DNA of 64,000 bases from Laetmonice hystrix. Its lineage: Eukaryota. The stretch spans positions 8,556,001-8,620,000 of the forward strand of contig OZ249442.1 in assembly GCA_965235115.1 (NCBI GenBank). The letters run 5' to 3'. Each line of letters opens with the position of its first letter. Within the stretch, counting starts at the first letter, position 1. Under the pieces are notes generated by a model, which worked only from the letters and a program-made list of their open reading frames with translations, ran no database searches and had not been told where the DNA came from. This document shows, one piece after another, positions 1-64,000 of this stretch. The translations under genes were made by a program, and so were the position numbers.

Positions 1-77
1 CAGCAGTACACCGCCCCTCGTCACCCTTCCGGGAAGTCCGACCCGCCAGGTCACGCCATGCAGGCAGGCGGACTTAC

Positions 78-225
78 CCGAACTCTTCCGAGTCCTCCCG
101 AGCGACCCCTTCCGATGGCATCGCCGCCTCCTTCGGGTGTACTCTGAAAACTTCGTGAGATCAGGCGCCCACCCTCCTGGTGAACCATCGCACATAACCC
201 GGACTGACCGATCTAGCCCGGACAT
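78..225 (-). CDS. Possible first coding exon of a gene running off the left edge (MSGLDRSVRVMCDG...RTRKSS)
   Basis: ATG at 225 on the minus strand, GC-rich open frame, consensus donor GTAAGT at 77-72 (phase 1). No recognisable domain. Confidence 0.25.
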
Positions 226-330
226 GGCGAATGCTAAAATGCTATGCGCCGTACAAACAGTTATACCTATAAGAGATATATTGTCCCCCGATATATAAAT
301 GTTCACTACTAGCACATATAGTTGGTGATA

Positions 331-1064
331 TATCGGGTGGATAAAAAAAACGCCCCGAACTTTAAACTTCAATATTTCAAAAAGTAATGATTGTAATTCA
401 ATGAAATTTTTCTTCATATCCCTTCATGATGTTGTCTCTTAGTTGTTAATGTTACAAGTCACACTCGAGTAGGTGGTCAATCGGTCCCCCGTTTTCACTT
501 CATACTGCTCTCAGTCTCTTTTTCCATGAGCCAATGCACTTCCTGATCTCTGATAGGGAAATATCTTCCCAACATTGGGAAATATGCAACGTTCTGAATG
601 TGTTGCTAAACGTGATAATGATACGATTTCCCTTGACCTTCTCGTTACAGTCATATCGTCCTAATGTTGCAGTTTCTCTGTAGGGTTTGGCACATTAAAC
701 ATCTGTACTAGGAATAGCACATAATTTATTATATAGTGGTCCACAACATTATACATATTGTAAAACATGCAAAAACTAAATATTGAAAATGTTTTTACCC
801 AAGGTACAACGCGGTGCATCAAACAGGACTGGTATCAAATTGGACACCTGGCAGCTGCATGATATTTGACCTAATTCCGGCATTGCGTTTTTAGACACTG
901 ATTTTTGTTTTTAGCGCCACGGGATTAATATCAAAACTATTGAGCTGAAACTTTAATATACCAGAGATAATATCATGAAGTGATATTAAGAGAAATTTTA
1001 TTGCATTATAATGCATAGTTTTTGAAATATTAAAGTTCGGGCGTTTTTTTTTATCCACCCGATA
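331..1064 (-). mobile_element. Internally deleted Tc1/mariner element
   Basis: Long imperfect TIRs (TATCGGGTGGATAAAAAAAAACGCCCCGAACTTT.. and its reverse complement at 1032-1064) flanked by TA. The minus strand at about 465-580 reads CWEDISLSEIRKCIGSWKKRLRAV*SENGGPIDHLL, typical of a Tc1-like transposase C-terminus, with a stop. Confidence 0.8.
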
Positions 1065-1659
1065 TATAAATTATGACCACGGTTGAGCGATCAGCGAGCT
1101 GTCGCACAACGGCTAAGCGGTCAAGGAGCACCACAGTGCACCACCGTTGACCAGACCTTTCGGTCCTCTCGCTCAATGACGTAACCTCTCGGTTAGAAGT
1201 CATTTGTCATACAGGGCGGCATTAGTCAGTGGTGTAGCAGAAACCACTGGATCAGGAGGCACGGAGGGGGGGGGGGGGGGATCTAAATATAAGACAGGTA
1301 GGCCTAGGCTACAGGATGGATTTTAGAAGGCCCTATGCCCCTAAGCAGGACCTTACTGTTGGGGGCCAAGGGAAGGGGGGGGGGGCAGACCTAGCAGTCG
1401 CTGCAGTCAGGACCCTAAGACATGTAATGCCATCTAGCATAAATTAGAGTTACCACCATCTCCTGTTATGACGTGCCTGGTAGAAACGGGCATAATGATA
1501 AATAAAAGTTTATCGCTTTACATTATGCAGATATATTTATACATAATACATATATAATTGACAGTATGATGTAGCCCCATGAAAGACATTCCTATGTGAT
1601 CTAGTCTCCACCTAAGGTTTAGGCCTAGGCCCCGGTTCCCTTAGTGATCTTGAGCTGGG

Positions 1660-2060
1660 CACTATGTTTGTCACTCCACGCCAGACGGCGCTGTTCTATG
1701 CTACCAGTGCTGGCACCTAGTGGGCACTGTGTTTGTCACTCCACGCCAGACGGCGCTGTACTACGCTACCAGTGCTGGCTCACTCCACGCCAGATGGCGC
1801 TGGTCCACGCTACCAGTGCTGGCACCTAGTGGGCACTGTGTTTGTCACTCCACGCCAGACGGCGCTGGTCCACGCTACCAGTGCTGGCACCTAGTGGGCA
1901 CTGTGTTTGTCACTCCACGCCAGACGGCGCTGTACTACGCTACCAGTGCTGGCTCACTCCACGCCAGATGGCGCTGGTCCACGCTACCAGTGCTGGCACC
2001 TAGTGGGTACTGTGTTTGTCACTCCACCAGACGGCGCTGTTCCACGCTGACTGGTCCCCT
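1660..2060. repeat. GC-rich compound minisatellite
   Basis: Repeated blocks CACTGTGTTTGTCACTCCACGCCAGACGGCGCTG / CACGCTACCAGTGCTGGCACCTAGTGGG. Explains ORFs 1644 and 1720. Confidence 0.9.
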
Positions 2061-3940
2061 GCTAACTCCTCCCGCCCTCGGAGATACAGACAGGTACACA
2101 CCAAGCAAAACGGGCAGATTTCTGCCCGTTTGGAAGTTGTGACGTCAAAAAAAAAAGACAACCGGAACGACAGAGCACTAATGGCGGGCTCAGACAGAGC
2201 GATGCAACGCGATTCCTTGCAACGGCAACAGTTGCAGTGAATCGCAAGTTGCACACGACTGAGAGACGGGGGAGCTTACACAGAGCAACGCGATCGCTAG
2301 CGCTATACAGCAACCCTATTACGTCACAATTAGCGTGGGTAAGGGGGGTAGCTTTTTGGGGGAAAGTTTGCCCTGCAAATTCTTTAATTTCAACAGGTTA
2401 GACTAGAGCGTCTACATGTTATACCAACACCTCCGCTGCCTACTGTCATCCCACTTTCTTGCCAAATAGCTGGTAATTTGCAGGGTTGATTGTTCTGGTG
2501 CGCAGATTTGGATGGGCTGCGCAGCAAACAGCTGCTACTTTAAACTAGAAACTTTGTTTGCCAAGTAATACAGGTAAGATCCCATTTCCCCAATGGTTTT
2601 CTATCATTACCTACAGTTGTCTTCCCTTTAATTTGACTGTTATTCAGCTCTCATTCAAAAACGTATGCAGACAGTTACACCTGCAGTTCAAACCCACAGC
2701 TAATTCAGTTATGTCAGTTCTGAATACACAGTCATATTCCTCCAACCCCACCCTGACTGGAAGGAAAGGGGGATTAGTCACGACCGACGGGCCTACCGGC
2801 GGGCCCTAAATATGAAGTCTATCCACATCAATCTGCTGGCTCACTAAACCAAGGACAGCTGGCCAAGAGTTGTCTTGTAAATTCAAAGAGACAGCCTTCA
2901 TCAGAGTTTTGTTTTATTGCTCTCCTCCAATATAAGATTCAAGAAAATGTGTATTAGACAGTTACACCTATACAGCTCTAAAGCAGGGCTAAATTTCAGT
3001 TGGGTTTGTTCTGGACATACAGATTCCAACCCCACCCTGACTGGGAGGACCGGGGGAGTCGACACCAGCGGCCCTTATCAGCACCAATTACATAACTCTC
3101 TGCCGACCTGGCTCTCTGGCCAGGCGGACCTCACAGCGGGCGATCTGTGTATACAGAGACCACAACCATCCTAGTGACAAACATTATATTGTCAAGACTA
3201 TACCCATTAAAACTTGGAATTCTGGCCATATTACCTTTTCAAAAAGAGAACTAAACAGTCAGTGGTAACGTAAATCTATACACTTTGTAATTGTTGTATT
3301 TGCATATGGCTATCTTAAATACGTTTTAAGGTAGAGCCTGTGTACGTCAGATTACATATTTCATCATACATAAAAAAGTATTGGTAAATTTATGAAAAGA
3401 AATATGCAAAATGACCAATCTTTAATAGGAGCACACATATAGTGACCAAATATATGATTCCTATCTCGTTGAAGTAGTTTTAGCAAAAATTGCCAAAAGT
3501 GCCAAATTTTAAAGTCACGTGACTCTCTAAATATAGGTCAAATTCCCGATTTCAAACCATCTCCATAAAGAGCCACCTTATGAGACTCTTCGGACACACT
3601 TTGCCTACATATTGCCGAATATCAAGGGAGGAGATGCAATTTAAGCTGTTTAACATCTTTGACCTAGATCTCACAAAGGTCAAAGGTCAGAGGTCAAATT
3701 CAGGTGCATGACGATTAATGCCTAGGGCCTAATTAGGAACTATCATGGAGATTGCTCCTACTTTTCCAGAAATTCAAGAAATGAGCCCTCCTTTGAGAAA
3801 TTTTAACACGTCATAAGTCATTGACGTGACGTCATATGACATAATCAGTCAATAGCTGATCATTTTAGTGGATGATCAATGTTCCCTGCAAGTTTCATGA
3901 CGATACCTTCATAGATAACCGAGATACGGCCATAGTCTAA

Positions 3941-4084
3941 NNNNNNNNNNNNNNNNNNNNNNNNNNNNNNNNNNNNNNNNNNNNNNNNNNNNNNNNNNNN
4001 NNNNNNNNNNNNNNNNNNNNNNNNNNNNNNNNNNNNNNNNNNNNNNNNNNNNNNNNNNNNNNNNNNNNNNNNNNNNNNNNNNNN
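3941..4084. other. Assembly gap (144 N)
   Basis: N run. Confidence 1.
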
Positions 4085-4143
4085 CCAAGTAATTTCAAAA
4101 TCCCATTTCCTCCTTTGGGGGGGGGGGAAATGGGATAATAATC

Positions 4144-4145
<2 letters not shown>

Positions 4146-4175
<30 letters not shown>

Positions 4176-4180
4176 AAGAA
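4146..4180. repeat. (GAA)n microsatellite
   Basis: About 11 GAA units. Confidence 0.95.
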
Positions 4181-7100
4181 TAGTGTAGACGAAACCGAGT
4201 AATTTCAATTTCCCCCTTTGGGGGGGGGGGGGATGGGATAATCCCCCTTGGGGGGGGGGGGTGAATGGGATAACAACCTTGCCGTGTGGTCATTTGCTTA
4301 GGGAAATCAACAACAGGGGGCGGTCCGATCGGGTCTGGGCATAGACGGACAAGCGGAGGCGCCACTGCATATACTCACCAGGTGGCGCCAGTTATTTCCT
4401 CAAACTGGGATTTACGGAGATCGAGTGTGGCCGCCACAGGACTGGTACCGCCCTCCGACCCAATCCGCCCATCATTGGTCGATTGTTGGAGAGAGACTTC
4501 TTAGGTAACACTACTAACGGTACTACTAGTAATTACGTTTCTCCCCGAACCACCACTTACCGGGCAATAGTTGTTGAACTATTGCCCATGGGAAATAGTT
4601 CGACAAATCCGTTGCGTAGAATTCTATACTCGTTGGTGATAGGCCTATAGCAATAGGCCTACCTTGCCTGCAGAACTTCGGAGACAAGAACGGACAAGGA
4701 ATTTTCCGCACTTACAAGGATTTTGAATTTATATGAAAAAGAGATTCAGATCTAGGATCACAGTGAGTGTGGCATCACAGTGAGTGATTAATGTAGGTCA
4801 CACTCACAGGAAGAGAACTACAAATAACACACCACCCAGTCGCCGGGAATCGCTATGTTTACTTTTGAATGAAAAGCATGTAGGTCTATGGCGTGTTATA
4901 AAACACATGTTGACTGGCCTTAGGCCTATTCGGGCAACAGAATAAGTCTGTTCCCCCCTCGGGCCATGTTGATCACCCCAAAATCAATTTCCCTCGGGCG
5001 ATGCCCCCGGGAAGTCCCTCGGGAGGAGGGGGGGGGGGCAGACGTATGCTGTTGCCCTCTTGACCAGTCAACATGTGTATAATGATCAGAGACAGTCTAA
5101 GGATGGCACAGGTCAAATATATTTTTGATATCATTCAAAATGGTCGCATTGGTGGTCATCTTGGATCTAACACATTTGAAGCAATAACTCAGACAGAATT
5201 GTCCGGATTTCTTTCAAACTGGAAGTGGGAGATGTTTTTTTTATACTTTTATCATATTTCTTATTCACACTAGATCGGGTACTTTCGTTATAACATGACA
5301 GAAAAATCAGAATACTACAATCAATGATGTCCACATAATTTGATACAATATATCAGCTTCTTTCTTTGTGTCTGCCTCTGTAATTCCTGTCTAGCTGACA
5401 TATCTGGCAAATTATGTGTCCCGATTATGTGTCCATGTACGGTGACATACTTTGCTGCATTTTTAGAATGCCTACAGAAATGGTCCAATAACAGTTAAAC
5501 ACTGTCCAACATCAATATTTATTCCATTCTGCTTTAACTATGCAGCCCTTGGCGTGTATTCTTTTGTGCTTGTAATGAATTTTATTAACAACCGAAAGAA
5601 TTTATTATTAAAGTGGGATTTCTTTCCTTGTGTGAGGACGAATAGGATACGTAGTTAATAATTGGTTTTAAAGTGTATGAATTATAGTTCCTAGAAGCTT
5701 AAAATGGGTACCAAAAAAAGATGCGAGTCTTTGCATTTACTGGGTGAAACGATGACTATTACCCATGTACGGTGACAAAATAGGCAATCGATCTGTATTT
5801 CACTTAATAACAGGTAGAGTCGTATAGTTACAAAGTTTTAGAACAACTTTATATATCTTCGTAGACCCGCAAGTGACCACTGAGCTCAAGGAAGATATAT
5901 TACTTTCAATGAGTTCCCAGAAAATAGTAGACACTGTGGGGTATAGCCAAATTCTAGCTTAACGCTTTAATACTTGAGCATAATAATAAAATGATATCAT
6001 TGCAAATCCCCAAAATTGAGAAATATCCTTAATGTAGGCATATATAATATTAAATATTTTGATATATGTTGATTAACCTTGGGTATTCAGTTTCACAATG
6101 TGTACATGGGCAGTGACTGTGCGTCGGCAGCATGACATAGGTAACTTTGACTGTTAAATGTGCGATAACACAGTAACTTTTAATCTTTTTACCTCCCACA
6201 ATAGTCTTGTTACATTAACATTAATTTCAGGTCAAAATACTGTCCTAACATATGATATTGTTTTCAAGACAACCATTATATACCTACAAATATATTGTAA
6301 TATATAAATAACTGTCTTCATTTACTTTGTCATAAATTATACAGATGTAATACCTACCCCTTAACAACTGGAGTAGTTAACAACCGGCGCGACCCACTGT
6401 GTCTTTCACCTTTCACCTATATTGTAGATATAACGCGAGGTATAGCACTACAGTTACCTCCAAACTTTCCCCTTATTAGCCCATGGTGACCTGACCATGT
6501 ATGGTGACATGCTTTTTTATTTTGATCTGAGTTATTCACTTACACCCACAAAAGGTTTCAATAATATATTAATAACATCTTTAGGGTCTATGATTGTTTA
6601 GAATATCTTTTCCTAATATCAACATATACAAAGGGAAAACAGACCCATCTACGGTGACATAAGAAACTACCCCACCAACTTCAAACCCATGCAGTCAGTG
6701 ATACCCTTAGAGGACAGATTTAATTCCTTTTATAGATAGAGCTACTAACAAATGCGCAATCATATTTAATATCTGCTAGGAAATATATAGTCTTGGTTAA
6801 GAAAAAGACCTTTTCTTCCCCTGTGCCCACGTACGGTGACGATAGCCTACCCGGGGGTTGGGGGGTTGGGCCTAAAATCAATATAAATATCAATTATAAA
6901 TAAAGGAAAAATGCATCAATTTTATATAGGCCTACTACAAGGGATAAAGAGTCACGTAGATGTAATCAATAAAACTGTTTTATTTGTGTATAGAGGCCTT
7001 AAACTTGGGATATTGTGGTTTTTAACAGAAAAACGCCAAATAATGAGCATTCTGAGACGAAGTATGTGACGGGATCTGTGTAAAGAACCAACGTCTTCTT

Positions 7101-7218
7101 CCATGGCGTTTAATGACTGTTTTCCCTCCCCAAAAAAAGATTTAACACTTCCGGTGGATTTAACGAACAACTTTTTGGTGTTCGTAATTTGCGACAGTGA
7201 AAAGGGAATAAAGACACC

Positions 7219-7524
7219 TTGAACGACATCGTCAGAACAACGAAAAGTTTATGCAACAGATTCTGGAGGATTTCGGGGTATCGTAACTTACGACACGTCC
7301 TAGAACAAGAACGACTTTTTATGCAACGGCTATTGTCGGTGTTCATGGAAAATTTGATCTTTGTTGTTTATGCAACAGGCCGGTCTTTTCAATTTCCATC
7401 AAATGGCTATAATTGCATGCATGCCATTTTGATTTTCGTAGATACAAGCTACAAACCCCATCGTCCACGATTTCGTGGAATTGTCCAAATAGATGACACT
7501 ATGCTTCTCTGCCGCAAAACTTGA
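7219..7524 (+). pseudogene. Possible degraded Merlin/IS1595-like DDE transposase fragment
   Basis: ORF ends RFRGIVQIDDTMLLCRK, resembling the G-x-I-V-E/Q-I-D-E motif around the first catalytic Asp. The rest is not alignable by eye. Confidence 0.3.
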
Positions 7525-7690
7525 AGCAAAAATAAACTAGAATATTTATGCTTATCAACTTAGTCACCACCCAGCAGGCCCAAATGACCAACAAGCAGAT
7601 AGATCGAGCACCAAAAAAACGTCATGTATGTGCCCTACTTCTCCCAGGGCCTTTGTGTAGACATAGGAAGTAACGCCTGCTTTTGGAGAG

Positions 7691-7756
7691 TATAAAGTCA
7701 GGCGGTGTGAGAAGAGCCATACGCAGCAAGTAGCTGTATCACTTTGTCAGGTAAGG
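7691..7756 (+). promoter_or_regulatory. Candidate TATA box and short non-coding first exon of the CARD-BTB-Kelch gene
   Basis: TATAAAG at 7691-7697, then a strong donor CAG|GTAAGG at 7750/7751, about 55 nt downstream. It lies upstream of the first coding exon. Confidence 0.4.
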
Positions 7757-7829
7757 AGACACATTTGATTACCTGTTACTGTTTTCACAAGGGACTATGG
7801 TGTCCCATTTCCTGGCAGACACGATGAGG

Positions 7830-8205
7830 TGTTATGGCAGTCTCTGTCAGTCTCTGTGTGACAATGTTAGCCTAGTGTGAGGTGGCCTACATTTGGTCTG
7901 GTTATGAGGTGGTATCTCACTATTGTCAGTCATAGAAGTAGTGAAACACGATGGAGTGTTATGGCGGTCTCTGTCAGTCTCCGTGTGACAATGTTAGTGT
8001 TACTCTAGTGTGAGGTGACCTACATTTGGCCTGATTATGAGGTGGTATCTCACTATTGTCAGTCATAGAGGTAGTGAAACACGATGGAGTGTTATGGCGG
8101 TCTCTGTCAGTCTCTCTGTGACCACGTTACTCTAGTGTGAGGTGACCTACATTTGGCCTGATTATGAGGTGGTATCTCACTATTGTCAGTCATAGAGGTA
8201 GTTTA
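7830..8205. repeat. Tandem repeat of about 120-130 bp, 3 copies
   Basis: Repeated GTGTTATGGCGGTCTCTGTCAGTCT...CTAGTGTGAGGTGACCTACATTTGG...GAGGTGGTATCTCACTATTGTCAGTCATAG. Confidence 0.9.
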
Positions 8206-8339
8206 GAACTATTGGTCTGGGTGTTGGTGTAAGTTGTAACACCGTTAGTGTAGTAATACCACCTACCTTGGAGAAATGTCCTTCGTTAGAAATCACAGGC
8301 AGCCCTACATCCCCACAAGGGAGTATGCCCTACAAGATC

Positions 8340-8636
8340 AACCCCCCCCCCCATCCGGCTAAATACTGACCCTAATCCCGGGGCGAATTTGCGAGGGGGT
8401 CGCCCCCCCCCCTTCGTCAGGGTACCAATCAGAAAAAAAAGCAAAATTTTGCTGTTCGCAACTTTAAAAGCAAACATTTTGCTTTCTCAGAATGCAGGAA
8501 ATGCCATTTCAGAGACTCTAGATTTTCCAAATTATGCTGGGGCATGCCCCCGGACCCCCCAGCAGGGCTCGGGTCCTCGGATGACTGCTACACGGTAAAC
8601 CGGCCCCCTTTTCCCAAAATCCTGGATCCGCCCCTG
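8340..8636. mobile_element. MITE of the GGATCCGCCCCTG-ended family (related ends at about 41220-41300, 63050-63245, 63890)
   Basis: Terminal CCTGGATCCGCCCCTG and internal CCCCGGACCCCC shared with 63110-63245. Confidence 0.6.
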
Positions 8637-8709
8637 AACCTTTTGTATTTGTTCCAACAGATGTCTGAGTCAATTATATAAACCTATACATTTGTATTCA
8701 TTCGAAAAT

Positions 8710-9275
8710 ATGTAAACAGGGGCGCCGGCATGCAATTGGAGCTAGTGGCACTGGCCCATTGTGTAAACAGGGGTGGCCTCATGCAGGTGGAGCTAGTGGC
8801 ACTGGTCCATTGTGTAAACAGGGGTGGTGTCGTGCAGGTGGAGCTAGTGGCACTGGCCCATTGTGTAAACAGGGTTCGGTGACATGCAGGTGGAGCTAGT
8901 GGCACTGGTCCATTGTGTAAACAGGGTTCGGTGACATGCAGGTGGAGCTAGTGGCACTGGTCCATTGTGTAAACAGGGGTGGTGTCGTGCAGGTGGAGCT
9001 AGTGGCACTGGTCCATTGTGTAAACAGGGGTGGCCTCATGCAGGTGGAGCTCGTGGCACTGGTCCATTGTGTAAACAGGGGTGGTGTCGTACAGGTGGAG
9101 CTAGTGGCACTGGCCCATTGTGTAAACAGGGTTCGGTGACATGCAGGTGGAGCTAGTGGCACTGGTCCATTGTGTAAACAGGGGTGGTGTCGTACAGGTG
9201 GAGCTAGTGGCACTGGTCCATTGTGTAAACAGGGGTGGTGTCGTACAGGTGGAGCTAGTGGCACTGGTCCATTGT
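8710..9275. repeat. 50-51 bp minisatellite, about 11 copies
   Basis: Unit GTGTAAACAGGGGTGGTGTCGTGCAGGTGGAGCTAGTGGCACTGGTCCATT. Confidence 0.95.
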
Positions 9276-9646
9276 ACAGAAAGATTCAGAAAAAAGTTAG
9301 CCTGGAGAAAGTTTCTGTGAGACAGATTTTCATCTATATCTAGCCGAACTTTTGAACTCATAAGACTTTTGAAGGTGTTGGTGTTTGGGAAACGTTTTAT
9401 GCCCCTATCATGGGTGGATCCATGGAGGGCGTCTGGCCAATGAAAATCACCCTTGTGGCCCCCTTAAACTACCCCAGAATCAGTGAGTAATGAGTAAGTC
9501 TCCTATCATGGGTGGATCCAGGGGTACTTAGCACCTCGAGGGCATCTGGCCAATGAAAATCACCCGTGTGCCCCTAGACTACCCAGAGTGTATCTTCTTT
9601 GATTACAGATTTCAGGCCTGGTTCACAGATTTCATACCAACCAACA

Positions 9647-9682
9647 ATGGCGCAGATCGGAATCACAAAGGCTGAGTGGGAG
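9647..9682 (+). CDS. CARD-BTB-Kelch exon 1 (MAQIGITKAEWE)
   Basis: Kozak ATG, donor GAG|GTAACC, phase 0. Confidence 0.65.
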
Positions 9683-12600
9683 GTAACCTTTTACCGATAT
9701 TATTTATTCTTTTGTTCAACTTTTGGTGGAGGGAGGTAATTCTGAAGCCCCCTTACGTTCTGGCTGTGTCGACTGGTTTTCCTCTCTCTCCTTCCTTTCC
9801 GTTTCCAGGTTCGATATGCCACATTACGTCACCACCCTCTCCAATGCCACATTAGACAGCGTCTGATGTCTAGCAGAGTCGCCTTGGTGGAGAACCTGTG
9901 GATAAACGATGAATTCCTCAACCACTTACAAAAGGAAGAGGTCCTCAACATCTCCCTCTCAGGGGAAGTTAAGGTAACTTATATCTGAGTAGATCTACTG
10001 TCATGTCACTTTAGGCCTAGTGCTATTCCTCAAACATTATCAATGTCTTTAGCGTATTTGCCGGTTTTACTGGTAGGCCCAAGTGAAGAGATATTTTTAC
10101 CATTCCTTCTGTAGCCTACCGTAGGCTGTCTGTGCACCTGTTGATGTCTTTTGTAAATTCAAGGTTTAGGTGTGATGCTTGCTCAAATTACATGGGTATT
10201 TTGTATATTGGTCTGGGTAAGACTAAGCCAAAAATTGCTCGGGCAGACAGAAGGGCTAGTAATCTTCCAAAGTTCTCGCAGCGGGTCATTAGACTACATC
10301 TTATCTTAGCAAGAACTTTCAAGTATGCATATTGTTTCAGGCAAAGCCTGCCGGAAACGCCCGATCAAGCCTGTTCTTTGACCTGATTTCAAGGAGGTCA
10401 ATGTGGCACTACGGCAAGCTCATAGACTCCTTGATGGCTACTGGTAGAGAGCATGTCGCTTCCCTGCTGCCAGCTGCCGGTAAGTTTCTGCACTACAGAG
10501 CATTAGTCGGAATTGGTCACTTCTTAGCGTCTCTGAAGTTAAAATGGCAGCGTTAACAACAGGTATTTTTCCAACCCTCGCAGACTTTTGTAGGCCTTGC
10601 CAAACATCACAACTCCCGTAATTATCGGCCAATTGGCATTGTAAGGAAAATCACTGAAAAAACGCCTGGAACATGTTTAATAACTAAAGAAATTATTGCC
10701 CCTAAAGACGACAGAATGATTTAAACGCAGTTTGATCATGCTTTCTGAGGGCATGATTTGGGAGACCCCACATGGGAATGAATGGACAAATTGGGGCCTG
10801 AAAGTCGTTCCCACCACGTGTTCGCTTGGAGTGTCGAGAAACGCCGAGAACTAAGATCTAGGGACAGTTAAACATAGAGTGAAATATTCTTCCTGACCAT
10901 AATAAAAACTATTGCCCTTTGAAGAGAGTAGGAAGGAGTAGCTTAGTGGTGGACTGTACAAACGTGCCATGATATGTGTAGGCACGCAGACATACCTCTC
11001 TATCTACCTGTCGTTATCCATGAATACTATATTGTATTTTGTGGCACCACAATTAGATGATGGTGGTTGGAGGAAGTGGTCGAAGTTAGTTTCACAAACA
11101 TCCACGTAGCACAGATACGTGGATTTGGATATTTTCATTACCATTTCTCTCACTGGCCTTCCCCAGTGCTCCGCAACTGGGTTATCAAAGGGTTTGGTAT
11201 GTGCAGCAGCCATGTCTGGGTGATTGAGATTCGAACCGTTCCCCTTGCCATTTTTCTAAAAGAGTAGAGATTGCCTCCCGCCGGCGGGGTTTCTTCCTAA
11301 TTCCCCATCATGAGCTCCTTAGACTCGCGGTACAAAAATCTCATAACTGAGCAAGTTTTAAGATTTCTTTCTCCTATTGGTTCAATACTTCCGACATTGT
11401 GTAATATGGTAAACCCTAGACAGAGTATCCGTCTCTGTACTACCGTATACAGAGACGGACGCCACTTAATGCAAGTTCCTGGTGTGTTTGGTCAAATCAT
11501 CCAACCACCATTAAAAACCCCTCCCCTGCCCATATATCTGGACTGAATATTGATAAACATGCTTAAAGTAACTTAGCACTTATTTCCAAATTTGGAAAGC
11601 CCGACGAGACATAATAAGCACAAAGTCTGGAATCGACGAATTTCGCTCTCTGCCTAACGCGGTCATTTTGACCTCCCGGGTCAGGGAGTAGCCTGGTACC
11701 CTGCTTAACAGACGCGTCCGCTATGTTGCGACATACGTAGAGCAGGGGACCTTGCGAGGTCAGAGAGATGCATGCTGGGACATAAACAGGCCACGGAATT
11801 TGATGTTTTATCCTTAAAATACTTGTCAAACAACTAAAAGACGACGTTGCCCCTGATAAATGGATGCCGTTGAGTTGATCGGTACATGAATTTGCGCTGC
11901 CCCTGACACACCAATTTTTAACATTGAGTGGTCGTACACCTCACTGGCTAAGGCTTACTACGTATGCTAGGTAAACCCCTACATAGGCTTCCCAGCGCCA
12001 TCTATCGGATCCCGTCGATAATTCCACATTGTACTGTTCTTACAGTGATATTACCAGACGATTTCAGGATGTTTGAACAACTTTTACCAAAGATGGCAGA
12101 CCTTGGTGTTCTGTCTGGAGACGAGGTGTCTGAACTCCAGGTGAGTGAAGGGATATGTCGAGACGTAACTCCAATAGACTGCTGTGTCAGCCAGGGAGTT
12201 GGGCCTTGCAAACAGGAATGCTAGCTTTTCTTAGCCAATCAGCCAAATGAGGATTTAGCCAACCAAGGGCAAAATGGTTGTGCAGACATTCGCTATAGGC
12301 CACCAACCTGCAGACATTTTTAAAATAGAAATTTTTAGCAGGCAAGCATCAATGATATAAAATCTTATCAATCCTCCCTTACGATGTTCAATATTTTCAA
12401 AAACATGTACGTTGAGAAGGAAGTACGGTATTGGTGTGTGAAAATCATGTCGATTTTCTATGTATCGCGCATAAAAAGGTTGGAATTACTTCAATAGATT
12501 TGGGAAAGATTGTTCCTCTGAGATGCTGATGCTCAAAAAAGGCATCTCTGGCATTCCTGAAAAAGAATTTCGAGGAGGGGGGGGGGGGGGTGCTTTAATC

Positions 12601-15600
12601 TTTCAACGTGTTTTCCCCCCTCAACAGTACTTTATGTTTATTGTGGTTTCCGTCTATTTTCTTTATACAGGGAAGGATGGAAAGGATGGCTTTAATTGAT
12701 GAACCTTGCCACGTGGGGGCGCTGAGTAAGATGATGATATATACATAATGTTATGCCTTGGCCTACATACATTAAGAGTACACACATAGGGACAGGCATT
12801 AGGCCTACATTAGCAGCCTGCATTAGTACATGCATTAGCGTGGTCGGCTTACATTAGGTCCCATTATCATATAATGATATAGGCCTCCGGACTGTTACCC
12901 ATTCAATTGTCCAGGGACCTACGGCCCAGTATAGGCCATAACGAGATTTTTTATTGCAGGAGCATCAACCTTGGATCGCTTTACCCAGACAGATGGTCCA
13001 GACACCTCTGACCAACTGATCCAGACAGATGGTCCTGACACCTCAGTCCAACTAATCCATCCTACAGATGGACCTGATATCTCAGTCCAGCTGGTCCATA
13101 CAGATGGACCAGACACATTGGACAAGCTCGTCCATACAGATGAACCTGACACCTCAAACCAACTCCTCCATACAGATGGATCCGACACCTCGGACCAACT
13201 CCTCCAGACAGATGGACACGACACCTCAGACCAACACATCCATACAGATGGACCCGACACCTCGGACCCACTCGTCCAGACAGAGGGACCCGACACCTCA
13301 GACCAACTACCCCATACAGATGGACCTGACACCTTGGACCAAGTCATCCAGACAGATGGACACGACACCTCAGACCAGCTCGCCCAAACAGATGGACACG
13401 CCACCTTGGACCAACTCATCCAGACAGATGGACACGACACCTCAGACCAACATGTCCAAACGGAGGACCCAGCTATTGTGACACAAACCATCTTGCACTC
13501 AATGACCCTTGAACAGCTGGTAAAGAAAGACCTTCAGGACGCGACGTCAGACATCCGGGACATCATCGATCCAGACGCCATCTTGGACGTAGGTGTTTGT
13601 AAAACTATACTCAACGCGTCGGAAACGGAACGAGTCAAGGTGAGGACTCAATCTAATTAAAATTAGATCTTAGTTATTTCGCATGGGCTCCATACTAGGA
13701 TCTAACGGCATCCCGTATGGGGTCACCTCAGGCTGCCCTTTGACCCAGATTCAAGTGTGCCGTTGAAAATGCCTACGAGCGCACACCGAAGATTTCGTAG
13801 GCGGCTCGCTGATTGGCTGAATCCCGAGGTCAACCTGAGGTGACCCCTAATGGGATGTCCTTAGATCTAGGTATGGAGAGCAGACAGAACTGACACAGCC
13901 GAGAGAGACGCGGAATACCAAGATCTAACTTTAATTAGATTGGGTGAGGACTGGTATGAAAAACTTTACAACACTTGAGGGCGGAGGGTTTGTCTGATTA
14001 GGTGTTCCCCCCCCCCCATGTCCTAAGTCCCTCCAAAATTACAAGACCAGCACATTTCTATGCACGCACACCACAGCATTTTTTGAGGTCTCGGATTAAA
14101 AAATAACTCTGTCTGTAGGCCGGTGTATATTGAAATGTCTCTGTCATAGTAGGTTCCTTCACAGATATGATTGGACCTAAGTCATGTAAACCTATTCATG
14201 ATATTACTGTACCTAAGTCATGTAGACCTATCCATGATATGATTGGTTCTAAGTCATGTTGACCTATTCATGATATGATTGGTCCTAAGTCATGTAGACC
14301 TATCCATGATATGATTGGTTCTAAGTCATGTTGACCTATCCATGATATGATTGGTCCTAAGTCATGTTGACCTATCCATGATATGATTGGTTCTAAGTCA
14401 TGTTGACCTATTCATGATATGATTGGTCCAAAGTCATGTTGACCTATCCATGATATGATTGGTCCTAAGTCATGTTGACCTATCCATGATATGATTGGTC
14501 CTAAGTCATGTTGATCTATCCATGATATGATTGGTCCTAAGTCATGTTGACCTATCCATGATATGATTGGTTCTAAGTCATGTTGACCTATCCATGATAT
14601 GATTGGTCCTAAGTCATGTAGACCAATCAATGATATGATTGGTCCTAAGTTATATGAACCAATTACTCTTTTTCCAGCGAGAGCCAGACAGGTCCTTACG
14701 GGAGAGGAACCTCCGGCTGCTTGAGTTCGTCCAGCAGAAACCACTCGACCAGTTGTACGGCTTCCTGGAGGTGCTCCGGTCGAGCGGACAGATGCAGGTC
14801 CTCCAACGGCTTGGATACTCAGTCAGAAGTAAGTCCAAGCTGGACCACATGGTTGTATAGGTGTAACGGGGTCTCTATATCCATTCATTTTACACTCAGT
14901 GAGCAGTCAGTCCAAGCTGGACCACATGGTTGTATAGGTGTAACGGGGTCTCTATATCCATTCATTTTACACTCAGTGAGCAGTCAGTCCAAGCTGGACC
15001 ACATGGTTGTATAGGTGTAACGAGGTCTCTATATCCATTCATTTTACACTCAGTCAGCAGTAAGTCCAAGCTGGACCACATGGTTGTATAGGTGTAACGG
15101 AGTCTCTATATCCATTCATTTTACACTCAGTGAGCAGTCAGTCCAAGCTGGACCACATGGTTGTATAGGTGTAACGAGGTCTCTATATCCATTCATTTTA
15201 CACTCAGTGAGAAGTCAGTCCAAGCTTTTGTACCACAGACCCCAAATAACCAGACGATATCATATTCCAAATATTATGACATTGGGGTAGAAATTATAGA
15301 AGTTACAGTCAAGAAAAGGATGTTCCAAATTTTTTTGGCCCATCCGATATATTGTATGCGGCCATAATGGATACAAAATCGTTATTTTGATATTTCACTT
15401 AGACACAACCTTTTGTCTGCATTAGACACAGTCACTATAGTAAGGCGCTTGTAAAAACAATTCCTGATCCTTTTCATCATTTTGTTATTTGGACAGAATT
15501 GGCCATACGCACAGCTCAGAGTTGCACAGCCCGGGGACATGTGACAACAACTACGGAATACTACAAGGCTCAGCGATCTCAGTACGAAGGTTTCGATAAA

Positions 15601-16962
15601 GAACTGGTTGCGGAAGGCGTCAAGTTCCCCGTCCATTCTCAATTCATCGAGTCCTACTCACCGGTCATCAAAGATCAACTGTCAAAGGTTAAGGGCCACA
15701 GAGTGGGACTTAAGAACACGTCGGCGGTAGGACTTGGTATAATGTTGGATGTATTGTACACCGGTGTACTCAACATGACACCTGAAGATGTTCGTACCGT
15801 CCGCCAGGTGGCCACAATGTTCACTGTTGAAGGATTCGAAGAAACGTTTCGAGTGGCAGCGAGACAAGCTCGGGTTGAACAGATAAACGAGCTGATTGCA
15901 GAACTTAAACTGACTGATCGTGTCATGTTACCTAAGGGACCCCTTGACGTCGGGGAGGTGTTGGTGGAGAGGGCAGTGTCTAAACTAGGTCTCGGTAAGC
16001 GGACAGATGTGGTCCTGGCGACCCGCTGTGTGGCTGTGGTCGGGGGTTGTGTTGGGGTAGGTAATAATAGTGGTCCAATCCCCGCCATGATGGTCGCCCC
16101 ACTGTCCCCAGACGGCCGGCTTCAGCCGTGGGTCACTTTAACCACACCCCTACAAGTCAGAACTGTAAGTTCTCAAGCTGTGTCCTTTGGCCCGTACCTG
16201 ATTATCATAGGTGGGGAAGATAAACTCAATAGTTGCCAGGTAAGAAAGGGTGTGTGGCTGTTATCGTTCCTGACGTCCACGTGGCACCAACTGCCACCCA
16301 TGACCACTGCCCGGAAATGGTTCAGTGTTTCCACCTTGCCGAGTGGGCCGGCTGTGCTGGCCGTCGGGGGATATGACGGATCCCTACCCCTCTCGTCATG
16401 TGAGCGGTTGGACCTGGTGTCCCTCACATGGACGCCGGTGGCCGCCATGCCTCACCTACGGGCCGGCCATGCTGCCGCTGTGTGTGGAGAGATGGTGTAC
16501 GTCACCGGTGGCTGGGTGCGGGGTGAGAGTAGCAGCACCAGTGTGTGTACGTATGACGAGGTGCGGGGGGAGTGGACCACAGCTCCGTCCATGATAAACC
16601 GCCGTGTGCACCACACAGCGGGGTCCGTGCCGGGTCGGGTGGTGGTGTGTGGGGGGAGGGACGCGGTGGAGGTGCTGCCCGTGGAGGTGTTTGACACGGT
16701 CACACAGCAGTGGTCAGAGCTGACCACACTGTCACGGGGTTACACACTGGCAGGGTCCGTGGTCGTGGGTAACACGCTCTATGTGGTCGGAGGGAGTTAC
16801 TGGAAGGAAGGCAGGACGTTTGACACCACACGTGACGTGACAGTGGTTGACATGGTGACGGGTCAGGTCACTGTGACTGATGACGTCACACTCCCGGCTG
16901 TAGCCAATTTTTCCACAGTCTGTGTCACAGATGTACCGACGTCACAGTTCCTCGGTATCTAA
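9647..16962 (+). CDS. CARD-CARD-BTB-Kelch protein of about 928 aa (8 coding exons)
   Basis: Exons 9647-9682, 9809-9973, 10341-10479, 12046-12140, 12671-12725, 12960-13639, 14678-14828, 15497-16962. All are GT-AG with matching phases (0,0,1,0,1,0,1). Total 2787 nt = 929 codons with no internal stop. Kozak context acaATGG. Domain calls are motif recognition by eye. Confidence 0.75.
9809..9973 (+). CDS. Exon 2: CARD1 N-half (..RQRLMSSRVALVENLWINDEFLNHLQKEEVLNISLSGEVK)
   Basis: Long pyrimidine tract + CAG acceptor, donor AAG|GTAACT, CARD helix 1-3 pattern. Confidence 0.8.
10341..10479 (+). CDS. Exon 3: CARD1 C-half (..SSLFFDLISRRSMWHYGKLIDSLMATGREHVASLL)
   Basis: TTTCAG acceptor, donor G|GTAAGT phase 1, CARD helix 4-6 pattern. 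Confidence 0.8.
12046..12140 (+). CDS. Exon 4 (ILPDDFRMFEQLLPKMADLGVLSGDEVSELQ)
   Basis: TTCTTACAG acceptor phase 1, donor CAG|GTGAGT. Confidence 0.65.
12671..12725 (+). CDS. Exon 5 (GRMERMALIDEPCHVGAL)
   Basis: TTTATACAG acceptor, donor A|GTAAGA, phases 0/1 fit both neighbours. Confidence 0.6.
12960..13639 (+). CDS. Exon 6: 14 x 12-aa repeats (SDQLIQTDGPDT) plus CARD2 N-half
   Basis: TTTTATTGCAG acceptor, ORF 12971-13660, donor AAG|GTGAGG. Confidence 0.8.
13649..13942. mobile_element. Mutator-like (MULE) MITE, 294 bp, 10-bp TSD GGTGAGGACT
   Basis: TIR CAATCTAATTAAAATTAGATCTT / AAGATCTAACTTTAATTAGATTG, further internal inverted arms, identical 10-mers at 13639-13648 and 13943-13952. Confidence 0.85.
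14165..14652. repeat. 35-bp minisatellite, about 14 copies, ending about 25 nt before the exon-7 acceptor
   Basis: Unit CATGATATGATTGGTCCTAAGTCATGTTGACCTAT(C). Confidence 0.95.
14678..14828 (+). CDS. Exon 7: CARD2 C-half (REPDRSLRERNLRLLEFVQQKPLDQLYGFLEVLRSSGQMQVLQRL)
   Basis: CTTTTTCCAG acceptor, donor A|GTAAGT phase 1, CARD helix 4-6 pattern. Confidence 0.8.
14817..15225 (+). repeat. 77-bp tandem repeat (about 5.3 units) containing the exon-7 end and donor
   Basis: TCCAAGCT recurs at 14834, 14911, 14988, 15065, 15142, 15219. Confidence 0.95.
15497..16962 (+). CDS. Exon 8: intronless BTB/POZ plus six Kelch repeats
   Basis: ORF 15499-16962. BTB-like LVAEGVKFPVH...IMLDVLYTGVLNMTPEDVRTV. Six Kelch GG motifs (VVGG, IIGG, AVGG, VTGG, VCGG, VVGG) with W-x-x-x-x-x-M linkers. 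GACAG acceptor, phase 1. Confidence 0.92.
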
Positions 16963-17039
16963 GTTATCATGTATTTCTAGCTAGCTAGCTCGGGTTTAAA
17001 CCTAATTAGATAGATTAGAAAGATGATTTACCTTTGTCT

Positions 17040-17155
17040 GCCCTACCACATTGACCAGGCCTACCTTTGTCGTCATACCACATTGACCAGGCCTACTTTT
17101 GTCATCATACCACATTGACCAGGCCTACCTTTGTCGTCATACCACATTGACCAAG
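17040..17155. repeat. 34-bp repeat x3 in the putative 3' UTR
   Basis: CCACATTGACCAGGCCTACCTTTGTCGTCATA repeated. Confidence 0.85.
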
Positions 17156-18208
17156 ACTTGTTGATTTTGTATATAAGATTGATGACTTATAAGATAAAGG
17201 GTTGTTTTGTTGTGTGAACCTATATAACACAATCACTGTAGTAGTACTGATCAAACCCATCATAGCGTGGGTCGTATCGGCAAGCAGTTGTTGAGCCAGA
17301 AATACAATTTGATACAAGGTCTATATGGCATCAATCAATCCACCAAAAAATGTAAGCGACAAGAAGTTTGTTTACTGTATAAAATATTCTCATTATGAAC
17401 AATACAAGGACTGGTATTATGCCAATCGTAACCCACAACTTGGTGTTTAATTTTCTTAATGTGTTTGTAAAGTATTTTCGTGTTTCGTCAGGTAATATCT
17501 TGTCTTCATTGCAAGTGGTTTTGCCTTCACATTTTTTATTGCCAAGTTCGTTCACTATTCGCCGTAAAGGAATGCGAAATCTTCGATATTTAATGAAAAC
17601 TGAAGAAAACCTATCGGGATTTCCTTGGATATAGCAAATAACACATGCTTGTCCCTTATGGGCCGCTGTAGTTATCCCTTTCCAGGCACATTCCTGTATG
17701 GTGGGGAAACGTCCGGAGGGGGAAAGGGGGAGGGGGGAGTTCCGCGTGGGCAAAAGGCCTAGTAGGATAAAGTCCTCGGTGGGGAGAGGGGGGGGGGTCG
17801 GCAAGGGGAAGCCCTCGGGGGGCCCAAGAGGAAGTCCTGGGGGGGGGGGGGGGTAAATTCCTCGGGGGATATGTCCTTGGTCCTTTTGCTGACACGTCAA
17901 TCTTCGCCGCAAGGGGGCGCGCCCTGTCTGCAGGAAATCGCGAGTCCGTTCAGCAGTCCGTGCAAGCAACTTTCCATATCACTTCCTAAACGACTGGGCG
18001 TTTCGCGCTGCGATAAATGGTTCCCACTTGCGCGGAAAACGCACGCGGTCATCGCTGGCTGTTTGCAAAATGGCAAAATGCAAAATACAATATGCCATCC
18101 TGTTTCTGTGCATCTTTATACAGGGGACATAGTTTGTCGTATACAGGCAGGGATTCTTCTTGGTTTCTACTATCAACCGCGACGTCAAATCGCGGAGTAA
18201 AATGTCCA

Positions 18209-18386
18209 GGCCCCAGTTTTTAGTTTGCAAACCGAGTCTTAAGATTCAAATCTTAAGTCTGAACTTTTGTTTCAGAGCTTCTGATTGGTCCTTCAAATGA
18301 AGTCAGCCAATGAGGGACCATAACACAAGTCAGTCTTAAAATTCTAGTCTTAAGATTGGTAAAATGACGAACTAAAAACCGGGCCC
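18209..18386. mobile_element. Short TIR MITE (Harbinger-like ends)
   Basis: GGCCCCAGTTTTTAGTT ... AACTAAAAACCGGGCC with internal inverted CTTAAG motifs. Confidence 0.6.
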
Positions 18387-21300
18387 AGGTGTGTGGAGGC
18401 CTTAGCATGTGACGTTCACGTGATCAAACGTCGGCGCCAAATTTAAAAATGAAAATTTGTGCGTGCGTGATAAATGTCTGCGGCAAAATAATCGCATCGC
18501 AAGAGCGCCGCCAGCAAGCAAATCCAGTGAACAAGGCCCTTAAAGGGCAAATGCCACTGTAATTTCTGAATTTCTTTGTAACTGTCAGAAGGCCTATAGC
18601 TTCTCGCCACGATCACTATCTAGAGGGCATCATAAACCAACGAATCCACACAGGTTATTCACACAGCCGGAACGCCAAGCGCGTCCGACCCACAATCTGA
18701 AGGTTGCGGGTACACTCACCAGGTGGCGCCAATTATTCTGTTATTCGTTCGTTGTTTTCCTCCGAGCCCTCCGGGCTCTCCGCTCGGGGGTATACGCCAG
18801 CCAAAAAGACGTGTGGGATTGCTCCACAGCTGTCGAAGGGTAGGAGGGGCCAAGACGGGGCCTTTGGGGTTGGACTTCTTCTGTATCTTTCCTCTATGAT
18901 GTAGTCCTAGGGGCTCGGACAGTTCGTAGGTGGATGTGGAAGCTCTCAGGGCTCTCGGAGCCTCTCATCATTATATATCTGGACCTTAAAGAGGGTGTCT
19001 TGCCTCACCCCAATCGACACATAGGGCGACCTTCAGGATCGGCAGGGTTACTGGTACAACTTTCTATTATACCCATTCCATACTATCATCTATAGTTTCT
19101 TTGATCAAAGAAAAATAGCCCAAGAAAAACAGGCCAGGCCCTTTAACAGTCAAACTATTTCATCACAGGGTGCAGGGCATTCGGGATTCCCTCGGGCATA
19201 TGACGTCACTTCCTGCTATTCGAATATACCCTCGGGTGGATTAGCGGCCATGTTTGGCAACCGGATACATGGCCAAATGGAGGTGTGTAGCGAGGCACTG
19301 AGTGAACCGTCATATCCCATCGAGCCAGGAAGTAGTACATTATTGACATCTGCTGCTTCGGCGTTGTATGTGCAAATATAAATTTCTGGTATGAAGGGGA
19401 ACGTTTGACGAAGAAAAATGAATCACCTAATTTACCTAAATGGGCGTCAATATGGTAATTTATCAAATTATGGGAAGCAATATGGCCGCGCCCATGAACG
19501 ACAACTGGACGACACATGGTAGGACTACTTGTAATTTAAGTTGTATCGTGAACATGATACTATCGTAATATTGCCCACTGACTGCGGGGAAAGCACTGTA
19601 GGCCTATTTTAGTTGCTTCCATGCCTGATGCAGACAAAATACTGCAAGCACTGCCATGCTGTCGAGAGTCCCGGCTAAATGTACCCGCGATGCAATGCTC
19701 AAAATGGTGCCTATTTCACCCGAGGCTACTTTCGAAGATATGGCCGAGGGAATCCCGAATGGGTGCAGGGCTACTAACTCCCACATCCGGGTGCACCCCC
19801 TAACACCCAGAAGTGGGTGAAGGCAAAGAGTGCGTGAAGGGTTGAACACGTGGCCTTGTAACCCATGGCAACCGATCAATAGCAGTTCGGCCTTATTCCT
19901 GGTCACACTGTCAAACTGGAAACCGAGTACGTAGGCAACGTGCCCTTTTAATAGTTACCCTTAGAAAATACCGGTTATTGCAGAACTAGACATTTTTCAT
20001 GTCAATCGGTGTACTACATAACGCGAACGATTCCCATTAGTCCTGTTGAATAAAACATGAGGGGCTTTGTCAAGTTCCAGGATGATGCACGGATCATCTC
20101 TCCATATGGGAGCGTGACTTTACCGAGTAATATGTGTCCATAGAATACTCAGTCGGTCGCACGTAACATTACATAGAGAATGAACATTTGGGTTTATGTG
20201 GACCTGTATACTGTGGCTCTGCCTCCTAACGACGATCTATGGAGTGGCAAACCTCAATAATCTTTTTAATAATATATAACCTTACCACATCCTCTGCTGA
20301 AATATTGGAGGCGCGCTCGTGACCCCTCCCACTTATGGTCGAATGCACTGTTAGGGTTGTGTCATCATGATCGGGGGCGTAGACAGTTGTCTCAGTGCTT
20401 AAACCGGAACGCCTGTCTGAAAAGGTGTGCTGGCATCCCAACAAAAGGAGTATATGTCAGCATGCATGAGCCCCCCCCCCCCTATATTGGACTCTCTTGA
20501 AAAATGGCATGAATCCATCATGTGGTACGCCTAACCATGCATGCATGCTGCCGTAATTTTGCCACCCCCCCCCCCCCCCCAAAAAAAAAAGGCAAACTAA
20601 TGTCTGCACAGAGGAGTTTGCAGGAAAATTGGAATCGGTCATTCCGCCACACTGATTGCCCTGGCTTCTCCGCCCCCGGTCGAAGGGGAAAGCAATTACA
20701 GCATGATCAATATGCTGATATAGGTTCACAATACGGGACCCCCATAATACCACAATGACTACCACATCCTGAATGCCGGCTGCGCTTGGGCCGCAGACGA
20801 ACAAGAGTTCATCAATCCACCTAGCCGTTCACTCAATGTGCACATCACCAACCAGGTGCGTTCCAACCTTTTTCTCCTACGGGACAGATAATTATAGATC
20901 TGTGTTTGCACAGAAATCCGAACGAAACCCACTGATGATCATTGGTTGATGAGTGGATGAAAAAGGTGGACCTTTGACAATGACAGGTAGGCAGAAACGT
21001 CTGTCGGAGGAAGAGCCTGTCGTCTGCTCGGAGCGAACAGGCGGCGCACAATGTGAGCGCAACGTTAGTACGCTTCACACTTTGTACCGGAACAAACGCA
21101 CTCCTTAATGAGACTGCAGCACGAACCGTCTCTTGTCTCTCATGTACACATAGCCAGCTGGGCAGGACGCTGAACGTACACTTATATCTTTACCGGTATA
21201 TTATTCCTAAAATAATAAGGGGCTGGAATTCCGCGAAAGATCTCTGGCAAATCCGCGAATATACATTCAGGCCCTATTTACTTCCAACGGGAATATCATG

Positions 21301-23124
21301 ATTTATCCTTTATTAGTCGCGAGCTGGAAATGTTTCCGAACGGGAGCTGTGTCCACAGGAACCGGTGACCAATGATGGGCAGCCCAACTCGGTTTCCAGC
21401 TCTACAGGCAGTTGGTGACAGGCCTTTACAGCGGATTATGTAGGCCTGCTTGTCTCGTTCCTACACCCACACTCACTGCAAGATGATACGGGACTGTCGG
21501 GATTGTGAAAGATGACTGTTACAACGGGAATCCTGGAGAAAAACATGAAGGACAAGAACGAAGCAAACGACACAACTCCCATTTCAGCGGTAAGATTATA
21601 AATAGACGAGACCTACATTCAAATTGCAGATTGCTTTGCTTAGTTTGCTGAAATCGGAGGCCGGGGGCCTGTGGGAAAGGATAGGGGGCTGTTTGACCAC
21701 GGCCATCAATGATCATGATTATACGGGCCTTGTTTCATTGCGACAGGCCATTTTCAAGTTGCAAGTGTATGTGCCATTAATAGAACCATTTGGGAGCGAG
21801 AATATTCTAGTCAACAATGAATGCATTATGATTAGGAAAGTGATATCAATTATGATAAAACTCATTATTAGTTCAGTGTATTATGTGTGTTCTACTGTCG
21901 AGTATGTCTAGTTTACATCCTAATATAAGACGGAAGAGTGTGACGATCCATGGGGGTTAAGCCAACTACCCTCGGGGCAACTTCGAACTCCCTCTTTTTC
22001 CCCATTGAACGTTCTGAATTGACCATGCTGACCCCCCTTTAGCAAATTCTACCCCTGAACCCCCCCCCCCCCCCTCCAAACAAAATCGAGGATCCCGCCC
22101 AACAGGTAAACTTTGTTTCGTTACTGCTGCCACTGAATAGGGCATCATAATACAGTGAGGCTTGGCATCCCTGAAATAGATAAGAACTATACAAAATAAG
22201 CTCTATATGTCCTAAAAAGACCATGTCAAGCATCCAGAGGCCTCTGTGGCCCAAAGCTAAATGTGACTTTCCTTTTCCTGAAGTTTGGTCTCCTGGCAGT
22301 GGCATCTCTGTTAATAATAGAATATAACTGGCAAATAATGGGGGGGGGGGGTACTACACTATTACCCCCCCCCCCCAGCATTAAAGTTGGGATCGCCCCC
22401 CTTGGCCCCCGTCCCACGCCTATGTATAGTGTCCCTAGCCGTTATACCTCCTGCAGGATTATAAAAAGGACTGCATAGATCCAATTACTCGTTTCGCTGC
22501 CGCAAAGCCCCAGTGTCTCCGACGCAAACCTGACGGTGTGGCTGCCATGAACTCAATATTACCCCTGAGCCTTACCATTATGATGATAAAGGAGAGCGTA
22601 CGCTTCTGTTATTGCTTCGGTCGGCGTGCAATACACACGGATAGGCCTGTGTAATCTGTCTTAGCGTCGCTATCGAGTAAATATATATACGAATGAAATT
22701 GCAGGGCATGCAGAGTATTTGCAGGTTCTACTCTGCGTAGTGAGAAACCCGAGAGACAAACTATTAAATTCAAGTTTCTACAGCCCAAAATAAGATTGAG
22801 CCTCCGAGGGTACGTTTATTACAGCCACTACGTGACATTTTGCCATCAACAAGAGGAATTTAACTCTTAACGGTGCATATGCAATTATTGTGTAGAGGCT
22901 AAACAAAGAAATATTCGACGCTATTATTTAAAAAAAATGAATAAATGAAAAAAAAAACTAATAACATAATTTACCGAATGCACGTTATATTCCATTTACC
23001 TTGAATCATGTTTCACATTTCTGTGCTATCCATTATGTAAAGAAATGATATTGCCACACGCATTGCTGCAATGTGTTGTTGTAGTGAAATTAATAACTGT
23101 CAGTAATACTGACAGAGAACACGG

Positions 23125-24202
23125 GGCAATAATACCAGCCCTTGTCCACACCGACGAATTGATACAGTCTGAAACACAGCAATAATACCAGCTCTTGTGC
23201 ACACCTACGAATTGATACAGTCTGAAACACAGCAATAATACCAGCCCTTGTCCACACCGACGAATTGATACAGTCTGAAACACTGAGCAATAATACCAGC
23301 CCTTGTCCACACCGACGAATTGATACAGTCTGAGACACAACAATAATACCAGCCCTTGTCCACACCGACGAATTGATACAGTCTGAAACACAGCAATAAT
23401 ACCAGCTCTTGTGCAGACCTACGAATTGATACAGTCTGAAACACAGCAATAATACCAGCCCTTGTCCACACCGACGAATTGATACAGTCTGAAACACAGC
23501 AATAATACCAGCCCTTGTCCACACCGACGAATTGATACAGTCTGAGACACAACAATAATACCAGCCCTTGTCCACACCGACGAATTGATACAGTCTGAGA
23601 CACAACAATAATACCAGCCCTTGTCCACACCGACGAATTGATACAGTCTGAGACACAACAATAATACCAGCCCTTGTCCACACCGACGAATTGATACAGT
23701 CTGAAACACAACAATAATACCAGCCCTTGTCCACACCGACGAATTGATACAGTCTGAAACACAACAATAATACCAGCCGCTGTCCACACCGACGAATTGA
23801 TACAGTCTGAAACACAGCAATAATACCAGTCATTTTCCTCACCGACGAATTGATACAGTCTGAAACACAGCAATAATACCAGTCATTGTCCTCACCGACG
23901 AATTGATACAGTCTGAAACACAGCAATAATACCAGTCATTGTCCTCACCGACGAATTAATACAGTCTGAAACACAGCAATAATACCAGTCATTGTCCTCA
24001 ACGACGAATTAATACAGTCTGAAACACAACAATAATACCAGTCATTGTCCTCAACGACGAATTAATACAGTCTGAAACACAACAATAATACCAGTCATTG
24101 TCCTCAACGACGAATTAATACAGTCTGAAACACAACAATAATACCAGCCCTTGTCCACACCGACGAATTAATACAATCTGAAACACAGCAATAATACCAG
24201 CC
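23125..24202. repeat. 53-bp minisatellite, about 20 copies
   Basis: Unit ACCAGCCCTTGTCCACACCGACGAATTGATACAGTCTGAAACACAGCAATAAT. Confidence 0.97.
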
Positions 24203-24669
24203 CAAGTGACCACATCAATGAATTCGTCGGATAACAAAAGGGGGTAAAAGACATTTTGCCGACAGTCAGATTTTGTGTACAGTGGTTAGGTAGGCACATG
24301 GTAGAAATCCCTCTTCAAAAAGTTAGAACAGAACTTTTCACAAAAGTTATTTATAGGCCTACTGTCTGAGTCGCACAAACAGAGCCATGAACGACAGTGA
24401 CGTGTCTGTTTCGTATTAGTGCAAAGATTATAATACCTGTATATTGCCACTTCCCAGGTGATGAAACAAACTAATTGTTAACGTCTAGCCTTGCAACTAA
24501 TGAGGTATACAAATATAGTGTGTGCCTTTTAAAATAACCAATTAATTAATAAAGTCTTAAGTAATAACGGTTCTCGTAACAATTGTTACAATCTTCCGCC
24601 CTTCCGCTCGCTTTAGTTTCTTCTTAATTTCCTTATACATATATGTATTGTATCTTTTATACATTGTAT

Positions 24670-25203
24670 ACTGTAAACATTACTGCTCCCTTTTATCACT
24701 GTTACTGGCTGAGACTAGCGCTATAATATCACTGTAAACATCACTGCTCCCTTTTATCACTGTTACTGGCTGAGACTAGCGCTATAATATCACTGTAAAC
24801 ATTATATCACTGCTCCCTTTTATCACTGTAAACATATATCACTGCTCCCTTTTATCACTGTTACTGGCTGAGACTAGCGCTATAATATCACTGTAAACAT
24901 ATATCACTGCCCCCTTTTATCACTGTTACTGGCTGAGACTAGCGCTATAATATCACTGTAAACATCACAGCTCCTTTTATCACTGTTACTGGCTGAGACT
25001 AGCGCTATAATATCACTGTAAACATTATATCATTGCTCCCTTTTATCACTGTTACTGGCTGAGAGTAGCGCTATAATATCACTGTAAACATTACATCATT
25101 GCTCCCTTTTATCACTGTTACTGGCTGAGACTAGCGCTATAATATCACTGTAAACATTACTGCTCCCTTTTATCACTGTTACTGACTGAGACTAGCGCTA
25201 TAA
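24670..25203. repeat. Minisatellite of about 60 bp, about 9 copies
   Basis: Unit CACTGTAAACATTACTGCTCCCTTTTATCACTGTTACTGGCTGAGACTAGCGCTATAATAT. Confidence 0.95.
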
Positions 25204-25499
25204 TGTCTTCTGAGTTATTCGGTATTGGAGTCTCGGGCAGTCAGCCTCAGGTCGTCATTGCGCTAACCTATACACGACGCAATAAACCGTTGTCACTACG
25301 TTATCATCAACCCACTTGGAAACCTTGACCAGTCAGAGCATAGCCCCACGGAATTACATTGCCATATGGTAAATAACACTGGTTCTATGCAAGTACATCC
25401 ATATATCATACATTATAGGATATATAGGCCTACCCGGTATGGATTGGTACGTAGCTGTATAGGCCCTACGTATCTGGGTGTCTATATGTTCCATGCATC

Positions 25500-26032
25500 T
25501 ACAGGCACGTCTTTACGGACAGGTGCAGGCACGTCTTTACGGACAGGTGCAGGCACGTCTTTACGGACAGGTGCAGGCACGTCTTTATTATACAGGAGCA
25601 GGCACGTCTTTACGGACAGGTGAAGGCATGTCTTTACACACGGGTGCAAGCACGTCTTTATGTACAGGAGCAAACACGTCTTTACGGACAGGTGCAGGCA
25701 CGTCTTTACGGACAGGTGAAGGCACGTCTTTACGGACAGGTGCAGGCACGTCTTTACGGACAAGTGCAGGCACGTCTTTACGGACAAGTGCAGGCACGCT
25801 TTTACGGAAAGGTTAAGGCGTGTATTTACACACAGGTGCAAGCACGACTTTATGTACAGGAGCAGCCACGCTTTACAGATAGGTGCAGGCACGTCTTTAC
25901 GGACGGGTGCAGGCACGTCTTTACGGACAGGTGCAAGCACGACTTTATATACAGGAGCAGCCACGTCTTTACAGATAGGTGCAGGCACGTCTTTACGGAC
26001 AGGTGCAGGCACGTCTTTACGGACAGGTGCAG
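25500..26032. repeat. 24-bp minisatellite, about 22 copies
   Basis: Unit GCAGGCACGTCTTTACGGACAGGT. Confidence 0.95.
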
Positions 26033-29000
26033 GAGTCATATCGTCCTTTTGTTTGTCATGACCGGAGTTATAACAAGAAATCTGTTTTTAAAAAACAGGG
26101 TGTTGTTTTTAATGGGTTACAAAATGGAACCTTCTAATTGGAGTTTAATACAAAGCTGTCTGAAAGATTTTATGACATGAGGTTCAAAGTGTACGACTTG
26201 GTATAGGCCTACGTTTTTATTGGCATCACGTTTATAAATGGTCCTTTAACCATTGTTAGACATGCTAGCCACTCTTTGATTCGGAGGTCAGAGTGACGTG
26301 CTCCCCCTTCAGGTTGCCGAGCAGTTTTCTTATTTTTACCGCAGTATTAAGGGGCAGACAATTTAATAGCTGGGGGTATGGGTTTTTTTTCGAAAAAAGG
26401 TTGACCAAGGTGGCAGGAGATGGTCGGACCGTCAGAAGGCCTAGATTTTGTTCCCAGATGCCAGGAAAACGTATATTTTGCACTTTAATTTTCAAATTTT
26501 TCTGCATGGGGGAGGGCCACCAGCCCCCCCCCCCCCCCCGCTCGAGGCTTCGCGCCTTTGACGCTTTCATCACTGGTCTGCACTTCAAAACTTGGAACTT
26601 GGGACCTATGATTTGGTCTTTGCCCCCCCCCCACCTGTGAATATCTTCCGGCGCCTATGTCTGTGGAACAGGAATTTACTGGATTACGGGATAACATCAT
26701 GGTTGCTGCAGAATTATGTCCTGGAAAAAAAGTTTGTCTCTGCAACCTCGGGAAAAAATTGTTTGCTTTTGATCAGGGAGAAAAAAATAGTTTTTTGTTG
26801 GAAGTAAAAAAAAAAGTTTGGTCAGAAAGAAAAACCATACCCTCCCCCCCCCCAGCTATTAAATGGTCTAGAGTCTACCCCTAATGCCACTTTAATTTAT
26901 AAGGGTGACGTGAGAACTGCTCAGTAGGCCTCGTCAGTTATTGTTCTCACATGCTGAAAATGGGGGTTGCAGTGGTGTAGGAAGGGAAAAAATATTGGGG
27001 GGGGGGGGGCAGAAGTAATGTCACAATGACTTACGCCTATGGCTCTACATTGAGCCTGCGGTGATTTTATGAATGATTGGGGGGTAGCTGCAGCAGCCCC
27101 CTGAGCTAGGGCTGTCCATCTGTCGCATTGTCGCAAAAAATGTGCGACAAGGACCCAGAAATTTGCGACAAGGGCCCCCCCCCCCCCCCCAAAAAAAAAA
27201 AGACACCCCAAAGACCAGACACTTTGCTCCAATCAGTTGGAATTCTGCTCCAGGATTTGCAAGGGTGGCCACTGCCCAGCCCTGCCCCTCTGCCCCCAGC
27301 TTCCTATGCCACTGGGTTGTAGCGGCCAGCTTTGACAGAACACGTTTAGTTGTCGAGTGACCCTGGCCCAGCGATTCTTGGACCCTCTGCGAGGAGGCCC
27401 GTTATCGCAACTTTGCGGCCTTCGTTTTGGTACTAAACTTCTTCCACGGAGCATGAAATCGATTTTTATTTAGAGATCCACGGTATTCCTATTTCTATTC
27501 CGACCTTGATTATAATTATTGGACATAATTATATAACGTCCACACGGTCCGGTTGTTTACGAGCAAGTCGGGTCCGTAGCGCCGTCAACCATCTGCGGTG
27601 CACCGAGTGAGCGGGAACTGATAAAGTTAGATCGCTCGGGACTGGTATCCGAAACGGGTTGCTTCAATCTGTGCTTGTGCAGGTAGCACGATCTACTTAT
27701 GCGGTCCGTTCCGGATCGACTGTAGAGGTCGGAAACACGCACACCCGATAAACTGGGTCACCGCTTGTCCCGTGCGCTGCGCTGTACTTGACCAAACAAA
27801 CTGAGAATTTCACCTACCATGATAACATCCAACAAAATACATTTACGTATCTGTTGAAGTAACCTCTTTTGTGTAGGCCTACTCATAGCGAATTTCAGTG
27901 CCAAAAGTGGTCTGAAACATGATCGACTTTGAGGCGATGATGCACGATAGGATCGAGATATAACCCCGGAAGCATTATAGCGGTCGCTCGACGACAGATC
28001 ACCAGCGTGACAACAACTAGGTCACAAAACCTTGTGCTTTGCGGTACTACTCGATGTTTTTACCCTAATCCATGGGAGTTGTACACACAATTTGATGACG
28101 TTTTCGACATCTCTAGCAACTGAACTTTCCAGACACAATGTGTTGTTTTATACCAACCTCTGTATGACACTTATCTTTTTTGGTCATAGCCTTTAGGAAC
28201 AACACAAAAACCAATAGATAAAGTCCAGACTAACATATCACCATCTATACGTCAGGGGACAAATATGCCCCCTATCGTTAAACCCGAGAAATACCTACAG
28301 CGCCCTCTGTTGGTATTACAAGATCTTGTCTGTCGACAATCCGTATTTACATGTTATGTAGTTTCAAGCCGTCGCCGTCATAATGCGCTTCGCTTCATTT
28401 CGGTACCTTTCAGACGAGCTCCAATAGCGGAGCGAAAAAGCGAACTGTATTCTAGAATTCGGGTAGAAAATACGAAATCTAGAATTCGGTTCGGATGCGC
28501 ATTGTTGCCTAACCTAAAATTTTCCTAAATCTGTAGGGCCTTCCTCTCCGTCCCAGACATTGAATTGGTGTAAGCACCATGACAGGAATGTTGTGGGCAT
28601 CCAACAATTTGAAATCAAGGTATTCCTGGTTCCTGGTTCCCATTTTTCACTGTCATAACGAAGATTCCCGGTCACTGAGTCATATTATGTAGGCCTACAA
28701 TATAGTCGTGTGCTATCCAGATAAGAGAGAACCTGCCAATAGTTCGAATTTATCGCGGATAAAGTTGTCTACACGCCTTTGATTATAACATGACAATATT
28801 GTTAAAAGTTAGCGGTTCTACCTTTTCTCTGAGGAGTACCGCTGTACCACGTTTTAGATACCGGCCTGATTAGGAATAGGTAGTAGTGGTTCTCAGCCAT
28901 ATCGCCGTGCTACCCTTTCTCTGAGGAGGAGTACGATGACCTCTACAAGTGATTGTTCACCTGTAACACACACGAATAAGGTGATGTTGGTGACAGGTTC

Positions 29001-29869
29001 GAGAGGGAATGGACTATGATCGATTTTCACTTATGTAAATACAAATGTACAACAAACTGTCAGAAATTCCCAATGGTCAAGTGAGAATAAAATTATGGTG
29101 ACAACTATTACTGCTATGATCAAAGAGTGTAATAATAAAAGGAATTTACCAGTTCCCCGTGATTCTACTATTTACATAAGGAATTTAAATATTAGAAGTC
29201 ATGATGGATCTGTTGTATGTATGTAGACCGAAATCTACTCTATACTAAATTTAGTAATTCGGTAGTCTACAAAGAGCCACTCCCTAACGTAACAAATAAG
29301 AGTGAATTTTCAAACTGTATAAAGTCGTACTATTGGGATCTCTATTAGAGCACAACAACTCTAATGTATGTGATATGTTATCTTTATTTATATTACAGAT
29401 AAATATTATGCTACCACAGTAATTGATAACCCTCTATAATAAATTACCCTTGAACAACTCACCCCATTCCATCACATTATCAACTTTAGCTTCAGTCTCC
29501 TGACCGCGTTGTGAAAATTCCTGAAATCATACATTGTTGGTCGCTGTCGGTTTTTGTATGGAGTTGATATCAACGAGAAATGTGAACATCTAAATATCAG
29601 ATATCAGATATCAGTATCTTGTTTGTGGCCCCAAATGTCTTTTTATGACAGATATACAATATGTGTAATACAACAAGGTCAGAACGCCCTAGAGCCTCGT
29701 TCGTTCAGGCGACCGAGTCTCCGGGCTTGTAGTTTTAAGAGTCTATTCACGCTGGGAGAAAGACACACATCATGTAGGCGGACATAGAGCCATGGAGGAA
29801 CAAAACGAAGGAATTGTTATACTGTTCACTTATGTCAAACGGCATCGCTGAATTCTGTGGCGAGCTACA

Positions 29870-30317
29870 CGCATTATGGACCATACACCACTACATGCAT
29901 TATGGACCATAAACCTCTACATACATTATGGACCATAAACCTCTACATACATCATGGACCATAAACTACATGCATCATGGACCATAAACCTCTACATGCA
30001 TTATGGACCATAAACCTCTACATACATTATGGACCATAAACCTCTACATGCATTATGGACCATAAACCTCTACATACATTATGGACCATAAACCTCTACA
30101 TGCATTATGGACCATAAACTACATGCATTATGGACCATAAACCTCTACATACATTATGGACCATAAACCTCTACATACATTATGGACCATAAACCTCTAC
30201 ATGCATTATGGACCATAAACTACATGCATTATGGACCATAAACCTCTACATACATCATGGACCATAAACTACATGCATTATGGACCATAAACCTCTACAT
30301 GCATTATGGACCATAAC
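29870..30317. repeat. 22/26-bp minisatellite
   Basis: Unit ATGCATTATGGACCATAAAC(CTCT)AC. Confidence 0.95.
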
Positions 30318-30474
30318 CCTCTAGGCCTCAAAGGGTGAGAGGACGGTCCTTACAAACTTCCGTGACGATCTTTGTTTAGGCCAGCACACGACGACATGTA
30401 CATGACACAGTTGATGCCGGATGTCTAGATTAGTGTAGGTCCTACGAAACCTATAACATGAATGGCAGAGTCCC

Positions 30475-31194
30475 AAAGACGGTTCGATTCACCTCCCTGG
30501 GGGTCGAGGTAAGTTTGTAAAGACGGTTCGATTCACCTCCCTGAGGGTCGAGGTAAGTTTGTAAAGACGGTTCGATTCACCTCCCTGGGGGTCGAGGTAA
30601 GTTTGTAAAGACGGTTCGATTCACCTCCCTGAGGGTCGAGGTAAGTTTGTAAAGACGGTTCGATTCACCTCCCTGGGGGTCGAGGTAAGTTTGTAAAGAC
30701 GGTTCGATTCACCTCCCTGGGGGTCGAGGTAAGTTTGTAAAGACGGTTCGATTCACCTCCCTGGGGGTCGAGGTAAGTTTGTAAAGACGGTTCGATTCAC
30801 CTCCCTGGGGGTCGAGGTAAGTTTGTAAAGATTCGGTTCACCTCCCTGAGGGTCGAGGTAAGTTTGTAAAGATTCGATTCACCTCCCTGAGGGTCGAGGT
30901 AAGTTTGTAAAGACGGTTCAATTCACCTCCCTGGGGGTCGAGGTAAGTTTGTAAAGATTCGATTCACCTCCCTGGGGGTCGAGGTAAGTTTACGGTTCGA
31001 TTCACCTCCCTGGGGGTCGAGGTAAGTTTGTAAAGATTCGATTCACCTCCCTGGGGGTCGAGGTAAGTTTGTAAAGATTCGATTCACCTCCCTGGGGGTC
31101 GAGATAAGTTTGTAAAGATTCGATTCACCTCCCTAGGGGTCGAGGTAAGTTTGTAAAGATTCGATTCACCTCCCTGAGGGTCGAGGTAAGTTTG
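30475..31194 (+). repeat. 40/44-bp minisatellite, 17 copies, with B-box-like GGTTCGATTC and donor consensus GAG|GTAAGT
   Basis: Unit AAAGACGGTTCGATTCACCTCCCTGGGGGTCGAGGTAAGTTTGT. Confidence 0.95.
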
Positions 31195-31419
31195 GGACGC
31201 CTCTTCTCTTCATTCAGTGCCTTCCCAAAGGGCGCGTTCATTGTTCCGTCTATGTTCTACGGATGTATACCGCTGAGTGAGGTTGATAGCCTACCTAACT
31301 ATATGCTTAAGAACACAAATGTATGCATTATCTATCGCTACTGCAATCCCCATTCATATCCGTATACAATACATACCGGAATCAGGTTACATCGACCGTA
31401 TACTTCAACCTATATGCCA

Positions 31420-31945
31420 GGATGAAATCACTGTAGAGTGTTCAGAACCTAGGATAAAATTACTCTAGAGTGTTTGAACCTAGGATGAAATCACTCTATA
31501 TAGAGTGTTCTGAACCTAGGATGAGATCGCTCTAGAGTGTTCTGATCCTAAGATGAAATCACTCTAGAGTGTTCTGAACCTAGGATGGAATCACTCTATA
31601 AGAGTGTTCTGATCCTAAGATGAAACCACTCTAGAGTGTTCTGAACCTAGGATGGAATCACTCTATAAGAGTGTTCTGATCCTAAGATGAAATCACTCTA
31701 GAGTGTTCTGAACCTAGGATGGAATCACTCTATAAGAGTGTTCTGATCCTAGATGAAATCACTCTAGAGTGTTCTGAACCTAGGATGGAATCACTCTAGA
31801 GTGTTCTGAACCTAGGATGGAATCACTCTATAAGAGTGTTCTGATCCTTGGATGAAATCACTCTAGAGTGTTCTGATCCTTGGATGAAATCACTCTAGAG
31901 TGTTCTGAACCTAGGATGGAATCACTCTAGAGTGTTCTGAACCTA
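31420..31945. repeat. Minisatellite of about 33-37 bp, about 15 copies
   Basis: Unit GAACCTAGGATGAAATCACTCTAGAGTGTTCT. Confidence 0.95.
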
Positions 31946-32049
31946 GGATGAAATCACTCTAGAGCAGTGGCGAATCCGGGGGGGGGGGGGCGCAGGAGGC
32001 GCCCCTCTATTTTGGTCAGACTAATCTTTAAAATCTGGTAGCAAATTAA

Positions 32050-32493
32050 AGGGAGGAACAACACCCACGGCAAATAAGGTTTCATACACCAAATGAAACA
32101 CCAGCATCTACCTCAGGGCAATAAATGTCACAATTACGTTGTCAGAATGAAGTAATTAACGTGTATAACCGCCCGATGTATGACGCCGCTGGTTCTTACC
32201 TTGACCTTCTTGTGTGTTCATCAGAGCCGAATGCTGCACACCGCGGCGTATTGCGTAACATTACGTGTTACTCTGCTCACAGACCTTGTCTACACGATGT
32301 TTGGAATCCCAACGTTTGTAAACGTCCGAGGGTAATAAACACACAAGCAAAACCAGCGGCGTCACACATCGGGCGTTTACACGTTAATTACTTCATTCAG
32401 ACAACGTAATTGTGGCATTTATTGCCCTGAGGTAAATGCTGGTGTTTCATTTGGTCTACGAAACCTTATTTGCCGTGTGGGTTTTCCCTCCCT
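32050..32493. mobile_element. Kolobok-type MITE (TTAA TSD, TIRs of about 100 bp)
   Basis: TTAA|AGGGAGG...CCTCCCT|TTAA. Arms 32050-32147 and 32400-32493 are near reverse complements. Confidence 0.8.
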
Positions 32494-32811
32494 TTAATGG
32501 TCATTAAACATAAAACGGCCCTTAATTCCCGTACTGCACCCAACTCTTAAATCTACAGCAGATACTGCTGTGATATAGCCACAGGGTTAGTGTAGGCCTA
32601 TTAATGTAGTGGGCAGTGCAGCCTGGAGTTTAACTGTACAGGGCAGTTGGCTTCCAGGTGCTGATGCTATATATAGGCTGGTAGGCCTCTGGCTACTGGG
32701 GGAATCCCCGGGTTCCATACTGTTACTAGGCCACTAGGGCCCTGTAAAATCCGTAATGCGGAATTCACGGGCGGAATCGCGGAATTAGCCATAACACACG
32801 GAAGTCCAGCG

Positions 32812-33204
32812 CAGGGTGTCAAGTGCGAATGACCCTCAAAAAAATAGGAAAATAGGAATTTACTGTGGCAAAAAAATAGGAATAAAATAGGAATATCAAA
32901 CAGAAAATACATGTACATATATGGAAAATATGATTTTTTTTAATAGTCACTATCGACTTAGATAAACATGTAATCTTTTTTGACTAATTTCTTGAGATTC
33001 TAAAGCTTAAGTCCTTGTAAAAAATGCCCAGCGACGAGATGGTGTTCACTTTGGTACCATTTATTGAAATTCACGCAATTTTACGATTTATAAAAATCGA
33101 CAAAAGACATGTGTAGAAATACTTTAGGGATCTATACTGCCCCAAAATAGAAAAAAATAGGAATGATGCCGAAAAATAGGAAAAAATAGGAACTTGACAC
33201 CCTG
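32812..33204. mobile_element. Non-autonomous TIR element (CAGGGTGTCAAGT / ACTTGACACCCTG)
   Basis: 13-bp perfect TIR, CCAGCG on both flanks, internal AAAATAGGAA subterminal repeats. Confidence 0.75.
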
Positions 33205-34262
33205 CCAGCGTGGCACAGAAAATGACCTTTTTACTACTGAATTCCCCAGCCCACCGTGTAAAGAGGGAGATTATTTGAAAGTGGATTGTATAAATCTACC
33301 CCATCTTAACCTTGTCTGCTAAATTTGGCTCCCCACCATTGTTTTCCTTTTCACAGCTTTCCCAAGGTGTTGAGTGATGTCAGAAATGATGACCATCAGT
33401 GGCACCTGACATGAACTTTCACACCTGTTGTCTTTGTGACACAAGTGGCTGTTCCACACTGTCTCACACAGAACCAACTTTGGTCAGAACCAACAGGTGC
33501 AGCCTGCATCTCCAGATGGCACCTTAGTCAGCATTGCTGAATTTGTGTCAGACAGAAAATACTGTAACGGGAAAAAACGGAATTTCCAAAAATTTCGCAC
33601 GAAAAAAACCCCCGGATTTCTTATTTTCAAAATGGAATTCTATTTCCTGGCCACGATCACGGAATTTGACTGGCTCCATAATAACTTGTGCTGTTTCATA
33701 CAATAAAGATGGTGTTTACAAAGGATGTGTTTCGCTAATGCATTGAATTTTAACAGATAGGCCTAGACTACTTTTGCAAATGTAACAAAACCCCCCAGAA
33801 AATGATAGGCCTACTGCAATAATAACACGGAAAACAGAATGGAATTGGCCTCCGAATGTACTGTATTGCACGTGATTTCAATTGGTCTGCGATTTCGCGA
33901 GGTTGTCGCGCTCAACCTGCACAAGGCACGAATGACCGTTTAACTGGAGCACAAATCATGTCAGCCTATATCGTGAGAAAGCTCATCTCAGCCTATGTGA
34001 GGACGCCGCGCCACTTAATACGCTTTCTCACTCTGGAGCCTAAAGTATCAAAAGTACAAAATACCAGTAACCAGTAGGACATAGGCTAGAATCCGTACAG
34101 CAGAGGGCATAGGCCTACCTATGAATCATGTCGTTAGTTTTCCAGATGAGCTCGTTTAAATGAGGTCATTGCAACGTCAACAGATTCCACGTCGAGGCCT
34201 ATGGGATTCTGATTGATTCTGGGGCGCTAACCATGGTCGTGATAATGTTTCAGGAGTTCGCA

Positions 34263-34619
34263 ATGGGGCGGCAGGCGGCTGATGGGAGTCCCCAAACTTA
34301 CGACAACACGTCCTTGACATTGCCATCAAACGGCCGCGTCTTCAACCACGGCCCGGGGACCACGGTGGTCCCGATGGACGACGACGACGACGACGACCTG
34401 ACGCCGATAGAGCGGCCGTCCTCAGTACAACTGGAGGACAAAGTGGACCTCTTCACTGAGTCGGGTCACCACGGCACGGTCGGACCGGAGTCTGGACGCG
34501 GGGAGCGCCCCCAACCGGCCGTCAACAGAACCATGGACGTCCCGGAACGTAAACGGAGCGCGTGCTCCTTGAACGAAAACGAGGACCGCGGCAGCAGATG
34601 GTCCATCAGTTTTATCAGG
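34263..34619 (+). CDS. ADCY2: Adenylate cyclase exon 1 (N-terminal cytosolic tail)
   Basis: Acceptor TTTCAG at 34253, ATG at 34263, donor AGG|GTGAGT. Confidence 0.75.
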
Positions 34620-37600
34620 GTGAGTAGGCCTATATTGTTAAAGAGGCTTTTTTTCGGGGGGGGGGGGGGGGGGGTAGGGTTGAGAAGTTGGAGGCGCATA
34701 TTCTGGAGAAGAGGGGTTTTCCTCGCATCCAGCTTATATTTACCTAGGCCTATAAGAGAGAACGTGGACTTGCGGGTTTGGGTGCTTGTAACTTTTTGAA
34801 GTAAGGGGCTTCGGCTGTGAAAGGGTTGTGTATAGGCCTAGGTACCCTGCGCACCCACCCCCCGTTTCGGACCTTGCATATATAGGACCCTATATCTAGA
34901 AATTGTTCCGACGGAGGGCTAACCTAGTATGTACGCCTAGTCCCTCAAATCTATATATATAGGCCTATACTGTCTCTCGGCAATTCATGATGCCAGAAAA
35001 ATGTTCCAAGGAAGGCATAGGCCTATTTCCTTTCTTATGATATAGCAATATTCGTTTCTATTTATTCAGCGACATTTTTGTGTTAGTGCCAATGGTAGAC
35101 AGTTAGCAAGGGAAGGGCAACCTTTGACGAGTAATGGTCGTGCAAAGGACTGCTGTAAGTTACAACTCTGGCCCGATTCTGACTCACCTGGGGAATCCCA
35201 ATGACGACAACAGTAGTCAGTACCTCATATCTCTCGCTCGATGTTTCCGTATGAGGAGCGCTAGAAGTATTCGGGTTTATCAATTTGTTACCGTGTTACG
35301 TGATTCTCGATTCTGGTGTCGCTCTTTCCTTTGTTCCCTCGGTTGTTAAATCACATTGCTGACATTCTAACCATGATTGTACCCTAAGGAAACAATGGCC
35401 ATATCATAGACTGTAGAATGACGTCTCAAATTCTCAATAAATCGTTGAAAGCCGTCTTTTACTTCGTAAAACATATTCTAAACGAAGTTAGATTATATAT
35501 ATTTTATGTGCCAATAGGTGGCGCACACTATACGATTCCCTGTCGCCGAATAATTTATTGCTCTGTATATTTATTTGATTTAAGTTTCCTCAATGTTATT
35601 ACGATGGTTTTATTCCGACTGTTCTGTGAGATTTCTTATCGCTTCCTAACCTTGAGCTGAGATTTATCTAATGTAACAAGTAGCTTTGTACACCACAGTG
35701 CGGCCCCTTTGGCTTTTCTGACGTCATCGCGCGTTCATGATACTTTCAAAGGGTCAAGCAAACAGTGTCCCTGGCAACCGTTTCAGGCAGGGTCGTATAT
35801 CAAAACAGCGCCTTTGACAACGACTCTTGACATAAGAGTTAGGTCTGGGCTGGCCATAGGTTCAAAATATCCTTTCAGTCAGACAAACGCGCACACCCTT
35901 TTGTAGAAATATTTATTTCTACTATTCAAGTTTTCCTTTCCAGTTTACAGATTGAAGTTTGGGGTACAGGTTGTCCTCCCGATGCCTCGGGCATGGACAA
36001 CAACATGTCAACAAGTCCTCTACAATCATGAATGAGTCTATTATCGGAGACAGTCTTTAAATATTACAATAACCGTCACCCCGTTTCTACGGGAAGTGGC
36101 ATAACGTAGTGGAATCGTTGTCCAGAAGGTGGAACTCCCATCCAGTTACTCCCGTAGCTACTGGAAGAGTAACGTCAGACTCCTGTATCAGTTGGGCCCA
36201 ACGGCCCTTGGAGACCAAAAGACGCCTTCCAAGAACAGGAGGCGCTAGGGGTGGGGGCGGGTAACAACTTGTTTCAATGGCGCCCTGGTGCAAAGTGGCT
36301 GATCTCAAACGCTCATGTATGCAAACGTTAAAACTACCGCGAGGGGGCATTCCCAGCATGCCCCACCAACCAACCAGTTCCGTCATATAGGCAAACAAAT
36401 CTCGCGCTTGTTGTCTTGACTGAAATGCTATTTCGCTCACAAAATGCCGTTTGTCTTCTTTGGTGATAATTTAGCCTGTGCAAAATGTTTAATTCCATCG
36501 TCTACCATTAGCCTATCTTTCAATGTAGAGATGTTCATCATTTAATTATTATGAAGAAAAGTCACTAAATTTAGGCTATAGACGTGTGAATATTTTGGTT
36601 CATCTTTTATCCCTGTACTGCTCTATATTTCTAAGCGCAAAACTTTATGGGCACCTGGTCAGCACAGAGATATACCTATAAATCTTGACAACTTTTAGGG
36701 GCACAGTTGGCCAAGGGTGGATGGGGTCGTTCGCACCCCCGACCCCCCCCCCCCCCCCCCCCCTGCATGGGATATATCTTGTAATGTTGCTCCTCCCTTC
36801 ATTGGAATCAAACATGTTTATTACAGAGACAATTCGAAGAGGTCCGTATAGAGGATCTATATCTGCGGTACTGGCTACGGCTTCAGCGGATCCTACTCTT
36901 CAAACTGTTGATGGTCATCACAGTCTACGGCGTGGTGGTGGTCATTGCCTACAATACTTCCAGAATACGTACCTACTACACTACTAACCAGGTACGAGGT
37001 GGTCGCCATCAATCAGGAAATCATTAACAATAAAGTGCTAAACCCCCAAGGCGATTTCCCTTGCGACGGCCATGCGATTTTTGATTTAATTGTGGAATTT
37101 CACTCTGAAATGTTTCCTGGCTGGCCTCTATTTCAGGTAATGGGTTCCATCCTTTAATCTTAAAATTACAGAAAAATAAAAGGGTGATGTCAAAATCGCA
37201 TGGGCGCCGCAAGGGGAATCGCCTTAATGGGTACTTCAGCACTTAACAATGGCATGAGTTCAGTCAATTTGATTCAACCCAATGTCAAAGTTTTAAGGAA
37301 ATCAGACTTAAAAAAAACATGTCATGAATCCATGCACCGGTCACTATAATTATTATGACTACATGTATATGTTTAAAGCTAAGAAGCGAGTGACCATCAG
37401 TAGATCATAATGGATATCAATGCCTTGGGACATTGTCCATCATGAAATGGTCGTCTACAGAAGTTTGTAACACTGAGTGCGAGATGGCATATTTGTAATC
37501 GGAATAAATCATTCCTGCTGCCCTAGCTTATCGTAAGAAGGTTTGGTATATTATTGTAAACATTGTCAAAGGGACCAGACCAGACCTCATTCGGACGCCA

Positions 37601-40600
37601 TTGTTTGTAATTCTCCTGTGTGTTTCAATCCAAACGTTGCAGGAGGACGTGAAGACCTCGGCCGTGTGGGTAAACGTTACGCTCGCCGTCGCGCTCTGCC
37701 TGGCCCTCGTGTCGATCGTTCTGGTACTTGTTAGAGACGTCTTCTTCCGTATACCCAATATCCTGGCCGCCATCGTATGGCTCTTCCTCCTGGCTCTCAT
37801 CTACGCCTTCGCGCCCTGGTCTGGAGGACTGAGCACGTCTCCAGTAGATAACGTACCCATGACTTTCTACTCGATATTTGTGATTCACACCATGCTGCCC
37901 ACCCCGAGAAGGGTTGCCTTTCTCCTGGGTGCCGTTACAGGATTGGCGGATGTAGTTCTGGTTGGAGTATTTTATCCAAACCACCCCCTCCAGTGGAAGA
38001 TACGACCGGTAAGGCGCCTTTAACTTTGAGAATGTTATAAAGAGTGTTTAAAAATTCGTAGGTACAACAGAACAATGAGAAAAGGCTCTCTTTCCAATCC
38101 TATCAAGAACGTGTCGTTCAAGAAGATTTGAGTTTGAAGAAAACGTGTCTGACGTGTCCTTGTGTTCAGTTTACTTGGTTCAGGTCAGTTCCTATGCTGT
38201 AGCATAGGAACTGACGTCTATAAATAGTACATTGACCGTCAGGAGGGACGCCTGTCGCACAATGCTGAAGGACGAGACCGTCGCTTGAAGGAATGTTTCC
38301 ACTAATTGTCCTTGCGACGTCCATGCCATTTTGATACCACCCTTTTATTTCACTGTGATTTTAAAATTAAAGGATGGAACCCATTTCCAGAAACAGGGAA
38401 TGCCAGTCAGGAAAAAATTACAGTGTGGAATCCCACCATTAAATTAAAAATCGCATGGACGTCGCAAGGACAATCGCCAGTCCATGCAACCTGTCGCCAG
38501 CGATAAGAAACCCCCAACCGTGCACGGTGCACCCTTCAGACTTTCAAAGCCAGACCCCCCAAACCCGAGTGCCAAGACTGAACTTTGCTACGAAATCTAC
38601 TTGCGGCCCAGAAAACACAGTGGTCTAAAGGTGCTTGGTATGATTGGAAAGGGAAGAAAACTGCCACAAACACTTGTAGCATAATGTAGCTGTAATTTGC
38701 ACTTTATTCCTGGTTTCGACGTGCTCCAGCTTCCTAGAACACGCAGTGGTCTCCAGAAATACCATGCAGGCCGTCAAGAGGCCTGCTTACAGAGCGTTAA
38801 TTATCTCGAGTCAGACCTCATATTGGCGTGATGTGTTCGGATTTTGAAACATGCGAATTACCGAATCATTTCAAATACAAACTGGTAGGAGACGTCTCAA
38901 GAAAGTAGAATTGCACTTTTGGGCATCCGTATTTCTATAGAGTCCCGCTCTTTACTTGGTTTCAGATGCTTGCGAATTCCCTAATTTATTTATGCGCTAA
39001 TCTGACTGGGCTATACCACAAACACCTCACAGACCTGGCCCACCGTCACACATTCTTGGACAGCCGCAAATTCATCGAGGCTGACATAAAATACTCGCGT
39101 CAACGAGAGATGCAGGTAGGCAGAGAGCAGCGCCATAAAAACGGTTCTCAAACAGTGACATTTTAGAACGTCTGTTTGAAAATTCACCAGCGTCCCAACG
39201 TAATCAAACAGCACGCACGAACGTTATGTTCGTCTGGCGGTGCGTCAACCGAGCTTCTAAAAACACCATGCATTATGAACGGCGCTATTAGGTGCTGTGT
39301 TTGCTCAAAGTGCTACGTTGCATGACCGTGTCTATAGAGAATGCACCTGGAGCGAAAACTACATTTTAAAATCCCTTCGTACAATGCTGTTATAAGATAC
39401 GAATAAATCCCGACTATGGAGTTATATTTGTTCTCTTTTTCATATGAGTTATGTGTAAATTAAATACGTTTGTTTAAATAAACGTTGTCTCAACAATGTA
39501 TAAATGTACATATTCCATGTATATTATCAGCAAATAATAATCTGTTATATAATTGTTTCATTTATTTATCAATTTAGATTAAGATGAAGGAAGGCCTTTT
39601 GACAAAGGTGATACCCAGACACCTGGTTCACGATATGAAAAAGGCCCTGAACAGGAAAATCGTTGAGGTGGACGAAGGCCCACACAAAATTTTCTATCAG
39701 CTCTACGTTGACCGTCATGACGAAGTGAGGTAAGTACCAACAGCAAAAATATATGCAGGCCTGTCGCTTCAGTTTAAGATCGTTTATTGGATATTCCTGG
39801 GCGATGAGCATGCAGGTTGAGGTTTTATTGAGATATTTGTTTTACAAGATCTGCACCTAGAATTATTGGAAACTTCGGTACATTTCGATGTACGTGTTCT
39901 ACACTCTAGACTGTCACTGGAAGATATGGCATCATTCTTGCAGATTTTTCTTTTTGCTATCTTTTCCGAGAAGTGTTATCGGTCCTTCCTGGTATTCCGG
40001 TTCATTATGGAAGACTGAAGGTGTGACTATAAGTACAGAGGTCATATTCTGGAGGCCTAGCTTGTTGACAGCCGTTCTGGGCACGCCTTGTTACGAGAAC
40101 ACTTTCTGCACGTTTCCCAGAGCACGTTTACATAATATTGTAGACATTACGCATGCAGTATCAGGACAAACACTCTGTTACGTAAACCTAATTAAAGCGT
40201 TTATTTTGTGTCAGCCGTATCAACTGTATAAAGTCAACCCTGCCAATGCATAGACCAGACTAGTTTCAGTCAAACTTTTTGTTCTTTCTTTCTTTATTAT
40301 GTTAAAGTTTGTTACATTAGAAATATTGAAATCTTGGAGATGACAGGAAACGACAGTGGTGTAGCGAAAGCAAGTTGCATGATCCATGGCGAAATTAACA
40401 TAGGCTACTTTCGTCACCTTCCAACGGCCCTGAAGTATTTTTCCCCGTATCTTTTCCCCCCAAATTGACTGCCGTAATCGACAACCAAAAATATTACATG
40501 GGCGCACTTGTTCCATAGGTTAACTTTGGGTTAAATCCCAAAAAGACACCCCCTATAACCGTAAGCCTTGAGGGATTTTTTTTGGTACTCCCCAGGAGCA

Positions 40601-43600
40601 TAACCCTTCTAGGTCCACTGACATATTGAACCGACATTTATACCAACTTTTTTTAATTGTGTCTTCCGTTTGTAGACAATACAAAACGACAGTGTCTCAA
40701 ATCGGCAAGCCGGTGTCGAAACCCCAGAGAATAAGTCGATGCCGTGTGGCGAATCTTGACTTGAGAAGAATACACGGCCGGCGACCGTTTCGGTACCTTC
40801 ATCTCGAGATGAATGATAACGTTAGGTATTTGAGAGAACCACTGTGTGCTCCCCGTACATCGTGTTAGGTGTAAGTGTGGATGTGTAGGTCAATACTGAC
40901 CTCTTGTCCCAAACCTGGCTAATCATATATCCGTGGATGGATTGACACGTATCCTCGACCATAGGATAGCATCATGCGTGAACTGAAATGGTTTCATGCG
41001 TGAACTGAAATGGTTTCAGATTGATTTTGTGAACTGAAATGGTTTGAGATTGATATTGTTGCTTTTGTGTCTCCTCTAAATTTTTACCTTGATTCATAGA
41101 TCCACCTAAGAATTCGGTATGACAGTTAAGATTGTCAGATTTGTATCATTCTAACTTTCCCTTCAGGGGGATTCTCAAGGTAAGATGTTATTATAAGGCA
41201 ATGCATGCATGTGCACCCACTGGGGGATCCAGAGGGCCCGCCCCCTTAGATTTTCCTTTTTTAGGTGGGCCGCCCTTATCAAAATCCAGGATCCTCCACT
41301 GTGCACTAAAATTATGTTAAATTTCTGACCCACTATAAAGACCAAGCTGCCACTCAAATGATCATTGCTGACAGCTAGGCAGACCGGAAGTTGCCTTTTC
41401 GTCTCTTGCTACACTGATGACATTTTCGATTTGATTTGATTTGATTTTTAGCAAAGCGACAACAGCTACTGTATCAATGGTGGATGGCCTACCATAGTCA
41501 GAACAGGCTCCCACGTTAGTGGCGTAGCGATGGCCCGGGGGGGGGGGGGGCGCAGCCCAGTGGGGGCGCCTAAGAGAAAATTAAAATTGGATTTCGTATT
41601 ACAAGGAGGCGCCGGACACCCTCGCTACGCCATTGTTCTACGTATTTAAGGAATCTGCAAAACTTTGCCTCCACAAACAAGTCAACACTTCGCCCCCGCC
41701 CTTATCCTTTTTGTTAGCTCGCCCACAGGATGTGCCATTGTAAGACCGAATACAGTCCTTTCTTCTGCCATTTCCCTTCTAGCATCCTCTACGCGGATAT
41801 TGTGAATTTCACTCCATTGACTGAAAGCTTGGGGCCGGGCCAGCTGGTACAAACGCTGAACGAGTTGTTTGGACGTTTCGACGAGTTAGCAAAGGTTAGT
41901 AAAAAGATATCGTTCTGTCAGGCAGAAATGTAAGAAACATGATAAGCTATATACCACACCCAGTCAGCAGAGTCGGAGCGGAGGACGCCTCTGACAATAT
42001 TTATGCATGTATACTAAAAAGTAAACTTCATGTTATGTTAGGTCAACAACTGTATGAGAATCATGTTATGTTAGGTCAACAACTGTATGAGAATCATGTC
42101 ATGTTAGGTCAACAACTGTATGAGAATCATGTTACGTTAGGTCAACAACTGTATGAGAATCATGTTACGTTAGGTCAACAACTGTAGCCTATGAGAATCA
42201 TGTTATGTTAGGTCAACAACTGTATGAGAATCATGTTATGTTAGGTCAACAACTGTATGAGAATCATGTTATGTTAGGTCAACAACTGTATGAAAATCAT
42301 GTTATGTTAGGTCAACAACTGTATGAGAATCAAGATGCTCGGGGATTGCTACTACTGTGTCAGCGGCCTCCCCAATCCCCTGGAAGATCACGCGAGAAAC
42401 TGCGTCATCATGGGCATGTACATGATCAAGGTTATCCGGTTCGTAGAAATTATAAAGTTATAAAATTACAAATTATAAGTAAATTATAAGTAAATTATAA
42501 GTAAATTATAAGTAAGTTGCATTATTGGGAACTTGCTTAGGCTTACGTTGTATTTTCTTCATATGTCTTATAGCAGCCTTATATATGACAACGTTTTGGT
42601 GCAAATATATTTAGTGACTGTCTCAGCCAATCCAAGAGACTAAAGGTCGATAGTAACGACGTCAATAATTTAACATAGAAGTGAATGGTTGCTAGGTCGT
42701 TATTTTCGACCTAGCAACCCATTCACTTCTATGTTAAATTATCGACGTCGTTATTTTCGACTCTTTAGCAAAAGGGGCCCCAGGTTTGTGGTCATGGAGA
42801 GATATGAGGGAAGTGAACTAGACGTTTTAGTGAGGCGCATTATTTTGTTTGCTCGCAGGAACATTCGTAAGGAGACTGGCGTGGCCGACTTAGACATGCG
42901 TATTGGCATCAATTCTGGCTTTGTTCTGAGCGGAGTTCTTGGACTAAAGAAGTGGCAGTACGACGTCTGGTCTGATGACGTCATAGTCGCCAACCACATG
43001 GAAGCTGGAGGTCAGGCAGGGTAGGATAAAATTAAAATAATCCTCGGATCCTCATTCTGTGGTGAATTCTGTATTTAAATCATTTTTACATTAGATCATT
43101 ATTTGATAAATATATGGGCCTACAGTATATTATACCTGTATAAATTAGCATTGCAACCTTGTTTGGGCCCGTTTATCTCTAGAAAAGTTCACATCACCAA
43201 GGCAACGCATGAGAAACTCGGGGATGAATTTAAGGTGGTTGCCGGCAATGGTGCAGAGCGGTCGGAATTTTTAAAAGAGAACGGCATCGACACTTACTTC
43301 ATAGCAGACTCCGAGGTAGGTTTTACTCTTTAACTGACCCCTAAAATAAAACTAGTGTCTTGATCGAGAGGCCTGTCATAGCTCCGTCTCTGAATACAAT
43401 GGCAGACATCTTCGCATCTGAGAAAAAGGCAATCTATGTTTGGGATGTAAACAACGGAGGACAAAGAACTGCACTGAGTGTTTTATACATGCATCAGTTG
43501 GGAACGAGTTAGTAGCAATAAACTATAATTTCCTTTCTCGAGTTTTAGACTGCGATCAGAAAACAACACTTTAATGCCCACGTATTCATTAATGATATCA

Positions 43601-46600
43601 CTACATATGAAATGCTGCCTTTTATTTGAGTTCGTTTATGGCCTACTTCATATGCCTCTTTCATTGAAGGCATTGCAATAATTTATCATGAAACGACCCT
43701 AACGCCTTTGCGAGCGCCCTTTCAGTAGTTTGTACAATTGTGCTTCCTTACCCGACAGCTCGAAAAGATCGACATAGATGGTTTGATGAAGCGTATGACG
43801 AGCATCCGGGCATCTGCCCTGAGCCGGAAGCGAGCTCACGGTCGGTCTCGGCGTGTGTCGGTGGCGGAATACGTCGAGACGTGGGGGGCTGAGAAACCGT
43901 TCGACAGCCTCTCAGACTACATGATGGAACGAACCTTTCCGGTAAGGAAATCCTGTTTCGCAGTTTTACCAAATATAGACTACTATTCAGTAGCCCTTTT
44001 TAAAAAGACATGGAGTGTGTTTATTGGGGGCAGCCCGGCAGGATTGTGAAATGATTTATCATTGAAGGGCAGCAGTCGCCTACGCCTATAGGCCTCATTC
44101 GTATGGGAGACACCCGAAAAAAGCGACCTAATTGCCCCCCTTAATACTTGTCTACATCCATCTCATAGACGTTCTTGAGTTAAATTACCAGCGACCTTTC
44201 TTAATGAGTCGTTCCGATTTACGACTTTTATTCGAAAGGAGATAGCCGAAGTGAACAGCCGACTGGAGAGGGGTTTTCATCTGGACAGAAGTCGGGAGTC
44301 GGAAGAAGACAGGTAGGCAGCAGACCGGGGCACGAGTTGGGAGGGATGCTTGTAGCGCACTGGCTTATATCTTGTATATGCCTATACTATCTATTAGAAA
44401 TCAATGGAGCTTCTGCATGTATATACCTCATGTCTAATGGGCGGATCGAAGGAGGGCGGTCTACACCTAATTAGGGTGTGGATGTCTTCAGGAACAAATT
44501 CTCCAATTCAATTAGTTTTTAGAATTATCACCATATATCGCTCAAAAAATGATACGTCAAATTTTCGGGAGTATGAAAAAAATGTGTCGCCAACGAAGGT
44601 AGAAACGCAAGTGACCGTCTACCTACAACAAATCTGACCATGGCAACATACAGTTCTGGTCACTTGACATGAGCAGTGACCTTTGACCCTAGGCAACCAC
44701 AAGGGTGCTTTTCCCGCGCATTGAAAAGCTATTCGTGTGACGAAATCCTCCTTGTTTTTTTTTCTTGAAATTCATGCATGAATATCATTGATGTTTGTAA
44801 GAGTAAAGCCACCTCAGTACTTGTTGAGTATAACTAAATTCTGTCCCCTGTGTCCGCTGGCATACACATATAGAACCTCAGTATGAATGTCCTTAGTTTG
44901 TAAATTTGAAAAACAAAATTATATGCAAGCTGTGGTCTGTAATCACTGGGGAAATTCCATCTTTTTGTACCATCATGCCGGACCGCGACACATTGCTCAA
45001 CCTCTGCCGAGTAAAGTAGAATTCGGAAGTCCAAATGTTGGCAGCTCCGTTTTCCGATTCCGTTTTCCGTTTCCGTTATCCATTTCCGATTCGATCGTTT
45101 ATGCCTATTTCCTATGAGAGTGTTTCCATGTGAACGTTTTGTAGTCCGATTGGAATGAAACTCGCCCCCATAGGAAATAGGCATAAACGATCGGATCGGA
45201 AACGGAAAACGGAAACGGAATCGGAAAACGGAATCGGAAAACGGAAACGCAAACATGGAAACACGGCTGGGATCCGCCTGTCTGACCTTTGGTGGCTGGT
45301 GGAAGACGCCACAGTAACACAATGCACACGCTTGAAAGGACTGCAATATAGGTTATTGTTCATTGACCAGAGGGTGTCATATTGTGGCAGGAGTCATCAC
45401 TACTAGCCTCTATAACGTTCTCTAGATATGACAAGTGTGGTTTTAGAGAACTAATCTACCTGGCAACGATATCACTGATCGTCATTATGAGGGCCAATAT
45501 TGGTAACCCAGAGAAAACGGACAATACAAATCTCCCAGCTCGAAATTGGTCATTTGCATTGGAGACGCCGAACTTTTCGGATGAGAGGGCTGTCACCTGG
45601 TGGGAGGTGTATTGAAGATTGGCTTGTTGTAACGGGTGGCACGAATATGAGAGCCGTACAAATTTACTTACTTCGTCGAGCTGTACGTGTTGTACGGAAG
45701 GGGCAAAGGTGCGTGCCGGTAACATTACGGATTGACTGTCGGTGAAAATGCCATAGTGTAGGCGTCAATGGACAAAACGTGATATTTTCTTATTCTGTCT
45801 ATAATATGACAGGATGAAGATGCTGTGCACACTAGGTCCATACGGTCTCGGGGCAATGGCACAAAAGGCAGCTTAGTGCAATGTAGTGTGAATCGCATGG
45901 CTACACAGAGAAAGACCAGCATTGTTCACTGCTTGTGCACTGCGCATTCGCGAGTACATCACTCCATAATTTGTTAAAAATAAGTCCTAAATATAAAAAA
46001 CACACACATAGCTCTTCACTAATGCAGAATCTAGCATTTGAAACGCTTAACCGCGATCATAACAATAGCTTTTCCATTTTCATTTGATGCGATGAATAAG
46101 GCATGCAGTGTAGGCCTAACCCGAGCTAACTTAAATATCTTCCTCCTCTGATGTAAAAACAAAAACTGTTAAGATAATATAAATTATTGTAACAGTATAG
46201 ATGGCAAATAACCTTTATTAGACCACTTTTGTCAACTGACTAAATGATTTCAAGATATGGCATAGAAAACGCACCGAAGAATGCGAAAAGATTCATTAAA
46301 ACATTATTGGCCGGATGCAAGAACAGTTTGTGAAGTTAATACCAAGAATGGCTTAACTTAGTAGATTTAAGGTTGGGTACTTTTGGTATAGTCATGTTTA
46401 ACTAAATTCATTTGTGCTTGGCCAGCGAAATCAGGGACACTCTACAAAAAAAGAGAAATTGCTAGAAAAATCTGACTTTCTGACAACAGGGAATCGGCGT
46501 AAATCCACGGATTGGGTTAATCTCGAGGCTAACTACATCCTTGCATACGGCCATATTATATGTTTGCACGGTCACCGTTCTGTGGTCAACGTTTATTACA

Positions 46601-49600
46601 TACTTATACAGCGTACTTTGATTAATAGTTCTTTGCCACACCTGGTTTACTGCCTGGAACCCCATGCTTGGGGTAATCTCTATTAGAGACGGCCTAACGA
46701 GAGATCGCGATCGCCCTTCGTTTAGTAGGTGGACTCTTCTCAACTGTGAGTGCCGGCAATTTCCGGTAGGGGGCGCTCTGCTCAAATATATCCGCACGTA
46801 TGGACTTCTCAGGTGTGTTAAACATTGTGTCTTGTTTACCTAGGTGTAATGTGTAGTGTCCCTAGAATACGTACGAGTCAGACTGCATGAATACGTAATG
46901 GTAAGAACGATCTGTGCAGCTTTATTTTGAAAAGGCATAATAAAGATAAAACCTGCAATTTGGCGCCTTTAGGGAGTCAAGCTCCCGACATGCACTTGTA
47001 AGTTACCTGGCAAAATCGGCAAAGTCCGAGTTCAGTTAAAGCACTACAATGAAGAACTTTGCCCTGCTCAATAGAGCCAGCTTCGCCAATCTGTAGGCCC
47101 ATGTCTCTCAACCCGACTAGAGGGTAACCTCATACCAGTCTCTGTTTAAAGTGATTCGTTAATCCGTATGTTTCATAATCCGAACACATTATCTGGTATT
47201 CTACCCGTGTGTATTTAAAATGATTCAGCAATCCGTATGTTTCACAATTCGAACACGTTCTCTGGTCTTCTACCCCTGTGTATTTAAAATGATTCGGTAA
47301 TCCGTATGTTTCACAATCCGAACATATTATAAAAGGCACCAATCTTTTACAATGGGTCATTAAGTAAAGATAGTAAAAGTACGATAGTAAAGAATGAAGA
47401 TATTTCCTAACTTTCAATGCACACTACGGGGATGCCAGAATTACTCTTCCATAAAATGACATTTTTCACGAATCATACAAATATGTTTTACTACATCCAA
47501 TAATCTAACAAACATGTATTGAACATTCAGCCAACGCTTGAAACGTCACGCCAAGGAAATCCATCCGCTGACATTGCGATTTCGCGATTCTACTCTCGAG
47601 GCAGAATACGAGAATATGCGAGACTCCTCGTTCAAGTTTTACACATGGTGTGCATTTGTTATATTTGTCTTCATGGTCGTCGTCCAACTGCTCATCCTGG
47701 CCAAGTACGTATGCTCTTTTTTTGGTGGCGGGTTGTTTTCTTTAGGTTTATGAATATGGGAGAGGGGTACACTGGCATCTACATTTGTTCTGACAATCGC
47801 GCACACACAAATCAGAAACGGTAAATTCCCATCTTGGAATGTCAAGAAAAGCAGCGCATAGACCTACTACCCCTAGCAATAGCAGGGTTTGTGAACATGC
47901 GTTAAATCAGACTGAAATAAAAGTTGTAAGAGCTTATTTTTTAATCTTGGAGCAACTACCAGTCACATGGGGGGTGTTTCATAAACTGGTGTCGTTAGTC
48001 GTCATTGTCGGACGTTGACGACACTGGCTGGACGATCTTCGCCCGACCTGTCGTTCATTTCGTTTCATAAAATTTATCGTCCACAACAAATGTAGTTAGT
48101 AAGTAAATCGACGATTTTGTCGTCCGACACTTGCAAACGTCGTAGGTGCTGTCGTCAAAAATATAGTTGTAGTGTCGCACGATTCCACGCCATGTAACGT
48201 AACGATGGTATTGAGGAAGTCACGTGACCTCGAACATGGGTCTGAATATAGGGCTATAACTCAACAAAGGTGCAAGATAGAGTCAAACATACTATAGAAC
48301 ATGTATAGGAAGTCATATATGCTCTTTCATTATACACCATTATTTTTTAGGTCACGTGACCTATGACGTCATCAGGAGATGATCTATATATTCACAGGGC
48401 TATAACTTGTAAATGGTTGAACTTAGGGTCATAGTTACTACTGAACACTAATAGGAAGGCATATATATGCTCTTCTGTTTGGCACCAATTATTTTTTAGG
48501 TCACGTGACCTATGACATCATCAGGAGATTATCTATATATTCACAGGGCTATAACTTGTGACTGGTTGAACGTAGAGCCACAGTTACTATTAAATGCTAA
48601 TAGGAAGTCGCATATGCTCTTTCCTTTGACACCATTTTTTAGGTCACATGACCTAAGACCTTATAAGGATATGATCTTTCTTTTCTTATTGGTGTAACTT
48701 GTAAATGGTTGAAGATAAAACCACAGTTCCTAGTAAACACTGGTAGAAAGTCATATGCTCCTTCATTTATACATTATTTTTTAGGTCATCTATATTTTCT
48801 CAAGGCTATAACTTGTAAATGGTCGAACTTGGACCCATAGTTATTATTTAACACCAATAGACATATTTTAGGTCACGTGACCTATGACGTATGCCTGCTA
48901 TAACACAATGATATGACATAGGCCTAATACATAGGCCTAAGTTATAACCGTGTATGGTTGGCTCCGTGGTAGAGTGTAGGCGCTTTATGGCAGAAGTCTG
49001 GGGTTCGAATCCCAGCCGATACAAATTTTTTAATTTTTTATTTAATTCATCATTGTTGATTACTACTATAGTCATTATTTTACAGCAAGAAAAGAATTAT
49101 ATGTGTGCAGGGGTGGCGTAGTGACACAGTTTAGGAGGCCAGAGTTTATTTAATTTTTTTCCTGATATCCGACATTGAAATAATTATGTTAAAATTTTCA
49201 ATAAATCTTACATGCCAAACAGCTGGAAACACTACAGGTATTTATCAGATAGGCCTATATTAAAGTTATAAATTCATTACATACCTTTCCTTTTACATTA
49301 AACAATATATACTTATTCGTTGAATGACAGTTAACCCTCCACCTCTGGGGTCCTGTGCAGTGGTGCACTGCCCTCCCCTTTCATATGCATCACAATGCTC
49401 CACTGCAGATTGCCGATCAATTCTATATACCGTCTTAGAAACTGATGGACCGGGAAGTGGCCGATTGGGTCCAGACGCGGGTGGTATATTTTCGGCGCCT
49501 TATCTCTTCTTACTTCTACCACGTGCCCTCCTTCCGCCATGTTGAAGTTTGAAGTTTGAACCCACATATTGGGTTTCAAAAAGAGGCCCTGCGCCTCTTT

Positions 49601-52600
49601 TGAAAATCCTACGACACCCCCCCTGAGGTGTCGCCGGTTACCACAGTAATACTGTCGCACGATTCCTGTAGTTAGTCGTACGATTTCTTTTTGAAACAGA
49701 AAGTAACTACAATAAACCCATCGGTAGTTGTTTCTATCGTGCGACACTACAGTAATATTATGAAACACGACAGCATCGTGCGACACTGTAGTTAGTCGTG
49801 CGACTAACGACACCGGTTTATGAAACACCCCCATGGAGATACATACCAACATAATCATGTTAACTGTCAGTTACATGGAGATACATACCAACATAAACAT
49901 GTTAACTATCAGCCAGATGTATGTATACACATACCAACATAATCATGTTAACTACCAGTCACATGGAGATACATACCAACATAATCATGTTAACTACCAG
50001 TCACATGGAGATACATACCAACATAAACATGTTAACTATCAGTCACATGGAGATACATACCAACATAAACATGTTAACTATCAGCCAGATGTATACACAT
50101 ACCAACATAATCATGTTAACTACCAGTCACATGGAGATACATACCAACATAAACATGTTAACTATCAGTCACATGGAGATACATACCAACATAAACATGT
50201 TAACTGCCAGTTACATGGAGATACATACCAACATAAACATGTTAACTACCAGTCACATGGAGAGACATACCAACATAATCATGTAAACTATCAGTCACAT
50301 GGAGATACATACCAACATAAACATGTTAACTATCAGTCACATGCAGATACATACCAACATAAACATGTTAACTATCAGTCACATGCAGATACACACCAAC
50401 ATAAACATGTTAACTACCAGTCACATGCAGATACATACCAACAATGTTAATGGCAACAACTAAGACATTTGATGTCTTCTTGAGTCGTTTGTACTGGGGC
50501 CGAAAAGTACAAACATTCTCGGCTGGGGGATTTCGATCCTCGGGTCACAAATATCGCTATTCCGGTCAGATGTTGCTACTCGGTTCGTCGGTATCGATCC
50601 TCGGCTCGCAGATTTCGCTACTCGGGTCCAATGTTGCTACTCGGCTCGCAGATTTCGTTACTCGGGAAAATCTGTGACCCGAGTAGCGACACATGTGACC
50701 CGAGGATCGAAATTTTCCAGCTGAAAATGTTTATACTTTTCGGCCACAGTACGTTTGCCATATTTCTCACGCCCCTTGCATGAATGAAACGATTGTGGTG
50801 AAGGTCTATACCAGACGTGTAGGTGTGTGATACTAACCTGATCCCCTGATCCCCTGATCCCCTGGTCCGGAGAACAGGCGAATACTTGTATCTGTTTAAA
50901 CACCTTACGCCTCGAGATTTAGTAAGTTTTCTATTCCGGCAGACATATTGTGCTCTACGTTACCATGGCAACCATATGTCTCCTCTTCATACTGCTGCTC
51001 GTTTTCACCACGGGTCTCAAATGTCTTCCATGCTATTCCAAATTTTATGTAAGTTATTTCAATTTATTCTTCCCGTATATAATTCTGATATGAAAATCAC
51101 CGGATACCGGACCGCATTATTATTCCGATATTAGTTAACATGTTATGTAAACAACTTAACAGAATTTATTTATTATTATTATTATACCACCACATGGCTA
51201 CAACGCCAGCGTCCTTAATATTATACCCCATTGTTGCAGAGCCGTTGTCAGGAGTGGCTCAGAACGATGTCGGACATGTTAATCAGCAACAAATGGTGTA
51301 AAGTAACACTAAGCTTTGTCTCGTGCGGCATGATCTTTGTTGCTTCTACTCTCCCTCTATTCGTGAGTATGTTTGAGAAATAAAACTGGGAACTCACCAG
51401 CGCTGCAACACGATCATGGAAAGTTCTAACTGTGGTTTCCAGTTTGAGCGATGTTAAAGGTTTCATTATTACGATAAAGCAGGTGTAATTTTAAATATTA
51501 GACGTCAGTAGAATTTGTAGCGAAACTAAAGGTTTAGATTAACATACAAGTAGAACTCGCATATAACGGCCTTGCATATACCAGACGATCGCCTATAACG
51601 TACTGAAACTGGAAGTCCCGGTCCCGTCTAACGATAATTCAAATTACTGTATAGATCTATGCGTATGCATATAACAGACAAAAATCTCAGGTCTCAATCA
51701 GTACGTTATATGCGAAGTCTACGTATTTCATTGAACGGCGAAATAAATATCAGGTGAATAGTGTTGTAATAGTGGATAGTGTACTCGGTAATATATGACA
51801 AGGTTTGGTTAGAGATATGTGTAAAATGATGCCCCTTCGGAACAATAAGAACGCTAAGCTATATTCAGAACAATAACATGGTGTGATATTAGTATATGTA
51901 CTACTAGTATATGTGTATATTTGCAGCTTGATTGTCGAGGGCTGTCAGGATCTAATCAAACTGCGCCTAACACCACCGTGGCGAATGAGTGCGTGCAAAA
52001 TTTCCGTTGCTGCGTGTTTGCTCCAGTAAGGTTTTTTTTTTTAATCGTTTTGAATGCAATGAGTTTAAAAGTGAAAAAATACTCAAATGTATGTTCCTAT
52101 ATCAAAACAGAAGTCCCGAGCTAAAACTGTTTCTACAGACCGTGTAGAGATTTCCTTGTGACGTAGGTTTGTTTTTTCTTTGTTTCAGTACTATTTGTTC
52201 AGTTGCATGCTGGCTCTCATCTCATGCAGTGTATTCCTACGCATACCTTACGTCATCAAGACGGGTTACATGGTGCTGGGTCTTGTCGTGTTCAACACCA
52301 TGTCATATTACGCCTTCGATGAGCTCTTCAATCTCTATGACACTCTCATCAAGTACGTAGGGCAGATAAAGACATTCCCGCAGATTGTAGAGAATATCAA
52401 AAAAGTGACTTCAATTGTTTTTCATTAGGCGTAGCGTTTATTCCATTCTCACTGCTGCATTTTTTCGAGGTGGTTACCAACAAGGCATGAAGTCGCTGCC
52501 ATATTTTCTCGCTGCTTGCTATAGGGCATAGAAAAATATGTACGGAAGATGGCATCTGGCCATCAGCGCCCGAATTGACACTGATAGATAAAAACATGTA

Positions 52601-55600
52601 TATGTATGTTGATGGTTATTACTGTAATCCCCTTCATCACTTCTAAAGACCCCCCCCCCTCCTTTGTAACTTACTATAAAAACGAGGGCTCTGAGCAGTT
52701 CAGTGTATGGTGTAAACGGTGTTTATTATCCAGGCAACAATTCCTTGACGCCCGCCTCCGAGGAATACTCTACACTGGAGTACTGTGTGCCACGCTCATT
52801 GTTTTGGATAGACAGGTGACTAAGCCCTAAATTATAACAACCGTTGTCAATTGTGTATATTATTGAAATTCCGGTCAGATCGTGCATGCAGGAAATAAAG
52901 TAGAATGAACTGGGGGATAAAGTAGAATGAACTGGGGGATAAAGTAACATGAACTGGGGGATAAAGTAACATGAACTGGGGGATAAAGTAACATGAACTG
53001 GGGGATAAAGTAACATGAACTGGGGGATAAAGTAACATGAACTGGGGGATAAAGTAACATGAACTGGGGGATAAAGTAACATGAACTGGGGGATAAAGTA
53101 ACATGAACTGGGGGATAAAGTAACATGAACTGGGGGATAAAGTAACATGAACTGGGGGATAAAGTAACATGAACTGGGGGATAAAGTAACATAAACTGGG
53201 GGCACAAGGATCCAGAGCATGAAGTTCTTTTGCATATTTGCCTTTATATTTTTGGTAGATTGGAAAGAACCTACGCCTAGATTTCCTTTGCAAGCTACGA
53301 ATCAAACAGGACAAAGAGGAGGTTCGGAGAAACGAACTTCTCAACGAGCTTCTCCTGAGTAATATCCTCCCTCGTCACGTGGCGGAACACTTCACCCGGC
53401 CTGACCGCGGGAAAAAGGTACGCAACACACTCCAGGGGCGGGTTAGGGGGCGTGGCTGGGGGCGTGGCTGGGGTGTGGGTAGGGGGTGGGGGCGGGGCTG
53501 GGGGCGGGGCTGGGGGCGGGGATGGGAGCGTGGCTGGGGTGGGTCCGGGGGTGGAGCTGGGGGCAAGTCTAGGGTGAGCCCTAGGATGAGTATAGGGGTG
53601 GGTCCTAGGAAGGGTCTAGGGGTGGGTCCAGGCGGGTCTAGGGGTGGGTCCTAGGGGTGGGTCCAGGCGGGTCTAGGGGTGGGTCTTAGGAAAGGTCCGG
53701 GGGTGGGTCCTAGGAATGGTCCGGGGTGGGTCCTAGGAAAGGTCTGGGGGTGGGTCCTATAGGAAGGGTCCAGCGGCGGGACCGGGGTGGGTCTAGAGGT
53801 GGGTCAGGGGCAATCAGGGGCGGGTCTAGGGGTGGGCCCTAGGAAGGGTCGATAGGGCTGGGTCCCAGGAAGGGTCCGGCGGCGGGTGCGGGGCGGGTCT
53901 AGGGGTGGGTAGGGGGCGGGTCTAGGGGTGGGTCCTAGGAAGGGTCTAAAGAAAGGGTCCAGTACCTACTTACAGAAACATGACCGCAAGTCCAATAACG
54001 CAAAATCGATTGTGAGTCATTCACTGCACTAGATCTCAAGTATAAAAATATGATTTTTTATAATATTGATTGACCTTAATTTGCTATGAACTTTTAACAG
54101 TAATGTCAACAGCATCTGGTGAATTTATCTTCAAGCCGGCCCAATATGCAGATCTATACAAGCTTAGCCAAATACTTTAATCACTGGTCAATATTAGTTT
54201 TGTGGATGTGGCATACTCATTGCCAACGATGATAAGTGACCTCATGCAGCGATCGTTTTGATAGGAGCTCTACCACGAGAGATGCCACGACGTGTGCGTC
54301 ATGTTTGCTGCCATTCCCAACTTTAACTTGAAAACCTTCTTCTCCGCCATCGGCGTGACGGGTAAAGAATGCCTGCGACTTCTGAACGAAATCATCTCAT
54401 CCTTTGACAAGGTATGTCTATCGATTCACTTAATTGTGATTTGTTCTCACTGACGAGCAACGTGTTTTATCACAGCTCCTGGGCCCGGCTTTTTTGTTTA
54501 CTTTTCCACCGTGAGCAAGGGTGAGCATGAGCTAATGCTGACTGTTTTGCTGACCGTTTTCTTTTTTTTCCCGTGAGCTTGCTCACCGTGAGCATGCCTC
54601 ATGGGGGAGGGGGGGGGGACAAAAAAACACGAAAACGCACAAAACGGGCCCAGTAGTTACAATGCTGCCTTCTGATTGTAACGTGGGCCCCAGATGTCCA
54701 CGATATGGACTCCTGTAATATCAGATTATCATAGCCTGGTCCCCTGTCATAGAGCGGGGGACCAGGCTACAGATTGCCGCGCACCACAGACTGACGCGCC
54801 CCCTGTCGGTGACTGTAACTGTGATAAAATCGTTATTTTAAGCCAGCGAGTGTGCTCTGTTGTTCAAGTGGAATTACTTATTTTAAGCCAGCGAGTGTGC
54901 TCTGTTGTTCAAGTGGAATTACTTATTTTAAGCCAGCGTGTGTCCTCTGTTGTTCAAGTGGAATTACTTATTTTAAGCCAGCGAGTGTCCTCTGTTGTTC
55001 AAGTGGAATTACTTATTTTAAGCCAGCGAGTGTCCTCTGTTGTTCAAGTGGAATTACGTATTTTAAGCCAGCGAGTGTCCTTTGTTATTCAGCTTAATTA
55101 TTGCATGCCTCTACCCCCAGGAGGGTCCCTTTTGCATCATCATACAATTATGAATCATCATACAATTATGATCGCAGTAACCTGAAAACGACTACTACTA
55201 CGAGTACTACTACCATTGCAGTGATAGCTTATATTAGACCTTGCATGACGGCGCGATGGTAAGAGGGTAATATGCCGAGGTAATAAGCCGGCAGCGTACC
55301 TGAGGGCGTTATCACGGCATAACAAGTTAAGCAACCATTTGCTCACGACGCTAGCGTGTTCTAGTTGAGTATATTGTACGGGACTAAGCCCAATGATGTG
55401 TGGAGCCAGCCTGCAGTAAGCACCGCCGATGTGGACTGCATTATGATTGTGACTGCTGCTATACGACTTGATTACAAGTCACGAAAGCTTAGTATACACA
55501 ATAAACCGGTATTATGGCAACAGTGGACACGATATTGTGGATAATGTGGCCACCGCAAAGTTAACAGGTCGACGTTATTCTGGTTACACCTTGTCTTTGC

Positions 55601-56006
55601 CATTTCTCTCTTTNNNNNNNNNNNNNNNNNNNNNNNNNNNNNNNNNNNNNNNNNNNNNNNNNNNNNNNNNNNNNNNNNNNNNNNNNNNNNNNNNNNNNNN
55701 NNNNNNNNNNNNNNNNNNNNNNNNNNNNNNNNNNNNNNNNNNNNNNNNNNNNNNNNNNNNNNNNNNNNNNNNNNNNNNNNNNNNNNNNNNNNNNNNNNNN
55801 NNNNNNNNNNNNNNNNNNNNNNNNNNNNNNNNNNNNNNNNNNNNNNNNNNNNATCCATCACGTGTGAAGGGAATTATGTAAGTCCACCGGAAGGAAGGTC
55901 CGCCTGGATTCCTTGGTTATGCAGCTAGGTCACGGTATTGTGGATAATGTGGCCACCGCAACGTCAACAGGTCGACGTTTTTCTGGTTACACCTTGTCTT
56001 TGCCAT

Positions 56007-56045
<39 letters not shown>

Positions 56046-59000
56046 CTCTCTCTGGAGACACACAGATATAGAATTCCTTGGTTATGCAGCTAGGTACTAG
56101 GTCATCAGCTTTGTCGTATAAGGCTGGGTTTCCATAGAAGCTCACGCTTCACGTGTCACGGTTCACGGTTCACATTCTTGACGGTTTCCACCAAGTTGAC
56201 GTTGACGTTTCACGTCAGAGAAAACGAGCAAGCTCGTTCATTGATTCCAGCGTGACTCGTGACATGAGGGTCAAGACTGATACGTGAACGCCTATGGAAC
56301 CTGCACTTTGAAAATGAATGGTACATTCTTCTATTCACGCGTGAAGCGTTAACTTCTATGAAAACCCAACCTCAGACAATTTAATTTAAGAAAATACAAA
56401 TGGATTAGGGATAAGGTGAGGATTAGGGATAACGTTATGAAGAAATACTTAAAAAATACAACATCACGGACTTCACGTCCTATAGGAATGCAGGTCCGTC
56501 GGACTTAGACTTCAGGGATACCAGGTCCGTCAGACCTGCATTTCAGAGGGACTTGGATTCCTGTCCCACTGGCAGCGCTGTAGAATGTGAAGTATGTGAT
56601 AACGGCTTCCATGCCCTAACTGACCGTATTTTGTGTCTGTTTGAATCAGATGCTGGTGATGAGACAGTTTGATGGTGTCGAGAAGATTAAGACAATAGGG
56701 AGTACATACATGGCGGCTGCTGGCTTACAACATACAGCTGACACAACTGTGAGTATATGCTGCTGTTTACTATACCTTCAATAGGCATGCTGCTGTATAA
56801 TATACCTTCAATAGGCATGCTGCTGTTTACTATACCTTCAATAGGCATGCTGCTGTATAATATACCTTCAATAGGCATGCTGCTGTATAATATACCTTCA
56901 ATAGGCGTGCTGCTGTATAATATACCTTCAATAGGCATGCTGCTGTTTACTATACCTTCAATAGGCATGCTGCTGTATAATATACCTTCAATAGGCATGC
57001 TGCTGTATAATATACCTTCAATAGGCATGCTGCTGTATAATATACCTTTAGTAGGCATGCTGCTGTATAATATATACCTTCAGTAGGCATGCTGTTGTAT
57101 AATATACCTCCAGTAGGCATGCTGCTGTATAATATACCTTCAATGGGCATGCTGCCGTATAATGTACCTTTAATGGGCATCCTGTGGTATAATATACCTC
57201 AAAGGCGCTGCTGTATAATATACGTTCAATGGACATCCTGCGCTATAATATACGTTCAATGGGCATCCTGCGCTATAATATACCTTCAATGGGCATCCTG
57301 CGCTATAATATACCTTTTGACATATCCAACTTTCTAGGCGACATAATCTGGTTGTGTGGCGGAGATAGTTCTGTGTATAATGAATAATTCAGTTATATTC
57401 CTGCATGTTTTCACACACAAAAAGTCGCATGTAAAGGAAGTAAAAACTTGGGTTAATGAATCCTTGTCGGAATTATATTTTCAAGGATGGTTTATTTTTT
57501 CTAGGACGAAGAGCGAGCAGCAAAGAATGCAGTAATAATGGTGCGGTTCGCGTTCGCAATGATGAAGAAACTGGACGCCATCAGTAAAGATGCTTTCTAT
57601 GAATACAAACTGAGAATAGGTAAGGAAATCCATCCTTTGTCTGATTACAGTGTGTCAGTTAACAGTGACTGTTAAACAGAAGCAGGGTAGACTAATTGCA
57701 CAAAAAGAAACTGACCAACCTAATTTTCTTCGGAAAAAAGAAAACCTATATTAGCAACGGAGTTAAATATATATCCAGTGCACGGAGACATAATATGTTT
57801 GCAGAATGGTTTCAATGATATCCATTGTTGCAGTTTTAGCCGTCCAGTTAGACAGCCTGTATTTAAGGTTGTTAGCTGTTCTCCGTTGTCAGCATTTTTA
57901 GCCCAAACATTTTTAATTTCAGTACAAGTCACACTGTTGAAATACATATTGCTTATGTTCTGACATTCATATTGTGTTATTGTTGTCATAATTGTTTTTA
58001 ATACCCAAAAAAATATTTAGGTGGGTCAGTTTCTTTTTGTGCACCACATATATAGCCAATGAATGTGACAACGTAATCATCTGATAAGAGGCCATAAATA
58101 TGAGGAGCATGAGGACATAGACTAGTTGCTATATTATTTAAATCTTCCTTTGTCCCTACCACAAACCAAGGATTAAACCCGCAGAGGTAGACCACGGCCT
58201 AACCCTAACCTATAACCACTTTTTCCTTTTGGGTGCATTTGCCGTTTGAATCGAGACCTATCCCACTGTGTCAGAGTCCCGTTTTGGACCTTCCCCCTTT
58301 TCCTTTTTTTCAATCAGCCCCACCACACCTTTTTGTTAAATACCCAGGGTCCGACCACCTTTGAATGGAACTTGCTCCTTAAAAATCGGTATCAATATGT
58401 GTGTCCATACACAGGTCTCAATCATGGCGAGGCTGTGGTCGGCGTGGTCGGAGCCTCCAAACCTCAGTACGACCGTTAATTACGTTATGTGTGTCCATAC
58501 ACAGGTCTCAATCATGGCGAGGCTGTGGTCGGCGTGGTCGGAGCCTCCAAACCTCAGTACGACCGTTAATTACGTTATGTGTGTCCATACACAGGTCTCA
58601 ATCATGGCGAGGCTGTGGTCGGAGCCTCCAAACCTCAGTACGACCGTTAATTACGTTATGTGTGTCCATACACAGGTCTCAATCATGGCGAGGCTGTGGC
58701 CGGCGTGGTCGGAGCCTCCAAACCTCAGTACGACCGTTAATTACGTTATGTGTGTCCATACACAGGTCTCAATCATGGCGAGGCTGTGGGCGGGCCTCCA
58801 AACCTCAGTACGACCGTTAATTACGTTATGTGTGTCCATACACAGGTCTCAATCATGGCGAGGCTGTGGCCGGCGTGGTCGGGGCCTCCAAACCTCAGTA
58901 CGACCGTTAATTACGTTATGTGTGTCCATACACAGGTCTCAATCATGGCGAGTCTGTGGTCGGGGCCTCCAAACCTCAGTACGACCGTTAATTACGTTAT

Positions 59001-59941
59001 GTGTGTCCATACACAGGTCTCAATCATGGCGAGGCTGTGGTCGGAGCCTCCAAACCTCAGTACGACCGTTAATTACGTTATGTGTGTCCATACACAGGTC
59101 TCAATCATGGCGAGTCTGTGGTCGGGGCCTCCAAACCTCAGTACGACCGTTAATTACGTTATGTGTGTCCATACACAGGTCTCAATCATGGCGAGGCTGT
59201 GGTCGGGGCCTCCAAACCTCAGTACGACCGTTAATTACGTTATGTGTGTCCATACACAGGTCTCAATCATGGCGAGGCTGTGGTCGGGGCCTCCAAACCT
59301 CAGTACGACCGTTAATTACGTTATGTGTGTCCATACACAGGTCTCAATCATGGCGAGGCTGTGGCCGGCGTGGTCGGGGCCTCCAAACCTCAGTACGATA
59401 TCTGGGGAGATGTGGTAAATGTAGCCAGTCGGATGGAAAGTCACGGAGTCATGGGGCGTATTCAGGTGAGTATCAACTGCCAAAGAAACCTTGAGCTTTC
59501 TAAATACAGTTCTGTATGGGCCGATATTGTACAGACTATATATGGCTCCGTCTATGTGCAATAAATTGGACTTCATTAATTCGATCAAATTGACATTTAG
59601 ACTGAATCGTGAATTGGAAAGAGCACTAACTATCAAATTAGTCCTAGATTTCAAAACACATCATAATTATTGTCCATTTAAACTTGTATACTTTACATTG
59701 ATTCTATCCTTGATCAGAGCAGACCCAAAAATGCCTGACCTTTGTTCTACCTTTGTTCCAGGTACGGGAAGAGACGGCACAGCTGTTGATGAAACACGGT
59801 ATAATGTGCGACTTCCGGGACAGGAGAGCTGTGAAGGGCAAGAAAAAACCCATGAATCTGTACCTGGTCAGCGAGAGAAGTCTCCAGTTTGAGCGTATGG
59901 TCAGCACCGGTTCAAGCGAGACCTGTGACATATTCTCCTAG
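34263..59941 (+). CDS. ADCY2: Transmembrane adenylate cyclase, ADCY2/4/7 (group II)-like, about 1184 aa, 23 coding exons
   Basis: Phase-consistent GT-AG exons give M1-C1-M2-C2. C1: [40 protein letters not shown]1b: WGAEKPF. C2: [69 protein letters not shown]. The subtype rests on WGAEKPF and GLNHG, so the symbol is approximate. The true N-terminus and the exon-11 acceptor are uncertain. Confidence 0.93.
36827..36991 (+). CDS. ADCY2: Adenylate cyclase exon 2 ([18 protein letters not shown]1)
   Basis: TTACAG / CAG|GTACGA, phase 0-0. Confidence 0.85.
37050..37224 (-). mobile_element. MITE of about 175 bp, copy A (intron 2)
   Basis: TIR GCGATTTCCCTTGCGACGGCCATGCGATTT / AATCGCATGGGCGCCGCAAGGGGAATCGC. 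Confidence 0.8.
37643..38008 (+). CDS. ADCY2: Adenylate cyclase exon 3 (M1 helices)
   Basis: Hydrophobic ORF, TTGCAG / CCG|GTAAGG. Confidence 0.9.
38304..38477 (+). mobile_element. MITE of about 175 bp, copy B (intron 3), inverted relative to A
   Basis: Reverse-complement similarity to 37050-37224. Confidence 0.8.
38966..39115 (+). CDS. ADCY2: Adenylate cyclase exon 4 (TM6, LAHRHTFLD)
   Basis: TTTCAG / CAG|GTAGGC. Confidence 0.92.
39578..39729 (+). CDS. ADCY2: Adenylate cyclase exon 5 ([24 protein letters not shown])
   Basis: TTTAG / AG|GTAAGT. Absent from the ORF track. Confidence 0.9.
41518..41634. mobile_element. AGTGGCGTAGC-ended MITE
   Basis: TIR AGTGGCGTAGCGA / TCGCTACGCCATT. Confidence 0.7.
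41783..41894 (+). CDS. ADCY2: Adenylate cyclase exon 6 ([18 protein letters not shown])
   Basis: First catalytic Asp. CTTCTAG / AAG|GTTAGT. Confidence 0.95.
42028..42331 (+). repeat. 33-bp tandem repeat of the exon-7 acceptor plus exon start, 9 copies
   Basis: Unit CATGTTATGTTAG|GTCAACAACTGTATGAGAAT. Confidence 0.97.
42311..42438 (+). CDS. ADCY2: Adenylate cyclase exon 7 ([21 protein letters not shown])
   Basis: Second catalytic Asp. Donor CG|GTTCGT. Confidence 0.93.
42859..43020 (+). CDS. ADCY2: Adenylate cyclase exon 8 ([24 protein letters not shown])
   Basis: CGCAG / GG|GTAGGA. Confidence 0.95.
43183..43315 (+). CDS. ADCY2: Adenylate cyclase exon 9 ([14 protein letters not shown])
   Basis: CTCTAG / GAG|GTAGGT. 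Confidence 0.93.
43759..43941 (+). CDS. ADCY2: Adenylate cyclase exon 10 (C1b, WGAEKPF)
   Basis: GACAG / CCG|GTAAGG. Confidence 0.88.
44239..44312 (+). CDS. ADCY2: Adenylate cyclase exon 11 ([12 protein letters not shown]..), acceptor uncertain (44209 or 44239)
   Basis: Donor AG|GTAGGC, phase 2, matches exon 12. Confidence 0.65.
45047..45250. repeat. Foldback-like palindrome with TTCCG/CGGAA subrepeats
   Basis: Arms about 45047-45116 and 45169-45250. Confidence 0.85.
47531..47704 (+). CDS. ADCY2: Adenylate cyclase exon 12 ([17 protein letters not shown]7)
   Basis: ATTCAG / AA|GTACGT. Confidence 0.92.
48225..48895. repeat. Degenerate tandem repeat of about 130-150 bp, about 4-5 copies
   Basis: Recurring TAGGTCACGTGACCTATGACGTCA and GGCTATAACTTGTAAATGGTTGAA. 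Confidence 0.85.
48953..49020 (+). pseudogene. tRNA-derived SINE head or tRNA pseudogene
   Basis: A-box-like TGGCTCCGTGG and B-box GGTTCGAATCCC. The cloverleaf is not convincing. Confidence 0.5.
49833..50445. repeat. 42-bp minisatellite, about 14 copies
   Basis: Unit CATGGAGATACATACCAACATAAACATGTTAACTATCAGTCA. Confidence 0.97.
50491..50752. mobile_element. TA-flanked MITE with long TIRs (Tc1/mariner-type)
   Basis: GTACTGGGGCCGAAAAGTA..GATCCTCGGGTCACA / TGTGACCCGAGGATC..TACTTTTCGGCCACAGTAC. Confidence 0.75.
50943..51048 (+). CDS. ADCY2: Adenylate cyclase exon 13 (TM8)
   Basis: GGCAG / TAT|GTAAGT, phases 2-0. Confidence 0.85.
51240..51362 (+). CDS. ADCY2: Adenylate cyclase exon 14 (TM9)
   Basis: TTGCAG / TTC|GTGAGT. 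Confidence 0.85.
51927..52025 (+). CDS. ADCY2: Adenylate cyclase exon 15 (Cys-containing extracellular loop with NQT/NTT sequons)
   Basis: TTTGCAG / CCA|GTAAGG. Confidence 0.85.
52189..52352 (+). CDS. ADCY2: Adenylate cyclase exon 16 ([19 protein letters not shown]10-11)
   Basis: TTTCAG / AA|GTACGT. Confidence 0.92.
52734..52815 (+). CDS. ADCY2: Adenylate cyclase exon 17 (TM12)
   Basis: TCCAG / CAG|GTGACT. Confidence 0.88.
52893..53202. repeat. 22-bp minisatellite, about 14 copies
   Basis: Unit GAACTGGGGGATAAAGTAACAT. Confidence 0.97.
53259..53417 (+). CDS. ADCY2: Adenylate cyclase exon 18 ([16 protein letters not shown])
   Basis: TGGTAG / AAG|GTACGC. Confidence 0.95.
53435..53945 (+). 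repeat. G-tract-rich degenerate repeat (G-quadruplex potential)
   Basis: Dozens of GGG/GGGG runs, for example GGGGCGGGGCTGGGGGCGGGG and TAGGGGTGGGTCCTAGG. Confidence 0.9.
54265..54411 (+). CDS. ADCY2: Adenylate cyclase exon 19 ([24 protein letters not shown])
   Basis: GATAG / AAG|GTATGT. Confidence 0.95.
54832..55085. repeat. 45-bp minisatellite, about 5.5 copies
   Basis: Unit TTATTTTAAGCCAGCGAGTGTGCTCTGTTGTTCAAGTGGAATTAC. Confidence 0.95.
55614..55852. other. Assembly gap (239 N)
   Basis: N run. Confidence 1.
56122..56371. mobile_element. Harbinger-type MITE
   Basis: TIR GGCTGGGTTTCCATAGAAG / CTTCTATGAAAACCCAACC, TAA/TCA flanks. Confidence 0.7.
56650..56748 (+). CDS. ADCY2: Adenylate cyclase exon 20 ([17 protein letters not shown])
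   Basis: ATCAG / ACT|GTGAGT. Confidence 0.95.
56757..57310. repeat. 30-bp minisatellite, about 18 copies, starting 8 nt after the exon-20 donor
   Basis: Unit ATGCTGCTGTATAATATACCTTCAATAGGC, decaying toward the 3' end. Confidence 0.95.
57505..57619 (+). CDS. ADCY2: Adenylate cyclase exon 21 ([14 protein letters not shown])
   Basis: TTCTAG / G|GTAAGG. Confidence 0.93.
58397..59398 (+). repeat. 81/90-bp tandem repeat of the exon-22 acceptor plus exon start, 12 copies
   Basis: Unit CCGTTAATTACGTTATGTGTGTCCATACACAG|GTCTCAATCATGGCGAGGCTGTG(GCCGGCGTG)GTCGGGGCCTCCAAACCTCAGTACGA. Confidence 0.97.
59341..59465 (+). CDS. ADCY2: Adenylate cyclase exon 22 ([33 protein letters not shown])
   Basis: ACACAG / CAG|GTGAGT. 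Confidence 0.95.
59762..59941 (+). CDS. ADCY2: Adenylate cyclase exon 23 ([17 protein letters not shown]..stop)
   Basis: GTTCCAG acceptor, TAG stop. ATTAAA at 59999-60004 is a possible polyA signal. Confidence 0.93.
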   Translation, partial: VREETAQLLMKHGIMCDFRDRRAVKGKKKPMNLYLVSERSLQFERMVSTGSSETCDIFS

Positions 59942-62900
59942 TCAAAACAAGAAATGACTGAGAATAAGGAAGAATTCAGACACTGGGGGTTTGACGTTAT
60001 TAAAGGTGTCAGGTTACGGAGTCGTAAAGAGAGGCCGGGGCCGCCCTGATCATGCATGACACAGAAAACCGTTGCGAGGGTCAATCGGCTGGTTTGATTG
60101 GTCGTCTTGATGTGACGTCATGTCACGTGATTTGGGTTGGTGATAAGTGTTCAGTCACCTGTTGGACCAGTGGTCTCCGTGATGAGAGATGCGAGATCGT
60201 TTTCAGGATCAAAAGCGATCTGGACTCGGAGGACCACCAAGGTGTAGAGACGATAGCGAAATGGACCGTGCTGTCTCTGGACCGACAGGTTTGGGCTGGT
60301 TCCAGGAGTCCGACGAGAGAGAATCAAACTTCACAAACCACGCTGGCGCTGTTTGACATATAAACCAACTATGGGCCGACCTGCTAACTGTGGGCCGACC
60401 TGCAAACTATGGGCCGACCTGCATTCATTTAGCAGTGTCTACATCCCGTATTCTTTTGAAATCGTCAGCATCAACTTCAATCGCCAGCATCAATTTCTCT
60501 GGACCGACAGGTTTGGGCTGGTTCCAGGAATCCGACGAGAGAGAATCAAACTGTTGATAATTAGTGCCTGGAGTGCACTTGGCCTGATGTTGTCTCATGT
60601 TCGGGTCAGATGATGACATTCCGAACAAACCTGGGAGTTTTTCTCGTATCGGGCAATGCTAATTACTCACCGCTATGTATTTGTTGTCGACAACATTAAT
60701 GATCGAATGAATAATTATATTATTGTAACTTGAAAGAGGCGAATAGAATGGTCGATTGTCTTGCCACATGATTATGCTTTCTTCAATACAGAATTTTAGG
60801 AATTTTTAAGGGGACATGTAAAAAGTGTCTAATTATATTCGCTTTCAAGTTCCCTTCCCTTCACAGCGAGTCACAACCCCCCCCCCCCCCCCCCCCCCAA
60901 GTTATGTAAATTTTTAATGCCCGTTCACAAAGTATGCGTTTTATCATATTGTGCTTTGTACAAGCAGGCTTAAATATTTTATTAAATATTTTATGAAATA
61001 GAAGGCAACAGGATAAATCGTCTGCCTTCAATGAGGTAGACACAAGGATGTTGTAGGACTGTTTTATAAATAGCCTTAAATGGTAACAAACCTCTATGAA
61101 TAGAACAAGCAAAGATAACGCAGTTTCCCTATCTTGACCGGCCTTGCAAGGTCAGGGTCTCTAACTGTTTTTGTGTCTTTGTCTCACAAGTACAGTTCGC
61201 CTAGTTTGTGTTTACAAGTAACGTGGCTTGGTATCAAGGTCTTTGTGGGTGGTCTTAACCGGAACTGCTGAGTGCCACTGACAACAATTGTGTCAGTAAT
61301 AATGATGGCACAGAACGATCGTATAAGTAATGATTTAACTGACTGTGAGACTCAGGGAGGCGTCAGAGTCAGGGAGAGAGAGAGAGCCCGTTATTACTTC
61401 AGATGGGCCGATATTGTATTCATTGTCCTCGCAGGTCATTGCTGGCGATGGCCACGGGAAAAATGTGCTTAGACTCGAAGTGGAATCTTCGCTTTTGCTA
61501 ATATTATGAGGATCAAAACTGCGATGTTCTAGTATTTAAAGCCGTCGGGTGATCCTAATAGAAGATCAGTGACAAGCTCAGTATTTAATTGTTAGGGTAA
61601 TCCCATTATAATATGTAAATATTACCGATATAAGTGTAGCAGCCATGTAATGATTTTAAAAATGTGATTTGTTTTGTATCTTAAATATTTTTAAAAGTTT
61701 GTCTACGCGAAGCGATATAGGCCTACGTGACAATCATTAATAGTGTACATATAATACTGCCTCATTTTGAATCTCGTTGCATATTAGCATTAAATATGAA
61801 AGAATAATGTACTCCATGTGTACAGAAATGAACCCTCTGTGTGCCTGTACAGGCGGTGATGTGTGATCAATACAAATATACAGACACTGTCTCCCCCCTT
61901 TTTGATTTTCAATGGTCCCTGCCGCCAATTTCTTTTTCTTTTTCAGAGGTTGGAATATACATTTTACCCACAAGAATCAAAATCATCTTTAAAAGTACGT
62001 AAAATACATTTTTTAAATGCATGACAAAAACCTTCCTTTGTTGGTTTCCTTTTAATTTAAATTCCAGAAGGTGGTATCTCGGTGTGGGGTGGGGGTGTTG
62101 ATACAGATGGTTGTAGGTGGGTGAATGAAATGGTCCTGGTACCCCCCAGTTACCATTCTACTAACCTCTGTTTATATATTTAGAAATATTATTATAACTT
62201 ATAAGAAAACCCCTATGAGCACCCCTTTCACCTCCACAATGTGTTTACCCGTGACGTACGTTTAAAAACATAATGATCGATGGGAAATAAAGTTTTGACG
62301 CAACTGCCTCGTAGTATGGACTGATCTATCTATGGCGTCAACAGAAATGACGGGCACACATGTTGGCACACACAACCCGGCTTATCTCGGTCGTTCTATG
62401 TCATCGTTTCCTAAAGAGTGTGTCTGGAGGCCGCCGGGGTGGGGGGGGGTGGGGGGTGGGGGTCGCAACCCCGTGAGTCCCCGGGGATAATGCTGTTCTC
62501 CACCATTAAAACTGGTATAAATGAAGAAATACGCCGAAATATGCCAAAATACGCCAAAACATGCGGATATACGCTTAAATATACACCGGAATAGAATCTA
62601 CCGCGGAAATACAGGTGCCTTGCGTGTAAAAATACCGAAATACACTGATAGATCGACAAGAGCGGATTCTATTCCTGATTGGGGGTTGGTGGGGGGCGTA
62701 TGGCAATGACGGATTCAGGGGGTCACATGGGCTCCGCACCCCCCCCCCTTAAACTTCATGGCGCCCCTCCTGCCGATCATGAATTCGAACATTGGCCATT
62801 CAGGGGCGCCTGCAGAAATATTTTTCAGTATACGCACAGAGTTTTAAAGGTATAGAGAATACACGAGGAGTGGTTTAGAAATAGGATTTATAAATGACGT

Positions 62901-64000
62901 CGGAAAGTAGTGCTTGTTCGAACGAGTTATGTTACCAAAGTCAGGTCGGATTTTAGAGCCGATTTGTTTATTTAAGCATAAAAAAAAATGTCAACAAAAT
63001 TTTCCATTATACGCACATGCGTATAGTGCGTATAGGCTGCAGGCGCCACTGCCATTGAATAGCTAATTTTGTGCTCCAAAATGCATCAGATTTCACCATG
63101 CCATGCCCCCGGACCCCCCTGGCAAGGCTGATCACGCCTTCGGCGCTCGCACACCTTGCGCCTTCGGCACTCGTACAGTCGCCCCTGCGCCCCCAAAAAT
63201 GTTGGACCCCCCCCCCCTACTTGGAAAAGCTGGATCCGCCCCTGTATGGTGAGTCTGGGTTTCTCGCCAATAAAGTTTTGGCAATTTCATTGCAAAAACG
63301 TATTTTACATTATTTAGACCCTGCTTGGCCTCGAGTTTGACCCTATAGAGGATTTTTCTATTGTTCTGTACCTTGGCTCCATCTCCTTAGTGTTGTGTTT
63401 CTTATTTAGTGGATGGTCAAGTGTAAATACTCAAGGCTATAAAAGTAACTTGGAGGTTGATAAGGGGGGGGGCTACCTAAAAATAATTTTGTACATCATG
63501 TTTCAGTAGGCCATATCTTGGAGGACTGGTTTTCCGTAAATCTTCGAAATATGTGATTTTTTCAGGAATTTACAGAAAATCAACGAATACTGTACTTCAA
63601 ATTTGTTGAAACTTTCCCAAAAACTTCCATGTAATGTCAGCTACAAAATAACTATAAGAGATTGTTCAAAGAGAAATTCTCTCTCCCCATAGGTGGATGA
63701 CAATGAGCATATGTCGAGATTTCAGCAAATCCTCTAAGCGATATCATGCCCACGTGACCTTTTGACCTCTGGTGACCTTGATAATTAATATACACATACA
63801 AAACATATTTCATCTAAAAGCACTTTGTTTGGGCTTTCAAATGATATCTCATTTGCAAAAATATGATAAAGTACACGTTCTCTATTCAGTGGGTGATCCA
63901 GGATTTTGATAAGGGGGCCCACCTGAAATTTTTTTTACCCTCGCTACGCTCGGCATGATTTTATTGCGCTTATATAGCCATTTTGGGCCCCTTTTAATCT

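Follow-up and report, generated by a model that had tools for sequence, protein, structure and literature searches.

Animal cells wire their cell-death and inflammatory signalling through death-fold domains, and no class of Cul3 substrate adaptors is larger than that of the BTB-Kelch proteins. We know of no polypeptide in which a CARD, a member of the death fold, and a BTB-Kelch unit have been described together. In this work, we analysed such a combination in a window of 64,000 nucleotides (the whole stretch under analysis) from Laetmonice hystrix. Eight exons make up a single transcribed gene here, and it encodes a 928-aa cytosolic protein, with no hint of a signal peptide or transmembrane segment in any domain search of the gene product. 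From its N-terminus, the predicted protein carries CARD1, a short segment that may be a relic half-CARD, some 13 acidic repeats of 12 aa, CARD2 and the BTB domain; a two-helix linker then leads to a Kelch propeller of six blades. Tentatively, at a little under an even chance, we take the members of the family of about 24 copies to which it belongs to be sensors or adaptors acting inside the cell, in which a variable Kelch face would give rise to CARD output.

KLHL/KBTBD/KEAP1 proteins share with this family a long-form BTB domain followed by a six-bladed Kelch (in Foldseek, the modelled propeller matches the Kelch domains of KEAP1 and KLHL3 at TM 0.88-0.91). The present family differs from them in having neither BACK/3-box nor phi-x-E, in about 440 extra N-terminal residues made up of two CARDs and a repeat linker, in its tandem expansion and in its diversifying binding face. 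In Plasmodium falciparum Kelch13, the BTB is almost directly joined to a six-bladed Kelch, and there is no BACK domain. The Kelch13 structure (PDB 4yy8) aligns to our exon 8 model over 457 columns (Foldseek rank 49), but identity is 17%, and Kelch13 has an N-terminal coiled coil, no CARDs and a single-copy gene.

With the 2CARD arrangement of RIG-I/MDA5 and with NOD2, the family would have in common two N-terminal CARDs, a C-terminal ligand recognition (which we infer here) and, by analogy, a logic of CARD exposure or clustering. Unlike them, it carries no NACHT/NB-ARC ATPase or DExD/H helicase in Pfam scans of all exons, which gave only BTB and Kelch families; its CARDs lie about 250 residues apart instead of forming a compact pair, and the putative sensor is the Kelch domain. 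Fast-evolving recognition domains are found in MATH-BTB, F-box and TRIM-SPRY families. Nematode and plant MATH-BTB, F-box and TRIM5-like TRIM-SPRY proteins resemble the present family in joining an oligomerisation module to positively selected recognition loops and in their tandem arrays, but here the recognition fold is Kelch, signalling would be through CARD, there is no RING domain and the link to a ligase is undemonstrated.

Lineage-specific shuffling of death-fold domains in invertebrate genomes has been reported for amphioxus (PMC2575513), in a paper that does not mention BTB or Kelch. The L. hystrix genome is likewise rich in CARD and Death domains, in novel combinations with other modules: six-frame matches amount to at least 92 CARD sites, some of them in large arrays of ORFs that encode a CARD alone, and at least 38 Death domains. 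A relative with CARD + BTB + Kelch architecture was found neither in protein searches nor in the literature searched, where the terms CARD-BTB and CARD-Kelch were also not found. The CARD-CARD-BTB-Kelch gene is lineage-restricted, in agreement with a sequence-only reading of this DNA that had proposed a lineage-specific shuffled protein and knew of no characterised protein of this architecture.

The eight GT-AG exons (+ strand, 9647-16962; Table 1) total 2787 nt and hold 928 codons, uninterrupted by any stop, before a closing TAA; every acceptor is AG, every donor is GT and the phases agree. The ATG at 9647 is the first one downstream of an in-frame stop at 9575. In exon 6, Tandem Repeats Finder detected an acidic tandem repeat with a unit of 36 nt (12 aa), present in about 13 copies at 12985-13451. 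Taken by itself, the last exon holds a 487-aa ORF that begins at a TTG codon, 2 nt past the AG at 15495-15496, and whose first in-frame ATG is codon 82, within the BTB domain. The sequence-only reading had described this ORF as lacking an ATG of its own, starting 2 nt past an acceptor and joined in phase by seven upstream exons, and all of this holds.

Table 1. Exons and domains of the CARD-CARD-BTB-Kelch gene, with positions in the window
Feature	Position	Strand	Content or basis
Exon 1, coding part	9647..9682	+	Start codon and 12 codons; the exon itself reaches upstream of 9640
Exon 2	9809..9973	+	CARD1, first half
Exon 3	10341..10479	+	CARD1, second half
CARD1, entire	aa 30-109 = 9860-9973 + 10341-10466	+	Predicted with custom CARD HMM, hhalign
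Exon 4	12046..12140	+	31 codons; weak likeness to CARD helices 2-3
Exon 5	12671..12725	+	55 nt linker exon; the reading frame depends on it; conserved in C7 paralogues
Exon 6	12960..13639	+	Acidic tandem repeats, then CARD2 first half from about 13544
Exon 7	14678..14828	+	CARD2, second half
CARD2, entire	aa 359-434 = 13544-13639 + 14678-14809	+	Predicted with custom CARD HMM, hhalign
Exon 8	15497..16962	+	BTB, two-helix linker, six-bladed Kelch propeller, stop codon
BTB domain in exon 8	about 15520-15813	+	Pfam, AlphaFold2, Foldseek
Two-helix linker without BACK domain, exon 8	about 15814-16017	+	AlphaFold2 model
Six-bladed Kelch propeller, exon 8	about 16018-16938	+	Pfam Kelch_1, AlphaFold2, Foldseek

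Judged by sequence profiles, both N-terminal segments are CARDs. Each is split by an intron conserved in every copy, with no read-through copies, and Pfam CARD (PF00619; gathering threshold 23.9 bits) gave no match in the single exons of this gene, each of which holds only half a domain. For half-domain exons of the paralogues, CARD was the top Pfam match at 14.4-17.8 bits, below the threshold, and each exon aligned with the half of the model expected for it: positions 1-39 (17.8 bits) for a counterpart of exon 2 (L015:4568-4732), 12-40 (17.4 bits) for one of exon 6 (L005:3328-3510) and 42-82 (14.6 bits) for one of exon 7 (L008:1802-1951). A six-frame genome search for CARD also matched an exon-2 homologue (C29:6642712-6642831). 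Scored with a custom HMM built from 25 CARDs that this genome encodes without introns, all above the Pfam cut-off, the spliced segments reached 28.1 bits (CARD1) and 25.9 bits (CARD2), with paralogues at 12-38 bits and a maximum of 8 bits in 1000 shuffles. In hhalign, the family profile matched the CARD profile with a probability of 96.8% over 78/80 columns for CARD1 and 97.4% over 73/80 for CARD2, and the Death-domain profile gave at most 10 bits and 55-64% in hhalign. CARD clusters were also the nearest in language-model features for exon 3 (0.89, 178 shared features) and exon 7 (0.90, 191 shared features). The two upstream CARD segments of the sequence-only reading were recovered by both profile methods. 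Exon 4, which is kept in the paralogues, aligned with positions 17-39 of the CARD profile at 47% probability in hhalign and gave no match in the Pfam scan; it may be a relic half-CARD.

In the Pfam scan, exon 8 matched BTB with 38.3 bits (cut-off 20.5) and Kelch_1 with 119.8 bits in 5 stretches. Its AlphaFold2 model has six Kelch blades, with a mean pLDDT of 81.6 and about 90 in the BTB core, and a phmmer search against PDB matched the Kelch domains of KLHL2, KLHL20, KLHL17, KLHL3, KLHL12 and KEAP1. One reading of such a protein is a Cullin-3 adaptor coupled to CARD assemblies, in which the BTB would recruit Cul3-Rbx1, the variable Kelch would pick ubiquitination substrates and the CARDs would dock the ligase on filaments or be themselves regulated. 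Consistent with it, the propeller is of the KLHL/KEAP1 type and the BTB core is structurally nearest, in Foldseek, to Cul3-binding BTB-Kelch proteins, namely KBTBD2 (a structure solved with Cul3), KEAP1 and KLHL26. Expanded families of ubiquitin-ligase adaptors with fast-evolving substrate-binding domains also occur elsewhere, among them MATH-BTB and F-box proteins of nematodes and plants, reportedly treated by Thomas in 2006, a study cited in PMC4334554 and PMC8120010. The same BTB core, however, matches non-Cul3 ZBTB/BCL6 BTB domains equally well, BCL6 being among its nearest structures too. Furthermore, the Pfam scan of exon 8 gave no PF07707 (BACK) match, which a fish KEAP1 (P0003) has; about 110 KEAP1 residues, including the 3-box, have no counterpart in the family, and the model shows just two low-confidence helices, 113-140 and 152-162, between the BTB and blade 1. 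In the alignment, the family also lacks phi-x-E in the BTB alpha3-beta4 loop, where the fish KEAP1 has F-K-E, the loop being 4 residues shorter than in KEAP1, with the consensus S-K-V-K-C-S-R and no acidic residue. Given the missing BACK/3-box and the short loop without the phi-x-E glutamate, Cul3 recruitment is only a possibility, and we consider the adaptor reading unlikely, though far from negligible. The assignment of the gene to the KLHL/KEAP1-type Cullin-3 adaptors, made from sequence, is therefore sustained by the BTB core and the KEAP1-like propeller and fails on BACK/3-box and phi-x-E.

About 24 copies of the last exon are present in the genome (22 intact and 2 disrupted), with a half-CARD2 exon 0.2-3 kb upstream, and none of the 22 intact last exons, all of which were fetched, contains a stop codon. 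At 12 paralogous loci, all exons are found in the same order, with identity down to 44% and conserved CAG/GT splice sites. This family of about 24 paralogues, together with its diversifying Kelch binding face, had been overlooked in the earlier reading.

Among paralogues, exon dN/dS is below 1; deeper comparisons gave 0.12-0.3 for CARD1 and about 0.5 for CARD2. The Kelch 2-3 and 4-1 loops are the BC and DA loops, which make up the substrate-binding face in KEAP1 and KLHL proteins. We treated these as top loops, the site classes being set by the Kelch motif together with the model's DSSP string and not from coordinates, and summed NG86 counts over 7 independent sister pairs. The resulting dN/dS was 0.62 for the BTB, 0.42 for Kelch strands and 0.67 for bottom loops; for the top loops it was 1.68 (bootstrap CI 1.10-2.62; 229 nonsynonymous vs 45 synonymous changes), a comparison among paralogues that gene conversion can distort and in which dS is raised in the top loops too (0.080 vs 0.042). 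The CARDs, the BTB and the Kelch strands are under purifying selection, and the top-loop excess beside constrained strands and bottom loops fits diversifying selection, not general relaxation.

Relaxation is part of another reading, in which the proteins would be regulators or decoys of CARD signalling, whose CARDs cap or sequester assemblies, as CARD-only inhibitors do, and whose BTB-Kelch part anchors them to the cytoskeleton or a scaffold, loop variation then reflecting relaxed constraint. Many Kelch proteins do bind actin or scaffolds, dN/dS over the entire Kelch domain is near 1 between close paralogues, and the long repeat linker parts the two CARDs, unlike in the packed RIG-I-type 2CARD unit. 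Nevertheless, the nonsynonymous excess is limited to the loops of one face and open frames are kept in 22/22 full-length copies, and we regard this possibility as quite improbable.

Transcript evidence came from run X1, whose cDNA nature was deduced from its behaviour, the run not being on record as RNA. X1 contigs connect exons 1-2-3, 4-5-6 and 6-7-8 precisely at the modelled splice sites. One has 9807-9971 spliced to 10339-10479, another joins 13511-13637, 14676-14828 and 15497-15639 with no mismatches, and exon 6 is covered at 12960-13232 and 13204-13373. Contig record 1 has 147 nt 5' of exon 2, about 41 of them placed in 9640-9680 by depth arithmetic, which also assigns about 82 nt of record 3 to exon 4 and about 58 nt to the exon 5 bin. 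X1 depth is zero in unique intron bins, and 77% of the words sampled from exon 8 are present in the run. The junction of CARD2 exon 7 with exon 8 (14828/15497), named in the sequence-only reading, is seen in X1 together with all others except 10479/12046, which no X1 contig crosses. Because of this gap, the linkage of CARD1 to the rest relies on phase agreement, similar contig depth (21 vs 18) and conserved collinearity. It is very improbable that what was merged by eye into one model is a pseudogene or at least two distinct genes: no single contig covers all exons, record 1 ends exactly at the exon-3 donor, and exons 4 and 5 add up to 150 nt, so that isoforms skipping both would stay in frame, but spliced contigs tie CARD2 to the BTB-Kelch exon and link the exons on either side of the gap, exon order and phases are kept in the 12 paralogous loci, and both CARDs are under purifying selection. 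Intron-skipping contigs, conserved exon order and splice sites and dN/dS below 1 together make the gene model more than a chance arrangement.

We return to intracellular sensors or adaptors with CARD output. The presence of about 24 copies with a diversifying propeller binding face suggests a family of immune sensors or adaptors inside the cell that has so far gone undescribed, and the abundance of potential CARD partners in the genome was also counted in its favour. Each copy would use its variable Kelch face to bind a target of its own, be it a protein of a pathogen or a host protein that has been modified, and its BTB domain would keep it in dimeric or oligomeric form. Target binding would then gather the CARDs, and these would nucleate homotypic assemblies with CARD proteins further downstream, leading to immune signalling by caspases or otherwise; the BTB may also, or instead, recruit a Cullin-3 ligase, an output that the model does not need. 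Two roles had been suggested from the sequence, bringing a Cul3 ligase to CARD filaments or sensing Kelch ligands for a CARD pathway; the paralogues and the diversifying face favour the second, and the case for Cul3 is weak.

Conserved signalling modules combined with one diversifying propeller face are the signature of a host-pathogen interface. The family may even represent an intracellular class of innate immune receptor that has gone unrecognised, an idea that we hold possible but on balance somewhat unlikely, with Kelch as the sensor in place of LRR/WD40, BTB oligomerisation in place of NACHT and a tandem-CARD output, possibly with ubiquitin-ligase recruitment in addition. If true, it would be an animal analogue of the 'sensor plus death-fold' receptor made of wholly different parts. 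If confirmed, the family would provide one binding face in many naturally occurring versions, a tractable system for studying the nucleation or switching-off of CARD assemblies and any direct coupling of these to ubiquitination, and would constitute a new receptor architecture for invertebrate innate immunity.

The gene lies on the forward strand of the window, which corresponds to C7:8556001-8620000 of an assembly made up of 35 contigs (627 Mb) and is eukaryotic DNA. Reading positions 9600-15700 for candidate exons, we assembled eight exons (see table) totalling 2787 nt, that is, 928 codons and a TAA. The frame is free of internal stops, each exon is flanked by an AG acceptor and a GT donor, and all phases match, just as the sequence-only reading had claimed. 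An in-frame stop is present upstream of the start ATG, at 9575, and no earlier ATG lies between them. The same reading held that the 487-aa Kelch ORF of the last exon lacks a start of its own, and indeed it begins with TTG, 2 nt past the acceptor, and has no in-frame ATG before codon 82. Pfam returned nothing above threshold for the remaining long ORFs of the window, and the minisatellite upstream of the gene yields spurious ORFs on both strands.

Features of the CARD-CARD-BTB-Kelch locus (positions in the window)
Feature	Positions	Remarks
Minisatellite	8711-9275	51-nt units, 11 copies; ~400 nt upstream of start codon
Exon 1	9647-9682	start ATG at 9647
Exon 2	9809-9973	putative CARD1, first half
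Exon 3	10341-10479	putative CARD1, second half
Isolated X1 contig	10756-10940	intron 3, single-copy DNA; depth 7.7
High-copy repeat	11240-12039	intron 3; DNA-run depths to tens of thousands, several internal-deletion joints
Exon 4	12046-12140	possible relic CARD
Exon 5	12671-12725	
Exon 6	12960-13639	~13 copies of an acidic 12-aa repeat; putative CARD2, first half, at its end
Foldback or MITE-like element	13640-13953	directly 3' of exon-6 donor; inverted terminal repeats
Minisatellite	14164-14650	intron 6; 36-nt units, 13.5 copies
Exon 7	14678-14828	putative CARD2, second half
Tandem array	14817-15226	77-nt units, 5.3 copies; begins within final 12 nt of exon 7
Exon 8	15497-16962	BTB, two-helix linker, Kelch propeller, stop

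Four sequencing runs from one sample were mapped on positions 9640-15639. Runs X2-X4 are genomic-DNA-like, with all bins covered at ~40-60x. Run X1 (59 million letters) leaves the unique bins of the introns (10040-10239, 12240-12639, 14040-14639 and 14840-15439) without any coverage, and its contigs skip introns: record 1 links 9807-9971 with 10339-10479, and record 5 joins 13511-13637, 14676-14828 and 15497-15639 with 0 mismatches, the 2-nt offsets in the joins being the AG common to exon end and intron end. Record 3 (413 nt, depth 18.3) has 273 nt on 12960-13232, and bin depths of 5.31 (12640-12839) and 7.5 (12040-12239) correspond to 58 and 82 nt more; since these sum to 413, depth arithmetic indicates that it spans exons 4, 5 and 6. 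By the same arithmetic, record 1 (depth 21.4) has ~41 nt in 9640-9680, which is exon 1, and the contig extends upstream. Exons 1-2-3, 4-5-6 and 6-7-8 are thus joined in RNA-like contigs matching the locus exactly; the closest exon of a paralogue has 92% identity. From this behaviour we infer that X1 is cDNA, though not recorded as RNA.

Most of the splicing proposed from the sequence, including the 14828|15497 junction, was therefore recovered; only 10479|12046 was crossed by no X1 contig, and record 1 stops exactly at that donor. Alternative splicing is a possible cause of this end; with 150 nt in exons 4 and 5 together, skipping both would preserve the frame. The isolated, low-depth X1 contig of intron 3 could come from pre-mRNA, from an exon used alternatively or from antisense transcription.

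The foldback or MITE-like element that follows exon 6 carries the same ~10-nt string, GGTGAGGACT, at each end, and the upstream copy provides the GT donor used in the transcript. Its depths in the DNA runs reach tens of thousands and it shows many internal-deletion joints, indicating a very high-copy family. Because the 77-nt array starts in exon 7, it carries repeats of the end of that exon, and of GTAAGT sites resembling donors, on into the intron; the first donor (14828) is the sole one used by the X1 contig.

The two N-terminal segments said to bear CARD hallmarks are each split by a conserved phase-0 intron near model position 41/42, the same position as in many CARDs of this genome. Pfam found no CARD in the window's own CARD-half exons (only Dredd_N, at E=0.11), the half domains being too short, and searching the whole genome in six frames with the Pfam CARD and Death models placed nothing inside the window. 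Reading through the CARD introns of 12 paralogues met stops in all, so no contiguous CARD was available for folding or scanning. We therefore built a custom HMM from 25 CARDs of this genome that lack introns and exceed the Pfam threshold. On the spliced segments it gave 28.1 bits for CARD1 (aa 30-109) and 25.9 bits for CARD2 (aa 359-434), against 12-38 bits in 12 paralogues, at most 8 bits in shuffles (1000 per segment) and at most 10 bits for a Death-domain HMM built likewise. When the family profiles were compared with the CARD profile in hhalign, the probability was 96.8% for CARD1 (78/80 columns) and 97.4% for CARD2 (73 columns); with the Death profile it was 55-64%. Pfam CARD was the top match of several paralogue half-exons (14.4-17.8 bits, below the Pfam threshold), always on the correct half of the model. 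Language-model features placed exons 3 (0.89) and 7 (0.90) nearest CARD clusters, and exon 2 had no meaningful match in that search. From these profile comparisons we conclude that both segments are predicted CARDs. Exon 4 shows a weak likeness to CARD helices 2-3 (hhalign probability 47%) and may be a CARD relic.

Exon 8 was read as BTB-Kelch, an assignment that is borne out. Pfam detected a BTB domain (38.3 bits) and Kelch_1 in five stretches (119.8 bits), and no BACK domain. An AlphaFold2 model based on the paralogue alignment (mean pLDDT 81.6) has its BTB core at residues 8-105, followed by two helices of low confidence and then by a six-bladed propeller at 174-480, which Foldseek matched to the Kelch domains of KEAP1 and KLHL3 with TM 0.88-0.91; phmmer against PDB led to the same KLHL/KEAP1 assignment. 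The P. falciparum K13 protein, also a BTB-Kelch protein devoid of BACK, aligns with the model over 457 columns in Foldseek. Modelled separately, the BTB-linker portion was nearest KBTBD2 (in a Cul3 complex), KEAP1 and KLHL26, and also BCL6/ZBTB BTB domains. A homodimer prediction with two copies of this fragment scored 0.01, which speaks neither for nor against dimerisation.

Searched in six frames with exon 8, the genome yielded 22 intact and two disrupted copies of it, with 51-85% identity: C7 has three, C29 a tandem cluster, C20 and C21 one each and C1 two. The copies are preceded on the same strand, at a distance of 0.2-3 kb, by a half-CARD2 exon, and tblastn of the 928-aa model against 12 loci recovered every exon in the same order, down to 44% identity, with conserved CAG/GT splice sites; the last exon is open in all 22 intact copies. 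The CARD2 exon pair is duplicated in L004 (C29:7471800-7481799) and L012 (C29:7676200-7686199), two loci that could encode three CARDs. In the tandem cluster, the members at C29:7338722-7340174 and C29:7502715-7508629 have the last exon broken into two pieces and are probably pseudogenes.

Selection differs along the protein. NG86 dN/dS was 0.12-0.3 for CARD1 and ~0.5 for CARD2 (deeper comparisons), ~0.3-0.5 for BTB and 0.8-1.4 for the whole Kelch region (close copies). In KEAP1/KLHL proteins the substrate-binding face is formed by the 2-3 (BC) and 4-1 (DA) loops. When the propeller was divided by Kelch motif and model strands, and changes were summed over seven independent sister pairs, dN/dS was 0.42 in the Kelch strands, 0.62 in BTB, 0.67 in the bottom (1-2 and 3-4) loops and 1.68 in the top (2-3 and 4-1) loops (bootstrap CI 1.10-2.62; 229 nonsynonymous and 45 synonymous changes), loop classes being set by motif and secondary structure instead of coordinates, gene conversion being a possible bias of the counts and dS being also raised in the top loops.

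Based on our data, the anatomy is solid: an expressed gene with CARD, putative relic, repeat, CARD, BTB and Kelch parts, in a diversifying family of ~24 members. Its function can be proposed only tentatively, the leading candidate being an intracellular sensor or adaptor, in which targets would bind to the variable face of the propeller and the CARDs would relay the signal through homotypic assembly. The role as a Cul3 adaptor favored by the sequence-only reading ranks second and seems rather unlikely. The BTB domain and the KLHL/KEAP1-like Kelch propeller agree with it, but two sequence features that reportedly (Canning et al. 2013) define Cul3-binding BTB-Kelch adaptors are missing from the family: in alignment with fish KEAP1 (P0003), ~110 residues including the BACK/3-box region have no counterpart, and the alpha3-beta4 loop, which holds the phi-x-E site of KEAP1, is four residues shorter and devoid of an acidic residue in all copies. 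Cul3 binding by the window protein, while possible, is thus not to be assumed.

No protein combining CARD with BTB-Kelch was retrieved by word-based, length-limited searches with exon 8, a paralogue frame (609 aa, widening the length window to 1066 aa) or its BTB region, the last of which had no match at all. An exhaustive search of representative proteins with exon 8 likewise returned no such protein and no self match, its matches being dominated by giant multi-Kelch proteins. In the collections searched, the closest relatives of the propeller were Kelch-only proteins of 38-40% identity, none exceeding 40%. The literature searched contained neither CARD-BTB or CARD-Kelch terms nor a description of this architecture, and a paper on domain shuffling in amphioxus (PMC2575513) mentions neither BTB nor Kelch. 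The lack of a described counterpart in these searches agrees with the sequence-only reading but is a weak negative result, the genome and its close relatives being seemingly missing from the protein collections.

Other CARD genes abound in this genome. Large arrays of ~97-128-aa ORFs, with one full CARD each, occupy C19:16.9-20.1 Mb (at least 25 Pfam matches) and C29:2.7-6.1 Mb, the latter sharing its contig with the CARD-BTB-Kelch cluster, and their products are candidate CARD-only partners or regulators. Near-identical copies of one CARD-containing ORF are dispersed on C5, C8, C11, C12 and C3 (e.g., loci L029, L030, L032 and L045-L049), which looks like a mobile-element-borne sequence or a very recent dispersed duplication. 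The lineage-specific shuffling of death folds is a known phenomenon of invertebrates, and the gene described here belongs to it, with a novel domain architecture.
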